DNA of 64,000 bases from Malacoraja senta (GCA_038087875.1 CM075990.1:4218001-4282000); one strand, 5' to 3'; counted from the first letter of the stretch, positions 1 through 64,000 are shown. Notes: generated by a model not told the origin, from the sequence alone. A program made the numbers and translations.

Positions 1-492
1 TGCAGCGTAGGTTTACAAGATTAATTCCCGGGATGGCGGGACTGTTGTATGCTGAGAGAATGGAGCAGCTGGGCTTGTACACTCTGGAGTTTAGAAGGAT
101 GAGAGGGAATCTCATTGAAACATATAAGATTGTTAAGGGCTTGGACACGCTAGAGGCAGGAAACATGTTCCCGATGTTGGGGGAGTCCAGAACCAGGGGC
201 CACAGTTTAAGAATAAGGAGTAAGCCATTTAGAACGGAGACGAGGAAACACTTTTTCTCACAGAGTGGTGAGTCTGTGGAATTCTCAGCCTCAGAGGGCG
301 GTGGAGGCAGGTTCTCTGGATGCTTTCAAGAGAGAGCTAGATAGGGCTCTTAAAAATAGCGGAGTCTGGGGATTTGGGGAGAAGGCAGGAACGGGGTACT
401 GATTGGGGATGATCAGCCATGATCACAGTGAATGGCGGTGCTGGCTCGAAGGGTCAAATGGCCTACTCCTGCACCTATTGTCTATTGTCTAT
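1..492 (+). mobile_element. CR1 (HER1-like) LINE 3' end
   Basis: LGLYTLEFRRMRG...ESRTRGHSLRI CR1 ORF2 C-terminus, 3' UTR and (CTATTGT)n tail. Confidence 0.9.
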
Positions 493-2106
493 TTCAACCC
501 TCTCGTAGACCCGGACTGATACGGGCTGTTTGGGTCTGGGGCCTGCTCCAGCCTTGGCTTGTTGTCAAACGTCTCGCCCCCGTTGAACAGAGCGATTTCT
601 GGTTTGCCACCCTCTGGCTAAAGAAGTTCACAGGTTCTAGGAGCAGAATGAGTCCATTATTCACCCCATCAAGTCTACTCAGCCATCCAATCATGGCTGA
701 CTATCTTTCCCTCTCAACCCCATTCTCCTGCCTTCTCCCCATAACCCCATTGACACCATTACTAATCAAGAACTTGGCCTTAAAAGTACCCATTGACTTG
801 GCCTCCACAGCATCTGTGGACTTCAGGCGACTTCAGATTTGATGGTGTAATGAGATAGTGATCTGGTAGTTAAAGGGAATAGCGCAAGAAGCAGGAGAGG
901 GAACAGAACATTCTGTTCCTTGGATTTGCTTCGCCATTCACGAAGATCAGACATGACTTCAACCCTGCTGTACTTCCCATCTCCCTTGCTCAAAGGAGTC
1001 TCCACCCTGAATATATTGACCCTGCCTCCACAGCTCGGTGGGATGGAGAATTCTACCACATTCCACCTATCTATCTCATTGGAGACCCTTTGGCTATCCT
1101 TGATTGGACTTTACCGGACTTGATCTTGCATTAAACAATATTCACATTGTTCCCTTTATCATGTATCTGTACTCTGTGGATGGCTGAATTGTAATCATGT
1201 ATTGTCTTTCCACTGACTGGTTAGCACGCAACAAAAGCTTTTCACTGTATCTCAGTACACGTGACAATAAATTAAACTGAACTCCAAATATTCACAACCC
1301 TCAGAGAAAGAAATTCTTCACTCTTTCCGAAACAGGCACCAAGCTGGTGTACATAAGCCAGAGGAGCTGAATTAGGCCATTCGGCCCATCAAATCCGCCT
1401 TTAAATCATGACTGATCTATCTTTCCTCTCAACTCCATTTTCGCCGTAACCTTTGACACCCTTACTAATCAAGAAGCTGTCAATGTCCGCTTTAAAAATA
1501 CCCCATGACCTGGCCTCCTCTACTGTCTGTGGCAATTAATTCCACAGATTCACCACCCTCTGGCTAAAGAAATTCATCCTCATCTCCATTTTAAAGGGCC
1601 ATCCTTTTATTCTGAGGCTGTGCCCTCTGGTACCAGACCCTCTCGCTAATGGGAACATCCTCTCCACATCCACTCCATCCAGGCCTTTCCTGTTATTGGA
1701 GAGTGCGACTGGACTGACGGACCCTGAAGCCCCAGAACCTGGTGGCCAATATGCTGCGGAGATGGTGGGTGCACTTGGTGGCATCTGCCAATGTGCCACA
1801 GATTCTAGAACTACGTCCACAGACTGAACAATGGCAAAACTGATTCCACACTTTAACTAAGAAAGAAAGAAGAGAGAAAATCAAGGAAAAATGAATTAGT
1901 TAACTAGCCATCAGTAGTAGTGAAAGTGCTGCAATCTTCTACAAAGGAAGTGGCAACAGCAGCCGATGGAGTTGCTGCCAATCCGGGTGAGACCCAGATT
2001 CAATCCTGACTTCAGGTGCTGTCTGTGTGGAGTTTGCAGGTTCTTGTAACTTCTTGATTTCCACCGGGTGCTCCAGTTTCCTCCCACATCCCAAAGATGT
2101 CCAAAG

Positions 2107-2414
2107 GCAGACATAGTGGTGCAGCAGTAGAGTTGCTGCCTTGCAGCCAATGCAGCATCGAAGACCCGGGTTCGATCCCGAATACGGGTGCTGTCTATAC
2201 AGAGTTTGTACCTTCTCCCCATGACCGCGTGGGTTTTCTCCGAGATCTTCGTTTTTCTCCCACACTCCAAAGACGTACAGGTTTGTAGGTTAATTGGCTT
2301 GGTAAAGTTTTTAAAAAAAAGTCCTTAGTGGGTGTAGGGTAGTGTTAATATGCTGGGATCGCTGGTCGGCGCAGACCCAGAGGGCCGAAGGGCATGTTTC
2401 CGCGCTGTATCTCT
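2107..2414 (+). mobile_element. tRNA-derived V-SINE (HE1-like); representative of several dozen copies across the window
   Basis: A box TGGTGCAGCAGTAG, B box GGTTCGATCC, V-like core GGAGTTTG...TTCTCCC and a CR1-shared tail GGGCCGAAGGGC. Confidence 0.85.
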
Positions 2415-4273
2415 GTATCTGTATGTGCGGGTTTGTAGGTTAATTGGCCTCTGTAAATTGCCCCTAGTGTGTAGGGAGTGGATGAGAAACTGGGATAACA
2501 ATAGAACTGATATGGATGGATGATCGATGGTTGGCATGAATTTGGTGGGCTGAAGGGCCTGTTTCCATGCTGCATCTCTGATGTCTTGGCCTCCACTGCT
2601 GTCTGTGGCAATGAGTTCCACAGATTCACCACCCTCTGGCGAAAGAAATTCCATCTTGGTTCCTTTCTAAGGGTACTTCCTTTGATTCTGAGGCTGTGCC
2701 CTCTGGTCCTAGACTCTCCCACAACTGGAAACATCAAAAAGTGAAACATTCTTGATAGTATGGATAAGGAGGTGATATATTTCCCCATGGTGTAAAGATT
2801 ACAGTCTCTAAAGGATACTGTTCAGCACTGAGCTGAGAACAAATTTATTCACCGTGAAACGTCACCTATTGTCCAGGGTTACAGCCTGACCCGCTGAGTT
2901 ACTCCAGCAGTTTGTGTCTTTCCTTGATAAACCAGCATCTGCAGTTCTTTGTTTCTACAAAGCCTTATAGAGCTGCATCACAAGTTACAATAGTGTGTCT
3001 AGACTTTGGGAAGCTGAGCTTATCCCATCACCTCCGAGTTCTTGGAGGCACGGAGGGGCAGCGGTAGAGTTGCTGCCTTACAGCGCCAGAGACCCGTGTT
3101 GGAACCTGACTACGGGTGCTGTCTGTACGGAGTTTGTACGTTCCCCCTAGGACCGAGTGGGTTTTCTCCGGGTGCTCCAGTTTCCTCCCACATTCCAAAT
3201 GCACGCAGGCTTCTGTAAATTGTTCCCTAGTTTGTAGGATAGAGTGATCATTGGTTGGTGTGGACTTGGTGGGCCGAAGGGGCTGTTTCCACACTGTATC
3301 CCAAAAACCAAAACTGTAGGAAACTCCGAGGCGGAGAGGTGAACATGAGAGGAACGAGTTCTGAAGAAGGGTTCCGACCCAAAACGTCGCCTATTATTCC
3401 TTTTCTCCAGAGATGCTGCCTGAACCGCTGAGTTACTCCAGCACTCTGCGTCTATCTTCGGTGTAAACCAGCGCCTGCAGTTCCTTCCTGCACGAGCTGG
3501 GAAGAAATATTCCAACGTTGCTCAGAATGCACCAGGCTGGAGACAGAAGACTCCCCCTCTCTCTCTCTCTGCATAACTGTTCAGTTGACACTTGAAGTTC
3601 CTGTGGCAATAAATCTCTGTCCTGTTCCCTGTGCCCAGGCACGATGCCATCAACTGCGAAGCCCCATCAGCTGTTGGATTTAGGTCACAGTCAGGAACAA
3701 AAGGGGAATTTGTGGCTGGTTGATGTCATTGCCTGATTCCACTGATGGGACAGATGTGCTGTCTAATCCCTGGCAGTGAGCTGCAAGCCACTCATTGTGT
3801 GTGGAATCAATGGCTGTGCCCTTTCCACTTTCTTGCTGAAAAAAGCTGTCTATTAATACGTACCGACCGCGGTGCCGGTTATACCAGCGTGAGTCATTAG
3901 GAGGTGATTTACGAGAGAGGTAGCTGGCTCGGGCAGGTTGGAAGGTCACCTTTATGTCCTGCGGATAATTCAGCTGCTGTGTCTGTGTCCGTAATACAGT
4001 GGCGCGATATCTTCTGAATGTATCGCCTACAATGTGGCCTTTCGTAGGAGAGACAAGGAGGGTTCAAAATGGACAAAACCTCTCACTCTGGTAGTTGGGA
4101 GGGTGGAAGAGGCAATGGCGAAGCACCTGGGAGATTGGTGCGGAGCTGGATGAGATGTAGCCAGTTGCAGGTTTAAGTTTATTATCGTCGCGTGTACCGA
4201 GGTGCAATGAAAAGCTACATTTTGCATGCTATCAAATCAGATAATGCTATACGTTAAGGGCAGCGCAGTGATG

Positions 4274-4449
4274 CTCACAGACAGTGGTGAGTCTGTGGAT
4301 TTTCTCACAGAGAGTGGCGAGTCTGTGGATTTTCTCACAGAGAGTGGTGAGTCTGTGGATTTTCTCACAGAGAGTGGCGAGTCTGTGGATTTTCTCACAG
4401 AGAGTGGTGAGTCTGTGGATTTTCTCACAGAGAGTGGCGAGTCTGTGGA
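4274..4449 (+). repeat. 30-bp tandem repeat x6 at the 5' edge of a CR1 fragment (CR1 continues to ~4667)
   Basis: Unit CTCACAGAGAGTGG(T/C)GAGTCTGTGGATTTT, with T/C strictly alternating. Confidence 0.92.
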
Positions 4450-5059
4450 ATTCTCTGCCTCAGAGGGCGGTGGAGGCAGGTTCTCTGGATGCTTTCAAGA
4501 GAGCAAGATAGGGCTCTTAAAGATAGCGGAGTCAGGGGATATGGGGAGAAGGCAGGAACGGGGTACTGATTGGGGATGATCAGCCATGATCACATTGAAT
4601 GGCGGTGCTGGCTCGAAGGGCCGAATGGCCTACTCCTGCACCTATTGTCTATTGTCTATTGTCTATTGGTGCAGCTGGTAGAGCTGCTGCCTCATAGCAT
4701 CAGAGATCTGGGTTCGATCCCGAGCTTGGGCGCTATCTGTGTGGAGTTTGCATGTTCTCCCTGTGACTGCATGGGTTTCTTCCGGATTCCACATCCCAAA
4801 AATGTGAGTGTTTGTCGATTAATTGGCCCTCTGTAAAATGCCCCAAATGTACTGGGGAAGTGGATTAACATAGAACCAATGTGAGCGGGTGATGAAAGGT
4901 CTCAGTGGGATGAAGGGCTTGTTTCCATACTATCCCTAAAACTCAAATTAAAAAAACTTCAATCGTCAAACTCAACTACAATAGATAGAGCAAAATGGAA
5001 GATAGAAAGTATGGATTATAGTACTCAGCATTGGACGTTGTCTACGGAACTGATGCACT

Positions 5060-5890
5060 ACAATGTCCACAATGGGGTAGAGGGGAATCAGACTGTACCC
5101 CGGCTTATGGAAGGACTTGAGAACGGAGGGGAAGAAGCTGTTCCTGAATCTGGTGGTGTGTGCTTTCAAGCTTCTGTACCTTCTGCCCGACTGGTTGAGT
5201 TTAGTTTATTGTCACTTGGGCTGAGGTACAGTGAAAAGCTGGAGAAGTAGGAATGACCTGGGTATGACAAGTCTTTGATTATATTGGCTACTTTTCCGAA
5301 GCAGCCTGAAGCGTAGATGGAGTCAATGGTGGGGAGTGTGGTCTGTGTGACGGACTGGGCTACATCGACAATGGTGGGGAGTGTGGTCTGTGTGACGGAC
5401 CGGGCCACATCCCCAACTCTCTGCGATCTTGGGCAGAGCTGTTCCCACGCCAAACTGCGATGCAAGCCAACAGTATGCCTTCCATGGTGCATCTGTAGAA
5501 GTTTGTAAGGGTCATTGGAGACATGCCGAATTTCCTCGCCCTCCTCGGGAAGTAGAGGCAATGGTGTGACTTCTTGGCTGTCACTTCGATGTGGTTGGTC
5601 CACATTGGTAATATTAACACCAAGGCAGTTGAAGCTCTCAACCAATTCCTCTTTGGCACCGTTGATGCTGACTGCGGCATGTACTCCACCATGCTTCCTG
5701 AAGTCAACAACTAGCTCCTTCATCTTGCTGTCCTCGAGGGGAAGATGATGGTCCTGACACCATGTTATGAAGCTCTCGATCTCCTTCCTGTCATTGATTG
5801 TGATCCGGCCCACCACAGTTATGTCATCGGCTAAACTTGTAGATGAGGTTGTAGCTGGATTTGGCCGCACAGTTGCGAGTGTGTCGGGAG
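5060..5890 (-). mobile_element. Older Rex1/L2-like RT fragment with internal ~42-bp tandem duplication
   Basis: Frameshifted peptides ADDITVVGRIT, KELVVDFRK and LTNFYRC; VAQSVTQTTLPTI occurs twice. Confidence 0.8.
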
Positions 5891-6245
5891 TGCGGACATC
5901 TCCTCCACAATAATCCTCAACAGTTGCTGTGTTGGAGCCGGCGAGGTCGGGAATGGGGAGGGGGTTAGGATCGGGGGAGCAACAGCTTGAGTAAAGAAAG
6001 GCACTGAGCTAACATGGATGGTTCAGAAGAATGAACCATGAAGGGATGATCAGCCATGATCACAATGGCCTACTCCTGCACCTATTGTCCATTGTCTAAC
6101 CCATTCCATTCTTCGCTTAACCCTTAACCTCGCTGAGTTTTATTCTGGATCAGATCTCGCAAGGTGATGGTCCCCGGCCCTCCTGGAGAGGTTCTGGAGT
6201 GGGTGTAATCTTTGATGATGCCTGACTGCGGTTGTAGCTGGGTGC

Positions 6246-6540
6246 GGCACGGTGGCGCAGCGGTAGAGTTGCCTCCTCGCAGCGCCAGAGACCCGGGTTC
6301 CATCCTGACCATGGCTGCTGTCTATGTGGAGTTTGTACGTGCTCCCCGTGACTGCGTGGGGTTTTCCCAGGTGCTCCAATTCCTCCCACATTCCAAAGAC
6401 CTCGAGGTTTGTCGATTAATTGGCTTCTGTAAGTTGTCGCTAATGTGTAGGATAGGACTAGTGTGAGTGGGTGATCGCTGGTTCAGTGCAGACTTGGTGG
6501 GCTGAAGGGCCTGTTTCCACGCTGTATCTCTAAACTCAAC
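6246..6540 (+). mobile_element. V-SINE (HE1-like)
   Basis: Full-length match to the other copies in the window. Confidence 0.85.
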
Positions 6541-8535
6541 TACATTATAAGGTGCGGTGATGGGTAGTCGCCTGGATGGGCATCAATAGCTTGGAGGGGA
6601 GCAGTGTTGATTGCCCGTGTCCGGGCTTGTGCACATACAATACGATAGTGGCATTCAAGAGGCTTTTAGATGGAAATGCGGTGAGTAGAGGGATATGGAT
6701 CACGTACAAATGCAAATGAGATCAGTTGAACTTTGCGTCCTGTTCTGCGCTCACACTGTGAGCCGAAGGGCCTGTTCCTGTGTCTACTGTGCCACATGTC
6801 TGAAGAAGGGTCTCGACCCATTCCTTCTCTCCAGAGACGCTGCCTGTCCCGCTGAGTTACTCCAGCATTTTGTGTCTATCTTTGATTTAAACCGGCATCT
6901 GCAGTTCCTTCCCACTCGACTGCTCCATGTTCTATGAATGGGGAACAGCTGATTTACTGAATGAATTATGTCCTCGTGTGACCACACCAGGCAGGTCTCG
7001 ACCTCTGAGCCTTTTACGACTCTGTCTCGTCAGTGCGTTGAGGAATGCTGCAGCTTTTTCTGGGCACGAGAAACCCGCTGGGGCTTTGAACATAAATGGT
7101 GGTTCCAGGACTCCAGGCGGGAATGTTAAGATGAATGTGGTACGAGGGTGGGAACTATAGGTCACTGGCCCAGTGTAAGCACCAGACTCTCCCCACCAGC
7201 CCCGCAAATCACGCACTTCCCTCCCGCCCTCCCGCCCTCCCTCAGCAGCTGACGAGTCTGTGGTGAAAAGACTCAAGGTTATGGAGATATGAAGACATAA
7301 ATATAACCACACACACCACTGCACAATCAAGTGCCTCATTGAAAGTACTCGGTCTGGTTAGCATTCGCTTCCGATTGCGACAAGCTGCCGGAGATTTGCC
7401 CGCCTGCCTTTTGGCATCTTGCAGGGAGGGTGAGGTTGGAGGGAACGTGCCTGTTTAGTGGGCGCGTTTTGCCCGGAAATTGTTTCAATAGACAATAGGT
7501 GCAGGAGCGAGTAGGCCATTCGGCCCTTCTCATCCCAAATTCCCTTCCCTCGATTTCTGTGCTGACTGAAGAGTTAGGATTCAAACCCATTTTATGGATT
7601 AAGCTGCTGTGTGGCTTAGTGACCGGGTAAACAGTAGATTCGCAGCTGATGGAGCTGCCGCCTCACAGCGCCAGAGACCCCGGTTCAATCCCAACCTCGG
7701 GTGCTGTCTGTGTGGAGTTTGCACATTCTCTCTGTGACCACGTGGGTTTACTCCGCGTGCTCCGGTTTCCTCCCACCTTCCAACAAAGTGCAGGTTTGTA
7801 GGTTAATTGGCCTTGGTATAATTGTAAATTGTCCCTGTATTTGGTGTGTTGGATGGTATAGCATAGAACTAGTGTGCGGGGATCGGTGTGGACTCAGTGG
7901 GTCGAAGGCCCTGTTTCCACGCTGTATCTCTGGACTAAACTAAACTAGGCAGTACGTTGAGGAGAGATTGCAGCAGAGATTAGTTGTTCAATGCTCCCTT
8001 TGGTCGTGACATCTCTGTCACTTGCTTCCCGACTTATTTATATCTGTCCATGCGTCACCCTTTGTGATAACACTCGAGGCAAACTTTGTCACCCGTGCCC
8101 CACGTTGAAGAAGATTTGAGATAGTGTAATTAAGACGGCACAGCTGGTAGAGCTGCAACCTCACCGCACCAGAGATCCGGGTTCAATCCTGGCCACGGGT
8201 GCTGTCTGTGTGCAGTTTGCACGTTCTCCCTGTGACCTGGTGGGTTTTCTCTGGGTGATCCGGTTTCCTCCCACATCCCAAAGGCGTGCGGGTTTGTAGG
8301 TTAGTTGACCTCTGTAAATTACCCCCTAGTGTGTAGGCGGTGGATGCAGAAGTGGGATAAAGTAGAATTGGTGTGAATGGGTGATCGATGGTCAGCGTGG
8401 ACTCGGTGGGCCGAAGGGCCTGTTTCCGTGCTGCATCTCTAAACTAAACTCTACAACTCAATAGGAATTGCTTCCCCCGTTGATGATTATACTTTATTAG
8501 GTACAGTGATATTCTTTGCTTTGCAGACAATCCAG

Positions 8536-8892
8536 TAGACAATAGACAACAGGTGCAGGAGTAGGCCATTCGGCCCTTCAAGCCAGCACCGCCATTCAAT
8601 GTGATCATGGCTGATCATCCCCAATCAGTACCCCGTTCCTGCCTTCTCCCCATATCCCCTGACTCCGCTATCTTTAAGAGCCCTATCTAGCTCTCTCTTG
8701 AAAGTATCCAGAGAACCTGCCTCCACCGCCCTCTGAGGCAGAGAATTCCACAGACTCACAACTCTCTGTGAGAAAAAGTGTTTCCTCGTCTCCGTTGTAA
8801 ATGGCTTACTCCTTATTCTTAAACTGTGGCCCCTGGTTCTGGACTCCCCCAACATCGGGAACATGTTTCCTGCCAAACCCTTAACAATCTTA
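8536..8892 (-). mobile_element. CR1 LINE 3' end
   Basis: AGNMFPMLGESRTRGHSLRI...YGEKAGTGY plus 3' UTR. Confidence 0.88.
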
Positions 8893-9934
8893 CAGTAAGA
8901 GTAATCTTACAATAAGAGTAAAACACTTATACTCTAGATGAGCACCATCGCAGTTAAGTACAAAAGCGCGACGATTGTAGTGTGATGATGGTCTTCATCG
9001 AGACAGTGTACAAAGAGTCGTCACGTTTCTGGTGCCCACAAAGTTTCAAAGTTCTTAATAAAAGTGTGGTCTTACCTTGGCCTTGAAGGCCCGTTGTCGT
9101 GGCAACACCGATCCTCTCCTCCGTCCTCCGCCATCTTGAAATTGGCCCTTTGTCCAGCGTCGGTCGTCGACCCCCTCCGCCCTCGTCTCCAGGAAGTGCC
9201 AGTACCTGTGTTAATGGGGAGTGGTGGAGGGAAGATGAAGGTTTCTGGCGGGAAGTCCAATGTCTGTCCCCAGCCAGCTGAGGACAAGGACGGCAGTCCT
9301 GAAAGGTCAAGAGGTTAATTGTCATATGTACCGACAACAGATATTCTTAATTGCAGCAACTTAACAGGCCTGTGAACACAATAGTTTAGTTTGTTATTGT
9401 CACGTGTACTGAGGTACAATGAAAAGCTATTTGTTGCTTGCTATCCAGTCAGTGATAAGATCATACATGATTACAATCAAGCTGTCCACAGTGTACAGAT
9501 ACAGGGAATAACGTTTAGTGCAAGATAAAGGCTACCAAAGTCTGAGTAAAGATAGTCCAACGTTCTCCAATGAGGTAGATGGGAGGTCAGGGCTGCTTCC
9601 TAGTTGGTGCTCCACCTGGACTCTCATCTATTCCTTGCCTTCCACCTTCATTCCTTCCTCTAGCTTCACAATCCACAACTCTTCAATCCTTTTGTCTCAT
9701 ACCTTCTATGTTTTCCTCTCTGGCCTTTGTCCAACCACCTACCTACCAACCTCCCCACCCCCCCCCAGCATCACCTGTATCCACCTATTATCTGGAGAAA
9801 CTCAGCGGATGCGGCAGCATCTACGGAGCGAAGGAAATATTTATTTCCTGCCGCACCCGCTGAGTTTCTCCAACACTTTTGTCTACCTTCGATTTTCCAT
9901 CATCTGCAGTTCCTTCTTAAACATTCCACCTATT

Positions 9935-10134
9935 NNNNNNNNNNNNNNNNNNNNNNNNNNNNNNNNNNNNNNNNNNNNNNNNNNNNNNNNNNNNNNNNNN
10001 NNNNNNNNNNNNNNNNNNNNNNNNNNNNNNNNNNNNNNNNNNNNNNNNNNNNNNNNNNNNNNNNNNNNNNNNNNNNNNNNNNNNNNNNNNNNNNNNNNNN
10101 NNNNNNNNNNNNNNNNNNNNNNNNNNNNNNNNNN
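9935..10134. other. Assembly gap (200 N)
   Basis: Run of exactly 200 N, likely a placeholder of unknown true size. Confidence 0.99.
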
Positions 10135-12713
10135 ATCTGTCCTGCCTGACAGAGCTACCTGCGATCACAGGGTCCCCAGTCACGTTGCCCCAGCAACACG
10201 CTGCACTTCTACCCAGTAGCACGATGGCGCAGTGGTAGAGATGCTGCCTCCCAGCACCAGAGACCCGGGTTCGATCCTGACTATGGGTGCTGTCTGTACA
10301 GAGTTTACATGTTCTCCCTGGGACCACGTGGGTTTTCACCGGGTGCTCCGGTTTCCTCCCACACTCCAAAGCCGTGTTGGTTTGTAGGCTAATTGGCATC
10401 TGTAAATTGTCCCTAACGTGTAGGATCGTGCTAGTTTTCAGGCTGATCGCGGGTTGGTGCGGACAGGGTTCTCCAAAGGGCCTGTTTCCGCGCTGTATCT
10501 CTAAAGTCCTCCCTCCTGCATTTTTGCCCGACACCCTGAAATGCTGCGGGTGTTCTTTGCTTCAACACCCCTCGCACCAGGTTTCTCGATTCTAATTCCT
10601 CTCTCACCCGCAGACATTTCTCCTGAACGCTTTTCCCCTTTGGTTTAGAAGTCTCCCCACAGGAGAGATTCTGCCCCTTGCTCCTCCAGAGGGTGGGCTC
10701 CTAAGAGTCCATGTGCATCTCTGTCCTTCCTACTCAGGGGTCCACGTGAAGCCTTGTGAATCACTTGGTCACTGAGTCCTCCTGCTACCACTTTGCTGTA
10801 AAAATAAATTTGTCCCAAGTGTGTAGGATGGCTGGTTGGCGTGGACTCGGTGGGCCGAAGGGCCTGTTTCCACACTAATAATAATAATTATATATTTTAT
10901 TGTCATTGCACATAGGTGCAACGAGATTTGGTATGCAGCTTCCATCCGATGTCATAACTTAAACAGCTAATACAATTTAGATACCCAGAGAAACATCATT
11001 TACAAAAAAGAACAGTAAAACAGTTTAAAGTGCATCTCTAAAAAGACTCTGTGTATCTACCCTATCTATTCCAAATATACTCTGAATGGGATTGCCAATC
11101 GGTATCCCCGCTGAGTGACAAAACGGAACGAACTTGCCTGCCCAGGGAAGTCTTTCCTTGACGGATGGATTTACGAGTGTGGACCAGTCCGGGGCTACAG
11201 GTTTATTTTTGCCTTCAGCTGTCGGCCGGCGCGGGCAGAAGATTTTTTAATAGATGTGGAGCTGAAGGTCAGAGAACAGTGGGAGATAGCTGGGGCTATA
11301 GATACAGCCGTGTGTGTGTGAGTGTGTGAAGGCTGTCAGCTTTAAAGGAGGCAACCACATCCCTCCCACATCCTTTGTAGCGGAGTCCAGCTGTATTTTT
11401 ACCTTGGGTGCTATTTCCATTGAACAGTTTGCGTTTCCCAGAAGCTGCATTCCGTCATATCTGAGAGTTGATTGTAAGGAATGTTTACGATTTAAACTCC
11501 TCTGCCCTCCTCTCACTCTGACATCCCCTGGCAAAGGAGTGGAACGTGTACCCAGTGACTGATAGCGTTCACTGCACTCTTGGCCTGTGCTGCCTTCTGT
11601 CCAGTTTTTCTCGTTTGGTTTAGAGATACAACATAGAAACAGGGCCCTTCGGTCCACCGAGCCCACTCCGACCCAGCGATCCCTGCACACTAACACTATC
11701 CCACACCCGCTAGGGACAATTTACTATTATACCAAGCAATTATACCTGCACGTTTTTGGAGTGTGGGAGGAAACCGGAGCACCCGGAAAAAACCCACACA
11801 GGTCACGGGGAGAACGTACAAACTCCGTACAGACAGCACCCGTAGTCAGGATCGAACCCGGGTCTCTGTAAAGCAGCAACTCTACCGCTGCACCACCGTG
11901 CCGCCCATGGTTAAGAGTTGGGTGGTTGGGTGGTTTGGGGTGGGAAGTGGGGGGGATTGGCTGCTTCCTACTGCTCTGGGAAGTGTGTCTACCCAACGTG
12001 ACTAATAGACCCGGGTGCGAACCTGACCGCAGCTGCCATATCTGCAGAGTGTGCACATTCTCCCTATGACCGTGTGGGTTTCCTCGGAGTGCTCTGGTTT
12101 CCTCCCACATCCCAGAGACGTGCAGATTTGTAGGTAAACTGGCCACTGTAAAATGTCCCTCGTGTGCAGGGAGTGGATGAGAAAGTGGGATAAGGTTGAA
12201 CTGGTGTAAATGGGTGATCGCTGGTCGGTGTAAACTCAGTGGGCCGAAGGGCCTGTTTCCACACAGTATCTCTAAAACTAAATGGCTTGTTGCCTTCATC
12301 AGTCAGTATTCCATGCCTGATCACTAAACTAAACTTGCAGCTTTGATTTGTATGGGTGTCAAATGTTACAAGGAGAAGGCAGGAGAATGGGGTTGAGAGG
12401 GAGAGATAGATCAGCCATGATAGAATGGCGGAGCAGACTCGAAGGGCTGAATGGCCTAATTCTGCTCCTATGATTTTTTATGAACGTAATAGGCCTCTGT
12501 GAAAGCCTCTTGTGTAGCGCAGATACATGTGAGATAACATAGAACTGGTGTAAATGGGTGATCAATAGTCGGCACAGACTCGATGGGCTGAAGGGCCAGT
12601 TTCCATGCAGTATCTGTCAATTCAGTTCAATCAACTAACGTGGGGACTGGTGTCTGTGATGCCATAGTACTTAGAGTCTGGAAATGTTCAGGGTTCAGGC
12701 TGCGACAGTCTTG

Positions 12714-13023
12714 AGGGCCTGTCCCACTGTACGAGGTAATTCAAGAGCTCTCCCGAGTTTAAAAAAAATCTAACTCGTGGTAAGCTCGTAGAATGTACGT
12801 AGCGGGTACGTCGGAGCTCGGGACGTCTCTTCGCGGCTCGTAACGCTAACGGCAGGTACTCGGGAAACAGCTCGTGAAGACTCGTGAAAATTGTTCAACA
12901 TGTTGAAAAATGTCCACGAGAGCCCCGAGTACCGACGAGCGGCCATTACCTTAAATCTCCGAGTTGGAATCAGGGGAAACTCGGGAGAACTCTTGAATTA
13001 GCTCGTACAGTGGGACAGCCCCA
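12714..13023. mobile_element. MITE, PIF/Harbinger-like
   Basis: ~45-bp TIR AGGGCCTGTCCCACTGTACGAGGTAATTCAAGAG...; flanks TTG/TTA. Confidence 0.85.
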
Positions 13024-13639
13024 TTACACTCAGCGCAGAACAGCAGGGAAAAGGGGACACTTGAAGCTTCTGCCGCTTTGAGATGGAGTTACGACCCCTC
13101 AGCCCAGTTTGTAACCTTTTGCAGTGATCTGGTTTCAGCGTGCAGAGCAAGCCGGGCAGAAGCACTTGGAAAAGCCCAGGCAAGGCAGTAAATATGCCAC
13201 TCGACTGTAACCGATAACTCTCTCACTCCAAGTTATCACTTTACTTCTGAGCTGCTCTGAATAAGGACCAGTTATAAACTGCCCTGCAGAACCCGAGTGT
13301 GGGGCCACTAGTGACGTTTCTCCGCTCCACCCCCACTGAGGGTCTCAGCTGACTGGTTAGGACCCTCTTACTCCCCTCTTAAGCCCGTACGTTCATGTCA
13401 TGTCGGAACCCCTCTTCACACCCGAATGGTCTCCACCTGTAACGTCACCTATTCTTTGTCTCCAGAGATGCTGCCTGACCCCTGAGTTACACCAGCACGA
13501 TGTGTCCATCCTCAGTATAAACCAGCATCTGCAGCTCCTTCCTACACAGTCACTTGTCGTCAGGTTGAATCTTGGTCGGAGCTAGGGGACTACCACGAGT
13601 CCTGTTCCCCAGTTGGAATGCTGTGTACAGATATGGGAT

Positions 13640-14090
13640 AAGTCAAGTCAAGTCAATTTTATTTCTATAGCACATTTATAAACAACTCTCGTTGACCAAG
13701 TGCTTTACATCAGTGCAGATACTAACATGCTACATACAGTGGTACATAGATCAACAATACATACATAAATACATACATACAGCGCTCCCTCAGAGGACCT
13801 CAAGAAAGGCATGAGAGTAGAAATAAGTTTTAAGTCTAGACTTAAACGAGTCGATGGAGGGGGCAGTTCTGATGGGAAGAGGGATGCTGTTCCACAGTCT
13901 AGGAGCTGCAACCGCAAAAGCGCGGTCGCCCCTGAGCTTATGCCTAGATGTTCAGTAACCCCAAGTCGGCCAATCTGAGGGTCCTGGAGGTGGTGTGGTG
14001 GGTTAGCAGATTTTTGATGTAGGTGGGGGCAAGCCCGTTAAGGGCTTTGTATACATAAAGAAGGAGCTTGAAATTGATTCGGAACCGCAC
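13640..14090 (-). mobile_element. L2-like LINE 3' end
   Basis: Same family as 43365-43857 (GDRAFAVAAPRLWNSIP); (CTTGA)n tail. Confidence 0.8.
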
Positions 14091-15201
14091 TGAGATAAGG
14101 TACAATGACTCGCTAGAACCTCAGCCATTACTGAGTGGAAGGATTGGACCCATCTGGGAAACCTTTCTCCAAAAAGATGAAGACTTGGGAGTGAAAGATT
14201 TTGGTGGCATCTGCCTGGGAAGGGACGGAGATGTTGCCTCCTGTAAGTGGATCAGAGTGAGTGGCTTAGAAGATGATAAATCCAAGAGGAAGTTCAGGAG
14301 CTCCTCTTGTCCTCGAGAGAGAGAGCGGTTAGAATGTGGACCTCACCACCACAAGTGGTGGAGGGAGACTGAATGGATGTGTCTCAAGGGAAACACAAAC
14401 TGCTGGAGTAACTCAGTGGGCCAGGCAGCATCTCTGGAGAACATGGACAGGTGATGCTTTGGGTCGTGACCCATCTTCACATTGAGTGTTCAAAGGGAAG
14501 TTAGATACATACATGTGTGAGGGAGTGATAGGATTTGCTGATGAGTTGAGATGAGGAAGGGGGTTCAGGAGGTCAGGGAACGGTGTGAATGGTCCATTGA
14601 TATGAAGCAATGGGGCGTAGTCTGGTGACTGGGTCAAGGCTGGTGACTGGGACAAAGACGGCTGCCACTATCGTGGAGGTCAGGGGAGGTGAGGATGAGC
14701 TGAGATCAATATCCCCACCATAGGAAGGTAACGAATACTGGCCCACACAAGGAACTGCAGGTGGTGGATTCCTGAGCAAAACACAAATTGCTGGAGTAAC
14801 TCAGCGGGTCAGGCAGCAACTCCGGAGAACATGGATAAGCAACGTGTTTGGTCGGGGCCCTTCTTCAGACTGATTGTAGGGGGGGGGCGGGGGGAGAAGA
14901 AAAGAGGTGGCAAGTGATAGGTGGATAAAGGTGGATAAAGATGAGGGGAGGTTGAAGGGGGCGAGGGAAATGGTGAAAGGGGGCCGGGATAGTGGGAATA
15001 TCAGGTCGCAGGTCATGACCTCTTTTGTCCAGTTGTCCATAACAGCACAAAAGGAACAATCTTTGGAATAAGGGACACTTTGTTCCAATTGTAAATGGTA
15101 AATGAGCACTGTAGTTTAGTGATTCATAAGCGCATAAGTTATAGGAGGAGAATTTGGCCATTCGGCCCATCAAGTCTACTCTGCCATTCAATCATGGTTG
15201 A

Positions 15202-15205
<4 letters not shown>

Positions 15206-15277
<72 letters not shown>

Positions 15278-15282
15278 TCTCT
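15206..15282. repeat. (CT)n microsatellite inside a CR1 3' UTR
   Basis: About 32 uninterrupted CT units. Confidence 0.97.
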
Positions 15283-17404
15283 TTCAACCCCATTCTCCTG
15301 CCTTCGCCCCATAACCCCCTGACACCATTACAAATCAAGAACCTCTACTGTAAAAATATCCATTGACTTGGCCTCCACAGCCACCCGGGGCAATGAATTC
15401 CACAGATTCACCACCTACTAAAGAAACTCCTCCTCATCTAAAGGTACATCCTTTAATTCTGAGGCGATGGCCTCTGGTCCTAGACTCTCCCAATAGTGGA
15501 AACATCCTCTCCACATCCATGGAGAGACTAATGTGCTGGATTGAAATGATTGAATAGGAAGGATATGGATCACGTGCAGGGGGATAGGGACGATGCGGAG
15601 TCTTTTACCCAGAGTAGCAGAATCGGGAACCGGAGAATATAGGTCTAAGGGGGGGAATTAATAGGAGCCTGAGGGGCAACCTTTTTTTACATAAGGGGGG
15701 GGGGGGGTGGAACAAACTGCCGGAGGAGGTAGTTGAGGCAGGGTACTTACTATCGCAATGTTTATGAAACTTTAGGACAGGGACATGGACTGGTTTGGTG
15801 GGATATGGGCCAAACGCAGGCAGGTGGGACTAGTGTAGGTGGGGCATGTTGCTTGGTGTGGCCGAGTTGGGTCAAAGGGCCTGTTTTCGTGCTGTATAAC
15901 TCTATGAGTTTAGTCTACCTTGACATTGTGGGCCGAAGGGCCTGTCCCTGTTCTGTTCTATATTCTCTGATTCAGTCGTTGTTCTTCAGCCTTATATCTC
16001 CAGTACCAGTCTTTGCCACTGGGGGCAAAGATAGACACAAAAGGTTGGAGTAACTCAGCGGGACAGGCAGCATCTCTGGAGGGTAGGAATGGGTGACGTT
16101 TTGGGTCGAGACCCTTCTTCCATGAGAGGGCTCTGCATTGGGGTTGTTGTATGCACCCCTGCCCATGCATGGCCCCTGGGTTGCATGCAATGCACCAACC
16201 CGCCCTGGTGGTTCCGCAAGGTCCTAGTGCCCCAACCTTCATTATTAATTGATCAGGACAAAGGGCTTGTAATTGGGTGCTGCAGTCGGGAACTAGAACC
16301 TGGTGCTTGGACCTTGTGGAGCCTCAATTTTACAGCAATCTGAGCAAAAAACTGCAGGTGCCTTTAATATACAAAACGAAAACCAAGCCTGCTGAAAGAG
16401 GTTAGCTGATGGGCTGAGGAATGGTCAAAGTGGCTCAGTAATATAGTTGCTGCCTCACAGCGCCAGAGACCCAGGTTCGCTCCGGACCTCTGGTGCTGTC
16501 TGTATGGAGTTTGCACGTTCTCCCTGTGACTGCGTGGGTTTTCTCCGGGTGCTCGGGTTTCCTCCCACATTCCAACGACGTGCAATTTTGTAGGTTAATT
16601 GGCTTCTATAAATTGTTCCTCGTGTGTGGGATAGAACTAGTGTTGGGGTGATCACTGGTCGGCATGGACTCAATGGGTCGAAGGGCCTGTTTCCACGCTG
16701 TCTCTCTAAACTACGGTGCTCAAGCTACCAGATTGATCCATTTAGATAAAAGAAACCTTCAACCTGACGAATATGGTGTAGGTTTGAGTGTAATGGAAGG
16801 AGTGTGTGAGTCGTGGAGTCATAGCGTCAACCCAACTTGCCCACACCAACCAACATGTCCCAGCTACTCTAGTCCCACTTGCCTGCATTTAGCCCATATC
16901 CCTCCAAACCTGTCCTATCCATATACCTGTCTAATTATTTCTTAAACGTTGAATAAAAAAATCCAGCCTCAACTACCCCCCCCCCCCCCCGGCAGCTTGT
17001 CCCGTACACCCACCGCCCTTTGTGTGAAAAGGTTACCCCCTCAGGTTCCTAATAAATCTTTCCCCCTCACCTTAAACCTATGTCCTCTGGTTCTCGATTC
17101 CCCTACACTGGGCAAGAGACTGTGCATCTGCCTGATTTTCCCATGGGTTTTGGGTCATTGAGGTTGTTGGAAAGTAGTGTGAGAGATGGTGAGGAGTGAT
17201 GCAGAGCAGTGGTGGTGAAGGAGTCGTACAGTACGGAAACGGGCCCTTCGGCCCAACTTGCCCTTGCTGACCAAGATGCCCCATCTACACCAGCCCCACC
17301 TGCCCGCGTTTGGCCCACATCCCTCTTTGGTCCCAATTGCTTACTTGCCAGGTACAAGGGAGGGAGGGGAGAATGCACTCAATGCCTGAAACCCTGAAGG
17401 TATG

Positions 17405-17720
17405 TCACGGTGGTGCAGCAGTAGAGTTTCTGCCTTACAGCGAATGCAACGCCAGAGACCCGGGTTCGATCCCGACTACGGGTGCTGTCTGTACGGGGTT
17501 TGTACGTTCTCCACGTGACCTGGGTGGGTTTTCTCAGAGTTCTTCGGTTTCCTCCCACACACCAAAGACGTACAGGTTTGTAGGTTAATTGGCTTGGTCT
17601 TAGTGTAAATTGTCCCTAGTGTGCATAGGGTAGTGTTAATGTGCGGGGATCGCTGGTTGGTGCGGACTCGGTGGGCCGAAGGGCCTGTTTCCTCGCTATA
17701 TCTCCAAACTAAACTTAACT
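17405..17720 (+). mobile_element. V-SINE (HE1-like)
   Basis: A/B boxes, core and (TAAAC)n tail. Confidence 0.85.
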
Positions 17721-18215
17721 AATCTGTGATATGGACTGGTTGATGTTCCCGTGGCTTTGGGCACTCCGGCCCTTGAAGGGTCGGATGCGGGAAGCAGGAT
17801 TTCTTGGGGTTGGCACAATTTGCAAGATTTTATTTAGACGCGATCAAAGGTCAAGGTATCAGCTGACACCGAAGTATCGTTTGCTTCTCCGGAGCAGCGA
17901 TTAATATTTAACAATCATCTGACCGAGCGAGAATGTGCAATGTGATAGGAAGAAGCAGCCTTAGCGATCTCAAGTGGCTGCACGTCACGGCTGGTTCAAA
18001 CTCATTCACCATCTGCCACCACCACCGGAACGTGGAGCGCGGGAGAGTTGGTCTCTCCCTGGCACCGTTTGCCCACCCACCGCCCATCTGACCCGCTACA
18101 AGACCCCAAACACGGATGCCCACCTCACTGGAGATGTGTGGACCTCCTCTGGTCAGTTCGCCCAGGAACGAGTGCCCAGCTTTGGTTTCTCCCCAGGTGA
18201 CGTGACTTCCGTTAC

Positions 18216-18757
18216 TCACAGAGTCACAGAGAGACACAGACACACAGTCACAGAGGGACACAGTCACAGAGACACAGTCGCAGAGTCACAGAGACACAGT
18301 CACAGAGACACAGACACAGAGACACAGAGACACAGTCGCAGAGTCACAGAGACACAGTCACAGAGACAGAGACACAGAGACACAGAGACACAGTCGCAGA
18401 GTCACAGAGACACAGTCACAGAGACACAGACACACAGTCACAGAGACACAGTCACAGAGACACAGAGTCGCAGTCACAGAGTCACAGAGTCACAGAGACA
18501 CAGAGACACAGTCTCAGAGACACACACACACACAGAGTCACAGTCACAGAGTCACAGAGACACAGTCACAGAGTCACACAGAGTCACAGTCACAGACACA
18601 CAGAGTCACACAGAGTCACACAGAGTCACACAGAGTCACACAGAGTCACAGTCACAGAGTCACAGTCACACAGAGACACACAGTCACAGAGTCACAGTCA
18701 CAGAGTCACAGAGACAAGAGACACAGACGTAGAGTCACAGAGACACAGAGACACAGA
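18216..18757. repeat. Compound (CA/GA/GTCACAGA) simple repeat
   Basis: Direct reading. Confidence 0.95.
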
Positions 18758-20483
18758 ATGGCCCAACTTGCCCACACCACAACACCAGAGTTGGGGGGGG
18801 GGGGGGTTTGGGAGGGGGGAGAGTGAATGAATCCCTGGGTCTAGACGGGGTCAGTGTGTGGACACTAGTGATGGGGGAGATGAGCGGGGAACAGATTTGG
18901 AGGAAGGGCTCTGGGATTGAGGAACATTTATATCTCACCTTCACAGGTCAGGATGCTGCTCCCTGTCCTTCAGTTGCTGCCACTGCACACATCCTGTGGC
19001 ACAATCTGCGCACATTCCTTGCCAAGAATATGATTTAATTTCTCGTAAAATGATCAGTCTCACTCGATCTGGAAGAGGAGGTGATGCCAGTGTACAGTCG
19101 CGAGAGGACATTTTAAAAATGAACTTTGTTATAGAGTTATAGAATCATAGAGTGATACAGTATGGAAACAGGCCCTTGATCCCAACTTGCCCACACTGAC
19201 CAACATGTCCCAGCTACACTGGTCCCACCTGCCTGTGTTTGGCCCCTATCCCTCCAAACCTGTCCTATACCATGTACCTGTCTAGTTGCTTCTTAAATGT
19301 TGGATAGTCCCAGCCTCAACCACCTCCTCTGGCAGCTCGTTCCATACACCCACCACCCTTTGTGTGAAAAAGTTACCCCTCAGATTCCTCTGAAATCTTT
19401 TCCCCTTCACCTCAAACTCCACGCCAGGCGTCCATTTCCCGCAACAGAGCTGCGTCCTGACCCGCTGAGGTCCTCCAGCACTCTGCTTCCTTGCTCCAGG
19501 TTCCAGCATCTGCAGTCTCTCGTGCCTCTGACTCCTTCACTCTACCCTGGCAGCGGGCTCGGGAGAATCTCAATGTCCTCCAGAGATGCTGCCCAGCCCG
19601 CTGCGTATACTCCCTGCTCCCACGGAAGCATTGTCTGAGGAGTAATGGCCTCCTGAGGCTGGAACGCGGGCACACGAGGACCCTCTGAGAACTGCCCAGT
19701 CAGCATTCAGTGTGCCAGGGGGTGGGTGATGGGTCAAGGTGGAAAGAGGGTGGCCTGGCAGGGATGGGGGGGCTGATGTACTGTAGAATGTCCTGCATTA
19801 GCTGTCTTCACGTTTGATTCTGGACAGAAACTGATATCCATTCAGATAGTGGTGATGGTGGTCTCCACTCCTTTAGACAATAGACAATAGGTGCAGGAGT
19901 AGGCATTCGGCCCTTCGAGCCAGCACAGCCATTCAACGTGATCATGGCTGATCATCCCCAATCAGTACCCCGTTCCTGCCTTCTCCCCATATCCCCTGAC
20001 TCCACTATTTTTCAGAGCCCTATCTAGCTCTCTCTTGAAAGCATCCAGAGAACGCCTCCACCGCCCTCTGAGGCAGAGAATTCCACAGACGCAGCTTCAG
20101 GATAACCTGTTAGTTTTGTTTTTTTACTCATTCGTTTCATTTTTTAGTTTTCCTTTAAGTTTTTAGCTGTTAGCTTTTAAGTTTTAATTTTAGTTTTTAA
20201 GGTTTAGTTTTTGTTTTTAGGTTTAGGTTTCAGCTTTTTTTGGTATCAAACTATAATTGATTTAATTTCAACACGAAACAAAAACCAAACAAAAAAAACT
20301 GTGGTGACGTACCCACCACTATGTTACAAAATTATCAATGCAACTATTTTACAAATATTCTAATAACTACTATACAACCCCGGTAAAGGGGCAAGTCTCT
20401 GGCACGGGCGAAGCCCTCTTCCGCATGGCGCCGTGACTCGCGGATGGCCAGCTTGCCCAGGTCTAGGAGCAACCCAACCAGGA

Positions 20484-20877
20484 CCAAAGATCCTATAGCG
20501 GAGCAAGATAGACCACTCCTGCTAAATGCAATGGGCTGACGTGTAGTACGCAACGGAGCGGAAAGTGGGCGTTTTTTTCATCCATTCCGTAACCGGACCC
20601 GACCCGACTCGCAGTGTAATCAACGTTGCGGGGGAACAGTTTGTGTTAATAAATTTAAATTCTGAAATGAGGAGAAGATTTTTACCAAATAACTTTTATT
20701 TTTACGAGGATGTTTCCGTAACCGGCTTCCGTCCCCGCACTATTATCCTATGGATCTTTGGTGTGGAGACGGAAGCCGGTTACGGAAATGGGGCCTTAAA
20801 TTGCCCATGAATTTGCCCATGACCGTACTACGTCTTTTTCGTCGAGTGGACTGTCTTGCTCGCTATAGGATCTTTGG
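20484..20877. mobile_element. Unclassified non-autonomous DNA transposon with TIRs
   Basis: CCAAAGATCCTATAGCGGAGCAAGATAG...CTGTCTTGCTCGCTATAGGATCTTTGG, with direct repeat CCAGGA at 20478-20483 and 20878-20883. Confidence 0.85.
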
Positions 20878-21560
20878 CCAGGACATCTTCAGCCCTGCCT
20901 GCTCCCTAGATCCCGTCACCAGTCCTTCGGTCACTGACAGCAGAGCGGACCCTAGGTGGAGTGGCGCTGCTCCTTGCCCTGGGTTTCAGCTTTAGGTTTA
21001 AGTTTTACGTTTCTGAGTTTTTGTTTCCAGTTTTCAATTTTTTTCAATTTTAGTTTTAGTTTTAATTTAGAGATACAGCGCAGAAGCAGGCCCCTTGGTT
21101 GATCAAGTCCACACCGACCAGCGATCACCCGTACACTAGTTCTATCCTGCACACTTGGGGCAATTTGCAGAAGCCAATGAACCTACAAACCTGCAGGTCT
21201 TTAGAATATGGGAGGAAACAGGAGCCCCCCCCCCCCCCCCGCCCCCGGAGAAAACCTACGTGGTCACAGGAAGAACATACAAACTCCATACAGGCAACAC
21301 CCACAGTCAGGATCATACCCGGGCTGTGAGGCAGCAACTCCACCGCTGTGCTGCCCTGTTATCTCTTAGGTGATCAGCCTAACTAATCCATTAGTAGAAC
21401 ACCAAAGTGCTGGGGTAATTCAGCGGGTCAGGCGGCATCTTTGGAGGACACACGTAGTCCTTCAGAGATGCTGCCTGACCCACTGAGTTCCTCCAGCACA
21501 TTGTGTTCTGCACAACAATCCAGCATCTGCAGTTCCTTATGTCTCCATTCAACTGATCTG

Positions 21561-21822
21561 TTTTTTTTTTTTTTTTTTAATTATCAAAAAATGTATCTAA
21601 TTATTAAAAATAATATTTACAGTACAATAAAACAAAACCGAACCCACCACCATAATACAAGATATACTAAATAAACTACTGTACAACTATGTTACAATCC
21701 TTGTCCAGGATGCGTTCATCCCCCAGCGGTCCCGGAAACCCCCCAGGGCGCCCGTGGACAGTGCGTCGTCTCTCTCTAACACCTCCCGGGCGCGGACGTA
21801 ACCCCGGAAAGGGGGCAGGCAG
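21561..21822 (-). mobile_element. Tx1/L1-like LINE 3' end (related pieces at ~20250-20480 and ~42800-43010)
   Basis: CLPPFRGYVRAR...FRDRW peptide, poly(A) tail on the minus strand, and similarity among the three copies. Confidence 0.6.
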
Positions 21823-22087
21823 CCGGCGCGGCCATTGAACTGATCTATTGGTGTGGTCCCTGCAAACAGCACAGGGTTGACTGCACATCAGCAATGTGTG
21901 TCAGGCTCTGTCAGAGCGAGGGATGATGATGGCCACGGAGTGGAGTACAATGGCACACTCTATCTTGTTGAGCTCCAGCCTAACACTGGCAGGGACTCTC
22001 CACATCACACAGTGCTCTGAGCAAAGGGACAGGGATGTAATGCTGAGGCTTTATAAAGCACTGGTCAGACCACACTTGGAGTAGAGA

Positions 22088-22378
22088 GCGGCACGGTGGC
22101 GTAGCGGTAGAGTAACTGCCTTACAGTGCCAGAGATCCGGGTTCAATCCTGACCACGGGTGCACGGAATTATACGGAATTTGTACGTTCTCCCCGTGACC
22201 TGCGTGGGTTTTCTCCGAGATCTTCGGTTTCCTCCCACACTCCAAAGACGTACAGGTTTGTAGGTTAATTGGCTTGGTATAATTGTAAATTGTCCCTAGT
22301 GTGTGTTGGATAGTGTTGGTGTGCGGGCATCGCTGGTCAGCGCGGACCCGGTGGGCCGAAGGGCCTGTTCCCGTGCTG
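22088..22378 (+). mobile_element. V-SINE (HE1-like)
   Basis: A/B boxes, core and tail. Confidence 0.85.
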
Positions 22379-24714
22379 CTATTGTGAGCAGTTGCAAACA
22401 TTTTGAAAGAAAGGTGAAAACATTTTTTTAACCCAGTCGATTAAATTCATTGGGATTTTACATGTCTCAGTGCTGGTCACCACACTTTAAATTACTTACT
22501 CTATCAGAGAGGCCATTCAGCCCATTAGACCCATGCCAGCTCTAAGCAGAGCAATCCGCTGTCGTAATCCCATCTCCTATTTGCTCTGCACCCCCTGCAA
22601 CTTCATCTCCAGCTCCCCTTTGATTCTTTAGCCACTTCTGTAGAACAAGGGGCTTCGCAACATCCAGCTGCAGTAGGTGGGACATGGGAGGTGGATGGGA
22701 CACTTGGGAAGCTGGAACAGTCACGAGGAGAACGCGCAAACTCCACACAGACAGCGCCGGTGGGCAGGATGGATGAGAGAGGGCAGGAGAAGAGATTTCT
22801 CGGATGGATCCAAGGACGAGGCATTTCAGCTCCAGGACAGGCACAAAAATACTGGAGCAACTCGCCGGGTCAGGCAGCATCTCTGGAGGAAAAGGGTGGG
22901 TGACGATGCAGGTCGGGAGCACGTCTCCTGACTCAGAAGATCCCTTCACAGAAAGTGGTCCTCTGCCGACTGGTGTCCCAACCCTATTCGATGACCTTGT
23001 AACTCGAGTTGAAAGTTGCTCCCGCTAATGGTCAGGGACTTCCTTCCGACCGCAATGACTCAAGTACTTAAACGTAGGCAGCGGTTAACGGGGAGAAAGC
23101 AGGGGAATGGGGTTACGAGGGAGAGATAGATCCGCCATGATCGAATGGCAGAGTAGACTTGATGGGCCGAATGGCCCAATTCTGCACCTAGAAGCAGGAG
23201 GAGGCCACACTGCCCCTCGAGCTTTCTCTGGCTTTTACCAAGATCATGACCGATCTGATTTGAACATCTCTACATATAACCTGCTGACGTCTTGGTAACC
23301 TCCACCCCTTCTTCTCAAGAATCCTACCAATCATTTTCAAAGGCTCCACTTTTCCTGCCCCTTGAGGGGGAAGAGGGTTCCAGGTACTGGTGACTATCCA
23401 AGATAAAATGTTGCCTCATATCTCACAAGTCATAAATGATAAGAAGTTGAGGAGCCAGTGCTAATCGCTGTGGTGTGCCACTTCTTAAATCTTGCCCGTG
23501 AGAAAAGACCCATGTATGTTTCTTGTTGGCCACCTAGTTTTCTATCCGTACCAGTTTGTTACCTTTGACACCACGAGCTTTCAGTTTCTCAATCCTGACT
23601 ACGGCTGCTGTCTGTATGAAGTTTTTAACGCTCTCCCCGTGACCGCGTGGGTTTTCTCCGGGTTCTCTGGTTTCCTCCCACAATCGAAAGACATACAGGT
23701 TTATGGGTTAATGATGTCAGCTTATCAGATGCCTCTTGGAAATCTAAATGCAGAACAGCTCCTAGTTCCCCAGAATCCTTCTATTTCGTATCTCATGATA
23801 ACACAGTAGGATGCAATTCAGCCCATCAACTGAATTGAGGGTGGTGGCGTGGTGGCGCAGCGGTAGAGTTGCTGCCTTACAGTGCTTGCAGCACTGGAGA
23901 CCCGGGTTCGATCCCGACTACGGGTGCTGTCTGTACAGAGTTTGTACGTTCTCCCCGTGACCTGCGTGGGTTTTCTCCGAGATCCTCGGTTTACTCCCAT
24001 ACTCCGAAGGCGTACAGGTTTGTAGCTTAATTGGCTTGGGTTTGTTTACTTGGTATAAGTGTCAATTGTATCCACGCTGAACTCTAAACTAAACTAAACT
24101 TTACACTGTCTCTACACATCAGCCTCTTTCCTCAACTGGACACAAAGTGCTGGAGTAACTCAAGGCCACACGGTGGTGCACGATAGATTTGCTGCCTTAC
24201 AGCGCCAGAGACTATGGGTGCTGTCTGTGCGGAGTTTGTACGTTCTCCCTGTGACTGCATGAGTTTTCAGATTCTCTGGTTTCCTCCCACACTCCAAAGA
24301 CGTGCAGGTTTGTAGGCGAATTAGCTTCAGTAAAAGTTGTAAATTGTCCCTAGTGTGTGTAGGATAATGTTGGTGTGCAGGGATCGCTGGTCGGTGTGAA
24401 CTTGATGCCTGTTTTTGGGCTGTTTCTCTAAACGAAACTCAGAGGATCAGGCAGCATCCCTGGAGAACATGGACAGGTGACGTTTTGGATCGAAACCCTT
24501 CTTCAGACTGGCCAACCGAATTCCCCATAACTTATTCTAGGTCTTTTGCCCTTTGAATCCACTCAAATTCTGCAACTCATCGACACGAGGGTTAATTAAC
24601 AGCCAATTAACCTAGCAAACATGTCTGGGATGTGGGAGGAAACTGGATCACCCAGGGGGGTGGTAACCAAAGTGGACACGGAGAGAATGCAAATGTCACA
24701 CAGGCCGCATCCGT

Positions 24715-24771
24715 GACTCAATTTCTGGTCTCCAATTGGAGGCGTGGGTTCGAATCCCACTTCTGACACCA
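24715..24771 (+). pseudogene. 3' two-thirds of mature tRNA-Leu(CAA), intronless, with CCA
   Basis: GACTCAA-T-TTCTGGTCTCCAATTGGAGGCGTGGGTTCGAATCCCACTTCTGACA-CCA contains the anticodon CAA, long variable arm, T loop and acceptor strand plus CCA. The D arm and 5' end are absent, so it is not a functional tRNA gene. Confidence 0.88.
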
Positions 24772-24948
24772 TGTTGGTTTGGAGTCCTTGTAATAATAAA
24801 GACCTCACACCATGTCAGGTTATACACTGCTTATTTAGAATAAACAACTACAAGCTCTCACTTGAGAGTTCACTTCAGACTGGGGAGTGCAGTAGACCGC
24901 GACGCTAATAAGCTAGTGGGCGTAACTACAAAAGAATGACTCATAACA
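24772..24948 (-). mobile_element. Short LTR (Gypsy-like) abutting a tRNA-Leu primer-binding site
   Basis: The minus strand reads TGTTATGAGTC...CCAAACCAACA followed directly by TGGTGTCAGAAGTGGGAT, an 18-nt PBS complementary to the tRNA-Leu 3' end. It interrupts a SINE. Confidence 0.75.
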
Positions 24949-26169
24949 TGAGCCACTAATCTACAGGTGGAAGCCCGACCACGGGACCCATGAGGCAGCA
25001 GCACTACCTGCTGTGCCGTTTGCTGCGAGATCGGTCCGCTGCGTTAACAGTAAGGCCCTGCAGGACATCCAAACGGGCTCCTTCACTTTGACACATTTAG
25101 ATTCGCACCTGAGCTGGGCAGATACAGGCTGGTAGTGCTGCTGCCTCATGGTGACAGAGTCCGGGGATCGATCCTGACCTTGGGTGTGGAGTTTGCACGC
25201 TCTCCCTGTGACCGCGTGGGTTTCCTCCGGGTGCTCCGGTTTCCTCCTACATCCCAAAGACTTGCGGGTTTGTCGGTTAGCTGCCCTCTGTAAATAGTCC
25301 CTGGTGTATGGGGAGTGGACGTGAATGTGGGATAACAGGAGGCTAGTGTGAGCGGGTGATCGATGGTCAGCGTGGACTCAGGTTGGCGAGCCTGTATGTT
25401 TCATTCAATCAGTGAAGGAGAATATATACACAGCTGTACTGGCTGTGAGGTAGCAGTACATAAACACAGAGGTCTCAAGGTTTATGTTGAAAGCGGCATG
25501 GATGTTGAGAAAGGTGTGAAAAGGGCCTGAATAAATGCACAGGAGCAAGGATGTGTAATGGTAAATAGTGGTTCAGCATGGAGCCTCTGTCTCACAGCTC
25601 CAGCGATGCCTCTTCAACCCTGAACTCTGGTCCTGTCTGTGTGGGGTTTGCACGTTCTCCCTGTGTTGGTGCGGGTTCATCCAAAAGACGTGGGCACAAA
25701 GTTTTGGTGTAATCCAGCGGGACATGCAGCATCCCTGGAGAACATGGATAGGCTATGTTTCGGATCGGAACCCTTCTTCAGACCGCACGTCGGAAGATGA
25801 GTCCCGACCTGCAAAGTCACCGATTCATGTTTCTCCAGAGATGCTGCCTGACCTGCTGTTACTCCAGTATTTTGTGTCCTTTTGTGTAAATCAGCATCTG
25901 CAGTTCCTTGTTTTTACAAAAAAACACGTGAGTTGGTGGGATGGGTGTAAATGAATCCATCATAGTTGGTGTGGACACGGTGGGCTGAAGGGCCTGTGAT
26001 CACAGTGTGAATCTGAGCCACGATGGGCCCGTACAAAACACCACTGGTCATAGTTGGAGTGGGTCCACATTGGGACGCCACCCTTTTAAGAAAGATGTGT
26101 AGGTATTCAGGAGGAATTAGTTCCACTTATTCTCACGCGTACCAAGATACAGTGAAAGGTTTTTTGTTG

Positions 26170-26540
26170 TTAGACAAAAATGCTGGAGAAACTCAGCGGG
26201 TGAGGCAGCATCTATGGAGCGAAGGAAATAGGCAACTTTTCGGGATAGGAAACCCTTCTTCAGACTGATGTGAGGGTGGGGGGGTGAAGAAGAAAGGAAG
26301 AGAAGGAGCCAGTGGGCTGAGGGAGAGCTGAGAAGGGGAGGAGAAAGTAAGGACTACCTGAAATTGGAGAAGTCAATGTTCATACCGCTGGGGTACAAAC
26401 TGCCCAAGTGAAATATGAGGTGTTGCTCCTCCAATTTACGGTGGTCCTCACTCTGGCCATGGAGGAGGCCGAGGACAGAAAGGTCAGATTCGGAATGTGA
26501 GGGGGGAGTTGAAGTGCTGAGCCACCGGGAGATCGGGTGG
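26170..26540 (-). mobile_element. Penelope-like element 3' fragment with pseudo-LTR
   Basis: Reverse complement of the GIY-YIG C-terminal region followed by the CTGAAGAAGGG...GCTGAGTTTCTCCAGC terminal repeat. Confidence 0.85.
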
Positions 26541-26544
26541 CGTC

Positions 26545-26720
26545 AAACTCACTGTCCCCGAAATTTTTTTCAACATGTTGAAAATTTACCGGTGACCAAA
26601 AAGACGCTGCAACTTTATGCGCGACTGAGGAGGGGACTCCTGGCGACCTCCGGCGTACATGTGGTGACAAACTAGTCGCCTGTAGTTGCCTAAAAAAATC
26701 ACCTAAGTGGGACAGGCCCA
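26545..26720. mobile_element. Partial MITE with a related terminus
   Basis: Ends in AGTGGGACAGGCCC and shares the TTCAACATGTTGAAAA core with 12714-13023; the left end is missing. Confidence 0.6.
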
Positions 26721-28406
26721 TAAGTCATCATCAGCATTGCTTAATAACTAACGGTAGTAACTGTGTAAATCAAGTTCAGAGACGTTCTATCTTCAACTCA
26801 GGCCTTTGGTTAAAGTGCCTGTGGCTTTGTCACCTTGTCGGTGCTCAGGTGGACAACATAAACCTGAATACAAGAGATGGCCTGTTTTGCAGCAACATGT
26901 ATCACCAGCTGATAAACCACTGCCTATGTTGGTCTGTTGCTGCATCCCTGAGAATGGGGGATTTCCTTGGATCAAATGTGGGCGGCACAGTGATGCAGCG
27001 GGTGGAGCCGCTGCCTCACGGCGCCAGAGACCCTGGTTCGATCCTGACCTCGGGGTACAGTCTGTGTGTGGAGTTTGCACGTTCTCCCTGTGGCCGCGTG
27101 CGCGGGTTTCCTCCGGGTGATCCGGTTTCCCCCCCGCGCCCCCCAAAGATGTGCCGGTTTGCCGGTTAATTGGTCCTCTGAAAATTGTCCCTGGTGGGTA
27201 GAGAATGGATGAGAAAGTGGGATAACATAGAACTAGTGTGGACGGGTGATCTATGGTCAGCGTGGACTCGGTGGGCCGAAGGATAGAACTGCGGATGCTG
27301 GTTTAAATCAAAGGCAGACACAAATTGCTGGAGTAACTCAGCGGGACAGGCAGTGCTGAAGAAGGGTCGTGACCCGAAACGTCACCCATTTTTTCTCTCC
27401 AGAGATGCTGCCTGTCCTGCTGAGTTACTCCAGCTTCTTGTGTCTACCTTCGGTGGGACGAAGGGCCTGCTACCATGCTATATCTTCAAGCTAAGCTACT
27501 GTAAATGGATGCATGATCCAATCGAGTTTCATCACAAGACAGTAACCTACTTCCCTGGCTGCTGAAGTGTTTTATGGAAAGACAGTTGTTGGCCTGTGTT
27601 AGTTTTCAGAGATACAGCATGGTAACAGGCCCTTCGGCCCACCAACTCCATGCCGGCTAACGATCACCCATACACTGGTTCTATCCTGCACATTAAGGAC
27701 AATTTTACAGAAGCCAATTACCCTAAAAAACCCGCACGTCTTTGGAGTGTGGGAGGAAACCGAGGCACGCGGCCACAGGGAGAACGTACAAACTCCACAC
27801 AGACAGCACCCACAGTCAGGATCGAACCTGGGTCTCTGGCGCCGTGAGGCAGCAACTCTACCGCTGCGCCACCGTGCACTGTTTGTGGTGACTCCTGTAA
27901 AATGCTGAGGAATACTTGAAACACAGGCCGTACAAATATCCATCTAGTTTGTGGTTTGTGTGATTCAAGAGCGTTGAATCTTTATACTGGCTGGGTTAGG
28001 TTCCAACCTGCCTAATGGCTTTGCAGTGTTGCAGGGCCGAGACACCGCATACACGACACAGATACAAAGACACCATGGCCTCTGCTCAAACATCCACCCC
28101 AACTCTGATCATACAAAGCTGCTGGTGTCATTCAGCCTTGCTATCTAATATAGGCCGTGATGGCCTGCGAGTTCAGGAGATGGCACAGTGGTAGAGCTGC
28201 TGCCTTGCACGCCAGAGACCCCAGCTCAACCCTGACTGCGGGTGCTGTCTGTGCAGAGTTTTTTACGTTCTCCCTATGACCGCGTGGGTTTTCTCCGGGT
28301 GTTCCGGCTTCTTCCCACATTCCAAAGACGCGCGGGTTTGTAGTTTAATTAGCTTCTGTAAATTGTCCCTAAAGTGTAGAATGTGAAAGTGTGAATAACA
28401 CAGAAC

Positions 28407-29041
28407 TAGAAACATAGAAACTTAGACAATAGGTGCAGGAGTAGGCCATGCGGCCCTTCGAGCCAGCACCGCCATTCAATATGATCATGGCTGATCATCC
28501 AACTCAGTATCCTGTACCTGCCTTCTCTCCATACCCCCTGATCGCTTTAGCCACAAGGGCCACATCTAACTCCCTCTTAAATATAGCCAATGAACTGGCC
28601 TCAACTACCTTCTGTGGCAGAGAATCCCACAGATTTACCACTCTCTGTGTGAAAAATGTTTTTCTCATCTCGGTCCTAAAAGACTTCCCCCTTATCCTTA
28701 AACTGTGACCCCTTGTTCTGGACTTCCCCAACATCGGGAACAATCTTCCTGCATCTAGCCTGTCCAACCCCTTGAGAATTTTGTAAGTTTCTATAAGATC
28801 CCCCCTCAATCTTCTAAATTCTAGCGAGTACAAGCCGAGTCTATCCAGTCTTTCTTCATATGAAAGTCCTGACATCCCAGGAATCAGTCTGGTGAACCTT
28901 CTCTGTACTCCCTCTATGGCAAGAATGTCTTTCCTCAGATTTGGAGACCAAAACTGTACACAATACTCCAGGTGTGGTCTCACCAAGACCCTGTACAACT
29001 GCAGTAGAACCTCCCTGCTCCTATACTCAAATCCTTTTGCT
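28407..29041 (-). mobile_element. CR1 LINE 3' fragment
   Basis: Uninterrupted LYRVLVRPHLEYCVQFWSP...YGEKAGTGY and (TTTCTATG)n tail. Confidence 0.92.
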
Positions 29042-30204
29042 AGAACGTGTGTACGTGTGATCGAGTGCAGACTCGATGGGCTGAAGGGTCTGATTCCATG
29101 CCCTATCTCCAAACTAAATAAAACTAAACTGAAACAAGTGATGATGAACGCTGAGACATAATTTCATCAGGTCACAAGTGATAGCAATAGAATTAGGCCA
29201 TTCGGCCCATCAAGTCTACTCCGCCATTCAATCATGGCTGACTTCCTTCTAACCCCACTCTGCACCTGCCACTGAGGGCAGTCCCACAGAAACACAATCC
29301 GTTCTGTCAGCAAACTGACGTCACACAGGAGCTTTAGACTTGAACGAGATGCCTGCACCGTGTGACAAGATCAATGCTGTCCACTATTTGTAAGCACTGT
29401 ACAGTGTAACTACACTTTACGCCAGTTCCAAGCAGCATAACCCTCAATAGCAACAGCAGTCTGAAGAAGGGTCCTGACCCAAAACGTCACCTATCCTTGT
29501 TCTCCAGAGATACCGCCTGACCTGCTGAGTTACTGCGGCACTTGGTGCCCTTTTGTGTAAACCAGCATCTGCAGTTCCTTGTTTTCTACATTCAGCAGTT
29601 TTTTTGTTGTTCTGTGTACGTCCATCATTTACAATGTAGGAGCACTTGAAATGGGAAAGACTAATTCGTCCCGTGAGCCTCCTCACCAGTCAATAAGATC
29701 ATGACCAATCCAATCTTGATCTCAACACTCTTCCACTCACTTTCCATTCCCCGAGACCCCCTGTCGTTTACTTTAGAGATACAGCATGGGAAACAAGCCC
29801 TATGGCCCACGGAGACCGCGCTGTCCAGCGATCCCCATACACTAGCACTATCCTACACACTGGGGACTATTTATAATTTTTACAGAGGCCAATTAACCTA
29901 CTAGCCTGCACGTGTATGGAATGTGGGAGGAAACCGGAGCACCCACAAAAAACAGACACGGACACGGGGAGAGCGTACAAACTCCGTACAGGCAGCGTCT
30001 CGTAGTCAGGATCGAACCAGGGTCTCTGGCACTGTAAGGCAGCAACTCTACCGCTGAGCCACCATGCCGCCTTGATGGTCTAACAGTCTTGCAATGTTGC
30101 TTAGGTGAGACACCACATACACAGTTATAGAATGACGCAGTGTGGAGTTGCTGCCTCACAGCGCCAGAGACCCGGGTTCCATCCTGACTACTGGTGCTGT
30201 CTGT

Positions 30205-31357
30205 GTAGAAATATAGAAACATGGAAAGATAGGTGCAGGAGTAGGCCATTCGGCCCTTCAAGCCAGCACTGCCATTCAATATGATCACGACTTCTTCTTC
30301 TTCTTCTTGCGTGTGGCGTGCACAGCCTAACGTTGTAGGACAACTTGTTCTATTTGATCTTATTTGATTGTGCACGCCAGGTTGATTGCATTCATCGAAA
30401 CAGGGACGTGAAGGTTGTAATCTCCCACCCCATGATCATGGCTGATCATCCATATCCCTTGATTCCTTTCGCTCTAAGCGCTAAATCTAACTCTCTTGAA
30501 AACATCCAGTGAATTGGCCTCCACTGCCTTCTGTGGCAGAGAATTCCACAGATTCACAACTCTCTGGGTGAAGAAGTTTTTCTCATCTCAGTCCTAAATG
30601 GCCTCCCCCTTGTTCTTAAACTGTGACCCCTGGTTCTGGACTCCCCCAACATCGGGAACATTTTTCCTGCATCTAGCCAGTCCAATCTTTTAAGAATTGT
30701 ATATGTTTCTATAAGATACCCTCTCATCCTTCTAAATTCCAGTGAATACAAACCCAGTCGACCCATTCTTTCATCATATGTCAGTCCTGCCATCCTGGGA
30801 ATTAACCTGGTGAACCTACGCTGCACTACCTCAATTGCAAGAATGTCCTTCCTCAAATTAGGAGACCAAATTGCACACAATACTCCAGGTGCTGTCTCAC
30901 CAGGGCCCTGTACAATTGCAGTAGGATCTCCTTGCTCCTAAACTCAATTCCTCTCGCAATGAAGGCCAACATGCCATTAGCTTTCTTCACTGCCTGCTGT
31001 ACCTGCATGCTTACTTTCAGTGACTGATGTACAAGCACACCCAGGTCTCGTTGCACCTCCCCTTTTCCTAATCTGACACCATTCAGATAATAATCTGCCT
31101 TCCTGTTCTTGTCACCAAAGTGGATAACCTCACATTTATCATCTGCCATGCATCTGCCCACTTACCCAACCTATCCAAGTCACCCTGCAGCCTCATAGCA
31201 TCCTCATCGCAGCTCACACTGCCACCCAGCTTTGTGTCATCCGCAAACTTGGAGATGTCACATTTAGTTCCGTCATCTAAATCGTTAATATATACTGTAA
31301 ATAACTGGGGTCCCAGCACCGAGCCTTGCGGCACCCCACTAGTCACTGGCTGCCATT
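30205..31357 (-). mobile_element. CR1 LINE fragment including RT core, frameshifted
   Basis: [14 protein letters not shown]...[11 protein letters not shown] followed by the C-terminal CR1 peptides across three frames. Confidence 0.92.
30288..30431 (-). mobile_element. 144-bp retroposed insert with (GAA)n tail and 7-bp TSD ATGATCA, nested in the CR1 3' UTR
   Basis: ATGATCA at 30281-30287 and 30432-30438. The minus strand ends ...CACACGCAAGAAGAAGAAGAAG. Confidence 0.8.
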
Positions 31358-32674
31358 CTTGATAGGACTCAGAGAGTTTATACCTTCTCCCCGTGACCTT
31401 GTGGTTTTGCTCTGGGTGCTCCGGTTTTGTAGGTTTGGAGGTAAATTGGCCTCTGGTATGCTGGGAATGGAAGCCAAATTAGGGTAACATGGAACTAGTG
31501 TGGACAGGTGATCGATGGTTGGCGTGACTCGAAGGGCCTGTTTCCTTGATGTGTCGATCAATCGAGCACCAGAATTATCCTCGATATTCCAAGCACCGTC
31601 TCACCAATTTGCATCGAGACTTGCTTGCTTTTATACATGTACCACTTTCTAATTAAGGAAGAAGGGTCTCGACCCGAAACGTCAGCCATTCCTTGTAAGA
31701 GAAACTCAGCGGGTGCAGCAGCATCTATGGAGCAAAGGAACTAGGCAACGTTTCGGGCCGAAACCCTTCTTCAGACCCAAAACGTTGCCTATTTCCTTCG
31801 CTCCATAGATGCTCCTGCACCCACTGAGTTTCTCCAGCACTTTTGTCTACCTTCGATTTTCCAGCCTGTGCAGTTCCTTCTTAAAATCCATTCCTTCTAT
31901 CCGGAGATGCTGCCTGTCCCGCTGAGTTTCTCCAGCATTTTGTGTCTATCTTCCCCTTCCTAATTACTTCTGGTACTCTGCATGCCAACCCTTAGTGCCC
32001 CGTGCAATAGGACTAATCCTTTTTCATTGCATCATTGTGTCGTCTCCCCCTCTACAAATAATCAGCTGCTTTGTGGCGCCCCACAGCTTTTTCATTCTTC
32101 CATCCAAAATGGTCAACCTTGCATTTTCCCAGTAGACTCCGTCTGCCAACTTCATGCTCATTCACTTGACCAATCCATATCCCCCATGGCAGTCCCCCTC
32201 ACAAATGGACAATCTACCATGTTGGTGCCATAAATATTGAAGCCAAGAGGAAGCTGACTAGTTTTCTCTTTTAGTTTATAGCAATGGTACCTGATTGAGT
32301 TGTGATTTTGGTCACTGCCGTTGAAATGTTTTGAGAGCGGCAAGATTAACGTTTTGATTTGGAGCTGAGGGCAGTTCCCGCCTTGCTTCACCAGCTCAAT
32401 GCCACAGACCTACAGGAAGGCTGGGCGAGTTCCAAGGCTCACAAAAGGCCACAAGGTGCTGGAGAAACTAAGTGGGTCCTCACACTGAAGAAGGGTCCAG
32501 ACCCAAAATATAATCTTTCCATGTTCTCCAGTCCTGCCTGACCCGCTGAGTTACTCCAGCACTCTGTGTCTTTTTTTTGTAAACAGGCATCTACAGTTCC
32601 TTGTTTCTATGTTTTTACTTAAGAAGGTGCTCGCTGACTCCTTTAAGATTCTCGCATAAAAACACATCTTTAAT

Positions 32675-33106
32675 TGTGTGCATGTGTGTGTCTGTCTGTC
32701 TGATAGTGTGTCTGAGAGTGTGTGTGTGTGCGCGTCTGTTGGTGTGTGTAAGGGTCAGTGGGTGTGAGTCTGAGTGTGTGTGAATGTGTGTGAATGTGTG
32801 TCTGAGTCTGTGTGTGTGTGTGAATGTGTGTGAATGTGTGTCTGAGTGCGTGTGTCTGAGTCTGTGTGTGGATGTGTGTGTGAATGTGTGTCTGAGTCTG
32901 TGTGTGTTTGAGAGTCTGAGTGTGTGTGTGAATGTGTGTGTGTGTGAATGTGTGTGTGTGTGTGTGTGTGAATGTGTGTGTGTGTGAATGTGTGTGTGTG
33001 TGAATGTGAAAGTTTGTGAGTATCCATGTGTGAATGTGTCTGTGAGTGTAGAGTCTGAGAGTGCCTGTCTGTTTGAGTGTGTGTGTGTGTTAGTGCGTGT
33101 GTGTGA
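32675..33106. repeat. Degenerate (TG)n / GAATGTGTGT repeat
   Basis: Direct reading. Confidence 0.95.
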
Positions 33107-34019
33107 GCATTGATCGGGCCACTCTCACAGTGTGCCAGGTTGTTCAGGGACACACTTGCCCTCAATCGCAGTGTGGGATGGGACAGGCAGCAGTCTGAAA
33201 GACCTGTTGGTAAAGCCATCATGATAAGCCACCCAGCTTCTGCAATCTGAGTGCCAGGAATGCCTGACCTTTTCATTGCATGTCTGGCTTGATAAAGCTG
33301 TCTCCCAGTGAGATGCTGACTTTGTCAACGACCCAGAGCATTGAAAGTCCACGGATAAGATCCTAGTACGCAGTGTAGTTCAATTGCAGCTGCTTTAAAC
33401 TGGGGTTTTAGTTTCAGGTTGGGATGGGGAGAGGGGGAGCTGATCCCATTACGCTGTACAACAAGATCTCAGAATCCTGGAGAAGATAAATCAAATAATT
33501 TTCTGTTGGCACCAGAGATTTTGCTGTAAAAATATGACCCATTTATAATGCTTTTTGATCACTCAATGGAAAGGTTGTTTCTAATGGTGGTCAGTGAGGT
33601 TGCATTCGGCGTACAGTTTAGTTTAGAGGTTCAGCAGGGAAACAGGCCCTTCAACCCACCGATTCTGCGCCGACCATCGATCACCTGTACACACTAGTTC
33701 CATGCGATCCTACATCACATCCACTCCCTGCACACCAGGGGCAATTTACAGAAGCCAATTAACCTACAAACCTACATATGTTTGGGAGAAAACCGGAGAA
33801 CTCCACACAGACAGCACCCGAGCTCAGGATCAAACTCAGGTCTCTGGCGCTGTGAGGCAGCAACTCTACCGCTGCACCACCTTGCCACTTTAGGAAGATT
33901 AATGTTGAACTGCGTGGTTAATAATAGAACAGGTGATATGATCAGAGAAACAGTTTTAACTGGGGGGGTGGACTGTGTCTCGGATGTATGTTATCGATTC
34001 ATATTCAACGCCTTCAGAG

Positions 34020-34700
34020 TTTTTTGGGTTTTTTTAAGAAAAGAAATTAGATAATAAAGGATAGAAAAATGTGTGATATATAGTGTGTGAAAAAGGGAAA
34101 AAAAAGAATGAAAGAAGAAAGTTGAAGAAAAGAAAATAGGAAAAAGAGAGTAAAAAATAAAAAAGAATTAAGGAGATCATTATTTATATTCTTGACCATC
34201 CCTCACCCAGTCCTGGAACAGTTAGCTTCTACAATTGTGTTGCACCATATGATTCCAAAAAGACGACAAATGGAGACCAACTCATTAAGAATTGGTCTGA
34301 TTTATCTATTAGGAGGAATCGCATTTCCTCAAGGTGTGCGGTGTCCAACATGCTTGCGATCCACATTTTAAGCGTTGGTATTGGTGTATTTTTCCAAAAT
34401 TTGAGTATTAGTTTTTTTGCTATTATTAAACCATAATTAAAAAATGAATTTTGAGATGAGTTCAGTTTATTCCCATCTCCCATTACTCCAAATATAATCA
34501 TTTCAGTATTAGGTTCCATTCTTATCTTGAATAATTTTGTAAATATTTCAAAAATATCACTCCAAAATCTATAAAGATTTATGCAGGAAGAGAGTGTGTT
34601 ATAGTTGCGTTTTGGGATAGACATTTATCACAAATGGGGGATATATTTGGATAGAATTTATTCAATCTTGTTTTGGAATAATATAATCGATGTAAAATTT
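34020..34700 (-). mobile_element. L1-clade LINE 3' fragment
   Basis: FWSDIFEIF...IAKKLILKFWKNTPIPTLKMW resembles the fish L1 ORF2 C-terminus; AT-rich 3' UTR. Confidence 0.75.
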
Positions 34701-35293
34701 CAGAGTTGTAGAGACAAGGAACGGCCAATGCTGGTTTACATAAAAGGACACAAAGTGCTGGAGTAACTCAGGTCGGGCAGCTTCTCTGGAGAACGTGGAC
34801 AGGCGACATTTTGGGTCGGGACCTTCTTCAGACTGATTGGGGCAAGTTCCGGCCAGTGTTAGGAAAGGGAAATGTTTGGAGCCTAGTTCAAGGAAAGAAC
34901 CGGAGGGTCTTGAGACCTTCCTGGTGGGAGATGGAGGTGTAAATGGATTGGGCGTCCATGGTAAACATGAGGCAATGGGGACTGGAAATGGAAAGTTATT
35001 GAAGAGTTGGTTTCTGCTCTCGATCGGTTGTCAGTGAGAGTGTATCTCTCAGAGTAATCAGAGTAGTTGGCCCAGCCCTGCAATTTACCCATAGAACAGT
35101 ATAGCACAGGAACAGGCCCTTTGGCTCACAACATCTATGTTAAACTAATCCCTTCTGTCTGCACGTGATCCACATGCCTCTTTCCCTGTATATCCATTTG
35201 CCTCTCTAAATGCCACCATTGTGTCTGTTTCCACCACCACGTTCCAGGCACCCACCACCCTCTGTGTGGGGAAAACACATTTGCCCCATACAC

Positions 35294-35526
35294 TGTAGCG
35301 TCACCTGCTGGTGCCCGTGGGTAGTCGAAACCTGCGGTCGGTTACTTCGGTCATGTGACTGGGGAGGGGTTTTGTGTTTGCGCGCTTTCTGGGCGAGGCC
35401 CAGTCATTCGTTTTCGAACACCGTCGTGGTTAGATCGTTTTGTTGCCGGTTGTTAAAGTACCGTTGTTTTCACCGCTTCGTTAATAAAGCTGGTTTTGAA
35501 ACTAACCCTCGTCTCAACCCGCCAAA
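35294..35526 (+). mobile_element. Solo LTR (Gypsy-like), 4-bp TSD ACAC
   Basis: TGTAGCG...AATAAA...CGCCAAA flanked by ACAC at 35290-35293 and 35527-35530. It is CpG-rich and interrupts a CR1-like fragment. Confidence 0.65.
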
Positions 35527-37149
35527 ACACCTCCTTTAAACTTTCCCCTCTTATCCTCAAAGCTCTGCCCTCTCGTCCTTGACATTATCAACCCTGGGGG
35601 TAAAGGTTCTGACTGCCTGCTCCTTCTCGGCCTCTCATGAGTTTATATGCTTCTATCTGGTCTCCCTTCAACCTATGACGCTCCAGAGGAAACAATCCAA
35701 CTTTGCCCAACCCCTCTATGAGCTAACACTCTCTAATGCAGGCATGCTGTGTGGATTAGAGGGTGTTAGTTCAAAGGGGAAGTGTATCTTGCTGCGAAAA
35801 ACTCCAAACTCTCCAGTAATGGGGTGACCAGAATAGCACACAATCCTGGACCCGTCCAGTAGAGACAAGCTTGCTTTGGTATTTACATCATTTGCAAATG
35901 CTGTAGGACATTCGTAAATGAGGGGGGGGCCTCATCGGTACGTACAGAATAGTGAAGGCTTGGATGGAGTGGATGTGGAGAGGCTGTTTCCACTTGTGGG
36001 AGAGTCTAGGACTAGAGGGCATAGTCTCAGAATTAGAGGATGTTCTTTGAGGAAGGAGATGAGGTGGAATTTCTTTAGTCAGAGGGTGGTGAATCTGTGG
36101 AATTCTTCACCACAGAAGGCTGTGGAGGCCAAGTCAGTGGATATTTCTACGTAGAGATAAATAGATTCTTGATTAGTACGGGTGTCCGAGGTTATGGGGA
36201 GAAGGCAGGAAATGGGGTTAGTAGAGAGAGATAGATCAGCCATGACTGAATGGCGGAGTAGACTTGATGGGCCCAATTGCCTAATTCTGCACCCATCACT
36301 TATGATCTTGTGACTGTGACAGTGGTCTGAGTCTTCGCTCTGCAGTGCGGTGCTGCATGGTTCAATGCATGGAGAACATGCGTACATAATGAGGTTGTGT
36401 TTAGATATCCAACACAAGTGAGACATAGAAACATCTGCTCACTCTTGTGGTGTGAAACGTAGAGGGTTGCGCTTCCATGACCCCAGTCAGCATCCAACTA
36501 CCAATGAACACCAAATGAACATATAACCTGAGACCTTTCTGTCTGTAGATTACCCAACACAGCGGCACCTACCTGTGCCAGAGACTGCTTAGTGTCCTAT
36601 CAACATAAGAGACATTGTATACATATAGTTTAAGAAAGAACTGCAGATGCTGGAAAAATCGAAGGTGGACAAAATTGCTGGAGAAACTCAGTGGGTGAGG
36701 CAGCTTCTATGGAGAAATCCTTCTCTCCATAGATGCTGCCTCACCCGCTGAGTTTCTCCAGCATTTTTGTCTACCATTGTATAATTATAGGTCCATTCCC
36801 TATTCAAGTTTACTATCCAGCGTCTGGGATGTGGGAGGAATCTGGGCCACTAGACTTTAGAGATACAGCGTGAAAGCAGGCCCCCTCGGCCCACCAGGTC
36901 TGTGTCGACCACCGATCACCCCATACACTGACACTATCATTACACACTAGGAACAATTTACAACCTACACTTTTACTAAAGCCAATTAACCTACAAACCT
37001 GCACGTCTTTGGAGTGTGGGAGAACACGGGAGCACCCGGAGAAAACCCACGCGGTTACGGGGAGAACGTACAAACTGCAGAAACAGCAGCTGTAGTCAGG
37101 ATCGAACCCGGGTCTCTGGAGCTGTGAGGCAGTAGCTCTAATGCTAGGC

Positions 37150-38062
37150 CACCGTCTATCTCTCCCTCCTAACCCCATTTTCCTGCCTTCTTCCCATCAC
37201 CTCTGACACTTGTACTAATCAAGAATTAATATCTACCTCAGCCTTTAAAATATCCACTGATTTGGCCTCCACAGCCTTCTGTGGCAAAGAATTCCACAGA
37301 TTCACCACCCTCTGACTAAATAAATTCCTCCTCATCTCCTTCCTAAAAGAACGTCCTTTAATTCTGAGGCTATGACATCTGCTCCTAGACTCTCCCACTA
37401 GTGGAAACATTCTCTCCACATCCACTCTATCCAAGCCTTTCACTATTCACTGTTTCAATGAGGTCCCCCCTCATTCTTCGAAACTCCAGCGAGTACAGGC
37501 CCAGTGCCGACAAACTCTCATCATTGGTTAACCTACTCATTCCTGGGATCATTCTTGTAAACCACCTCTGGACCCTCTCCAGAGCCAGCACATCCTTCCT
37601 CAGATATGGTGCCCAAAATTGCTCACAATATTACAAATGCGGTCTGACCAGTGCCTTATAGAGCCTCAGCATCACATCCCTGTTGCTGTATTCAAGCCCT
37701 CTTGGAATAAATGCTCGCATTGAGTTTGCTTTCTTTACTACCGATTCGACTTGTAGATTAACCTTTTGGGAATCCTGCACCAGCTCCCAAGTCCCTCTGC
37801 ACCTCCGATTTCTGGATTCTTTCCCCATTTAGAAAATAATCTAGCCTTTATTCCTACTCCCATAATGCACGACTCCACATTTTGCGACACTATATTCCAT
37901 CTGCCACTTCTCTGCCCACTCTCCCAAGTCCCAACCCGTCCAAGTCCTTCTGCAGTGTCCCTGCTTTCTCTACACTACCTGCCCCTCCACCTATTTTCGT
38001 ATCAACCGCAAACTTGGCCACAAAGCCTTCAATCCCCTCTTCCAACTCATTAATATACAAAG
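37150..38062 (-). mobile_element. CR1 LINE fragment (second subfamily)
   Basis: LRLYKALVRPHL and GLDRVDVERMFPLVGESR peptides. Confidence 0.85.
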
Positions 38063-38516
38063 GCTAGGACTATTCATTGGAGCTCAGAAAAGTGACCTTA
38101 CAGAGGTGTGTAAAATCAAGAGGAGCATAGACAGAGTGAATGCACATTGTGGTTGGGGAATCGAGAACGAGAGGACACAGGATTGTGGAGAGAAGGGAAC
38201 ACACTTAAGAGGAACCTGAGGGGCAATCTTTTCATGATAGAGGGTGATGCATTTATGGATTGGGCTGTCAGAGGAAGTGGTTGAAGCAGCTACAATAACC
38301 TTTACAGAATATTTGGACAAGTATATGGAATGGAAAGGTTGAGAGAGACATGGGCCAAATGCAGGCAAATGGCACAAGCTTAGATGGTCAGTATGGATGA
38401 GTTGGGCCGAAGGGCCTGTTTCTGTGCTGTGTGACTCTACGCCTCTATTTAACAGCAGAACAACACCAGTCGATTGTCTATGGGGAGTGTCAGATAGATT
38501 AAAGGGTGTATGATAA

Positions 38517-38839
38517 AGGCCCTGTCCCACTGTACGAGGTAATTCAAGAGTTCTCCCGAGTTCTCCCCTGATTCGAGCTTGTGTAATGTACGCAGCGGGT
38601 ACGTAGGGGCTCGTGGATGTCACGTAGCGGCTCGTACGAGTAACGGTAGGTACTCGGGAAATCCGGTAAACTCGTGACGTTTTTTCAACACTGAAAAATG
38701 TCCACGAGTAAAAAAATACTCATGATGAAAAAAATGGTTACTTTTTACTCGTACGAGCCCCTACGTACATTACACGAGCTCGAATCAGTGGAGAACTCGG
38801 GAGAACTCTTGAATTACCTCGTACAGTGGGACAGGGCCT
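38517..38839. mobile_element. MITE, PIF/Harbinger-like
   Basis: Perfect ~50-bp TIR AGGCCCTGTCCCACTGTACGAGG..., extending imperfectly to ~80 bp; flanks TAA/TTA. Confidence 0.9.
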
Positions 38840-38919
38840 TTAGGGTGTAAGGATCAGGTAGATTAAAGGGTCTGTGACTCAAAGTTGTTGTAATTTAAAG
38901 TTGTATTTTTTTAATTTAT

Positions 38920-39738
38920 TTGCCATTTGTCATTTTGTCATTTGGACAAATTTGTCATTTGGACCCCTTGAGGTCCAAACGAAATATCGTTTCTGCAGCC
39001 TTACATTACAAAACGAAGAAGACCCGAGACACAACACAATTTACACATACATCCATCACAGCACTGTGATGGAAGGCAAAAAAAAACGTATCTCTCCACT
39101 GCACTTCCCCCCCCCCCCCCCCGATGTCAGAGTCAAGTCAAAGTCCGCGGCGGGCGATGGTGATTATCCCGCGGGCCATTAAAAGCCACGCCGGTTAATG
39201 CAAGGTCGCGCACCGGGTCTTGGTGTTAGAGCCCCGGCGCTCGCTCGCAAAGACCCGCTCCAGGTGCTCTTCAACCCCGCAACTCGGGCGGGAGAAGCCG
39301 CCGCTGCGGAAGTCCCGAAAAGCGGTCTCCCCCAGGGACCCGCGGGCTTCCGGTGTTGCCGTCCGCCAGACCCGCGGTTGTAGCCTGCGAATCTCCGGGG
39401 GTCGGGTAGCAGCTGCGATTGTTTCCACCACAGCTCCACCCGCTCCGTACTCGGCCAGCCCCGTGACGGTGAGTAGTCCGCAGCTCCGCAACTGGAGCCC
39501 CAGGTCGTTCCTGCTGGAGGCCGCTCCACGTTGCCCAGCCCCAACGACAACGGAGACGCGACAAAGAAAAGGTCAGGTCTCCCGTGCGGGGGAAAGATTT
39601 TAAAGTCCCCCCCACCCCCACCCCCCCACACACATACCCCGACAAAAAAATACAATAAAAACTACATAAAAACGAGACAAAAATAATAAAAAGACAGACG
39701 GACTGCAGAGGCCGCTGCAGACGAGAGTCGCTCCGCTC
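38920..39738 (-). mobile_element. Probable unclassified retroelement-derived repeat, CpG-rich
   Basis: Short-repeat tail (GTCATTT)n at the left, an abrupt CpG-rich body and no coherent ORF; family not identified. Confidence 0.4.
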
Positions 39739-40566
39739 ACCGATCGAGTGTAGAGGTTGGGAGGTCGTGTTTCAGTTGTACAAGACACTGGTGAGGCCAC
39801 ACTTAGAGTATTGTGGTTCAGTTTTGGTCACCCGGTTATGTACAACATGAGGTGTACAAGATCATGAGATGAACCGATCAGGTAAATACACAGAATCTTT
39901 TACCCAGAGTACGGAGAAGCAAGAGCCACAGGGCATAGGATTTGGGTGAGAAGGGAAAGACTTAATAGGAACCTGAGGGGCAACTTTTTTTACACAAAGG
40001 GTGGTGGGTGTATGGAACCAACTGTCAGAGGAGGTAGTTGAGGCAGGTTACTATCATCACATTTGAAAAACATTTAGACAGGTACATGGATAGGACAGGT
40101 TTAGAGGGATATGTGTCAAACACAGGCAGATGGGACATGTTGGTCAGTGTGGGCAAGTTGGGCTGAAGTTACTCCAGCATTTTGACCCGCTGAGTGACTC
40201 CAGCATTTTGTGTCTATTGTCAGTATGCATGAGTTGGGCTGAAGGGCCTGTTTCCACGCTGTGTGAGTCCATGACTCTATTTAACATCAGAACAATACCA
40301 GGCGATTGTCTACGGGGAGTGTCGGGTAGATTAAAGGGTGTAGGAAGGAACTGCAGATGCTGGTTTACATCGAAGGTAGACACAAAATGCTGGAGTAACT
40401 CAACGGGACAGGCAGCATCTCTGGAGAGAAGGAATGGGTGACATTTCGGGTCAAGACCTGAACTTCAAATAGCCCTTGCTTTCCCTCTCTCCATCCCCTC
40501 CCCCTTCCCAGTTCTCCCACCAGTCTTACTGTCGCCAACTACATTCTATCTTTGTCCCGTGACATC

Positions 40567-40600
40567 AGTCTGAAGAAGGGTCTCAACCCGAAACGTCACC
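40567..40600 (+). ncRNA. Minimal hammerhead-ribozyme-like motif in a Penelope pseudo-LTR (representative copy)
   Basis: agt-CTGAAGA-a-GGGT-ctca-ACCC-GAAA-cg-TC-acc: CUGANGA and GAAA cores around stem II, with a palindromic ACGT in place of stem III. Confidence 0.6.
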
Positions 40601-40902
40601 CATTCCTTCCTTCCAGCCTGTCCCACTGAGTTACTCCAGCATTGTGTGTCTACCTTCGATTTAAACCTTAAACCAGCATCTGCAGTTCTTTCTTACACCT
40701 ATTTTTAAGGCTGATGCTTTCCTGACTTGGGACTCCAGAATCAAATGAGGAGCTCAGGACTGAGATGAGGAGACCTTTCTTCAGCCAAAGGAAGGTGAAT
40801 CTTTGAAGTTGTCCACTTAAAAATGATGCCGTACCGGCGATTCTGTATACTGTCTCAGTACACTACTGCTGTATGCTGGTACCGTATCTGAGATGCTTAT
40901 CT

Positions 40903-41408
40903 AAGACAATAGACAATAGGTGCAGGAGTAGGCCATTCGGCCCTTCGAGCCAGCACCGCCATTCAATGTGATCATAGCTGATCATCCCCAATCAGTACCC
41001 CATTCCTGCCTTCTCCCCATATCCCCTGACTCCGCTATTTTTAAGAGCCCTATCTAACTTGAAATTATCCAGAGAACCTGCCTCCACCGCCCTCTGAGGC
41101 AGAGAATTCCACAGACTCACCACTCTCTGTGTGAAAAAATGTTTCCTCATCTCCGTTCTAAATGGCTTACCCCTTATTCTTAAACTGTGGCCCCTGGTTC
41201 TGGACTCCCCCAACATCGGGAACATGTTTCCTGCCTCTAGCGTGTCCAAACCCTTAATAATCTTATATGTTTCAATAAGATCCCCTGTGATCCTTCTAAA
41301 CTCCAGAGTATACAAGCCCAGCCGCTCCATTCTCTCAGCATATGACAGTCCCGCCATCCCGGGAATTAACCTTGTAAACCTACGCTGCACTCCCTCAATA
41401 GCAAGAAT
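40903..41408 (-). mobile_element. CR1 LINE 3' fragment
   Basis: ILAIEGVQRRFTRLIPGMAGL...YGEKAG. Confidence 0.9.
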
Positions 41409-43364
41409 ATTATGCTTGTGTATAGTGCTGATATACAGTGATACTTGTACTGCAATGGAAACAAAAATGAATTTTACTGCGTAAAACCTCGGTACATGTG
41501 GCAGATAAAGCACCAAAACATATATTCAGAACCAAAATTGGTAGATTTTTGGATGTTTGTGAAATCGAGCGATACAGGGCCAGTACAGGAAAGTGGGGCT
41601 GAGGTAAAAGATTATGATCGTATTGAACGGTGGAGAAGGCTCGATGGGCTGAATGGCCTATTCCTGCTGCTTATATTCCAGAGTTCCAAACATCAACCAC
41701 TGTGTAAAATAAAACCTGCCCTTGAAAATTTCCTTCAAAACTCCTTACTCTCCCCTACCCTACCCACTGCCACAAAATAAGATTTTGACTATTTACCCAC
41801 TCAGGATAGTGGAATGAGCTGGTATAGGAAGCTAGAGAAACGGATGCAATTATGACTTTTAAAAGACATTTGGACAGATGTATGGGAGGGTTTGGAGGGA
41901 GATGGGAGTGGATGCGAATGTGGGACAACGTTGAACTCGTGCGATGATAAGACACTAAGTGCTGGAGTAACTCAACGGGTCGGGCAGCATCTCTGGAGAA
42001 CATGGAGAGGTGACATTTTGGATCGGGCCCTTTCTTCAGACTAACTGTTCACTAGCTTGAACGGGTGATCGATGTTAGAGACATAGAATCATAGAATGAT
42101 GCAGCGTGGAAACAGGCCCTTCAGCCCAACTTGCCCATACCGGCCAACGCGTCCCATCTACATTAGTCCCACCTGCCTGCGCTGGGCCCATATCCCTCCA
42201 AACCTGCCCTATCCATGTGGCTGTGGACTCGGTGGGCCGAAGGACCTGTTTCAGTGCTGGATTTCTAAACTAAACTAATCCTAACCGTGGAACCTCCTGA
42301 GGTGGATTCTTGGGATGGCTTCCCGTGATAGAGCGTGCTTGGGTCAGTCAGCGTGGAGGCTGTATTCTGATCTCCCTTGCGGATCTCTGCAGCGTTTTGG
42401 TCCGCATCGCTCCAGGCCTGGCCGATGGCCAGCAGAGGCCGGTGTCCATCAGGCAGGGCGGCTCCGACATGCGGCAACAGCTGCTTCACCCACTCGCATG
42501 GTCCGAGAACACACTGGCCGAGTCAGCAATATATTACTCGTTCAATGAGACAGCCGGCTCGGCTTACTTCATGAAACCCACTGGCAGTGATGGACGAGCA
42601 TCTCAGCAATGCGCTGGACCCACTTGCTGCTATTATACGTCTGATTATTTTGGCTTATGTGATGTAGAAGTGGGCTCTAGAGAGTGTTTAGAGTGTAAAG
42701 ACACAACATGTTAACAGGCCTGTTGGACCACCAAGGCCACACTGACCATCGATCACACTGCTATCTCACTTTCCCATCCACTCCCCACACACCCAGGGGG
42801 TACGTGGGCCATTCGTGGGTCCATGCAGCGGGCAGTCGACGGCTGCACAGCGATCGGCTGCCTGCCCCTTTTCCGGGGTTACGTCCATGCACGCGGTGTC
42901 CACGGGGACTCTGGAGGCCTTCCATGAACGCTGGTCACCGCGGGAGGTCGAATGTATTGTTGATAAAAATGTTAATATTTTCATTTGATAACTTTGTTTG
43001 TAAGATGCCAATATAGGCATTCTCTGATCGTGTTACTACTTTGGATTTTTGTTTGTTCTGAAATATAGCATTTTGTGTGGAGGGAAAAAAAAAGGGGATA
43101 CGTGGGTTTGCTCCGGGTGCCCTGGCTTCCTTCCACTTCCCAAAGACGTACGTACGGGTTTGCAGGTTGATTGGCCGCTGTAAATTGCCTCTGGCGCCTG
43201 TGGCGTGAATGGGAAAGCGGGATAACATAGAACTAGTGTTTGCACACAAAGGCGTTGGCTTTCATTACCTTTCAGGGAGAAACAAGGAACTGCAGATGCC
43301 GGTTTACACAAAAGGACACAAAGTGCTGGAGTAACTCAGTGGGTCAGGCAGCATCTCTGGAGTA

Positions 43365-43857
43365 CCCACATCACCCCGATCCTGGCCTCTCTCCACTGGC
43401 TCCCTGTGCGGTTCTGAATACATTTCAAGATCCTCCTCTATGTCTACAAAGCCCTCAATGGGCTTGCCCTCACCTACAGCAAAAGCCTTCTCACCCACCA
43501 CTCCACCTCCAGGCCCCTCAGATCGGCCGACTTGGGGTTACTGAACATCCCGGGGTCTAGGCATAAGCTCAGGGGCGACCGCGCCTTTGCGGTTGCAGCT
43601 CCTAGACTGTGGAACAGCATCCCCCTTCCTATCAGAACTGCCCCCTCCATCAACTCTTTTAAGTCAAGACTTAAAACTCATCTGTACTCCCAAGCATTTC
43701 TTGACGTCCTCTGAGCGAGGGCTATATGTATGTAGTGATGTTTGTATTTAATCTATAAACCACTGTTGTTTGTTATACTATTCTTATACCAATGTAAAGC
43801 ACTTTGGCCAACGAGAGTTGCTTTGTAAATGTGCTATAGAAATATAAGTGACTTGAC
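43365..43857 (+). mobile_element. L2-like LINE 3' end
   Basis: HITPILASLHWLPV...GDRAFAVAAPRLWNSIPLPIRTAPSINSFKSRLKTHL, a typical L2 C-terminus. Confidence 0.85.
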
Positions 43858-44006
43858 CGTCACCGATCCACGTTCTCCAGAGATGCCGCCTGACCCGCTG
43901 GGTTACTCCAGATGTCCATTCAGGTGTTGGTTGGTTTGCCGATTTGCTTCTTTCGTTGTTTTGCTGCCTGGTTTGCAATGTTGACCCGCGTTTCCTCTCT
44001 TTCCAG

Positions 44007-44158
44007 ATAAGTCCAGGCAGCAAGGCCGCCCTGGCCAACATCAACCAAGGAGATACCATCGTGGCCATTGATGGGGTCAGCACTGAGGGCATGACCCACC
44101 TGGATTGCCAGAACAAGATCAAGTCAGCCATCTACACCATGAACCTGAGCCTCCAGAA
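44007..44158 (+). CDS. LDB3: LDB3 coding exon 2 (PDZ domain, C-terminal part)
   Basis: Acceptor tttcctctctttccag|ATA and donor CAGAA|gtaggt; 152 nt, phase 0 to 2. Translates [51 protein letters not shown], the ALP/Enigma-family PDZ. Confidence 0.96.
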
Positions 44159-47100
44159 GTAGGTGCCCACTTGTTACTGTGTAGTAACTGGGTGGGGAAC
44201 CAAGTTACTGTTCACAAGTTCATATTGCATTTTTCGTTTGGTTTTTATCTTTATTCGGCCCACCGAGTCCGCACCGATCAGCGATCCCCACACATTAACA
44301 CTATCCTACAATGTTTTTCTTTACAATTATACCAAGCCAATTAATCCGACAAACTTGTACGTCTTTGGAGTGTGGGAGGAAACCGAAGTTCTCAGAGAAA
44401 ACCCACGCAGGTCACGGGGAGCACGTGCAAACTCCGTACAGACAGCGCCCGTAGCCAGGATCGAACCTGGGTCTCTGGCGCTTTCAGTACTGTAAGGCAA
44501 TAACTCTACCCCTGCACCACCGTGCCAACCAAGGACAATGGAGCAGAATAAGGCCATTTGGCCCATTGAGTCTGCTCTGCCATTCGATCATAGGCGATCT
44601 ATTTTTCTCTCTCAACCCCATTCTCCTGCCTTTTTCCCCGCAACCTTTGACGCCCGTACTAATCGAGAATTTGCCAATCGCGCTTTAAAACCACCCACTA
44701 ACTTGGTCTCCACGACCATCTGTGGCAATGAATTACACAAACTCACCAGCATCCTCTAAATCTTCTTTGCACGTCTTCCAGCTTAATGGCACCTTTCCTG
44801 TTGGGGGCGGGTGATCAAAACTGAACACAATAGTCCAAATGTGGCCTCACCAGCATCTTGTACGACTGGGACATAACGTGCCAACCTCTTTACTCAACGC
44901 CGCAACTGATGAAGACCAACGTGCCAAAAGCTGCCCTCCCCACCCTGTCTCCAGGCTACTCCATATTCAGAGAACTAGCTACTTGCATTCCAAGACCCCT
45001 CTGACCACAACATTCCCCAGGGACTGACCATTAACTGTGAAGGTCCTTCCCTGGTCTGCCTTCCCAAAGTGTAACCCCTTGCACGCATCTGACTTAAACT
45101 CCATTTGCCGTTCCTCAGCCCACTGGTCATGCCCCCTCTGGGTGTCTGCTGCTGCCCGCCTCCCTCAAGTAAATATAATGAAGCATAGTGGAAAATTACA
45201 AGCTACCCACCAGGAGTTAAATAGCCTTTTAGAAAAGTGAGATATTTACAGTTGCTTTGCTCTGCAGCCATGGAACAAATTAGCTTGTGCATCTTTAATC
45301 TTTACCGATGAAGTAATTGGATCACGAGCATCTCGTGGAATCTGGCTGTCTTTGCCAGAACATTGATTTACCTACCCATTCCTTCTCTCCAGAGATGCTG
45401 TCTGACCCGCTGAGTTACTCCAGTATTTTGTGTCTATAACATAGTCAGGATGATTGATTTATTTAGTTTAGTTCAGAGATTCGGCCCACTGAGTCTAAAC
45501 CAACCAGCCATCACCCATACATCCTACACACTAGGGGCAGAAGCCAATTCATCTTCACGCCTGCACGTCTTTGGAAGTTGGGTGGAAACCGGAGCACCCG
45601 GAAAAACCCCCACGGGGTCACGGGGAGAACATACAAACTCCGTACAGACAGCACCCGTAGTCAGGATCGAACCCGGGTCTCTAACGCTGTAAGGCAGTAA
45701 CTCTATCGTTGCGTCACCGTGAGCATAGCAATAAACCCGAAACATCATCTATCGAGTCTGATGAAGGGTCTCGACCCAAAACGTCACCTATCTCCAGAGA
45801 TGCTCTCTGACCCGTGGAAACAAGCCCTTCGGCCCACCGAGTCCCCTCCGACCAACTCCCCCTCCACCTGGACACTAGTCCTATGTTATCCCAGTTTCAC
45901 ACCCCTTGGGGCAATCTACCCATTATGGCAATGTTCAGATGGCCAATTAACCTACAAACCTGTACGTTTTTGGAGTGTGGTAGGAAACCGGAGCACCCGG
46001 AGAAAACCCATGTGGCCACAGGGAGAAAGTGCGTACAGACAGCACAGGATCGAACCCGGGACTCTGGCGCTTTAAGTGCTGTAAGGCAATAACTCTACCC
46101 CTGCACCACCGTGCCACCCAAGGACATCGGTACAGAATAAGGTCGTTTGGCCCATTGAGTCTGCGCTGCCATTCAATCATAGGCGATCTATTTTTCTCTC
46201 TCAACCCCATTCTCCTGCCTTCTCCCCGTAACCTTTGACGCCCGTACTAATCGAGAATTTGCCAATCGCCGCTTTAAAACTACCCACTGATTTGGCCTCC
46301 ATGACCATCTGTGGCAATGAATTACGTAGACTCACCACCATCCTCTAAATCTTCTTTGCACGTCTTCCAGCTTAATGGCACCTTTCCTGTAGGCGGGTGA
46401 TCAAAACTGAACACAATAGTCCAAATGTTGCCTCACCAGCATCTTGTACGACTGGGACGTAACGTGCCAACCTCTTTACTCAACGCCGCAACTGATGAAG
46501 ACCAACGTGCCAAAAGCTGCCCTCCCCACCCTGTCTCCAGGCTAACTCCATATTCAGAGAACTAGCTACTTGCATTCAGAGACCCCTCTGACCATAACAT
46601 TCCCCAGGGACTGACCATTAACTGTGAAGGTCCTTCCCTGGTCTGCCTTCCCAAAGTGTAACTCCTTGCATGCATCTGACAAGCTCCATTATGGCAATGT
46701 TCAGATGGCCAATTAACCTACAAACCTGTACGTTTTTGGAGTGTGGGAGGAAACCGGAGCGCCCGGAGAAAACCCACGTGGCCACAGGGAGAAAGTGCGT
46801 ACAGACAGCACCCGTACTATGAACTGTCAGCTTTACTACAGATTTTGACCACTTGAAATCTTGCGCACTCTCTAATTCCTTATTGGCATAATTAGAATAA
46901 TAATCACCAATATCAATATGTTCTTAAAACCACTAATATCCAATAAAAACAACATGCTATTCAATCCTCTATTTGCATTTAATCTTAGGAAGGATAATTC
47001 TCTAGGTCCTTATGCTGCACCTTTATAGCAGGCTGCGGGTCAAAGGTTATAGCTGTACAGCGGTCATTAGCTGCACATTATTTTAACTTTTATTAAAAGA

Positions 47101-48016
47101 TTTTGGAGTATTTTTAAGGCACAGATTGACAGATTCTTGATTAGTACAGGTGTCAGGCGTTATGGGGAGCAGGCAGGTGAATGGGGTTAGGAGGGAGAGA
47201 TAGATTGAATGATTGAATGGAGGGGTAGACTCGATGGGCCGAATGGTCTAATGTTGCTCACCTCTGCAAGGCTGTGCGTCCACCGCAGTGACGCACCGGG
47301 ACGTTTCCACTCGTGGGAGAGTCTAGGACTAGAGGTCACAGACTCTGAATTAAAGGGCCTTCTTTTAGAAAGGGGATGAGGAGGAATTTCTTTAGTCAGA
47401 GGGTGGTGAATCTGTGGAATTCTTTGTCACAGACGGCTGTGGAGGACAAGTGAATGGATATTTTTAAGGCGGAGATAGATAGATTCTTGATGAGTACGCG
47501 AGACAGGGGTTATGGGGAGAAGGCAGCAGAATGGGGTTAAGAGGGAGAGATAGATCAGCCATGATTGAATGGTGGGGTAGACTTGATGGGCCGAATGGTC
47601 CAAGTCTGCTCCTACAACCGATGAACTTATGAACATTTGACTCCCCCGCTGGGACTCACAACTGTCTGCGCGTGAGGCTGATGTAATTCGGCCAATTGAG
47701 GATGAAATGCGGCAGAGCAGTGATTTGTTGCTTTAACATTTCGGGGAAGATTATGAACTCTGACTGTTGCGATTGTGAACTTCACATCGGAGTCTGCTCA
47801 TATCACCGCTTCATGTCCAATAAACTCTCCGTTGGGCTTTGAAGCTGATCCTCTCTTTGATGCCGTGTGGCTTTGTCTGCTCGCTGGCTTGGAGCCTGAT
47901 TGTATAAACCGGGTCACTGGACGTTGGTGAGGCCACATTTAGAGTATTATTCAGTTCAGTTTCTGATCACCCTGCTATATGACAGATGCTCTTCGACAGT
48001 TTTCAAGAGAGAGTAA

Positions 48017-48313
48017 AGGCCCTGTCCCACGATGAGAGTTTACCCAAGAGCTCTCCCGAGTTTAAAAAAAAATCAAACTCGTGGTAAGTACGTAGAATGT
48101 ACGTAGCGGGTACGTCAAAGCTCGTGGATGTCTCGTAGCGGCTCGTAATGCTAACGGCAGGTACTCGGGAAACGCGGGAACTCGTGAAGTTTTTTCAACA
48201 GTGTGAAAAAATTCCAAGAGTAAAAAAATACTCGTGATGAAGTACCACGAGTTTTTTTTTTTTTTTTTACTCGGGAGAGCTCTTGGGTGAACTCACATCA
48301 TGGGACAGGGGCT
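48017..48313. mobile_element. MITE, PIF/Harbinger-like, inserted in a CR1 3' end
   Basis: TIR AGGCCCTGTCCCACGATG...; flanks TAA/TTA; CR1 sequence resumes on both sides. Confidence 0.85.
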
Positions 48314-49445
48314 TTAGATTTTGCTCTGAGGGCTAAAGGAATCAAGGGATATGGGGATAAAGCAGGGACTGCAGGAACGGGGTACTGATTTTAGATGATC
48401 AGCCATGATCATATTGAATGGCGGTGCTGGTTCGAAGGGCTGAATGGCCTACTCCTGCACCTATTTTTCTATGTTTCTATGACACAAATCATCAGTAATA
48501 ATTTTGTACAACCTAATTCAAATGCTTATTGGTAAGCAGGAATTACCATATACAGAAAGCACAAAATGCTGGAGTAACTCAGCGGGTCAGACAGCATCTC
48601 TGGAGAAAAGGAATGGGTGGCGTTTGAGGTTGAGACCCTTCTCCAGACTCTCGACCCGAAACGTCACCTATTCCTTCTCTCCAGAGATGCTGCCTGTCCC
48701 GCTGAGTTACTCCAGCTTTTTGTGTCTATTTACAATGATGTGGCCAGGAATTGTGGGCCTGAGCTAAAGGGGGAGGTTGAGCAGGCTAGGATTCTATTCC
48801 TTGGAGCGCAGGAGGATGAGGGGTGATCTTATAGAGGTGTACAAATCATGAGAGGAATAGATCAGGTAAACGCACAGAGTCTTTTACTCAGAGTAGGGCA
48901 ATCAAGAACCAGAGGGCAGAGGTTTAAGGTGGGGGGAGATTTAATGGGAACCTAAGGGGTGACTTTTTTTACACAAAGTGGTGGATATATGGAATGAGCT
49001 GCTGGAGGAGGTAGTTGAGGCGGACACTATCACAACGTTTTAAAAAACATTTGGACGTGTACATGGATGGGATAGGTTTAGAGGGCTATGGGACAAATGC
49101 AGGCAGATGGGGCATGTTGGTCGGCATGGGCAAGTTGGGCCGAAGGGCCTGTTTCCATGCTGTCTCACTCTAGGACTCGGAACTGGCCACAGCTGTTGGA
49201 CTGCCACCTAGAGGATAGGATGGGGAATGGGGTCAGAGTCTCTGCCCTGCAGCGGGACCTTGATGTGGGAGAAATTGGTTGGAGTTACAGGGGAGGAGAC
49301 GGGAGGGGGTGAAGAGGTGTGTGGGGGGGGGGGGGGGGAGGACAAAGAGAAGGGGGGAGATTTGAGAGGGTTCGTTCGAGGTTGCTTACGGTAAAATTGG
49401 AGAATGGAACCACAGCTTGTACTTCATTCACTGTGACCCCACCAG

Positions 49446-49880
49446 TTGTGGGACTGACATATGATGAAAGAATGGGTCGACAGGGCTTGTATTCACTGGA
49501 ATTTAGAAGGATGAGAGGTTATCTTATAGAAACATATAAAATTCTTAAGGGATTGGACAGGCTAGATGCAGGAAAAATGCTCCCGATGTTGGGGGAGTCC
49601 AGAACCAGAGGTCACTGTTTAAGAATAAGGACATTTTGGATTGAGATGAGGAAACACATTTTCACCCAGAGAGTTGTGAATCTGTGGAATTCTCTGCCAC
49701 AGAAGGCTGTGTAGGCCAATTCACTGGATGTTTTCAAGAGAGAGTTAGGGCTAACAAAATCAAGGGATATGGGGAGAATGCAGGAATGGGGCACTGATTT
49801 TGGATGATCAGCCATGATCATATTGAATGGCTCGAAGGGCCGAATGGCCTACTCCCGCACCTATTTTGTATGTTTCTATG
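49446..49880 (+). mobile_element. CR1 LINE 3' fragment
   Basis: GLTYDERMGRQGLYSLEFRR... plus 3' UTR. Confidence 0.85.
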
Positions 49881-50363
49881 AGAGGAGCATGCGATAGGTC
49901 CTAGCCTTTCCCATTAAGGGAAGCGATCACGTTCCCAGCCGCTGCAGAGGATGATTTGGAGCAATGCTCTGCCTCCGTCCATAGTCTGGGAGAAACAGAG
50001 GCTTCTTCCAACCAGAGAAGAAGGACCTGTTTTAGACACAAAGTGCTGGAGTAACTCAGCAGGTCAGGCAGCATCTCTGGGGAACATGGATAGGTGAATT
50101 TTCGAGTCGGGACCTTTCTTCAGACTTGGGAGACCCCTTTGCCGAAGTGGTCCTCTGCTGACTGGTGTCCAAAGCCTATTCAATGACCTTGTAATTGGAG
50201 TTGAAAGTTTCTCTCACTGATGGTCAGGGGCTTCCATCTGAGCGCAGGTTGTAATGATGTAAACAGAGGCCTGGGGAGCAGGAGTAGGCCACTCAGCCCC
50301 TTGAGCTTTCTCCTCGGGTCTGGCAGCATCTGTGGACAACACGGTGGTGCAGCGGTAGAGTTG

Positions 50364-52146
50364 TCAAGTCAAGTGAGTTTATTGTCATGTGTCCCTGATA
50401 GGACAATGACATTCTTGCTTTGCTTCAGCACAACAGAACATAGTAGGCATTGAGTACAAGGCATTCTATAAATATATACACACATGAATCAATATACTGA
50501 TAAAGTGCAAATAACAGTATTGGCTAATAAAGTTCAGTGTTATGTCCGAGCCAGGTTTAATAGCCTGATGGCTGTGGGGAAGTAGCTATTCCTGAACCTG
50601 GTCGTTGCAGTCTTCAGGCTCCTGTACCTTCTACCTGAAGGTAGTGGGGAGATGAGTGTGTGGCCAGGATGGTGTGGGTCCTTGATGATGCTGCCAGCCT
50701 TTTTGAGGCAGCGACTGTGATAGATCCCCTCGATGGAAGGGAGGTCAGAGCCGGTGATGGACTGGGCAGTGTTTACTACTTTTTGTAGTCTTTTCCTCTC
50801 CAGGGCGCTCAAGTTGCCGAACCAAGCCACGATGCAACCGGTCAGCATGCTCTCTACTGTGTACCTGTAGAAGTTAGAGAGAGTCCTCCTTGACAAACCG
50901 ACTCTCCGTAATCTTCTCAGGAAGTAGAGGCGCTGATGTGCTTTCTTAATAATGGCATCAGTGTTTTCGGACCAGGAAAGATCTTCAGAGATGTGCACGC
51001 CCAGGAATTTGAAGCTCTTGACCCTTTCAACCATCGACCCATTGATATAAACGGGACTGTGGGTCCCCATCCTACTCCTTCCAAAGTCCACAATCAGTTC
51101 CTTGGTTTTGCTGGTGTTGAGGGCCAGGTTATTGTGCTGGCACCATATGGACAGTTGCTCAATCTCTCTTCTATACTCTGACTCATCCCCATCAGTGATA
51201 CGTCCCACAACAGTGGTGTCATCAGCGAATTTGATGATGGAGTTCGCACTATGTCCGGCTACGCAGTCATGAGTATAGAGTGAGTACAGCAGGGGGCTGA
51301 GCACGCAGCCTTGAGGTGCTCCCGTGCTAATTGTTATAGAGTCTGACACATTTCCACCAATACGAACAGACTGTGGTCTGAGAGTGAGGAAATCGAGGAT
51401 CCAATTGCAGAGGGATGCGCAGAGACCCAGTTCAGCGAGTTTGGTAACCAGCTTGGAGGGGATGATTGTATTAAATGCCGAGCTGTAATCGATGAATAAC
51501 AGCCTGACATATGAGTTTTTGTTGTCCAAGTGGTCCAGAGCGGAGTGGAGGGCCAGCGAGATCGCATCCACCGTTGATCTGTTGTGGCGGTAAGCGAACT
51601 GCAGTGGGTCCAGGTTTTTGTCGAGGTAGGAGTTGATCTGCGTCATGATCAACCTCTCAAAGCACTTCATCACCACAGGCGTTAGTGCCACAGGTCGATA
51701 GTCATTGAGGCACGTCACCTTACTCTTCTTGGGCACTGGTATAATTGATGCCCTTTTGAAGCAGGTGGGGACCTCAGACCTCAGAAGTGAGAGGTTGAAA
51801 ATGTCTGTAAAAACTCCAGCCAGTTGGTCCGCACAGGTTTTTAGAACGCGACCAGGTATACCATCAGGTCCAGGCGCTTTTCGAGGGTTCACCCCTCTGA
51901 AGGATTTCCTGACGTCGGCCTCTGTGACTGAGACTGAAATACCATCACAGCGAATGGGGGCTCGGCAAGGCACATCGGTGTTCTCCCTATCAAAGCGTGC
52001 GTAAAACGCATTGAGCTCATCAGGGAGTGATGTTTCGCCGACATTCGAGCTGCCTCCTGATTTCGCCTTGTAAGAGGTGATTGCATTCAGGCCCCGCCAC
52101 AGCCGCCGAACATCTGTCTCTTCCTCCAGTTTGGAGCAGAAGTCCT
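50364..52146 (-). mobile_element. Rex1/Babar-like LINE, 5'-truncated, with intact reverse transcriptase frame
   Basis: ORF 51973-50540 has RT motifs (KAPGPDGIP, YRPVALT, DYSSAFNTI, GAPQGCVLSP, KFADDT). The frame stays open up to the truncation near 52144. It has a (CTTGA)n-type tail and splits a SINE. Confidence 0.92.
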
Positions 52147-52570
52147 TAGAGCAGTTGCTGCCTTAGGGCGCCAGGTACCCGGGTTCGATCCTGACTACGG
52201 GCGCTGTCTCTATGGAGTTTGTACGTTCTCCCCATGACCTGCGTGGGTTTTCACCGGGATCTCCAGTTTCCTCCCACACTGCAAAGACCTGCAGGTTTGT
52301 AGGATAACTGGCTTGGTATAAATGTAAATTGTCCATAGTGTTAGAGTGCGGGGATCGCAGGTCGGCGCGGACTCGGTGGGCCGAAGGGCCTGTTTCCGTG
52401 CTGTATCTCTAACCTGGATAGGTGATGTTTCGGGTCGAGACCCTTCTTCAGGCATTTTGTGTCTATCTTCGATTTAAACCAGCATCTGCAATGCCTTCCT
52501 ACATAAGAAGGGCTTGTGTACGGTTTTAAGTGAAACATTCTGATGGGAAGTGAATGGATTTGTTTTGCAG

Positions 52571-52646
52571 ATCCAGGCGCCCGGGACCTGTTCCCACTGC
52601 TGCTCTGAGAATGGATTCTCCCATGCCAGTGATCCCACATCAGAAG
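52571..52646 (+). CDS. LDB3: LDB3 coding exon 3 (post-PDZ linker)
   Basis: tgttttgcag|ATCCAGG...CATCAGAAG|gtaaga; 76 nt, completes the split Lys codon of exon 2. Translates SRRPGPVPTAALRMDSPMPVIPHQK, matching the LDB3 PVIPHQK ending. Confidence 0.94.
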
Positions 52647-53056
52647 GTAAGACCAGTCCCACCTAATACAGATCCCATCACCTCTGCAGTTATCCAGCTC
52701 TCTGAGCGGGTTCCTGATCAACGTCTCGGTAACTACTGGTGGTCCGCTGATGTTCTCCAGCGCCGTACTGGCAATGTGACCAGGAAGCAAGTCCTTCACT
52801 TTCTGCAGCTAACGTGGACTCTTCCCGGACAAGGATCTCTGCGAGGGGACACTCCACTTCCCTTCGCTCGTCGTTGAGGCAGCACTTCCCAGTGGCCGGA
52901 AGAGTGCTGCTCCCATTAAACCTCCAGCTGCCAAGGTTGCAGCTGCTGATCTACTGCAACATCTGGCAGTAGATCAGAAAAGTGTTGAAACTCTCAGCGT
53001 TGCCTGGGGAAACCTGACCTGCTCTTCTGGAAACCTCACAGCTGAAGATCTCACAA

Positions 53057-53365
53057 GTTTAGTTTAGTTTAGAGATACAACGCGGAAACAGGCCCTTCGG
53101 CCCACCGAGTCTGCGACGACCAGCGATCCCCGCACATTAACACTATCTGATACACACTAGGGACAATTTACATTTATACCAAGCCAATTAACCTACAAAC
53201 CTGTATGTCTTTGGAGTGTGTGAGGAAACTGAAGATCTCGGAGAAAACCCACGCGGGTTACGGGGAGAACGTACAAACTCCATACAGACAGCACCCGTAG
53301 TCAGGATCGAACCCGGGTCTCGGGCGCTGTAAGGCAGCAACTCTACCGCTGCGCCACAGTGCCGC
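53057..53365 (-). mobile_element. V-SINE (HE1-like)
   Basis: Reverse-complement full-length copy with (TAAAC)n tail. Confidence 0.85.
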
Positions 53366-53778
53366 CCCAAAAGTTCATAAAATTCATAGGAGCACGATGA
53401 GGCCATTCGGCCCATCGGGTCTACTCCACCATTCAATCATGGATGATTTATTGCTCCCACTCAACCTCATCCCCCATAACCTTTGACACCCGTACTAATC
53501 AAGAACCTGTCAATCTCTGCTTAAAAAATACATAATGAATCCCAATTTTTATGGAACTTTTAGAAACTTAGTTTGGATGAGCGCAGACCTAGTTTAACAC
53601 CAGTAAAAGTAGCAAAGCAACTTCCAGGCTTACGGTTTCATGCCAAGGAACTCAGAACCTTCATGATGTTAAATCCACAATACACCATCCTTCTCTGCTC
53701 CTAATGATCGGGGTTTGTTTAAAAGTGAAACATCTTTCTCAACTATGTCGTCCAACCCTTTGGTTCTAACGCTTCTAA

Positions 53779-54190
53779 CAGAGATTCACTCGCACCTCCT
53801 CCAACCTCATCTACTGTATCCCCTGTTCCAGCTGTGGACTCCGATATATCGGCGAGACCAAGCGCAGGCTCAGCGATCGTTTCGCTGAACACTTCCACTC
53901 AGCCCGCCTAAACCTACCTGATCTCCCGGTTGCTCAACACTTTAACTCCCCCTCCCATCCCCACACTGACCTTTCTGTCCTCCATTGTCAGAGTGAGGCC
54001 CAGCGCAAATTGGAGGAACAGCCCCTAATATTTCACTTGGGCAGCTCACACCCCAGCGGTATGAACATTGACTTCTCTAACTTCAAGTTGCCCTTGCTTT
54101 CCCTCTCACTCCATCCCTCCCCCTTCCCAGTTCTCCCACCAGTCTTACTGTCTCTGATTACATTTTATCTCAGTACCACCCACTCCCCTG
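53779..54190 (+). mobile_element. Penelope-like element fragment (GIY-YIG endonuclease and pseudo-LTR start)
   Basis: QRFTRTSSNLIYCIPCSSCGLRYIGETKRRLSDRFAEH...VAQHFN...LEEQPLIFHLGSSHPSGMNIDF. Confidence 0.9.
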
Positions 54191-55162
54191 AAGAATGGTC
54201 AGCATTTGTTTCTATCTCTGTCTTCATCTCCTCTTCCTCCCTGCCACCCCTTGCTCTCCTCTCTCACACTCGCCGCTCTTCCCTCTCCCTCATGCTCAAC
54301 CCCATCCTCCTGCTCTCCTTGTCAGGGCTAATCTCAGTTGGACGTTTCACTGAGGCCACCCTGTGGCTTCACATGGGCCCACAGCGCCACCTCTGGGTGA
54401 CTGCTGGGAGCCCCTCACCATGCCCTTTCCAAGTCTGTAGGAAGGAACTGCAGATGCTGGTTTAAACCAAAGATAGACACAAAATGCTGGAGTAACTCAG
54501 CGGATCAGACAGCATCTCTGGAGAGAAGGAATGGGTGACGTTTTGAGTCGAGATCCTTCTTCAGACTGATGTCAGGGGAGAGGGAGACACATAGATAAGG
54601 AAGTTTAAGGTGTGAAAACAGGACAAAAGGGAATGCCGATCAAGGAACGTGTAGAATTGATCATTGTTAGCTGGGAGAGAACAACAACAAAGCAAACAGA
54701 GATAAAATGTAGTCAGAGGCAGTAAGAGTGGTTGGAGAACTGGGAAGGGGGAGGGGTGGAGAGAGGGGGAGGCATGGAAATGGGTCCTTCGGCCCACCGA
54801 GTCCACGCCGACCAGCAATCACCTGTACACTAGTTCTATCCTACACACTAGGGACAATTTACAGAGCCAGTTAACCTGCAAACCTGTACGTCTTTGGAGT
54901 GTGGGAGGAAACCTGTGCACTCTGAGAAAACCCACGTGGTCACAGGGAGAACGTACAAACTCCGTGCAGACAGCACCCGCAGTCTGGATGGAACCCGGGT
55001 CTCTGGCGCTGTGAGGCAGCAACTGCCACTGCTCCACCGTGCCACCCCATGGATAATGACCTTTCAGGTCAAGGCCCTTCTTACTGATTGTTGGACAGGG
55101 GGGGGGGGTGAGGTGGGTGGATGAAAGCTGGAAGAGAGGGGGGGGGGAAGAGCGAAAACATG

Positions 55163-55764
55163 GCAGGTTCTACTGCAGTTGTGCAGGGCCTTGGTGAGAC
55201 CACACCCGGAGTATTGCGTGCAGTTTTGGTCTCCTAATCTGAGGAAAGACATTCTTGCCATAGAGGGAGTACAGAGAAGGTTCACCAGACTGATTCCTGG
55301 GATGGCAGGACTTTCATATGAAGAAAGACTGGATAGACTCGGCTTGTACTCGCTAGAATTTAGAAGATTGAGGGGGGATCTTATAGAAACTTACAAAATT
55401 CTTAAGGGGTTGGACAGGCTAGATGCAGGAAGATTGTTCCCGATGTTGGGGAAGTCCAGAACAAGGGGTCACAGTTTAAGGATAAGGGGGAAGTCGTTTA
55501 GGACCGAGATGAGAAAAAGAAAATTCACACACAGAGTGGTGAATCTGTGGAATTCTCTGCCACAGAAGGTAGTTGAGGCCAGTTCATTGGCTATATTTAA
55601 GAGGGAGTTAGATGTGGCCCTTGTGGCTAAAGGGATCAGGGGGTATGGAGAGAAGGCAGGTACAGGATACTGAGTTGGATGATCAGCCATGATCATATTG
55701 AATGGCGGTGCAGGCTCGAAGGGCCGAATGGCCTACTCCTGCACCTATTTTCTATGTTTCTATG
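55163..55764 (+). mobile_element. CR1 LINE 3' fragment
   Basis: 164-aa open CR1 C-terminus, nearly identical to the 28.4-29.0 kb copy. Confidence 0.92.
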
Positions 55765-56415
55765 TAATGTGGACACAGGTGGGGGAGCAGGGGTGGGGAG
55801 GTGTTGTTAGGCAGATGGTTGGGACAACGGCCAGAGATGAAAGAGCAGAAGGTGTGAGACAAAAGGCTTTGTCCTGCCCCCTGCCCCCTGCCCCCTGCCC
55901 CCTGCCCTCTGCCCCCAGCTTTACAATCCCCCCATTACTATCAATGAGGAGAAGGGTCCCGACCAGTAATGTCACCTGTCCGTGTTCTCCAGAGATGCTG
56001 CCTAACACGCTGAGTTACTCCACCACTTTGTCAGGGTGTAAACCACCATCTGCTTTTAAAATCCAAAGTTTATGAACAAGTTTCTGCCCAGTGTAACGCT
56101 GCCCCTGTGTTGGGTTTTATTTGCCTGGAACTCATTTAAAAGCTGATGATGCAGGCCGCTAGTGCAACTGGTGGAAATCAGATTTGACCAGATGATTGGG
56201 CTAATCCCTTAATCCCTTAATCCTGTCAAATTAACAAAGTCATTGCATGCAGTTTATTACAGTGTCCCAGACACAGAGACACAGAGACACAGAGATTTGA
56301 ACAGGCGCGTGCATGTATAGAGGCACACACGGATCTGAAAGCTTGCGCGTGTATGCATCTGTGTGCATGCACGCCACACACACGGACACATGTGCTCATG
56401 CATGGACACGTGCAA

Positions 56416-56426
56416 ACACACACATG

Positions 56427-56489
<63 letters not shown>

Positions 56490-56544
56490 GTACAGGTAAA
56501 CACACACACACATACACACACACACACACATACACACACACACA
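56416..56544. repeat. (CA)n microsatellite
   Basis: Direct reading. Confidence 0.95.
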
Positions 56545-57321
56545 TCACCAGGCTTTAGAGGAGGACTGGGCCAAACGCAGGCAGGTGGGACTAGTGTAGA
56601 TGGGTCTGAAGAAGGGTTTTGGCCCGAAACGTTGCCTATTTCCTTCGCTCTATAGATGCTGCTGCACCCGCTGAGTTTCTCCAGCATTTTTGTGTACCTT
56701 TAGAGGAGGACTATTGAGTACGTGATGAGGAGGATTATTTGCCTAATGTGTCTGGGTAGCTGATAATAGACTTGTGAATGCAGCCTAATCCACTCCAGCA
56801 GTTGCCAGGATTAGTCGGTCCCTGCAGACACGAGCAACTTAATTCCTGCCACTCATTCTCCATCAGCATCTCCCCAATCCAACGTCTGCCCTGCTCGGTC
56901 AGCGATGGCATCTCGAAGGGCCTGTCTTGTGCCCAAACTTCCCGTCTCTGCCCTGCTGGCATCTAACCATTGCCACGCTCCGGGGAGTCCAGGGAACATA
57001 AGTCAAGTCATGGAGTCATGGACACAAGCCCTTTGTCCCAACTTGCCCACGTCGACCAACATGACCCATCTACACTAGTCCCACCTGCCTGCGTTTGGCC
57101 CAGATCCCTCTAAACCTGTCCTATCCATGTACCTGACCAAATGTCTGTTTAAAGTTGTGAGAGTACCTGGCTCAACTACCTCAACTCGTTCCGTACACCC
57201 ACCATGCTCTGTGTGGAAAAAGTTGCCCCTCAGGTTCCTATTAATTCATCACACCTCACCATAATTTGAGCTGTGCTTTCAATAGAAGAAGGGAATTCTG
57301 GAGCAGGGAGAGTGAAAGGTA

Positions 57322-57549
57322 GTTCAAGTTCAAGTGAGATTATTGTCATGTGTCCCTGATGGGACAATGAAATTCTTGCTTTGCTTCAGCACAACGGAAC
57401 ATAGTAGGCATGAATACAGAACAGATCAGTGTGTCCATATACCATTATATAAATATATACACACATGAATAAATAGACTGATAAAGTGCAAATAACAGAT
57501 AATGGGTTATTAATGATCAGAGTTTTGTCCGAGCCAGGTTTAATAGCCT
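57322..57549 (-). mobile_element. 3' end of the same Rex1/Babar-like family
   Basis: Closely similar to 50364-50565; flanked by TAGTT on both sides. Confidence 0.75.
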
Positions 57550-58228
57550 AGTTGAGACATGGACAAGCAGTGATTGGGGTTTGAAACCCCGGATGATTCT
57601 TCTCTAGACTTTAGAGATACAGCACGGAAACAGGCCCTTCGGCCCACTGAGTCCGCGCCGACCAGAGATCCCTGTACACTAACACTATCCTACACACCAA
57701 TTTATTGAAGCCAAATATCCTACAAACCTGCGTGTCTTAGGAGTGCGGGAGGAAACTGGAGCACCTGGAGAAAACCCACGCAGGTCACAGGGAGAACGTA
57801 ACCAGCTCATATAGGCAGCACCCGTAGTCTGGATCGAACCGCCGTCTCTGGCACTGTGAGGCAGCAGCTCCACCGCTGTGCCACCGTGCCACCCCTCATC
57901 AGATGCACACTGATTGGAAATGTTAACCAGTAAAGTCAACATGGTACAGGAAGGTCACAGGGCAGGAGAGGTATGGGTTGATTCAGCGTCAGGTGTTGAA
58001 GCCGTCTTCAGCTTTGAGACGCTTCCAAATTCTCCCAGGCGACTGTCTGTTGAGATGGCCTTCATTTCATGCTGGGATGCTGCAGTATCCAGAGTGAACG
58101 CCTGGATGGTTTAGGCGACGGGCTGGTGTTGTGCTTTGCCCGCTGGTGTGTGTTGCGTTGGTTGTGATCAGTGACGGTTGCTTATGCCGGTGTGTGTGTG
58201 TGTCGTACGTGGCTGTGTGTTGTTGCAG

Positions 58229-58674
58229 GAGCCGGACCTGGAGACCAGCCGCAGCCCTGGGAGCAGATACCAGACGTCGACCCCCGAGCAGCGGCCCTGC
58301 GTGGGGGTCCTGCCCGCCGACACCCCCCGCCCGCCCAACGGGATCTCCTGGGACTGGTCTGCTGCCAGGACCACCAACATCTCCTGTAGCTCACAGTTGA
58401 CCGCTTCCTTCGGGCGAACATCTTCTGGGACCACCTCGATGTTCTCACCAGCCACCTCTCTGACCCCTGACCACTCACCTCAAGGAGGGGTCAACCTCTC
58501 GGCGAGGGTCTCCAATGCATCTGGCGTTAAGGGTGCAACACCCAGATCCACCTCACGGGGGCAGTACAACAGCCCCATTGGTCTGTACTCAATGGAGGCC
58601 CTTGAGGAAATGAAGAGGCCCACTGGCCAGGATGGCGGAGTGGGCAGGGTCTCCACGGGTGGACTGCTGCCAGG
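58229..58674 (+). CDS. LDB3: LDB3 exon 4 (cardiac-type alternative exon with ZASP/ZM motif)
   Basis: tgttgcag|GAGCCGGAC...CCAGG|gtacgt; 446 nt, phase 0 to 2. Open frame EPDLETS...GQYNSPIGLYSMEALEEM...GGLLPG contains the ZM motif QYNxPIGLYS. Confidence 0.88.
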
Positions 58675-58919
58675 GTACGTACCACAAACCTCATCCCCCC
58701 CCCCCCACCCCCCCGCCCCCGGTGTAGTGAAGGGGACGTGTCTCGGTTGGTGTTCTGTAGGGGAACCTCTCACTGAACAGCCTCCTGAGCAGTCTGTAAT
58801 GGCCAGCCCCATTGCATACCCCTGCTATCCAGTGACTATCCACCAAAGACATACCTCATCAAGCCTTCCAACTTGCTGTCCTCGTCTCCTAACACGGTAC
58901 AGGAGGCTCTGCCTCGCAA

Positions 58920-59320
58920 ACTCTGGGATCTCGGAGAAGGTTGAATCTCTGGGATCTGGGAGAACATTGCAATCTGGGTAGACAAAAGTGCTGGAGAAAC
59001 TCAGCGGGTGCAGCAGCATCTATGGAGCGAAGGAAATAGGCAACATTTCAGGCCGAAACCCTTCTTCAGACGGGTTGCAATCTGGGATCTTGGAGAAGGT
59101 TGAATCTCTGGGATCTGAGAGAACATTGCAGTCCGGGATCTTGGCAAACGTTACACCTTCTGGATTCTTGGAGAACATTGCCAAGCCCTGGGATGTCAGA
59201 GAACATTGAACCTCCTGCATCTTGGAGAACATTGGACCTCTGCGATCATGGAGAAGGTCGCGGCTGCCGGATTCTTGGAGAACATTGCGAACTTTGAAAT
59301 CTTGGAGAAGGTTGAAGGAT
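58920..59320. repeat. Degenerate ~25-bp tandem repeat (GGGATCTTGGAGAA[CATTG/GGTTG]) interrupted by a Penelope pseudo-LTR piece at ~58978-59072
   Basis: Repeated TCTTGGAGAACATTG and TCTTGGAGAAGGTTG units. Confidence 0.75.
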
Positions 59321-60647
59321 CTGTGAGGCACCGTCCATTGTTGCAGGAACACGAGGACAGGGAAGCATTGGGACCGGAGAATAACTGCAGGACAGCAGAA
59401 CGACACCGAGTTCATCTGTACTGCCCCAGCAGAGCAATCCCATCCCTCCCCTTTCCCCATCAACCTGCAAATGATCTTCACTTGTATCTATCCAGTTCCT
59501 TCATGTCAGCCACGATGGAGGAGTAGGACTCTTGGCTCTTGGCCTTTCTCACCACCTTGAGCTCCAGGCTGATTTACACCTCTATTCCATCTATTGCCTT
59601 GGTTACGTATCTCCACGTTGGATCATTTCCACTGGTCCAACGAATACTTTTCCACCCATTAGAATTCGGACTGTGGCACTGTCTCCAGAGATTAAACTAG
59701 GCATCTGAGATGGAGTCACCTCCTGACTGGGTCTACCAGAGGGTCGGGGCGTTGTTCCAATGGTCTGCTGCTGATTTTGCTGTTGCAAGTTTGCATCTGG
59801 TGCAAGAGTCGGACTCTCTGAATGAAACTGGCATTGCAGTGGTGTTTGGGCACCGTGGATAGAGGTGGTCTCATGGCCTCTGATGCAGTTCATAGTCACT
59901 GTATTGGCAGCAGACGCTTGTTCCAGCCTCTGGTGGAATCGGTCGCCAGTAGGACTGAAGGTGTGTGTTTATTGGGTTGAGTTTGCGATTCATTGCTTGT
60001 GCTAAAGGCGACTGGGTGCGGCCACTTCCTCTCTGGTCACAAACAGAAAGACACATAAATCACGATTTTTATTTGAGTGTTTAGAGATACAGAGTGGAAT
60101 CAGGCCCTTTGGCCCACTGAGTCCGTGCCAACTTGGGGCTTTGTTTTAAAGGTGCCAAAATATGCCGACAGGTGCGGGTGTGTTTTATTTAAAAATAATG
60201 TCATTGTTTGCAGTGCACACAAGACAGCAAAACACCATTGAACCATTGAGCATCACAAACACAGCACTCCACTCTCTCTTTCAGGGGGCATATTCCACCC
60301 GCCGATCGGTGTGGAAGTTCCGATGAGGTCGAGATCGGCCCGCCTCACCCGGCTTGGGAGCCACATTATCGGGGGGACTTCTGTTGGAGGGGGTTTCAAG
60401 TCTCTTGTGATTTTGTCCGGGTTAAAGGAGCTGCCGGACCACCAGTTGCTGGGAAATCGATGGTGGGCCTGTAATATCCCCCAATCTGCCGCTGTGTTCT
60501 TTAACCTCTGGACATTGCCTATGGGTGGGGCAGGAGGGGGGGGGGGTCTCATGCAGACGGGAACTGCGAGAGTTTGCGTTACTCCCGACGTACCGCCACC
60601 TGACTTGGCAACTAAACCATCTTCTTTGAATCTTTTTCCCTCCGCAG

Positions 60648-60667
60648 ATTATCAACACTTCAGCCAA
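60648..60667 (+). CDS. LDB3: LDB3 exon 5, 20-nt microexon (IINTSAN)
   Basis: Strong pyrimidine tract tctttttccctccgcag|ATTATCAACACTTCAGCCAA|gttagt. Phase 0 to 2 bridges exon 3 to exon 6 in frame. Resembles mammalian VVVNSPAN (recalled). Confidence 0.85.
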
Positions 60668-60728
60668 GTTAGTGGGCAGCCTTCCTGTGGTAGTGTGTTG
60701 TGTGTTGTGCCCCAGGGCAGCACGAGAT

Positions 60729-60901
60729 GGCCCTGTCGCCCCGACCTGCCCTGTCTCTCCCCGACCTGCCCTGTCTCTCCCCGACCTGCCCAGTCTCTCC
60801 CCGACCTGCCCTGTCTTTCCCTGGCCTGCCCTCTATTCCCCCCCCCCCCCCCCCCGACCTGCCCTGTCTCTCCCCGACCTGCCCTGTCTCTCCCTGGCCT
60901 G
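60729..60901. repeat. 20-bp minisatellite CCCGACCTGCCCTGTCTCTC (~7 units, poly-C interruption)
   Basis: Direct reading; begins ~60 nt after microexon 5. Confidence 0.9.
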
Positions 60902-61743
60902 CGTTGTTGTGCGGCATGCAGGTTGCAGTTGTACTTGCAGGCGTTGCGTTGCGTCCCTGCCTGTGTTCTTTAATCATTGGTGTTTTTCCTATTCTGCTGA
61001 ATACTGTACATGCAAACTCCATGGTTTGGTTTGGTTACATTTTAGTCTAGTCTAGTTTGGTTTAGTCTAGTCTAGTCTAGTCTAGTCTAGTTTAGTGATA
61101 CAGCATTGAAACAGGCCCACCGAGTCCACTTTAGTTGACTTTAAATTAGTTTAGTTCTTCAGTTTAGTTGAATTTGGAGATACAGCGTGGAAACAGGCCC
61201 TTCGGCCCACTGAGTCTGTGCCGACCACCGATTACCCGTACACTAGTTCTATCCTGGTGGAGAAAGGCCTGTGCTTTGTGCTGTTTCTTCACACCACACT
61301 GGAAGCTAAGTGCGAAAGAGGGTGCGTGATCCTCCTTGGATCAATGCTGAGCATTTTTTAGTTTAGTTCAGTTTAGAGATACAGCGTGGAAACAGGCCCT
61401 CCGGCCCAGCGGGTCCGCGCCGACCACCCGTACACTGGCACTATCCTACCCAAGTGGAACGATTTACAGAAACCACTTAGCCTACAAACCCCTTACGATT
61501 TTGGAGTGTAGGAGGAAACCGGAGCACCCGAAGAAAACCTACGCGGTCACGGGCAGAACGTGCAAACTCCGTACAGACAGCACCCGTAGTCAGGATGCGG
61601 AAGTGAAAGGAATATTCAGCGGGGTCTGTGACATGCATACGAACGAAGAGTTAGCCTTGCAACACACTCACCAACTCGCTGCTTATAACATCAGAGCTGC
61701 CCGCCAACCCCTGGTTGCATTAACAAAGCTGATTTAGAGCAGG

Positions 61744-62443
61744 CATAGAAACATAGAAAATAGGTGCAGGAGGAGGCCATTCGACCCTTCGAGCCAGCAC
61801 CGCCATTCATTGCGATCATGGCTGATCGTCCCCAATCAATAACCCGTACCTGCCTTCTCCCCATATCCCTTGACTCCACTAGCCCCTAGAGCTCTATCTA
61901 ACTCTCTCTTAAATCCATCCAGTGACTTGGCCTCCACTGCCCTCTGTGGCAGGGAATTCCACAAATTCACAACTCTCTGGGTGAAAAAGTTTTTTCTCAC
62001 CTCAGTCTTAAATGACCTCCCCTTTATTCTAAGACTGTGGCCCCTGGTTCTGGACTCGCCCAACATTGGGAACATTTTTCCTGCCTCTAGCTTGTCCAGT
62101 CCTTTTATAATTTTATATGTTTCTATAAGATACCCTCATCCTTCGAAACTCCAGTGAATACAAGCCGAGTCTTTTCAATCTTTCCTCATATGACAGTCCC
62201 GCCATCCCAGGGATCAATCCCGTGAACCTACGCTGCACTGCCTCAATCTCAAGGATGTCCTTCCTCAAATTAGGAGACCAAAACAGTACACAATACTCCA
62301 GATGTGGTCTCACCAGAGCCCTATACAATTGCAGAAGAACCTCTCTACTCCTATACTGAAATCCTCTTGTTATGAAGGCCAACATTCCATTAGCTTTCTT
62401 CACTGCCTGCTGTACCTGTAAGCCAACTTTCAGTGACTGGTGC
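61744..62443 (-). mobile_element. CR1 LINE 3' fragment
   Basis: KKANGMLAFI...RPHLEYC...YGEKAGTGY. Confidence 0.9.
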
Positions 62444-62568
62444 AGGAGGGGATGAAGAGGGAAACTTGGTCGTTCAATATTTTCTCAGGGATGATGCGTG
62501 AGATTGCGGGGGTCGGTGGGAGGGGGGGGTTTGTCGTGTGACCTGTGTGGAATGTGACGTGTTGGTTC

Positions 62569-62677
62569 TGCATGCGGGGGCATGGTGTCAGGTGTACTTG
62601 GCTGTAATGGCGGGCGCTGCATTGCATGCTGGGAAATTCGGCATGGTTGTCGGCGCTGGTGCCGTGAGCAGTGCATG
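62569..62677 (+). promoter_or_regulatory. Candidate RBFOX intronic splicing-element cluster
   Basis: TGCATG at 62569, 62623 and 62672 and GCATG at 62580 and 62641, in non-repeat sequence between exons 5 and 6. Confidence 0.5.
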
Positions 62678-62882
62678 CTGCAGCAGCGGGCCGCGCAGCC
62701 CTGGAGCCGCACACGGGCGGAAACAAGGTGGGAAAGAGGCCGAGCGTCCGTTAAAATCCAAACGCACGTCTCCCGCGAACGGAAAAGCAGGAATATTTCC
62801 CTCTCGCCAGTGCCAGCAGAGGGAAGGGTGGAGGCCAGGAACACCGGGCCTCCACAGTAACATCAGGCGGCTTACAGCAGCT

Positions 62883-63183
62883 AGTTTAGTTTAGAGATAC
62901 AGCACCGAAACAGGCCCTTCGGCCCACCGATTCCACGCCAACCAGTGCTCACCTCCTACACTAGCATCACGCTACACACACTAGGGACAGTTTACAATTA
63001 ACCTACAAACCTGTACGTCTTTGGAGTGTGGGAAGAAACTGGAGATCCCAGAGAAAACCCACGCAGGTCACGGGGAGAACTTACAAACTCCGTACAGACA
63101 GCACCCGTAGTCAGGATCGAACCCGGGTCTCTGGCGCTGTAAGTGTTGTAAGGCAGCAACTCTACCGCTGCGCCACCATGCCA
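62883..63183 (-). mobile_element. V-SINE (HE1-like) ~100 bp upstream of LDB3 exon 6
   Basis: Reverse-complement copy; another minus-strand copy lies at ~63540-63834. Confidence 0.85.
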
Positions 63184-63284
63184 GCCTAAGGCTTGTGCAG
63201 CTACTGCCCTTCTGCCACTAACCCCTGAGCTTTCCCCCCGTACCGGCCACCCTTCACCCTCTGTTCCTCTCTCCCCGTGGACAG

Positions 63285-63488
63285 TAGCAACTATGTGGAG
63301 CGCTTCAACCCCAATGTGCTGAAGGATTCGGTGATGTCCACACACAAGCCCATCGAAGTGAAGGGCCCGGGGGGGAAGGCCACCATCATCCACGCCCAGT
63401 ACAACACTCCCATCAGCATGTACTCCCAAGATGCCATCATGGACGCCATCGCAGGCCAGGCCCACGCCAGGGGCAGCGACCTCTCCAG
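63285..63488 (+). CDS. LDB3: LDB3 exon 6 (skeletal-type ZM-motif exon)
   Basis: ctccccgtggacag|TAGCAAC...CTCTCCAG|gtaggc; 204 nt, phase 2 to 2. Translates SNYVERFNPNVLKDSVMSTHKPIEVKGPGGKATIIHAQYNTPISMYSQDAIMDAIAGQAHARGSDLS, diagnostic of LDB3. Confidence 0.97.
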
Positions 63489-64000
63489 GTAGGCCCGCGA
63501 CTCCCCGAGTGCATGCAGGGGGAACATGCAACAACAATGGAAAGATGCAGCTCGGAAACAGGCCCCTCGGCCCCCCTGAGTCCACGCCCCGATCACGCAC
63601 CATCTCCATGTTTTCCCACTTTCCCATCCACTCCCTGCGCACCAGGGACACGTTCACCTGCAAACCCGCACGTCTTTGGGATGTGGGAGGAAACCGGAGC
63701 GCCCGGAGGAAACCCACGCGGTCACACGGGGGGAACGTGCAAACTCCACACACAGGCAGTACCCGAGGTCGGGATGGAACCCGGGTCTCTGGCGGTGTGA
63801 GGCAGCGGCTCTACCAGCTGCACCACCGTGCCGCCCACACTGGAGTTGTTTTACGTCTCTGATATAAAAAATCAAGCAGATTTAATGTGTTCATTTGAAG
63901 ATCCAGTAACAATATGATTTAATGAAAGATGCTAAATCAACGGTGGACTTCTGGCCTATTAAATCAGTCCGACATGAAACTTCACCTATCCATGCTCCCC

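Follow-up and report, generated by a model that had tools for sequence, protein, structure and literature searches.

Defective HIV-1 proviruses formed by delayed (aberrant) second-strand transfer have been described by Hardy et al. 2025 in a set of 44 sequences (PMC12657518), and hence the mechanism invoked here is already known. The plus-strand strong stop is the methylated m1A58 of the tRNA primer, whose loss is said, in the relevant part of Fukuda et al. 2021, to block completion (PMC8599865). m1A, m1G and m3C are reported to provoke misincorporation, arrest and skipping by reverse transcriptase (RT) (PMC4787781, PMC7466121), and m3C47d has been published for the variable loop of tRNA-Leu(CAG) (PMC7969016, PMC11417395). 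Regarding retrotransposons, the Mag lineage of Ty3/Gypsy is described as having elements of ~5 kb with LTRs of 140-300 bp, a tRNA-Leu or -Ser PBS and mostly a 5-bp TSD (PMC3286476).

The window, by which we mean the whole 64,000-nucleotide stretch of Malacoraja senta DNA under analysis (GCA_038087875.1 CM075990.1:4218001-4282000), carries on its minus strand the end of an LTR and then a 57-nt antisense copy of tRNA-Leu(CAA), running from tRNA position 76 to position 30 (window 24771 to 24715; Table 1). The copy has the CCA, lacks the intron and shows T at position 37 (24722). There is a second mismatch, a T (24736) against the native variable-loop C, which the preliminary description had overlooked, and A58 was copied correctly. 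Downstream of the junction, no gag-pol was found beyond the tRNA copy. Within the window, ARAGORN gave no tRNA gene and Rfam a chance match only. The preliminary description had listed the intronless antisense copy with its CCA and T37, followed by no internal sequence, and all of this is borne out by the sequence and by the native genes. By itself the locus is a dead relic and shows no sign of function. We are confident in reading it as a Gypsy LTR to which a reverse copy of mature tRNA-Leu(CAA) is attached, likely left by read-through of the primer, likely with misreading of methylated bases and likely with one-ended integration.

Table 1. Features of the LTR-tRNA locus, in window coordinates
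Feature	Position	Strand	Basis
LTR, 194 bp, TG...CA, of a Ty3/Gypsy family with ~5-kb full-length members	24772..24965	-	relatives 92-97% identical
18-nt copy of tRNA-Leu positions 76-59 with CCA end; usual strong-stop span	24754..24771	-	sequence
39-nt over-extension, tRNA positions 58-30 (T arm, variable arm, anticodon), spliced form	24715..24753	-	sequence comparison
T for the native Leu(CAA) variable-loop C; predicted m3C misread	24736..24736	+	native genes and other copies
T for native G37; likely m1G37 misread	24722..24722	+	native genes and other copies
Junction zone: last tRNA-like bases, in the place of 6 similar bases of related SINE copies	24715..24720	.	6-base gap in 3/3 usable SINE relatives (24 hits)
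5' part of interrupted tRNA-derived SINE, outer edge approximate	24966..25025	-	sequence and SINE relatives
3' part of same SINE, collinear with 5' part, outer edge approximate	24590..24714	-	sequence and SINE relatives

To define the template, we compared the copies with the native genes. A search of the genome with the 5' half of the tRNA returned six loci: three intact Leu(CAA) genes, a degenerate one, a truncated one and one LTR junction. A native intronless Leu(CAA) gene with T37, which had been named beforehand as a finding that would speak against misreading, was not among them; the three intact genes (L131-L133) and the degenerate one (L135) carry G37 and then an intron, of 31 nt in L131. 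The native Leu(CAA) genes have no CCA, and the variable-loop C is present in 4/4 native CAA-type genes retaining the region. The template of the copies was the spliced, CCA-added tRNA. Gene searches with a gap of <=30 nt, or without CCA, missed the intron-bearing genes that the 5'-half search found, and exon boundaries were set by comparison with the copies; ARAGORN misplaced the intron and the anticodon. Two Leu(CAG) genes have the same 3' end as Leu(CAA), and Leu(CAG) tRNA can act as a primer too. The assembled tRNA gene set is incomplete, with no exact gene for the commonest copy type (A-type, G57) or for one loop variant of Leu(CAG). The Leu(CAA) genes L132 and L133 (G000:C7:13402141 and 13461182), which are identical, have A57, against G57 in most copies of the type; a CpG may have changed later, or a gene may be missing.

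A search of the window's own genome (1.94 Gb) with a 177-bp LTR query gave 503 candidates, of which 40 were scored and 30 fetched. The LTR is a real repeat, as had been proposed, with 92-100% identity among the 40 scored candidates (of 503) and with both paired and solo copies bearing 5-bp TSDs; its length, previously put at 177 bp, is 194 bp, the flanks of relatives setting the outer edge 17 bp beyond the earlier estimate, at 24965. LTR pairs were found with TG...CA ends, TSD, PBS and polypurine tract, as in Ty3/Gypsy elements, and the TSD is 5 bp in 14/16 two-LTR elements with clean TG..CA ends. Two full-length relatives of ~5 kb (L213 and L214) gave Pfam matches to RT, RNase H and integrase in the Gypsy order, together with weak upstream protease matches below the curated cut-off. 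The pol region of L214 also contains, at L214:3407-4354 and on the opposite strand, an insert that we take to be a LINE-like fragment (reverse-transcriptase tail). Primer pairing extends over 10 nt in L213 (L213:612) and 8 nt in L214 (L214:641), and copies L018, L026 and L028 match the tRNA over 8-10 nt. Since the full-length elements pair with the primer over 8-10 nt only, a normal 18-nt strong stop would overhang too. Among the 14 distinct PBS-bearing LTRs nearest to that of the window, nine are over-extended (the window's included), two reach 18-19 nt and three 8-10 nt. The 18-19-nt copies (L024 and L029) may themselves be aberrant transfers.

By exact pattern search we found 24 + 131 + 225 = 380 junctions genome-wide between an LTR and at least 28 nt of tRNA, a count that includes assembly duplicates and in which the non-A58 pattern required TG only, while the A58 patterns required TGT. 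Reversed control patterns gave 0 matches for all three junction patterns and for the variable-arm pattern. The junctions are spread over several different Gypsy LTR types or ends, and both end points and junctions vary between copies. We fetched all 24 loci of the first group, the first 30 in each of the other two (131 and 225) and all 84 variable-arm pattern matches. These contained 195 PBS matches, and for 186 of them TG comes next. Merging these 186 left 150 events, in 145 of which the tRNA match is at least 28 nt long; ungapped tallies exclude copies with T-loop indels. The idea of a lone fossil, a one-off intermediate, has to be given up: there are hundreds of such copies, the majority ending with a jump into the interior of the element itself. 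Read-through of the mature tRNA primer, in turn, draws its support mainly from these other copies. In L129, L138, L192 and L196 the strand seems to have been re-primed on tRNA sequence, with duplicated or inverted tRNA pieces at the junction.

A genome-wide tally of mismatches had been suggested for tRNA positions 58 and 37; they are concentrated at both, and additionally at the variable-loop C. Position 58 was non-A in 131/380 junctions, in comparison with 6 at the adjacent A59 (Fisher p 8e-38). In the set picked on the variable arm, regardless of the T-loop bases, 22/54 copies were non-A at this position, against 1/54 at the neighbour. A hand count of the first 100 of the 131 matches listed gave 64 T, 26 G and 10 C at position 58, and this excess of transversions looks unlike neutral decay.

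Regarding the variable-loop C, it was changed in 27/33 copies picked on positions 51-76 only (25 of them to T), while four neighbouring bases showed changes in 1/103 calls. The A-type isodecoder copies read 36 T/17 C/5 G/3 A at this base and the G-type copies 13 T/2 C/1 G/1 A; seven Leu(CAG)-type copies, read by eye, were non-C at the equivalent site. A peak of stops just before this C, seen in 21/65 with a CAA-only model, became blurred when Leu(CAG) and skips were allowed, and a sharp stop there was not upheld once both were taken into account.

Position 37 was changed in 7/9 events that pass it by at least 4 nt, with 6 T, 1 C and 2 G in unrelated contexts. Misreading of G37, as put forward in the preliminary description, is thus supported mainly by the other copies, and the methylation would account for it; in the window itself the tRNA end overlaps a similar SINE motif, so that its T37 leans on the other copies more than on itself. 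Of the events reaching position 39, 51/59 end at 39-37 (49/54 in one set and 2/5 at other loci), and 8 pass position 36. According to these results, errors pile up at population level at position 58, the variable-loop C and position 37, and it is at 37 or immediately ahead of it that most copies end. Site-specific misincorporation at these three sites exceeds that at neighbouring bases, as in RT signatures, and from the sequences the sites would correspond to m1A58, a variable-loop m3C (an e2/47d-type site) and m1G37.

One- or two-base deletions at or beside position 58 or the variable-loop C were seen in L136, L149, L183 and L098, as expected of RT skipping; the L149 junction was found four times on contig C5273. 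The longest copies offer single cases of other changes: around 25-26 in L057 (75 nt), C34 read as T in L031 (L031/L139), and A36 read as G in L034.

We then classified the fate of the over-extended strand. In 90/145 events it joins gag-pol in sense within 60 nt, at acceptor sites scattered along the element. The remaining events comprise 8 inverted, 18 with a more distant gag-pol match, 4 with a LINE match only and 25 with no match; the sense class leaves out the 4 matches to the LINE inserted in the reference and the 18 lying >60 nt from the junction. Because some of the 25 no-match events resemble diverged gag-pol, host-joined events amount to at most ~29/145. The internally deleted elements integrated normally, given the 5-bp TSDs of 14/16 clean two-LTR cases. 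LTR-pair identity ranges from 81.8 to 100% across 26 pairs; an event with two LTRs can be dated from them and, if our reading is right, the modification record with it. Some junctions were found more than once, with flanks and primer bases that differ (L151/L197; L153/L157/L182), and these differences indicate independent events at homology hot spots. At 13 testable internal jumps microhomology was modest, with a mean of 1.8 nt versus 0.34 nt in the control.

Some inverted outcomes are worth describing. L101 (G000:C1:10625706-10628737) consists of two inverted 203-bp LTRs, 98.5% identical, within a perfect 5-bp TSD; the LTR examined is followed by a 35-nt tRNA copy, and L109 has this same junction beside a different flank. 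L101 likely arose from two over-extended strands primed on opposite strands. L092 (G000:C1:280156517-280159546) holds two LTR-tRNA junctions, one on each strand and separated by ~300 bp, which do not share the same base at position 58. Recurrent inverted joins in L153, L157, L182, L144, L175, L176 and L212 lie where tRNA 38-45 matches RT coding sequence, a homology hot spot; by motif reading, the matching stretch presumably sits just after the RT active-site aspartates.

As for the sequence of events, plus-strand synthesis from the polypurine tract would have copied the LTR and then overrun the m1A58 stop. The RT likely misread methylated bases (the variable-loop C and G37 in the window copy), stalled and switched template. 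The over-long 3' end is unable to pair with the short PBS and would therefore land elsewhere: as the copies display, mostly within gag-pol of the same element in sense, the products being deleted elements flanked by 5-bp TSDs, in some cases in inverted orientation, and in others in host DNA as in the window. In this last case, integrase may have joined the precise TG end and host repair the tRNA end by microhomology.

The window copy does not continue into a downstream internal site, lacks a 3' LTR and a TSD, and is joined straight to host DNA, which places it in a minority of the events. The interrupted repeat that flanks it is, we assume, a tRNA-derived SINE. SINE relatives show the two flanks in collinear order, separated by a 6-bp gap that the tRNA end fills (3/3 usable of 24 hits); these relatives came from a looser alignment, a stricter one giving none that span the site. 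At the tRNA end of the copy, the final 6-7 bases coincide with a motif of similar sequence in the SINE target, and 4-5 of the last 7 could derive from the target. The junction zone at 24715-24720 is likely a microhomology join without TSD. The split SINE and a microhomology join had been proposed beforehand; the partial 4-bp TSD described with them does not stand, as the family TSD is 5 bp and the window has none, and it was an artefact of the wrongly placed LTR edge. A solo LTR formed by LTR-LTR recombination was ruled out for this copy, in which the TSD match is 0/5, compared with 5/5 in the true solo LTRs L009, L014 and L023, and in which the PBS/tRNA copy is present.

One could argue that the over-extended cDNA was patched into a chromosome break by end-joining, without integrase. 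The missing TSD, the small target loss and the microhomology are all in keeping with this, and Ty1 replication intermediates are captured at yeast breaks (PMC11372161). However, three host-joined targets can be reconstructed (the window, L058 and L061), and in all three the LTR begins precisely with TG, without added polypurine-tract bases, and the 3-6 bp that were lost lie at the tRNA-side join: L058 has collinear flanks, a 3-bp loss (11/12 relatives) and no TSD, and L061 a loss of ~6 bp (mode 6, wide spread), also without TSD. Among yeast 3' LTR pieces, 40/56 of those captured had extra cDNA-only bases, a comparison relevant only if the cDNA of the M. senta family has them (PMC11372161). Break capture is the less probable account, and we lean towards integrase acting at the TG end and host microhomology repair at the tRNA end. 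That the window copy is an ordinary internally deleted element whose interior and 3' LTR were lost later is very improbable: although most products are of this kind, the SINE picks up again no more than 6 bp from the interruption, and a later deletion would need to have stopped precisely at the insertion site and taken the TSD with it. Even harder to believe is that a master element inherited the long tRNA tract and passed it on to the whole family, an alternative raised at the outset. The 9/14 over-extended LTRs nearest to the window's and the few junctions present in several places would fit it, but full-length L213 and L214 pair over only 10 and 8 nt, and lengths, bases, ends and junctions vary between copies and across several LTR types.

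The T at the variable loop and at position 37 could also come from native tRNA genes missing from the assembly and not from misreading. The gene set is indeed incomplete, T is the majority base at the loop position, and a hidden gene could for that reason explain part of the variable-loop T. Nevertheless, this account would require hidden genes with T for both isodecoders, and others with G and with A; the sole G-type gene found has C, yet 13/17 G-type copies read T; C and G are also seen at position 37, where a T is unusual for a CAA tRNA; and the position-58 errors are beyond its reach. We consider hidden genes an unlikely source. Against our own reading of an m3C on Leu(CAA), the parts of two reports that cover this modification give variable-loop m3C for Leu(CAG) and Ser only (PMC7969016, PMC11417395).

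Preferring misreading during primer read-through, we think it fairly probable, on the strength of the copies, that LTR graveyards hold a dated in vivo library of tRNA modifications, that germline m1A58, m1G37 and a Leu(CAA) variable-loop m3C are among its entries, and that read-through is a major source of short non-autonomous elements, including inverted-LTR forms. The genome-wide record, rather than the single locus, is the point of interest. If we are right, an assembly by itself is enough to locate tRNA modifications, both in species that lack RNA data and in earlier times; the stop at m1A58 leaks in vivo when the reverse transcriptase is that of a retrotransposon; and over-extended products integrate and pass to descendants. 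A concrete origin is also offered for internally deleted, TRIM-like elements. What appears to be new is the large germline record and the predicted m3C on Leu(CAA): a literature search, which was not exhaustive, turned up neither a germline collection used as a modification map nor a description of m3C on Leu(CAA).

The closest parallel is HIV-1, in which LTR, PBS and primer tRNA (7-54 nt) likewise stand at the deletion junction, followed by a jump downstream (PMC12657518). The window copy shows the LTR, PBS and over-extended mature-tRNA copy of delayed second-strand transfer; the continuation at an internal downstream site, present in the 90 sense events, is replaced in it by host DNA. In the HIV-1 sequences position 58 was changed in 5/44, and positions 58 and 54 are the ones discussed in the pertinent part of that report (PMC12657518). 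The HIV-1 case is one of somatic infection with a tRNA-Lys3 primer (PMC12657518), whereas the M. senta copies are germline-fixed, come from a Gypsy source and comprise at least 380 junctions, three error sites, and inverted and host-joined outcomes. The M. senta copies overran the very stop defined by Fukuda et al. 2021, and in both cases over-extension blocks normal transfer (PMC8599865). According to the relevant part of that study, read-through products are unable to complete synthesis and integrate (PMC8599865), while many of those in M. senta did integrate, rearranged.

The errors resemble the RT signatures of tRNA sequencing, with misincorporation, arrest and skipping at Watson-Crick-face methylations (PMC4787781, PMC7466121, PMC7969016, PMC11417395). 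Those signatures are obtained in vitro from present-day RNA, in contrast to the in vivo, genome-fixed record of M. senta, whose modifications we infer from sequence. The M. senta family resembles the Mag lineage in size, tRNA-Leu PBS and 5-bp TSD, which we take as a resemblance only (PMC3286476). Finally, as in Ty1 break capture, LTR-rich replication intermediates were inserted without TSD; the captured Ty1 pieces often carry extra cDNA bases, whereas the resolved M. senta cases start exactly at TG (PMC11372161).
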